Part shown: in pieces, positions 1 to 20,646 of the stretch
Position numbering within the stretch: position 1 is the stretch's first letter
Layout: every line of letters begins with the position of its first letter
Virus record (IMG/VR): IMGVR_UViG_3300025937_000005
Length of the DNA: 20,646 bases
From: an uncultured virus (IMG/VR IMGVR_UViG_3300025937_000005)
Lineage: Duplodnaviria; Heunggongvirae; Uroviricota; Caudoviricetes
Reading direction: 5' to 3' (one strand)
The notes under the pieces: generated by a model
Database searches by the model: none
Told to the model about the DNA's origin: nothing
The model's input: the letters and a program-made list of their open reading frames with translations, nothing else
Program-made: the position numbers and the translations under genes

Positions 1-1
1 G

Positions 2-2179
2 GGCAACAGCGCGGCCCGCTTCAACGTCTTCACCTCATCGGGATACCACCCCGAAATAATCAACTTCAACCATGGGCAGTTGGCAACAAGGGGTTATATG
101 CAGGACACAAAGGACTGGCGTGACATTGAGATGACGGCATATGTAAAGTTGACAGCCTCCACCGATGACCAGTTTGTGATGTATTGTCGTGGCGGCCGGC
201 ACAATGACGCCAACGATGGATGTGAGGGTTTCGCATACAAGGCTGACTTGTATTTTTCAGGTGGTGTGCGTATAGCAAAAGAGCAGTGGCATGTATCCTA
301 TGTTTTTGGCAATGAGCAGCCAGCAATGGGCTCAATAGAAAACAAGTGGGTGGGCATGAAATCTATCTTTTACAACAACGTGGCCAACACCGAGGTAACC
401 ATGGAGATATGGCTGGACAAGAACGCAGACGGCAACTGGACAAAGGTTCTCACCTATGTTGACAAGGGGGGGTTTGGATCCGACGGTGGCCATTGTGGAG
501 GCCGGCCAGACCAGGTGGGAACGTGGGGCGGTCCTGTTGCTACATTCAGGTGGGACAATGTGGACACCATAGACATGAAGTGGTTCTCTGTCAGGGAGAT
601 AGACCCACGTGGCTCCTTTACCGACGGTGGTACTGGTGGAACAACCGGTGGTGGTACTGGTGGTGGAACCGGAACTGGTGGCGGAGGTGAAACGGGAACC
701 GGCACGGGAACTGGAACCGGCACGGGAACAGGTGGGGGTGGCGGCGGTCATATTGTCTGCACAGACAACCCCGTTGTGGTCATCCCTGGTGGTGACAACA
801 CGGCCGGTGACTGCACAAAGACACTCTACAAACTCACAGGCGTTACAAAGGCGTTCAGTGAGGGGTCTTTTGGGATCAGGCATTATGCCAGTGGAAAACC
901 GGACACGGTGACAAAGGAGTGGAACGCAACCAGTGTGACATGGGAGAACATCTGTGTCATCATGTACATACAGATAGATGACCCCGACGATGAGGAGGAC
1001 ACAATAGCGGTCAAGTTCTATGGCAACGGGCATGATGATGGAGAGGGACATTGGTATATCTTCAACATACAGTTCAACAACGGAAAGTGTGGTTGGGGAT
1101 ATGAGGAGCCACACCCAACAACAACATCATATGCCAGTGTCGGTGATTCTGTTGGCTCCATAATAGGCAAGAAGATAGGTTTGCAGATTGTGATATGGAG
1201 AAAGGGGTCAGGCGCACATTGTGAGTCATGGGTTGACACGGGTGATGGCAAGTGGAAGAAAACAACAAGTGTTGACAATCCAGGCGGAAAGGCATATGGA
1301 CCAGAAACTAGTAGGTCTCCCCGTGTCACAATAAGGATTGATGCGGCCCCCCACATCAATATGACATGCACTTCATTAAAACAGATAACACCAAACGGTG
1401 AGTTTACCGGTGTCACTGGAGGTGGCACAACAACAGGCGGAGGCCAAACCTGTGTGTTCATCCCTGATGAGGATACTCCCAGTGGTGGCGACCCCGACAA
1501 TACGAACACCACCGGAACACCGTCAGGGTCAGGCGGCGGAAACCAAAACGAGCCAAGGCCGGTAATGACATTGACAAGGGACTGGACCTTTATCACAAAC
1601 GTCGGTGTTGATGTGGATGACTCATGCACACAGGGCAACCCGCTTGAGACAAGGCAGTTTGTTTCACTGTACAACGTGTCAGGCGAGGATAATGTATACA
1701 GGGACCTGGGCTACACTGTCAACTTTGGTGAGGCGGCAACGGAGGTTGGTGTCTATGTCAACACTGTCCGCTCCGTTTTGTACAACCAAGTCATAAAGAA
1801 GGTGGTGGTCAACGGCATCAAGAGGACGGTTGACGCCTTCTCTGAATCATGCACCGGAACCCTATACTGCATCATAAGAAACTTTGCCACACAGGAAATC
1901 ATGGTTCAGTTTGATGAAGGGATAAACGTTGCCGGAATAGACGTCAATGACCAGGAGTTGGAGTTCACAAAACTTGACAACCTCTACCAAATGAAGGCTG
2001 GAGACATGATCCTTTTGTATTACCAGTCTGATGACGCAAACGCCGACAAGTGCTTGAAGGTAAAGTCAACCACAAAGGACACCGCAGACAGTATAAACAC
2101 CTACCTGATAGCGAGGGTTTATGATGGGTTTTATGGGTATTGGGACGCAGATGCAGGATTGAATATATTCACCCAATAA
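2..2179 (+). CDS. 5'-truncated large beta-rich multidomain protein with Gly/Thr linkers; possible virion adhesin or tail-fibre-like protein
   Basis: The frame is open from base 2 (GNSAARFNVFTSSGYHPEII...), so the gene starts upstream of the window. Domain 1 (GYMQ..DWRDIEMTAYVK, RGGRH, KEQWHVSY, KWVGMK, WGGPVATFRWDN) resembles from memory a secreted domain of Nitrososphaeraceae. Domain 2 looks like a diverged copy. The function is inferred. Confidence 0.75.
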   Translation, partial: GNSAARFNVFTSSGYHPEIINFNHGQLATRGYMQDTKDWRDIEMTAYVKLTASTDDQFVMYCRGGRHNDANDGCEGFAYKADLYFSGGVRIAKEQWHVSYVFGNEQPAMGSIENKWVGMKSIFYNNVANTEVTMEIWLDKNADGNWTKVLTYVDKGGFGSDGGHCGGRPDQVGTWGGPVATFRWDNVDTIDMKWFSVREIDPRGSFTDGGTGGTTGGGTGGGTGTGGGGETGTGTGTGTGTGTGGGGGGHIVCTDNPVVVIPGGDNTAGDCTKTLYKLTGVTKAFSEGSFGIRHYASGKPDTVTKEWNATSVTWENICVIMYIQIDDPDDEEDTIAVKFYGNGHDDGEGHWYIFNIQFNNGKCGWGYEEPHPTTTSYASVGDSVGSIIGKKIGLQIVIWRKGSGAHCESWVDTGDGKWKKTTSVDNPGGKAYGPETSRSPRVTIRIDAAPHINMTCTSLKQITPNGEFTGVTGGGTTTGGGQTCVFIPDEDTPSGGDPDNTNTTGTPSGSGGGNQNEPRPVMTLTRDWTFITNVGVDVDDSCTQGNPLETRQFVSLYNVSGEDNVYRDLGYTVNFGEAATEVGVYVNTVRSVLYNQVIKKVVVNGIKRTVDAFSESCTGTLYCIIRNFATQEIMVQFDEGINVAGIDVNDQELEFTKLDNLYQMKAGDMILLYYQSDDANADKCLKVKSTTKDTADSINTYLIARVYDGFYGYWDADAGLNIFTQ
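624..748 (+). repeat. Low-complexity Gly/Thr linker repeat within the CDS
   Basis: Encodes GGTGGTTGGGTGGGTGTGGGGETGTGTGTGTGTGTGGGGGG; GGAACCGGCACGGGAAC occurs at 695-711 and 713-729. Confidence 0.9.
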
Positions 2180-2187
2180 CTGTAGTT

Positions 2188-2226
2188 AGTAACCCTTTAA
2201 TTTGACCTGTAGAAAACAGGGTTACT
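2188..2226. promoter_or_regulatory. 9-bp inverted repeat abutting the MCM start
   Basis: AGTAACCCT (2188-2196) and AGGGTTACT (2218-2226) are perfect reverse complements with a 21-nt spacer; the TTG start is at 2227. Confidence 0.5.
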
Positions 2227-4395
2227 TTGAGTGATACAGACAATGAGGTTCTATCTGATAATGCGATAATAGAGAAATTCCAAAACTTTTTTAATGATTT
2301 TACCATGTTCGGGGCCGGGACAATCTATCCCTACTTTGAGCAGATACAATCACTGCTTTACAAACAGGACAAGGTTGTAACAATAAGGCATATTGACCTT
2401 GATGCTGAACTGTTGAATTTCTTCTTTAACAATAAGGATGTGGAATACAACCTGAAACTTTTAACCCAGGCCGCCAAAAATGTCTACCATGAGTATTATC
2501 CTGATGACCCCGATTGGGAAAATGTGCAGGCCAAACTGTCCATAGATGACAAGGCGTTACTGACAAACATGCGGGACATAAACGTGTCCCACCGCAGCAA
2601 ACTAATATCGTTTGACTCAACCATTGTTTCCAAGTCGGAGCGCAAATCCACTTTCTCACAAAAGGTTTTCAAGTGTTCTGTCTGCGGTGAGTTATACCCC
2701 AAGAAGCAAAACAGGTGTGTAAATGAGGATTGCGGCACAAAGACAATCAACGTTTCCATTTCCGATTCCAAACTAACTGACTGTGAGTATATCGAATGCC
2801 AGGAAAGGCAGGAGGATTTGCTGTCCAATGCCACCATTCCAACCTCCATTGACGTGAAGGTATATGGGAATTTGGTGGGCAAGTTCAAGCCCGGTGACAA
2901 TGTTCGTGTTGTTGGCATCATAAAGATACAGAAGACAACGACAAGTGATGCTGTATTGAACAGGTCAGATGATGAGGAGTTTTCATCTGACTTGCTGTTT
3001 GACATTGTGATGGAGGCGCACAACATACAACTTCTGTCATCACAGCAAAACTCCATAATAACAAACCCGGCCAACTATTTATCGGATGAGGATGTGGCTG
3101 CCATCCACAAACTCAGAAAGAAATATTCTAACGACGAGGATTTGATGAATGTTCTAGTTAATTCATTTGCCTCCCACATCTACGGACATGAGAGGATTAA
3201 GGAGGCCATTCTACTGCAAAACATTGGCTCCGTTGACATACAATTGGATGAAGGGGTAAGGAACCGGGGCAAGATAAACATCTTTTTGGTGGGAGACCCA
3301 GGTGTTACAAAGACAAGGTTGTTGCAGGCAGCAGCCCGCATATCCATAAACGGACAGATGGCATCAGGTAAGGGGGCTTCGGGTGTTGGGCTTACCGCAT
3401 CAGTGGAATCAGATGGAGGTAGTGGTAAGGGAGTAAAGAAACTGAGGATAGGCGCTGCTGTCCTGGCTCACAATGGTCATCTATCTTTGGATGAATACTC
3501 AAACATCCATGAGGATGATAGGGCATATCTGCTTGACTGCATGGAATCCGGGACTTTCAGGGTAAACAAGGGTGGTATTAATGCAGTGCTGAATGCCGAC
3601 GCTTCCTTTTTGGTGGCAACCAATCCCGATTCAGGCAAATACAACAGGTTCAACACACTCTTTGAAAACGTCACAATCTCTGATCAGTTGTTTTCCCGTT
3701 TTCATATCACTTTCGTCATGCCCGATATTGTCAACAGGGAACTTGATGAAAAAATAGCCATGCATATAATGTCTTCCTATGACAACTCCATACTAAAAAG
3801 GCACGCTGACAAGTTAAGACAGCCATCTGACATTAAGGCCAAAATACCAAATGACCTGTTGGTAAAATATCTCTTATACGCAAAGATAAACAACACACAG
3901 GATATCCGCATAACAAACGAGGCAATGGAAATATTCATGGCGTTTTACCATGAGATTCGCACACCGGAAAAGGCGGCCGACATTACGGCAACCCCACGTC
4001 AGTTGGAGGGAATGCTAAAGTTTGGGATAGCAAGGTGCAGGGCAATGCTCCGTAACTCCGTAACGGGAGAGGACGCAATGAGAACAGTTTCAGCCCTTTC
4101 ATACGGATACCACACATGCGGCATGATAACAACAACGGGGGGCATGAACCTAACAGCGGAGTATTCAAAGCCATTGGACAAGATAAAGCCGTTGCAGGCT
4201 TTCCGTCTGGTCATGCTCAACCTGACAAAAGACAACACCATCCCAGTGAAAAAGGAAACTGTTATTCTGGAACTGGTGGAAAAGGCAAAAATGGAAACAT
4301 CAAAGGCCTATGAGTTGTTCAACAAGGAGTATGACAGCAACAGGCTGCTTCAAAACGAAAAGAGGGAATTTCTTTTGATGGATAAATATTCTTAG
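2227..4395 (+). CDS. mcm: MCM replicative helicase (archaeal/viral type)
   Basis: C4 zinc finger (CSVC...CVNEDC), OB-fold KPGDNVRVVGI, IYGHERIKEAILL, Walker A LVGDPGVTKT, SGVGLTASV, Walker B LSLDEY, MESGT, arginine finger LFSRF, sensor-2 TPRQLEG. Confidence 0.97.
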   Translation: MSDTDNEVLSDNAIIEKFQNFFNDFTMFGAGTIYPYFEQIQSLLYKQDKVVTIRHIDLDAELLNFFFNNKDVEYNLKLLTQAAKNVYHEYYPDDPDWENVQAKLSIDDKALLTNMRDINVSHRSKLISFDSTIVSKSERKSTFSQKVFKCSVCGELYPKKQNRCVNEDCGTKTINVSISDSKLTDCEYIECQERQEDLLSNATIPTSIDVKVYGNLVGKFKPGDNVRVVGIIKIQKTTTSDAVLNRSDDEEFSSDLLFDIVMEAHNIQLLSSQQNSIITNPANYLSDEDVAAIHKLRKKYSNDEDLMNVLVNSFASHIYGHERIKEAILLQNIGSVDIQLDEGVRNRGKINIFLVGDPGVTKTRLLQAAARISINGQMASGKGASGVGLTASVESDGGSGKGVKKLRIGAAVLAHNGHLSLDEYSNIHEDDRAYLLDCMESGTFRVNKGGINAVLNADASFLVATNPDSGKYNRFNTLFENVTISDQLFSRFHITFVMPDIVNRELDEKIAMHIMSSYDNSILKRHADKLRQPSDIKAKIPNDLLVKYLLYAKINNTQDIRITNEAMEIFMAFYHEIRTPEKAADITATPRQLEGMLKFGIARCRAMLRNSVTGEDAMRTVSALSYGYHTCGMITTTGGMNLTAEYSKPLDKIKPLQAFRLVMLNLTKDNTIPVKKETVILELVEKAKMETSKAYELFNKEYDSNRLLQNEKREFLLMDKYS

Positions 4396-4412
4396 TAAAA
4401 TGATTTGACTAA

Positions 4413-4673
4413 TCAATCCCTATTTCTAATTACCATATATTTTTCATTCCACTTGTTTTGTTTGTAGAACTTTGCAATCTTGATGTGGCGGCATTCACCC
4501 TTGTAGTTCAACCCGATACAAAACCTTTCACAGTTGCATATCCATTCATCAGTCCGGCGGGACTGAAAGACTTCCCACTTGGGTATCTTTGATTTACGGG
4601 AACGGGATGGTATGTAATATTTGTCTAATTCAACATTGTATTCAACAGTCTGGATTTCCTTTTGTGTTATCAT
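4413..4673 (-). CDS. SWIM zinc-finger protein
   Basis: WICNC-x11-CRHIK matches the CxC...CxH SWIM pattern and is preceded by YYIPSRS. Confidence 0.75.
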   Translation of the reverse strand: MITQKEIQTVEYNVELDKYYIPSRSRKSKIPKWEVFQSRRTDEWICNCERFCIGLNYKGECRHIKIAKFYKQNKWNEKYMVIRNRD

Positions 4674-4707
4674 TCCATTTGCATATTATCCAACCAATAT
4701 AAAATCC

Positions 4708-4753
4708 TATATATACCTAAGTAACAAAGTAACAAGGTAATAAGATATAAATA
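4708..4753. promoter_or_regulatory. Divergent promoter region with an octamer array between two TATA-like boxes
   Basis: TATATATA (4708-4715), then TAAGTAAC AAAGTAAC AAGGTAAT (4718-4741), 4 nt, and TATAAATA (4746-4753), 35 nt before the ATG at 4781. Confidence 0.65.
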
Positions 4754-4780
4754 TTAGTTAACCTTAACGAAAATTACAAT

Positions 4781-5374
4781 ATGTCTACACAAGTAGAAAT
4801 TAATGAATTCAGGAAATTACAGGAGAATGTTCAGACGCCGGGGCCAAAATGCAACCGGTGTTTTTACGACTTAATATGGGATAAACCAACATCAGAACAA
4901 CTATTTGGAGTTGGTAAGAACAGGCCGTTTGAGATGACCAAAGGCACAAGCCATACCTGCCCAATGGACCAGCAAAACAACTACATAACCAGAAGGGGAT
5001 ACACCAAGGACAATGGAACAGGTAAGGTTATCTGGATTGGCGGTCCTTCACAGCAGCAACCACAACCAGGACAAACATCATTACATCAACAACAGCCAGC
5101 AACAGATGGAGTAACCCTTACAACAGTCATGGCACAGATAGGCGGTCTGACAAACAGCATTGAGCAGTTAGCAGCCGCCTACAACACAATGGTCACAAAA
5201 CAAAACCAGGATATCGCTGCCCTGAAAACAATGGTTGATGAATACATAAAGCACAACCCACTTGAAAAATCCTTTTTGGAGTTGACAAAACAGATGATGT
5301 CCTACTTGCCGGAGGCGGAATTCCAGCCAAGAACAGCAGACCAGTATAAGGTGGGGTTTGAGTCAACACAATGA
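4781..5374 (+). CDS. Hypothetical protein with an N-terminal CxxC...HxC motif, Gln-rich linker and coiled coil
   Basis: CNRC...HTCP motif; heptad-like C-terminal half; TATA box upstream. Confidence 0.75.
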   Translation: MSTQVEINEFRKLQENVQTPGPKCNRCFYDLIWDKPTSEQLFGVGKNRPFEMTKGTSHTCPMDQQNNYITRRGYTKDNGTGKVIWIGGPSQQQPQPGQTSLHQQQPATDGVTLTTVMAQIGGLTNSIEQLAAAYNTMVTKQNQDIAALKTMVDEYIKHNPLEKSFLELTKQMMSYLPEAEFQPRTADQYKVGFESTQ

Positions 5375-5493
5375 ACCGTCTTAGGTGTAACAACTGCAAC
5401 AAGGAAATGATGTTTTATGAAAAACATGACTTGTGTTATTCCTGTGTAACAACACTTATGGAACAACACAATCAAAACGGAAACGGCAGATGA
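5371..5493 (+). CDS. 40-aa CxxC zinc-finger microprotein (absent from the ORF track)
   Basis: MNRLRCNNCNKEMMFYEKHDLCYSCVTTLMEQHNQNGNGR; ATGA overlaps with both neighbouring genes. Confidence 0.75.
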   Translation: MNRLRCNNCNKEMMFYEKHDLCYSCVTTLMEQHNQNGNGR

Positions 5494-5636
5494 TTTGTGA
5501 TGGTTGTCTCAAAGACGTATTTGAAAATTCAATCACTTGGCGCACCGTCTTTACAGAAAAGGGCAAGAAAACTATCCTCCTGTGTAGGAGGTGCATAAAA
5601 AGAAGTGAAGACAGACCAAGACACCCAAACCGATAG
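5490..5636 (+). CDS. 48-aa CxxC zinc-finger microprotein
   Basis: MICDGCLK...LLCRRCIK; the ATG at 5490 overlaps the previous TGA and is preferred over the track start at 5433. Confidence 0.7.
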   Translation: MICDGCLKDVFENSITWRTVFTEKGKKTILLCRRCIKRSEDRPRHPNR

Positions 5637-5847
5637 GGACCAAAAAAAGAAAATAACCGAGACAATAGAGGAAATCATACCGGATGACACAACCTCCGAC
5701 AAGAAGGATTTGGACGTGTTGGTGGAGCCGGAAAACCAATATGCCTGCTTCAACTGCGGGTATAGGATGATAGCAATAAAGGCATGCATGCTAAGGTGCA
5801 TCAACTGCGGCGCAACAAAGGATTGCAGTGAAAAGGCGATATGGTAG
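5605..5847 (+). CDS. Small zinc-ribbon protein
   Basis: Acidic N-terminus, then CFNC...CINCG; tightly packed in the operon. Confidence 0.7.
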   Translation: MKTDQDTQTDRDQKKKITETIEEIIPDDTTSDKKDLDVLVEPENQYACFNCGYRMIAIKACMLRCINCGATKDCSEKAIW

Positions 5848-6143
5848 TAAGAACAAAGGAACAGCAAATACAGCATGAAAAGCACTGGCAGACTCTGTAT
5901 TACCTGAGAAACAACCCGGTCAACCACCACGCAAAATGCCAGTCTGAGGTATGCATAAACCAGCGCACGGCTGCCCGCATCTCACCAAGGGACAGGTATG
6001 TAAACGGCAGATACAAATACTGTGGAATGTGCCAGACACCATATCCATCATCAATCGGACTGAGGTGTCCCTGCTGCTCCCACGTTATGAGAATCAGGTC
6101 CAAGTATGCCAAGTCAAAGGAACAGCAAGTGGTAAGGTATTAG
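5841..6143 (+). CDS. Small Cys-rich protein (RY..G...CxxC...CPCC...R family)
   Basis: CQSEVC...RYVNGRYKYCGMC...RCPCCSHVMRIRS; paralogous to the ORFs at 14544 and 18913. Confidence 0.75.
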   Translation: MVVRTKEQQIQHEKHWQTLYYLRNNPVNHHAKCQSEVCINQRTAARISPRDRYVNGRYKYCGMCQTPYPSSIGLRCPCCSHVMRIRSKYAKSKEQQVVRY

Positions 6144-6148
6144 CAGAG

Positions 6149-6508
6149 ATGAGAGAACACCTAATCAGGACCAGGAAAACCCGGCTCTATTCAGAGTTAA
6201 ATGGTACTAATCATTATGTTGTCAAAGACCCCATAAACAGAAAACAAACCTCCTATGCAACCAAGATAGTAAAGGATGACATAACCAACTTTTTCAGGGA
6301 AAACAACCAACTGGACTACACCATTTCCGAAGTAGCCCGGACCCTGCACTACAGATACAACTCCCTGAAATACCACATACAGCAGATGGTTGTCAAGGGT
6401 GAACTTGTAATCATAAGGGACATGGGTAATGGCTGCACATACCAACTAAGTGAGTGGCGTGATTCCAAAGTTATAGAGGAGGTCAAGCGAATAAGTGTCG
6501 GTTTATAA
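6149..6508 (+). CDS. Winged helix-turn-helix protein
   Basis: The ATG at 6149 follows the upstream stop; YTISEVARTLHYRYNSLKYHIQQMVVKGELVII followed by a wing hairpin. Confidence 0.7.
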   Translation: MREHLIRTRKTRLYSELNGTNHYVVKDPINRKQTSYATKIVKDDITNFFRENNQLDYTISEVARTLHYRYNSLKYHIQQMVVKGELVIIRDMGNGCTYQLSEWRDSKVIEEVKRISVGL

Positions 6509-7130
6509 TTCATCTTATTCCGGGGCCAACGACTCAGACAGGACAACCAGGGCCAAATCCATACTACAGAAAATAATCCCACAGCAGATGAATGAAAGGG
6601 GATTCAAGACAACCATAAAGACCGAATGCCCGGCCATCTTTATAGACCCCAAACCTGTTGCGTATCACCTGGATTTGGGTGTCCTGTTCCGCTCCAAAAC
6701 GGAATACGACTTTTACCATTTTTTTGCAGTGGAGATAGACGACTCAGCCCACGCCACAATAAGGCATGAAAGAAAGGATGAGCAGCGTGACGATTCCTTT
6801 TTCACCTCAAAGGGGATAGTAACCTGCCGCATACCAATCGACAAGATATTTGAGGAAAAAAAGGATGAATCAAGATTTTTCGACAAGTGGATTTACAACG
6901 ACATTTTAACTGCCTATATCATAACCCCGGCCGACAACACCAAACAGGAGATATGGTCAGAACTCAACAGGAAATTCGCCATCGAACTAAAGGAAAACTC
7001 ATCAACCCAATGCTCCAAGTGTGACCACAAGGCCCATCAGCATTCATTGACAGGCTGCGAGTTTAGGCTGACCAACAAATCAAAGATGAAATGCAACTGC
7101 AAGAATCCATATTTCAGGTCAGATGAGTAG
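6495..7130 (+). CDS. DUF559/Vsr-like PD-(D/E)xK endonuclease with a C-terminal Cys/His cluster
   Basis: YHLDLG...FAVEIDDSAH...KDEQRDD...KGIVTCRI pattern; CSKCDH...H...C...CNC tail. Confidence 0.7.
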   Translation: MSVYNSSYSGANDSDRTTRAKSILQKIIPQQMNERGFKTTIKTECPAIFIDPKPVAYHLDLGVLFRSKTEYDFYHFFAVEIDDSAHATIRHERKDEQRDDSFFTSKGIVTCRIPIDKIFEEKKDESRFFDKWIYNDILTAYIITPADNTKQEIWSELNRKFAIELKENSSTQCSKCDHKAHQHSLTGCEFRLTNKSKMKCNCKNPYFRSDE

Positions 7131-7655
7131 TTTATCATTCACAGGTTTATAGGCATATGTCCTCATTTCTTTTATTTCTTTTAAACTTGTGAATATTCTT
7201 GTTATGAAATATGTTTTAGAATCATCAGTATTTAGGTAAAGTTCCAGTTTTCCCGCTCTTGTGAATTTCACTGAACGTATATTTTCAATATTGAGATAGT
7301 CATCAACCACCACATACCAGTATTGCAGTTTCTTTCCCTTTGTTTTTGGTTTTGCGAACTTGAACGCCAGCACGATATAACGCCAGGGATAGACATTGAA
7401 CATATGTAATATGTCCCTGCACCTCATTAACTGGTCATTGGGGATATAGCAGGCATCAGATAAGGTGGACTTACACTCCATTGAGAAAAGCATCTGTCTA
7501 CCACTGCTGGTTGCCACCACATCAGGCAGCCCGGTTGATGAACCTCCTAACCTACGGGCCGTCCATCCACTGTTATTGAAGTCATCCACTATATGTTTCT
7601 CAAAAGTGTAACCCCTCTCACGTCTTCGGTTAGTTGTTGACGGGGACAGTGGCAG
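7119..7655 (-). CDS. hjc: Archaeal Holliday junction resolvase (thaumarchaeal-like)
   Basis: RRRERGYTFEKHIV...GWTARRLG.SS..LPDVVA...SMECKS...IPNDQL...IVLAFKF. The conserved N-terminal G..E helix lies upstream of the track GTG (7589); the frame is open to CTG 7655, bounded by TGA at 7658-7656. Confidence 0.85.
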   Translation of the reverse strand: MPLSPSTTNRRRERGYTFEKHIVDDFNNSGWTARRLGGSSTGLPDVVATSSGRQMLFSMECKSTLSDACYIPNDQLMRCRDILHMFNVYPWRYIVLAFKFAKPKTKGKKLQYWYVVVDDYLNIENIRSVKFTRAGKLELYLNTDDSKTYFITRIFTSLKEIKEMRTYAYKPVNDKLLI

Positions 7656-7932
7656 TCACTTCTTCTTTTTTGTTCTGTGTCTTACTGTTGTCTTCCCTTG
7701 ATTTTTTCTGGGCCGCTGTCTCCCTTTCCTCTTCCGCTTCCTCAATGTCCAAAGCCCTGTTCATCAGGTAATGCATTGCGTCTGATTTTGTCCTGAATCT
7801 TTTGGTTCGGACAACAAACAAATTAAGCCTATCCACCAATGCTATCTTTGCCGGGTCGTTGTTGATGTTCATCACAAGTTTGTCACGGTAAATCCCGCCG
7901 ACATTCTCTTTGTTTTTTATTGTTGTTGTCAT
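7630..7932 (-). CDS. Hypothetical protein, possible ribbon-helix-helix DNA-binding protein
   Basis: KLVMNI strand, a helix, then FRTKSDAMHYLMNRAL; charged tail. Confidence 0.6.
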   Translation of the reverse strand: MTTTIKNKENVGGIYRDKLVMNINNDPAKIALVDRLNLFVVRTKRFRTKSDAMHYLMNRALDIEEAEEERETAAQKKSREDNSKTQNKKEEVTATVPVNN

Positions 7933-7982
7933 ATATCTATACGGATAACAATAACACCTCGGTATTATTATACCTTATTATT

Positions 7983-8030
7983 TTGGTAACTAAGTAATAA
8001 AGTAATTAGGTAGCTAAATGATTAGGTAAA
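7983..8030. repeat. Six-unit degenerate octamer array (intergenic)
   Basis: TTGGTAAC TAAGTAAT AAAGTAAT TAGGTAGC TAAATGAT TAGGTAAA. Confidence 0.75.
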
Positions 8031-8045
8031 TAAAAAAAATGGATG

Positions 8046-8228
8046 TTAGATTTCATGGCCACTGTCAAAATGCATAACTTTATTCCTTCTGTCCCTGTAT
8101 GCAACAAAACTAACATAGCAGTTTTTACAGTAAATTATTTCAGGTATTTCGGTTATCTCTGCTAACGGTTTATTCAACTCATGTTTATCTTTGACATGGC
8201 AGTTCCACCAGTTTCTAAAGTATCCCAT
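8046..8228 (-). CDS. Small Cys/His protein
   Basis: 60 aa, C....H...YCKNC; overlaps the kinase stop. Confidence 0.6.
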   Translation of the reverse strand: MGYFRNWWNCHVKDKHELNKPLAEITEIPEIIYCKNCYVSFVAYRDRRNKVMHFDSGHEI

Positions 8229-8895
8229 GGCGTATCAGTATCCTCTCACATTCCCTAAATGTGGTTTCCTCCAACGCCTCAACCCCAAACCACTTTTCTA
8301 TCTTCTTTTCAGATTCCAGTCGATACATCAACTCCTGGTATTGCTCCTGCCCCTGCTTTATCATCTGCTGCGGGGTCAGCAACTGCACCTCATTGGCTAT
8401 TCCCTCCTCCGTTTCCACCCACACAGCATTGTCATACACAGGAAACTCACGGATGAGCCTGTTCTTGTTTTCCTGTTCCGTTATCCTAAGCAGCAAAACC
8501 ACGTCAGGCTTTAGGTAATGTGACTCTATCCATACCGGATTGATGGAAACACCATGCATGTATGCGTAAACATAATTAGAGGGGTAATACCTGTCCAGAA
8601 AATACACCTTGGATACATCATGTATGTCCCTTAGTGTGCAAAACTGGCGGAAATCAAGGTCAAACAACTGGTGTATTATCTCAAGGTAGTTCAGGATTTT
8701 ATGGGGGTCCGACATCTTGGAAATCTCCCTATACAGGAAAACAATCTTTGCCACGATTTTCCTACTGTATGGAAACTTTATCACCTGTATCTGCTTGCCA
8801 TATATTTCCTTGAACTGGTTAATCACTGTCGTCTTGCCGACCCTGTTGATTCCCTCCAACAACACAACCTTGGGCAATATGCGATGGTCTTTCAT
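8215..8895 (-). CDS. tmk: Thymidylate kinase-like nucleotide kinase
   Basis: P-loop VLLEGINRVGKTT, IKFP, FLDRYYPSNYVY, KPDVVLLL. Confidence 0.88.
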   Translation of the reverse strand: MKDHRILPKVVLLEGINRVGKTTVINQFKEIYGKQIQVIKFPYSRKIVAKIVFLYREISKMSDPHKILNYLEIIHQLFDLDFRQFCTLRDIHDVSKVYFLDRYYPSNYVYAYMHGVSINPVWIESHYLKPDVVLLLRITEQENKNRLIREFPVYDNAVWVETEEGIANEVQLLTPQQMIKQGQEQYQELMYRLESEKKIEKWFGVEALEETTFRECERILIRHGIL

Positions 8896-9137
8896 TTCGG
8901 CAAATCCTCAAACCTTATGTTGTCAATAATACTGTTCTTTCCAAATTTGGATAGACAGTCACCGCATATTACCATAGCCCTCATCAGGGGAATCAGTCTT
9001 GCATCGCTGATTGTTTTTCTTTCCTCATCTGAATATTCATAGAGCCGGGCCTTACAAACATCACATTCTATGAATGGTGAATCTATCATTTCTGTGTAAG
9101 TTTCTCCGGCCTTTTGTAGGTTATCAATGCTTCCCAT
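8892..9137 (-). CDS. Small CxxC zinc-finger protein
   Basis: CDVC...CGDC; ATGA overlap with the kinase gene. Confidence 0.65.
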   Translation of the reverse strand: MGSIDNLQKAGETYTEMIDSPFIECDVCKARLYEYSDEERKTISDARLIPLMRAMVICGDCLSKFGKNSIIDNIRFEDLPK

Positions 9138-9280
9138 TTCCTGTCGTTTGTTTTCCAGTATACAACCCTGTCAACCATACAGCCATCTGATATAATGGCC
9201 TCAACATGCCAAGCAAGTTGTTCACACATTTGGTCATAATCCACATACCGGTTCATCAAGTTATCCCTATACAAAACCAT
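9086..9280 (-). CDS. Hypothetical protein
   Basis: 64 aa; the ATG directly follows the upstream TGA. Confidence 0.6.
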   Translation of the reverse strand: MVLYRDNLMNRYVDYDQMCEQLAWHVEAIISDGCMVDRVVYWKTNDRKWEALITYKRPEKLTQK

Positions 9281-9442
9281 TCAACCGCAATTTATGCATA
9301 CAACCTTGTCCTCATTAGCCGGCCCACCCAACATATATGCAACAACACATGTGTCAGCGGAACACACCTCAGTATTGCAGTTAAGGCATTTACGAGAGGC
9401 GTCAAACAGGCCACAGATGTCACACTTCTTTTTCACTGTCAT
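9281..9442 (-). CDS. 53-aa eight-cysteine microprotein (absent from the ORF track)
   Basis: MTVKKKCDICGLFDASRKCLNCNTEVCSADTCVVAYMLGGPANEDKVVCINCG; TAATG overlap upstream, and it exactly fills the operon gap. Confidence 0.8.
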   Translation of the reverse strand: MTVKKKCDICGLFDASRKCLNCNTEVCSADTCVVAYMLGGPANEDKVVCINCG

Positions 9443-9849
9443 TACTGCAATACCTTTTTCTTTCCTGTTATTCGCTGTTTTTCTGTCGGGTTGTTTAGTT
9501 TGTATATGGTTTCCATTTCAACATTGGTGTATTCCCTGTCCCTGATTTTAGATGTCCTTTGTCGTTTTGGCTCTGTTATTGTTTGTGGTGGATTGGCCGG
9601 GTCAATATACAATGCAGACGGGATTACCTTGACAAGCCCAAGCCGCGCAAAATCCTCATTCTCCGGATGGTTTTTCAGTTCACTTCTGTCTTCCCTAAAC
9701 TCGTCAATATCCGGCGGGATTTCTGATGCCTGCTCCGCCGTTGTTACACTTCTGATATGGGTATAGTATCTGCTTAACTCATCCTCAAACTCGATGTCTA
9801 TCTTTCTGGGTTTGTTTCCATTTATATTATAAAAGTTAAACCAACTCAT
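9442..9849 (-). CDS. Hypothetical protein
   Basis: 135 aa, abutting both neighbours in the minus-strand operon. Confidence 0.7.
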   Translation of the reverse strand: MSWFNFYNINGNKPRKIDIEFEDELSRYYTHIRSVTTAEQASEIPPDIDEFREDRSELKNHPENEDFARLGLVKVIPSALYIDPANPPQTITEPKRQRTSKIRDREYTNVEMETIYKLNNPTEKQRITGKKKVLQ

Positions 9850-10227
9850 CTAGGCATCAATACCCCTTCTTTTTTGCGCTTCCTTCATCTTGGCTGCCAA
9901 CAGATTTTTTCTGTCCAATGCCTCTTGGTCTATTATCTCCAACATCAGGTTAAACTCACGGTTATTCAATTTCTGGAAATATTTCAGTATGTCCCCCTTT
10001 TCCTTCTGGCCATTGAGTTCCTCCAACTGTTTTTTCCATATCGGGTCCGGTGTCTTTTTCACCTTTTCCATAAACTTCAACGCAAACTCAAGAAGGTCAT
10101 GCATGCAACTGCTTCGTGATGCATAATCATTCTCCCTTGCAAACTCATCCAACTTGTTAAGCAAAGACAGTTTAACATTGGTGTGAACCAGTGCCACCGC
10201 ATCCAATTGACTATTTCTCATTTTCAT
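9850..10227 (-). CDS. Ribbon-helix-helix (CopG/NikR-N-like) regulator with a helical C-terminus
   Basis: VHTNVKLSLLNKLDEFARENDYASRSSCMHDLLEFAL. Confidence 0.8.
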   Translation of the reverse strand: MKMRNSQLDAVALVHTNVKLSLLNKLDEFARENDYASRSSCMHDLLEFALKFMEKVKKTPDPIWKKQLEELNGQKEKGDILKYFQKLNNREFNLMLEIIDQEALDRKNLLAAKMKEAQKRRGIDA

Positions 10228-10245
10228 TTCATAAATTAAGCCTCG

Positions 10246-10269
10246 TATATAGTATATTTATACTATATA
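10246..10269. promoter_or_regulatory. 24-bp palindrome upstream of the RHH gene (candidate operator)
   Basis: TATATAGTATA-TT-TATACTATATA, with perfect 11-bp arms. Confidence 0.6.
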
Positions 10270-10364
10270 ATATATACTTTTACTAATTATTATATTGGGT
10301 TTTTTCCACTTACTGTCAGGAAACGGAGGGGTCTACTATATAAGATTAATCCATATCAGTTTAT

Positions 10365-10392
10365 ACCTTAGTAAAATCATTTTACTAAGCAG
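10365..10392. repeat. 28-bp palindromic element, copy 1
   Basis: ACCTTAGTAAAATCATTTTACTAAGCAG; perfect arms CTTAGTAAAAT-C-ATTTTACTAAG (10367-10389), between TTTATA (10360) and the ATG (10399). Confidence 0.85.
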
Positions 10393-10398
10393 ATAAAA

Positions 10399-10752
10399 AT
10401 GATAGACAAGTTGAAGGATATGCACCTCAAGCAAAACAAACTCCAAAAGGTGGTGAGGGAAAACCATCATAAGTCATGGTTTTACCAGCAGGAAAGGTTT
10501 GTTGGGGCCAGGCTATACGACATCTGCTCCAACTTGATATCCGAGGTTTCCGAACTGCAAAACGAGACAAACTGGAAATATTGGAAAACCCCGAAGGAGA
10601 TAGACAAGGCAAAGGTGGCGGATGAGATAGCCGACATAGACCACTTTGTGACCCAACTCTGTCTGGAAATGGGGATAGACGCAGACCAGCGATACAAAAA
10701 CTATCTCGCCAAAAACAAAATAAACTTAAAGAGGCAGGCCGAACATTACTGA
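10399..10752 (+). CDS. All-alpha NTP pyrophosphohydrolase (dimeric dUTPase / MazG-like)
   Basis: SEVSEL.NE..WKYWK, DEIADIDHF, YLAKNKINLKRQ...Y. Confidence 0.88.
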   Translation: MIDKLKDMHLKQNKLQKVVRENHHKSWFYQQERFVGARLYDICSNLISEVSELQNETNWKYWKTPKEIDKAKVADEIADIDHFVTQLCLEMGIDADQRYKNYLAKNKINLKRQAEHY

Positions 10753-10940
10753 TGACAGAATATTGTTGTGATTCATTAAAAAGATGTGTAGAGGATGAGC
10801 AATGTGTGAACACAAATTTAGAGAACATACCTTGGATAAAGTTTCATACCTATGTTGACTTTAGAAAACTGGGGAAGGATTTTAAGTTAGACAAACCATT
10901 TGTGTTCTTTTACTGTCCATTCTGCGGTAAAAAGTTATAA
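10752..10940 (+). CDS. Small CC...CPFCG protein, paralog 1
   Basis: YCCDSL...FYCPFCGKKL; TGATG overlap. Confidence 0.75.
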   Translation: MTEYCCDSLKRCVEDEQCVNTNLENIPWIKFHTYVDFRKLGKDFKLDKPFVFFYCPFCGKKL

Positions 10941-11140
10941 TGGATAAAGAAGAAGCAGAACAGCAGACACTTTTATGCTGTAGGGAGATGGACCAGTATA
11001 TCGAGCAGGGATATGTGCAAAGGTCACGCGGCTTTAAGTTTTATACTGCATGTTTATGGAACGGTGAGTTTAGAAAGGAGTTGAGTTTCCATAGGAATGC
11101 TGTGATAAAATTCTGTCCATTCTGCGGGACCAAACTGTAA
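10940..11140 (+). CDS. Small CC...CPFCG protein, paralog 2
   Basis: LCCREM...KFCPFCGTKL; TAATG overlap. Confidence 0.75.
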   Translation: MDKEEAEQQTLLCCREMDQYIEQGYVQRSRGFKFYTACLWNGEFRKELSFHRNAVIKFCPFCGTKL

Positions 11141-11176
11141 TCTTTTTTAATAGCAATAGTTAACAATAGAGTTATA

Positions 11177-12379
11177 GTGACCTATAACCCTAGTAACCAA
11201 AGTAACTCAGGTTCAACCAACAACTCATCAACAACACTGTCATCCACCTCAACAACCGAATCAAGTGAACTGGTAAACGGCTCCATCCTGGGCCGGCTCC
11301 TCACCTCACCATACATAAGAAACAAGGTGGACCAGATAAAGCAGGATGACGAGTATATCAATGAAAATAATTTAAAAATGTCTGACCGCCGCCGAAACAA
11401 CATCATGGACATTGCCGAGTATTTGGAAAGCGAGATGAGCAATGCAGGTCAAAATTTTATGGTATCCGAGATATCAAGGATAATAACACGCATTTTCGAA
11501 AGAATGGGAATCGAGAAATACTCCTACCTTATTCTGGAAGTTTTACCGGACAAATATAAGGATAAGTCAAAAGACGCCTACAAGAACCTACAGTCAAGGC
11601 TGGCCGCAAACAAGATAAAAAGGCACATCAATGAAATCAAGTCAATAGACAAGAAACTGCTGGATGCCAACACACTAAGGGAACTGAAATCAATACTGTT
11701 TGAGATACCTGATGAGTATGACCGGGAGTTATTGGTCAGGGATGAGCCGCTTACAATCGAGACTGGCTCCTATTCCAACCACCACAACGAATTAGACACC
11801 TTGAAGGAAATGGAGGAAAACAGGTTCAAGAAGGCCTCCATCGGCGCACCATTGTCAACAGCAGAGGAGTTGTGTCAAAAGGACAAGGAGTATGCGGCCC
11901 TCTATCCAGAACTTGTGAAGACACTGGACCAGATGGTAAGGGGCATGGAAATAGTAAGGGACTGGTTCACCAAGCAATACCCACCCCTCAACGTCACAGA
12001 CCTAAAAGATTTAACGAAGGGATTCAAGATGTGGAACGAGTGGTGGAGGCCCTACTATGACAAGAAATACAGAAGGGACCACACCCAATCCATACAGATA
12101 GCATGCACCAGGCAGCGACACACGTCAACAAAGGCCAGTCACGAGTCACAAATTCCCTGCGCTCACTACCTGGATAAGAACGGATTGCCAGTGATGCGGG
12201 GCATGACAAAGGAGCAGATAGATGCAATGTATGAGTGGGAAATCAACTATGTCCTTGAACTGATAAACACGTTTGTCAATTGGGGGCCTCTCATATCCAG
12301 GGTCAATGCCTCTCATGGTGGACGTTGCAAGGAAGACAGAGCAATCGCTCTATCAGACACCCTTTCCCACCACGCATAA
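11177..12379 (+). CDS. Hypothetical alpha-helical protein, 400 aa
   Basis: Long ORF with a Ser/Thr-rich N-terminus and no recognised motif; the start is uncertain. Confidence 0.8.
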   Translation: MTYNPSNQSNSGSTNNSSTTLSSTSTTESSELVNGSILGRLLTSPYIRNKVDQIKQDDEYINENNLKMSDRRRNNIMDIAEYLESEMSNAGQNFMVSEISRIITRIFERMGIEKYSYLILEVLPDKYKDKSKDAYKNLQSRLAANKIKRHINEIKSIDKKLLDANTLRELKSILFEIPDEYDRELLVRDEPLTIETGSYSNHHNELDTLKEMEENRFKKASIGAPLSTAEELCQKDKEYAALYPELVKTLDQMVRGMEIVRDWFTKQYPPLNVTDLKDLTKGFKMWNEWWRPYYDKKYRRDHTQSIQIACTRQRHTSTKASHESQIPCAHYLDKNGLPVMRGMTKEQIDAMYEWEINYVLELINTFVNWGPLISRVNASHGGRCKEDRAIALSDTLSHHA

Positions 12380-12417
12380 ATACCCCACCCCACCTCAATT
12401 TTTATTGTTAACAATAG

Positions 12418-12924
12418 ATGATGCCAAAGAAAAACATAAAGGGCGAACTGAAAAAATACAAAAAAAAACCTACTGAAACAAAGCAGCAGCCAAGGGGCAG
12501 GCCCCCCGCCATACCAACCAAAGAGGTGGTTAATGGCAACCTTTTACCGATTGAGAAAAACAATAATAATAATAATGATGAAGAAATTATCATCGAGTCA
12601 ACACCACCACCAATAATAACAAAAGAAACTAACACCATCCCAAAAATACCAAACAGGACGCATGAATTCCTGGATGCCGGTGGTTCGTGGGCCATGCTTG
12701 AACTTCAATACAAGAGGGAAAAGATGGATGGTGTAATAGCCCAGGAGGAGGAAAGGATAAGAAATGTAACCGACCCCAACACCTTGATATCCAACTACCA
12801 GCGAACTATATACCTAAACTGCGGCCACAAGGTTACATCATGCATCAACAACATTAAACTTGACTCCTTCTACTATTGTTTTGAATGCGTCCTCTTTAAG
12901 AAAATAAGCGAGGTTGTATACTAG
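12418..12924 (+). CDS. Hypothetical protein with an AT-hook-like motif and C-terminal Cys/His motif
   Basis: Basic N-terminus with PRGRP, a poly-Asn run and LNCGH...CFEC. Confidence 0.7.
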   Translation: MMPKKNIKGELKKYKKKPTETKQQPRGRPPAIPTKEVVNGNLLPIEKNNNNNNDEEIIIESTPPPIITKETNTIPKIPNRTHEFLDAGGSWAMLELQYKREKMDGVIAQEEERIRNVTDPNTLISNYQRTIYLNCGHKVTSCINNIKLDSFYYCFECVLFKKISEVVY

Positions 12925-12926
12925 AA

Positions 12927-13505
12927 ATGCTTGACCTAAAACTTGAAAAGGTAAACATCAACACACTCATACCAAGAGAGGACAACCCTAATGAGATGAC
13001 GGAGGAAAGGCTGGAATCACTAAAACACTCCCTTGACACCTTTCAATACATACAGCCCATCATAGTTGACCAGCACAACAACATAGTGGACGGCAACCAT
13101 CGTTGGAAGGCAATGATGCAGATGGATGATATTGGTGTAACTGACGAAATCGATGTTGTCCGGGTCAACCTGGAAACGGAGGAGGACTTGAAACTGCTGT
13201 CCCAAACCATGAACAAGTTGCGTGGCTCCCACAACCTGAAAAAAGACATATCAGAGATGGAAATATTGATGGGCCACAACCCGGATGAACTGAAATCACT
13301 GTTGGGATTTGATGAAACCGGGCTGGACTTGATGAGACAGCAGGCCGCAGAGGAAGAACAACGAATATCCAATATTTTAACAAAAGATGAGAATAATGAA
13401 AACATCAATAATGATGATGAAAATGATGAAAATGATGATGAACAGAAGGAATTAGACGAGATTATAACAAATCATAAATGCCCAAAGTGCAATTATGAAT
13501 GGTAG
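12927..13505 (+). CDS. ParB/Srx N-terminal domain protein with a C-terminal CPKC knuckle
   Basis: INTLIP.EDNPNEM, SLDTF..IQPIIVD, IVDGNHRWKA, MNKLRG, HKCPKCNYEW. Confidence 0.88.
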   Translation: MLDLKLEKVNINTLIPREDNPNEMTEERLESLKHSLDTFQYIQPIIVDQHNNIVDGNHRWKAMMQMDDIGVTDEIDVVRVNLETEEDLKLLSQTMNKLRGSHNLKKDISEMEILMGHNPDELKSLLGFDETGLDLMRQQAAEEEQRISNILTKDENNENINNDDENDENDDEQKELDEIITNHKCPKCNYEW

Positions 13506-14515
13506 TAGATAAAAAACCAAATGTAATCTCTTTTTTCTGTGGTTGTGGTGGTTCATCACTTGGTTATAAAAGGGCTGAATGCAATATCCTGTTGGCATCT
13601 GACTGGGAGAAAAAGGCATTGGATATCTATAAACATAACTTTCCAGAAACACAGATATTTCAGGCTGATATTCGTGTTGTTAACTTGGATGTTATAACTA
13701 ATCTAACGGGAATAAAAAAAGGTGAACTGGATATATTGGATGGTTCACCACCATGCACACCATTTTCTACATGTGGATTACGTGAACAGGGATGGGGTAA
13801 ATCCTATATTCATTCAGCAGACACAAAACCACAAAAAGCTGATGACCTTTTCTTTGAGTTTATTCGTCTTATAGATGAATTAAAACCAAAAACCTTTGTG
13901 GCTGAAAATGTATCAGGATTGATAAAGGGAACAGCAAAGGGATATTATAAGCAGATTATACAGCAAATGAAAGATATTGGATATAATACACAGAGTTTTT
14001 TATTAAATGCCGCTGATTATGAAGTTCCACAAAGAAGAGAAAGAGTCATAATTATTGGGTTTCGGAATGACATTAAGCAAGATGAATCTATTGTCTTAAA
14101 AAAGTTTCCATATCGAATTAGTTTTAGAAAGGCTGTAGAAGGGTTAAAAAATTCTGATGATGAACTAGAACATGCAAGAAAATTATCAAGAAGTTTTCTG
14201 AAACAATACATTTCAATATTACCAATGGGAAAAAACCTTTCAAGATTTCATAAAAAAGGCCATCATTTTAACACAAAAAGAGAATCATTTGACAAACCAA
14301 TTTCCACTATAATAGCATCAAGTTTGTCATTGGTTCATCCCAGTGAAAACAGGTATTTAACACTGGCAGAAGTAAAGCGGTGTGCCACGTTTTCTGATGA
14401 CTTTTGGTTTCCATCAATTAAGGCTGGTTGTGAACGCATTGGCAATTCAGTACCACCAAACCTGATGAAGCATATTGCCAAGTATGTCATTAAACGTGCA
14501 AATTTGGACAAATAA
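13499..14515 (+). CDS. DNA (cytosine-5)-methyltransferase
   Basis: Motif I SFFCGCGG, IV DGSPPCTPFS, VI AENVSG, VIII PQRRER, IX RYLT.AE, X IGNSVPP. Confidence 0.96.
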   Translation: MVVDKKPNVISFFCGCGGSSLGYKRAECNILLASDWEKKALDIYKHNFPETQIFQADIRVVNLDVITNLTGIKKGELDILDGSPPCTPFSTCGLREQGWGKSYIHSADTKPQKADDLFFEFIRLIDELKPKTFVAENVSGLIKGTAKGYYKQIIQQMKDIGYNTQSFLLNAADYEVPQRRERVIIIGFRNDIKQDESIVLKKFPYRISFRKAVEGLKNSDDELEHARKLSRSFLKQYISILPMGKNLSRFHKKGHHFNTKRESFDKPISTIIASSLSLVHPSENRYLTLAEVKRCATFSDDFWFPSIKAGCERIGNSVPPNLMKHIAKYVIKRANLDK

Positions 14516-14543
14516 ATATTAATAGGCTAAAAAAAGAAAAAGA

Positions 14544-14765
14544 ATGCCAAAACTTTCTTGTAAAGATTTATGCCTAAATGAGCAGTTCAAGCATTGTCAT
14601 ATAAAGAGATATGAGCAGGGATTCAGGCAATGCATAACCTGCAACATCTGCTACAAGCCGGGGCCAAACCAGCCCCGCCTAAACTGCTACTGCTGCGGAA
14701 ACATGCTCCGCACCCGACCACAAAACAAGAGAAACTACCGACATCATATGGTGTATATAGAGTAA
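14544..14765 (+). CDS. Small Cys-rich protein (RY..G...CxxC...CxCC...LRTRP family)
   Basis: CKDLC...RYEQGFRQCITC...CYCCGNMLRTRP. Confidence 0.8.
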   Translation: MPKLSCKDLCLNEQFKHCHIKRYEQGFRQCITCNICYKPGPNQPRLNCYCCGNMLRTRPQNKRNYRHHMVYIE

Positions 14766-15046
14766 TGCGTTTTACCAGAAAACACCACCAGCAAAACATA
14801 GTGAAGGATGACAAGTTCACCAACAGAAAGGAGGACAAGGAAATACTGGAGCCGGAAATATTCGAAAACGTCATGCAGTTCTGCATCAACACACCAACAT
14901 TCCAACTTGTGGTCAGGGAAGGCGACAAATACGGTATAGAGGAAATAGTGGAAACCGCCAACTACTTCACCTTTGTCTCAAAGGGGGGCCGTGCCCACAA
15001 CTGCATCAAGTATGATGAGGTTATTAACTTTGAATTTGAACTCTGA
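14765..15046 (+). CDS. Hypothetical protein
   Basis: The ATG at 14765 sits in a TAATG overlap (MRFTRKHH...) and is preferred over the track start at 14630. Confidence 0.65.
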   Translation: MRFTRKHHQQNIVKDDKFTNRKEDKEILEPEIFENVMQFCINTPTFQLVVREGDKYGIEEIVETANYFTFVSKGGRAHNCIKYDEVINFEFEL

Positions 15047-15383
15047 CGACAATAACAACGCATATCCATCAGACCTACCCCGCACAAAACTTGAACTGGA
15101 ATTAAGGTTCTATATCGAATATGATGCCGATGTGTCTACCATAGAGAGGTTTATGGAGAAAAACGGATACCATTCAATCTCTTCCCGATTTCCAAAGTTT
15201 TCTGAAACGGAACAACCCCCCATCGCATGCATAAACACATTCAAGATACTCAAGAATGACCAGACGGAGGACCACAACAGTATAGGCAAGGAAATCAACT
15301 CCATGATACGAAAACTGGACAAACTAAACATGAAATACAACCACCTTTTCGAGGAAGTCAACTTTTCCATAGGGTTATACTGA
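15030..15383 (+). CDS. Hypothetical protein
   Basis: Open frame 14973-15383; the start is uncertain (ATG 15012/15015 or TTG 15030/15036). Confidence 0.6.
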   Translation: MNLNSDDNNNAYPSDLPRTKLELELRFYIEYDADVSTIERFMEKNGYHSISSRFPKFSETEQPPIACINTFKILKNDQTEDHNSIGKEINSMIRKLDKLNMKYNHLFEEVNFSIGLY

Positions 15384-15397
15384 TTCATGCATGTAAA

Positions 15398-15425
15398 ACC
15401 TTAGTCAAATCATTTTACTAAGCAG
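15398..15425. repeat. 28-bp palindromic element, copy 2
   Basis: ACCTTAGTCAAATCATTTTACTAAGCAG; 27/28 identical to 10365-10392. Confidence 0.85.
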
Positions 15426-15467
15426 TATATTCCCAATTTCCTGAATTACCCTCATATTATTATAAAC

Positions 15468-15500
15468 TTATATACCTCGGTAACTAGTTAATTAAGTAAG
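15468..15500 (+). promoter_or_regulatory. TATA-like box followed by an octamer array
   Basis: TTATATA-CC-TCGGTAAC TAGTTAAT TAAGTAAG; ATG at 15509. Confidence 0.6.
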
Positions 15501-15508
15501 TAATAGAA

Positions 15509-15865
15509 ATGGTAATCGAATACAAGTTTTTCGGTGGATATATACAATCTGACCTGGAAGCCAAACTCTTCAAGTTCACAAATGACAATGACATACGCTC
15601 AGATGAAATCATAAAGATAACACACACATCTACTCATATAGTTGAACATGATAATGAAGGTGACACCATACCATCAATATATGAGTCAGTGATGCTGGTC
15701 TACCAGCGGGTTATGACAGAGGAAGAGAAGCATGCGTATTTTGTGAAAATCAGGGAAAAACACGAAAAAAACCGGGCCACTGCAACAAATACAGCCAAAA
15801 TAACATTACCCAACCTAACATCAGGAGAGGACATAACATGGTCAATCAAAGACATAAAGGGCTGA
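15509..15865 (+). CDS. Hypothetical protein
   Basis: 118 aa with a promoter upstream. Confidence 0.7.
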   Translation: MVIEYKFFGGYIQSDLEAKLFKFTNDNDIRSDEIIKITHTSTHIVEHDNEGDTIPSIYESVMLVYQRVMTEEEKHAYFVKIREKHEKNRATATNTAKITLPNLTSGEDITWSIKDIKG

Positions 15866-15898
15866 TTGTGGCAGGTATCAGGATATGGTGAGATACTA

Positions 15899-16090
15899 AT
15901 GAAATATATAACTAAATCTAAATTTCAAATCCATAAGTGTGATGAACAACCAGAGGGGCATCTCATTCAACACACCATTCGTGAATATGATGATGATGAA
16001 TATCACTGGTATGATTTTGATTACTATAATGACTTTGAGAAGGAAGTTAACTATTGCATGTGGTGTGGTTTAAAACTGAATAAGAAGTAA
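15899..16090 (+). CDS. Small protein ending YCMWCGLKL, related to the CPFCG paralogs
   Basis: HKC...VNYCMWCGLKL; start ATG 15899 (or TTG 15866). Confidence 0.65.
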   Translation: MKYITKSKFQIHKCDEQPEGHLIQHTIREYDDDEYHWYDFDYYNDFEKEVNYCMWCGLKLNKK

Positions 16091-16212
16091 AAAATAATCA
16101 AGAAGTATTTTAATTAAAACCCCATACCGAGTTTCCGAGGGTAATAGGTAACAAAAATAACAGGTTACTTAATATATTATTTTATTGTAATAACCCCTGT
16201 TATATTTTTATC

Positions 16213-17232
16213 ATGTCGGAAAATTCCAACTTAAATGAACCTACTACTCCTGTCAACATTCTAAACAAGTCAACAGACGCACCAAAACAGGGCCACTACA
16301 AGCCACCCCGCAAATATCCAAAGGAAGACCTGGTAATCCATCATATGTATCAGTTGACCACCCTGGAAAAGCAGAAGGTGAAAAACCTGTTTAGAGAGGC
16401 ATATATCAAGGGTTTCAGGATGGACCAGATACCCGAATTCATCTATATCAAGTCCAAACTAAACGTCACCTATGGGTTGGTATGCTCACTAAAGGAGCAG
16501 CAGAAGATAGACGACGGCTACTGGTTCTATGAGTTGGCCCGCGATTCCACCGCCTATTTATCTTGCTATCGCCTGGCCATAGACAAACTGGACCAACTGG
16601 AGAAAGAAATGTGGCTCCTAATCATGAACCCCAAGGTTGAGACATCAGTAAGGGTAATGGCCACAAAGGAAATTCATTCCATAATAAAGACGGGTGTTCT
16701 ATTGCTTAGAGACCTGCCCTTTATAACCAACCTGTCAAAGTTCTACGATTTATCGGAACTGGACCCCGACAAAAAAGGACTAAAAAAACTACAGTATGTG
16801 AAGGATAGGAATAACCCCAACAGTTATGACCCCCTAAAAAAGGAGTTTAACAAGTCGGATTTCGACGGGCTTAACTCTTCCCTGGTCCACAACATCATAG
16901 ACAACATAACAGACAAGAAAAGAATAGACAACGTGGACGCAGACGTAATAGAGGAAATGCAGTCCCAAATCCAGACATTGGGATATGACACCGACCCCGA
17001 CATACTGGAAAAGAAGGAAGCCCACCGCAAATCCATAGAGGACAAATACATAGAACAGAACCTGGCCACCCTGGACAAGGAGTTATCCAATGTCAAATCC
17101 GAAGACGAATCGAAGGTTATCAAAGCCGCCCAGGACTACAGAAAGACAATGGATTACTTAGACCAGATAGTTTCACCGGAGCATAGAGATGCAATCACCA
17201 GGATTAGGTCAATTACAGAAGATAAACAGTGA
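16213..17232 (+). CDS. Putative terminase small subunit
   Basis: Helical protein with an HTH-like N-terminal part, directly upstream of and overlapping TerL; the call is mainly positional. Confidence 0.5.
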   Translation: MSENSNLNEPTTPVNILNKSTDAPKQGHYKPPRKYPKEDLVIHHMYQLTTLEKQKVKNLFREAYIKGFRMDQIPEFIYIKSKLNVTYGLVCSLKEQQKIDDGYWFYELARDSTAYLSCYRLAIDKLDQLEKEMWLLIMNPKVETSVRVMATKEIHSIIKTGVLLLRDLPFITNLSKFYDLSELDPDKKGLKKLQYVKDRNNPNSYDPLKKEFNKSDFDGLNSSLVHNIIDNITDKKRIDNVDADVIEEMQSQIQTLGYDTDPDILEKKEAHRKSIEDKYIEQNLATLDKELSNVKSEDESKVIKAAQDYRKTMDYLDQIVSPEHRDAITRIRSITEDKQ

Positions 17233-18913
17233 ATATGGCCAGTATATGAAACAGAAGTATGCCCATATACTACAGCCCCCTATTACAAAATACGAGAAAG
17301 ACCCTGAAATAAAAGAAACAATACATGAGAAGCGCAAGCGCCTTTTCAACAAGGACACCGGTTCCCTGCAACTAAACCTAAAGAAAGTCCCGTTTTGGAT
17401 TTGGGATGAAAGCCTGCATGAAACCTTAAGAAAGCAAACAGGTGACATGTGTTGTTTCGTAGACATGATAGGTAGACCAGTAAACCCCAAGACAGGAGAG
17501 GAAAACCCGTTGTTCCCCTACGAATATGACATCATCAAGGCCTTGTTTATCCCATCATTTGCCAACCCCGGTAATGATGTAAGGAGGCACAAGCATATCT
17601 GGATTAAGAAGGCCAGGGGGGCAGGAATCACAGAGTTCTTTATCTACTTCATGCTTTATTTGCCCTGCGCCTTTCCGGAGGTTTTTTATGACACACAACA
17701 AGCGATCATAACCGGTATCAGGAAAACAACCGCCATCAAGGTAATGCAGAGGATGAAGCATAAACTATACCAAAAGTTGGGGATTGTCACAGACTTTAAT
17801 GAATCCGTTCTCGACATCAACGGCTGCATGATTGAGGCCTATCCCGCAAACAATCCCGACACAATTAGGGGACTGCATAGGATGAAGGGCATCCTGTTCG
17901 ACGAGGCCGATTCCATCTCCATAAACATGATAGATGAAATGCTGTCGGCCATTGAAGGATATATTGCCAAGAACAACCCCTACATCATCATAAACGGCAC
18001 GGCAAAGAAGATAGGCGGCATGATGCAGCAGATAGAGGAGCAGCAACAGGAAACCTGCAACTACAAGCGTCTTTTCATATTGGCTGACAAACTGTTGGGA
18101 TACATCTACACACAGGAGGATTTGGATTTGGCCTCCACATCACCCTATTACCGCCAGGAGTATTGGGGAGAATACAAAGGAGAAAAGGGCAACCTGTTCC
18201 CGCAGGAATTCTTGGATTATGCCGCTGGGCTTACTGATGAGTTAGTAATAAGGGATACAATGACTGGTGAGGTTCGCCGCACAATATCCAGGCCGCCAAA
18301 GGAACTGACAGTCCAGGATGTCATATCCGACTATAGATTTCTGGGCCCATCATACAGAACCAGCGTGGGGACGGACCCCGCCTTCAACTCATCCATGTTT
18401 GCGTCCGTAGTCTACAAGGAGATAGAGGGGCATATCTACGCGGTAAGGGAACAGGAAATCCTGGCCCCCTCTTCCGAACAGGGTATAGAAATGCAGAAAA
18501 GGCTGATATACCAGGACTATCCCTCCATTGCCCCTAAAATCTGGATAGACATGTCAGCCACGTTGTTTATCCGCTCACTAAAGAACGACATAAGTGAAGA
18601 CCCCGACTACCACAACATGAGTCCCGACCTACTAAAAGAGTCAATGTATTCACCCATGGGGATGACTGTGTGCCCCATCCCCTTCAACAAATACGGCGAT
18701 AGGATGAACTACCACTGGCGCCGGCTTATGGAGTTGGGAGTTTACCACATAGACAAGAAGGTTACTCCCTACCTTTGGATATCAATGAACTCAGCCAAGT
18801 TTGAGGAAAAGACAAGCAAGTTCAACAAGCACGACACCGCCAAGAACGACATATTTGATGCCGGCCGTTTGGCGACATGCTCTTATAAAATAGCAAACAT
18901 AGGCGTATTGTAA
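17189..18913 (+). CDS. terL: Terminase large subunit
   Basis: LFPYE, Walker A HIWIKKARGAGITE, IRG, Walker B ILFDEAD, coupling motif INGT, RQEY.GEY, nuclease VGTDPAF...NDIFDA. The start may be ATG 17246. Confidence 0.92.
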   Translation: MQSPGLGQLQKINSEYGQYMKQKYAHILQPPITKYEKDPEIKETIHEKRKRLFNKDTGSLQLNLKKVPFWIWDESLHETLRKQTGDMCCFVDMIGRPVNPKTGEENPLFPYEYDIIKALFIPSFANPGNDVRRHKHIWIKKARGAGITEFFIYFMLYLPCAFPEVFYDTQQAIITGIRKTTAIKVMQRMKHKLYQKLGIVTDFNESVLDINGCMIEAYPANNPDTIRGLHRMKGILFDEADSISINMIDEMLSAIEGYIAKNNPYIIINGTAKKIGGMMQQIEEQQQETCNYKRLFILADKLLGYIYTQEDLDLASTSPYYRQEYWGEYKGEKGNLFPQEFLDYAAGLTDELVIRDTMTGEVRRTISRPPKELTVQDVISDYRFLGPSYRTSVGTDPAFNSSMFASVVYKEIEGHIYAVREQEILAPSSEQGIEMQKRLIYQDYPSIAPKIWIDMSATLFIRSLKNDISEDPDYHNMSPDLLKESMYSPMGMTVCPIPFNKYGDRMNYHWRRLMELGVYHIDKKVTPYLWISMNSAKFEEKTSKFNKHDTAKNDIFDAGRLATCSYKIANIGVL

Positions 18914-19242
18914 TGAAGTGCAGTCACCCAATATGCGTTGAGCAAAGAAGCAAGACACACCTGAAAACATGTGATTGGTACAAGAAACACATGAGATGCA
19001 TGAAGTGCCAGGTGATGTGGCCCCGTCCACCACACATAGACGTGAAGCATCCTGCCCCCGGCCACCATCCACGCTGTCCACACTGCAACAGCCCGTTAAG
19101 GCTAAGGCCCCCACACCAAACAAGACGATACATACACATGGGCAAGAAAAAAATGCGAACTGAATGCATATACATGACAGACTCAAAGTTCATAGAAAAG
19201 ATAAAGGCCACCTACCATTGTTGCGCAATTGCCAAATCCTGA
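18913..19242 (+). CDS. Small Cys-rich protein, third paralog
   Basis: MKCSHPIC...WYKKHMRCMKC...RCPHCNSPLRLRP; TAATG overlap with terL. Confidence 0.7.
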   Translation: MKCSHPICVEQRSKTHLKTCDWYKKHMRCMKCQVMWPRPPHIDVKHPAPGHHPRCPHCNSPLRLRPPHQTRRYIHMGKKKMRTECIYMTDSKFIEKIKATYHCCAIAKS

Positions 19243-19591
19243 AGTGGACAGCAGCATGTCAGTAACCCCACTGCCAAATCCAAAAGACAACATATCCGAC
19301 AAAGAAAGGGAATCACTGTTCCCAAACCTAATCAGGCTACTAAAACAGGAGTATGACAAGTTACTTGATGAGCAGTATTACTCCCACTTTTCATTCCTTG
19401 AAACCCAGACGATAATAGACATACTTTCAGTGTTTAGTGCGGAGGTGATAAGGGAAGCCTCAATAATAGAGGGCAACCCCACCACTTCAAAAGCCAGGCT
19501 GCGATTATTGTCTGAAGCCGTTGCCAAACAGATAAGAAACACATGCAACAACTATGCCAACGATATGATAAACAATGAGGATATGAAATAA
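19229..19591 (+). CDS. Hypothetical helical protein
   Basis: 120 aa; the TTG start overlaps the upstream ORF. Confidence 0.65.
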   Translation: MPNPEVDSSMSVTPLPNPKDNISDKERESLFPNLIRLLKQEYDKLLDEQYYSHFSFLETQTIIDILSVFSAEVIREASIIEGNPTTSKARLRLLSEAVAKQIRNTCNNYANDMINNEDMK

Positions 19592-19593
19592 CC

Positions 19594-19687
19594 TGGGTAG
19601 GTGGGAGTTGAACCCACGCTTTTATCTAGAAATATTTTGTAGAGGTTTACCTGACGGAAACGCTCTCTACTAGCACCCCGCAACCCA
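19594..19687 (-). ncRNA. tRNA-like RNA A (94 nt), no canonical anticodon arm
   Basis: Acceptor TGGGTTG/CTACCCA (6/7 pairs), T arm GTGGG-TTCAACT-CCCAC, internal hairpin GTAGAG...CTCTAC; TTTATATT box at 19715-19708. Confidence 0.65.
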
Positions 19688-19707
19688 TTCTTAATTTAAT
19701 TATTAAT

Positions 19708-19715
19708 AATATAAA
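19708..19715 (-). promoter_or_regulatory. TATA box for RNA A
   Basis: AAAA-TTTATATT, beginning 28 nt upstream of the first acceptor-stem base. Confidence 0.6.
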
Positions 19716-19720
19716 TTTTA

Positions 19721-19775
19721 GGAGGGGACGGGATTTGAACCCGTGACCTGGTGGCCAAACCTGCGCTACCCCTCG
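19721..19775 (-). ncRNA. tRNA-like RNA B (55-nt mini-tRNA)
   Basis: CGAGGGG TA GCGCAGGTTTGGCCACC AGGTC ACGGG TTCAAAT CCCGT CCCCTCC: 6-bp acceptor with C1:C72, U8A9, an AGGUC variable loop and a perfect T arm; about one arm is missing. Confidence 0.7.
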
Positions 19776-19779
19776 ACTT

Positions 19780-19811
19780 GGCCCGAACAGGTTAATTACG
19801 TCTGTCCGGCC
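19780..19811 (-). other. GC-rich hairpin directly 5' of RNA B
   Basis: GGCCGGACAG-ACGTAATTAAC-CTGTTC(G)GGCC, 10 pairs with one bulge. Confidence 0.6.
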
Positions 19812-19834
19812 CCACCTATTATTCTACCCCTATC

Positions 19835-19888
19835 AATATAAACCTTTTTACTTAATTAACTAGTTAATTTGGTAGTTAAGTTTAAATA
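19835..19888. promoter_or_regulatory. Bidirectional promoter with a central octamer array
   Basis: Minus: TAGTTAAT TAAGTAAA AAGG TTTATATT (TATA 19842-19835). Plus: TAATTAAC TAGTTAAT TTGGTAGT TAAG TTTAAATA (19881-19888), ATG at 19922. Confidence 0.65.
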
Positions 19889-19921
19889 ATAATCAGCTAA
19901 AAAGAAAGTGAGAAAATAACA

Positions 19922-20107
19922 ATGGGTGACATAAAAATAACGGACTTGTATATGATACATGAACTGGATGACGTAAAGGATAAGTTTCAGGTATTCGACA
20001 CTAAGGAGGGTAGGGTATTGCAGTCAATGGTATTGACCAGGGATGAACTTATGAAACTTGATGATGAAATAGACAAGATAATCATAAGGAAGGCAACAAA
20101 AGAATGA
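19922..20107 (+). CDS. Hypothetical protein
   Basis: 61 aa; TATA box upstream and ATGA overlap downstream. Confidence 0.65.
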   Translation: MGDIKITDLYMIHELDDVKDKFQVFDTKEGRVLQSMVLTRDELMKLDDEIDKIIIRKATKE

Positions 20108-20343
20108 TAAAGTTTCTGATAATGTATGAGGATGGGTTGGGCATGCTGGCCCACCGGATGACGAAAGAAATGAACGGGGTGCAGAGAAACGGCGGCACAG
20201 TCACCTCCACAAACATATTCAAGGACAACCCCAACCTTCTAACCGGTGTAATCTTTTACGATGAATCCAAAAAGGACAGGATAAACGGCCAGGTGTTAGA
20301 GAAGGAACAAAAGGAGATTATGGAGGCGCAACCACCAAAATGA
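20104..20343 (+). CDS. Hypothetical protein
   Basis: 79 aa; ATGA overlaps on both sides. Confidence 0.65.
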   Translation: MIKFLIMYEDGLGMLAHRMTKEMNGVQRNGGTVTSTNIFKDNPNLLTGVIFYDESKKDRINGQVLEKEQKEIMEAQPPK

Positions 20344-20624
20344 CAACTACAGTAATAGACACAAGGTTGGTGGACTATCTTATGGCGGCCATCATTGTTG
20401 TCGGCTCCATATTCGCTGTCATGCTGGGCTTTACTGTTATGAACATGGTATATGGGTATCTTATAATACCATATGACCCTGACTTTCTTCTCCTTTACAA
20501 AAACAACACCGCAGCCTGGGCAGAGGAATTGGACTATTATGGGGAAAGGCTGAACCAAACCATGTATCCCCTTTGCTGTCACCAGTTCGGCGAGGGTGAG
20601 GTATGGGGTGACACAAGAAAATAA
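20340..20624 (+). CDS. Small membrane protein
   Basis: Hydrophobic stretch LMAAIIVVGSIFAVMLGFTVMNMVYGYLII. Confidence 0.65.
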   Translation: MTTTVIDTRLVDYLMAAIIVVGSIFAVMLGFTVMNMVYGYLIIPYDPDFLLLYKNNTAAWAEELDYYGERLNQTMYPLCCHQFGEGEVWGDTRK

Positions 20625-20646
20625 ATAAACTAACTAAATAACTATA

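Follow-up and report, generated by a model that had tools for sequence, protein, structure and literature searches.

The window analyzed here, meaning the whole stretch of 20,646 nucleotides, belongs to a tailed archaeal virus from soil and rhizosphere metagenomes and is, at 20.6 kb, only part of the genome, contigs of this virus being as long as 64-83 kb. It has ORFs coding for an MCM helicase (2227-4395), a Hjc-type resolvase (7119-7589, minus strand), a C5 cytosine methyltransferase (13499-14515) and the large terminase subunit TerL (17189-18913), as well as for a thymidylate kinase, a MazG/dUTPase-like enzyme and a ParB-like protein. The region is present in 24 sequencing runs, every one labelled rhizosphere or soil, and the contigs of relatives that were fetched are likewise from soil and rhizosphere metagenomes. 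Relatives of TerL number 63, of which those above 45% identity all stem from metagenome assemblies; in species genomes only three copies were found (30-36% identity), divided between two contigs of a single Nitrososphaeraceae MAG. No host signal came from the MCM helicase, the cellular homologs of which are approximately 30% identical. Nitrososphaeraceae is the likely host family, and this assignment is supported by the likeness to tRNA-Val of an element described below.

A 109-aa ORF (18913-19242) lies between the terminase gene and the gene at 19229-19591. It has no counterpart in relatives with 65% TerL identity, where the terminase gene and the homolog of 19229-19591 are adjacent, and it is a second small variable insert within the packaging block. 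Contig L001 has an insertion of some 590 bp (2693-3281 of that contig) directly after its terminase gene, placed between window positions 18913 and 18896-19257, the contig being otherwise 99% identical. Its 172-aa product is an HNH endonuclease (PF13392, E = 1.4e-7), and the insertion has the appearance of a homing-endonuclease gene that is present in some genomes and absent from others.

The last conserved gene of the packaging block (19229-19591, plus strand) is separated from the next plus-strand gene (19922-20107) by a gap of 330 bp. Within this gap, on the minus strand, are two elements, here called A (19594-19687) and B (19721-19775), with the stop codon of the upstream gene 3 nt from the 3′ end of A. 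A sequence-only reading had proposed that B forms part of a cassette, in the order TATA-like box, hairpin, 4-nt linker and tRNA-like B, and this layout is borne out on the minus strand. The TATA-like box TTTATATT (19842-19835) stands upstream of the leader hairpin (19812-19780) and B, and the linker AAGT (19779-19776) joins the latter two. The distance from the box to the hairpin is 26-30 nt and sets a predicted transcript start near 19816-19812, in agreement with the start proposed earlier, and with this spacing the hairpin would be transcribed. A second TTTATATT box (19715-19708, minus strand) is located 28 nt upstream of the 5′ acceptor strand of A, and a third copy (4703-4696) precedes a minus-strand ORF (4673..4413), its distance from the ATG being 30 nt. 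As matches to TTTAWATW in the window (6) do not exceed expectation (6.1), it is only the placement of the octamer that is suggestive and, the gap also being AT-rich, the promoters are plausible predictions.

Some other repeats were noted in this region. An AT-rich imperfect palindrome (19836-19887) with 26-nt arms that are 73% complementary and the core TTAATTAACTAGTTAATT sits between divergent TATA-like boxes on the minus (19842-19835) and plus (19881-19888) strands. A 45-nt stretch near 15455-15499, upstream of ORF 15509, resembles it (84% identity), and the two may be a shared operator or promoter module. An apparent duplication of the 5′ part of B (AGGGGTAG at 19831-19824 and 19773-19766) was not significant, with 104/2000 and 243/2000 shuffles scoring as well.

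The leader hairpin has 8 + 2 bp and an 11-nt loop. In the RNAfold minimum free energy (MFE) structure, 19809-19802 pairs with 19790-19783 (8 bp, including one G.U) and 19812-19811 with 19781-19780, a G.G mismatch separating the two runs. On its own the hairpin folds at -16.8 kcal/mol (z = -2.19), with 6 of 200 shuffles folding at least as well, a predicted stability that appears modestly unusual, and its G.U pair exists only on minus-strand RNA. For the whole 101-nt stretch 19817-19717, the MFE structure (-38.8 kcal/mol) consists of the hairpin, the 4-nt linker and a three-helix tRNA-like fold, and the fold with the inner acceptor, as read previously, makes up approximately 94% of the ensemble; the energy of this stretch is not unusual (z = -1.32, 23/200 shuffles as good). 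An alternative four-arm fold has as its acceptor strand GGUGGGG (19816-19810), the opening heptamer of the predicted transcript. This pairs at 6/7 positions with the 3′ acceptor strand, and the fold as a whole (-37.1 kcal/mol) is 1.7 above the MFE and accounts for some 4.5% of the ensemble; with such an outer acceptor no leader would be left for removal.

Element B is 55 nt in length, and that it is tRNA-derived is not in doubt. Its acceptor stem pairs at 6/7 positions (19774-19769 with 19727-19722, 6 bp), leaving C19775 and C19721 unpaired at 1:72, and is accompanied by a canonical T arm with a perfect 5-bp stem (19744-19740 with 19732-19728) and the loop TTCAAAT (19739-19733), while T19720 would be the discriminator. 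The 24-nt centre (19768-19745) has no anticodon arm and only a possible 4-bp mini-stem, GGCC/GGUC. The C:C mismatch had been noted from the letters, with a deleted anticodon arm as one of two ways to read the core, and both are confirmed here. The Rfam tRNA model RF00005 aligns from end to end (19775-19720) at 26.3 bits vs a cut-off of 29 (E = 0.0042 in an 801-nt search), the D and anticodon arms collapsing to inserts of 0 and 8 nt. With regard to tRNA membership, B has a 6/7 acceptor and a 5-bp T arm with consensus loop and is without D and anticodon arms. About 20 nt, comprising the D-stem 3′ strand and the complete anticodon arm, are missing, and B therefore cannot decode. The acceptor/T-arm fold, of the type used by RNase P and tRNase Z, is predicted and ensemble-dominant, though with a z of only -1.32 and the 1:72 mismatch.

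No Rfam family reached its gathering threshold anywhere in the window, and ARAGORN at default settings made no tRNA call in it; calls obtained at 60-80% of the default thresholds had poor and inconsistent structures and were discarded. Membership of the mascRNA-menRNA family (RF01684) was rejected, given that B scores 14.7 bits (E = 6.5), below the cut-off of 42.5. Removal of single segments of 6-69 nt from 19835-19705 produced 0/4128 ARAGORN calls, which argues against an intron-bearing gene for B. A bulge-helix-bulge was likewise looked for, and the hairpin is without 3-nt bulges.

The closest host counterpart of B is tRNA-Val(UAC). Among the 30 tRNAs of genome G001, this tRNA (locus L092) gave the best global match, with 49/56 positions identical in a gap-rich alignment and 26/30 in the 3′ part, whereas over the 5′ 26 nt tRNA-Leu equals tRNA-Val (20/26 each). 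Compared with either tRNA, B lacks both the D-stem 3′ strand and all of the anticodon arm. At its 3′ end, 26/28 nt are identical to tRNA-Val(UAC), and these 28 nt match tRNA-Val(UAC) with 2-3 mismatches in 88/151 Nitrososphaeraceae genomes, the reversed control pattern giving no match in the same search. The count takes in one unpublished genome (G036), and the claim is independent of it. The 5′ 23 nt of B had no match at up to 3 mismatches in any of the 151 host-family genomes. Two recurrent differences between B and tRNA-Val concern one base pair of the T stem, which is U-A in the host and C-G in B; pairing is kept and the changes are compensatory. The Nitrososphaeraceae tRNA-Val(UAC) thus agrees with B at 6/7 acceptor and 4/5 variable-loop positions, has an identical T loop and is one compensatory pair apart in the T stem. 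It differs in that B has lost the D-stem strand and anticodon arm, has C rather than G at position 1 and T rather than A as discriminator, and has a predicted transcript leader of approximately 40 nt.

Element A was found with a minihelix scan, which seeks a T arm followed by a complementary acceptor strand. It has the acceptor TGGGTTG/CTACCCA (6/7, with U.U at 6:67), the T arm GTGGG-TTCAACT-CCCAC, a D-arm-like stretch and a 63-nt non-canonical core. Rfam picks up no more than the T arm (13.1 bits to the tmRNA/tRNA clan). Around the anticodon stem A somewhat resembles a host tRNA-Thr, but a usable anticodon loop is lacking, and its 3′ 27 nt at up to 3 mismatches were found in 0/151 host-family genomes. 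Single-segment removals of 6-69 nt again gave 0/4128 ARAGORN calls, which argues against an intron-bearing gene for A as well. When 438 kb of related viral sequence was scanned for minihelices, the only GC-rich hits were A, B and their identical copies; about a dozen AT-rich hits look like chance.

Synteny with relatives stops at the gene 19229-19591. The cassette is unchanged in contigs L001 and L002 (100% over 366 nt), which are 99-100% identical overall, and three other metagenome runs show no differences across 19549-20200. In three relatives with 65% TerL identity (L005-L007), the homolog of gene 19229-19591 is retained at 69-70% protein identity up to its last codons; at the site of the cassette there is instead a reverse-strand ORF of 333 aa with no family match. 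The hairpin, whose conservation bears on the proposed cassette, is therefore unchanged in near-identical contigs and absent from the 65% relatives. One run (X15) carries both haplotypes, with and without the cassette. Closer relatives exist at the protein level (TerL 73-75%, MCM 79-82% identity), the 75% TerL being encoded on a 38-kb contig and the 82% MCM on one of 235 kb. The 330-bp junction is strain-specific and variable, lying between the packaging genes and the next gene block, and the cassette marks a recombination-prone junction beside the terminase block.

A covariance model of hairpin plus B scored 132.7 bits on itself and had no other match in 84 viral sources (425 kb) at E up to 10, while in 41 host-family genomes, including the unpublished G036, its hits did not exceed 29 bits, the level of ordinary tRNAs. 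ARAGORN found no tRNA in 14 close loci nor, with introns allowed, in 86 related sequences (438 kb). The loci of 10 relatives (55.8 kb) gave nothing with Rfam at E up to 1; as even the identical B copies of L001 and L002 were missed, weak hits at this search size are hidden by the filters. A blastn search of 19400-20100 against a phage collection gave no match. In IMG/VR, the pattern of the 3′ end of B had no hits, TerL as a single protein no relatives, the TerL alignment only two relatives at 30%, and the alignment of the gene upstream of the cassette none. A gapped pattern for a full-length parent tRNA had no hits in the genome collection.

With somewhat better than even confidence, we take B to be a tRNA-gene remnant that lies beside the more scrambled A in a strain-specific junction after the packaging genes. 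This reading rests on the end-to-end alignment with RF00005 and on tRNA-Val being both the 3′ match and the best global match; the absence of ARAGORN calls, the sub-cut-off Rfam score, the missing anticodon arm and the null result of segment removal indicate that B is non-functional as a tRNA. The restriction of the cassette to near-identical contigs also counts in favour of a remnant. B would be what remains of a tRNA gene, closest to tRNA-Val(UAC), carried by a soil thaumarchaeal tailed virus; approximately 20 nt (D-stem 3′ strand and anticodon arm) would have gone and the acceptor/T-arm top half been retained. Junctions of this kind gather viral tRNA genes, tRNA-gene fragments and insertions. 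The hairpin would be mere sequence between a surviving promoter and the remnant. If the promoter fires, B would probably be a substrate of the RNase P, tRNase Z and CCA-adding enzyme of the host, in keeping with established substrate rules and its intact top half, and the leader of about 40 nt would then be freed as a by-product rather than as a product under selection.

Partial and non-canonical tRNA genes left by mobile elements are known in archaea from the cases described in PMC9897764. Like the tRNA-gene fragments and pseudo-tRNAs of prokaryotic and viral genomes, B is tRNA-derived, fails tRNA detectors and occupies a variable spot prone to mobile elements, and the host tRNA it resembles is one that integrative elements target too. 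It differs from them in that integration usually leaves a 3′ or a 5′ piece, whereas B keeps both acceptor strands and the T arm and loses the middle, and in that B has its own TATA-like box and a structured leader.

Three features argue against a mere remnant. A and B keep 11/12 top-half base pairs and the consensus T loop with their cores lost or scrambled, while neutral decay is expected to affect all arms equally; the T-stem differences of B from host tRNA-Val are compensatory (U-A to C-G); and the same TATA octamer stands at promoter distance from each element. All three are seen in a single lineage. The selective retention of the acceptor and T arm and the octamer shared by A and B nevertheless keep functional readings alive, and it is conceivable, if unlikely, that the virus expresses two anticodon-less top-half mimics from promoters of their own, either to have the hairpin small RNA cut out and stabilized by the RNase P, tRNase Z and CCA machinery of the host or as decoys for host factors that read the acceptor/T-arm.

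The acceptor/T-arm half of a tRNA is the part read by RNase P, tRNase Z and the CCA-adding enzyme. A and B may be promoter-driven minihelix RNAs that mimic this half and are themselves the products, engaging these enzymes or acceptor-targeting defence toxins as decoys, sponges or stable CCA-tagged RNAs. Such a role, which we consider unlikely, is favoured by the architecture common to both elements (6/7 acceptor, 5-bp T stem, consensus T loop, no usable anticodon loop), the identical octamer before each, the compensatory change in the T stem of B and their being the only GC-rich minihelix hits in the related sequence. However, the mimics are predicted from a single lineage and from sequence only, each acceptor stem has a mismatch, the elements are absent from relatives, and no comparable viral decoy is known in archaea, none having been found in the literature.

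The cassette had originally been read as a possible device for releasing a small RNA, in which a promoter would give a precursor of hairpin plus B and an RNase P cut at 19776/19775 would free a hairpin RNA of about 40 nt directed at some target in host or virus. Given what is generally known of RNase P, a cut near this position is plausible, since the top half of B is intact. The MFE structure is exactly hairpin, linker and mini-tRNA with the inner acceptor dominating the ensemble, the TATA box is at a suitable 26-30 nt, and the G.U pair ties the hairpin to minus-strand RNA. Complementarity of the hairpin and leader to possible targets was, on the other hand, nowhere above chance, whether within the 20.6 kb of the window or in 61 Nitrososphaeraceae genomes, where the best E of 0.078 belonged to scattered matches. 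The modest rarity of the hairpin stability, the lack of a homolog in the 84 viral sources and the low score with the mascRNA model also stand against it. A small RNA of this kind under selection is thus improbable, and a dedicated release function for B is unsupported.

Several known systems resemble this design. Archaeal cells use such structures to release a neighbouring small RNA, as described for the Haloferax t-elements in PMC4326828; these have, like B, a tRNA-like fold beside another RNA and the top half on which RNase P and tRNase Z depend, but what defines them is proven processing and participation in the maturation of neighbouring RNAs (5S rRNA), while B is a predicted fold. The mascRNA/menRNA family (RF01684) and the TMERs of murine gammaherpesvirus 68 also have a non-decoding tRNA-like element of approximately 55-60 nt joined to an RNA that is set free by tRNA-processing enzymes, and the TMERs are virus-encoded, though all of these are eukaryotic, unlike the archaeal virus carrying B. 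A TMER begins with its tRNA-like part, the hairpins being freed by tRNase Z, so that the B cassette, with its hairpin first, would resemble a TMER in reverse.

With regard to expression, the sole contig from an RNA library, a soil metatranscriptome (run X24), spans 19923-20200 and lies outside the cassette. It is identical to the small plus-strand genes that follow the cassette and stops at 19923, directly beyond the first letter of their ATG (19922-19924); DNA carry-over may have occurred in that library. Small RNAs are missed by standard libraries.

A further alternative is that B, and perhaps A, is an attP site or integration scar, the 3′ part of a host tRNA having been carried for integration. 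In the set described in PMC6563490, thaumarchaeal elements favour the 3′ parts of tRNA genes for integration and have short att sites (median 17 bp), and 39/68 of the integrated elements target tRNA genes. The resemblance of the 3′ end of B to tRNA-Val(UAC) is consistent with this, as are partial 3′ copies of the same tRNA at four loci in three host-family genomes (G101, G079 and G087). We nevertheless consider such a site improbable as well. The longest exact identity with a sampled tRNA-Val is 13 nt, the 3′ 25 nt of B occur at up to 1 mismatch in 0/201 class genomes sampled, and the closest 28-nt match among the 151 family genomes has 2 mismatches, although the true host may be unsampled. 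In addition, the discriminator is T vs A, an attP has no need for a complementary 5′ acceptor strand, and the 3′ end of A is unmatched in the 151 genomes. No integrase family was identified among the 26 ORFs of the 20.6-kb window, most of the viral genome lying outside it.

The partial copies themselves (G101:C49, G101:C131, G079:C8 and G087:C91) each consist of a solitary last ~23 nt of tRNA-Val(UAC) preceded by a 7-bp inverted repeat, and look like att duplications of elements integrated into the tRNA-Val(UAC) gene.

That B belongs to a functional tRNA gene which is intron-bearing, split, permuted or a 96-nt cloverleaf with the GGUGGGG acceptor is highly improbable: introns are common in host tRNAs (14/30 tRNA genes of G001 exceed 80 nt) and GGUGGGG stands at the predicted start in a four-arm fold close in energy to the MFE, but no bulge-helix-bulge and no arm with an anticodon-type 7-nt loop is visible, the outer-acceptor fold is a minor part of the ensemble, single-segment removal yields no call and ARAGORN calls appear only at 70-80% of default with poor structures.

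To our knowledge, tRNA-like processing signals have so far been found in haloarchaeal rRNA operons, mammalian long non-coding RNAs and a herpesvirus. Were the two elements indeed expressed as mimics, they would constitute the first such cassette, for processing or as decoys, to be encoded by a virus of Archaea. If functional, the cassette would extend tRNA-like processing signals to archaeal viruses and would offer a natural design for small-RNA release in archaea. Even as a tRNA-gene remnant, the reading preferred here, B would mean that soil viruses of ammonia-oxidising archaea have carried or captured tRNA genes.
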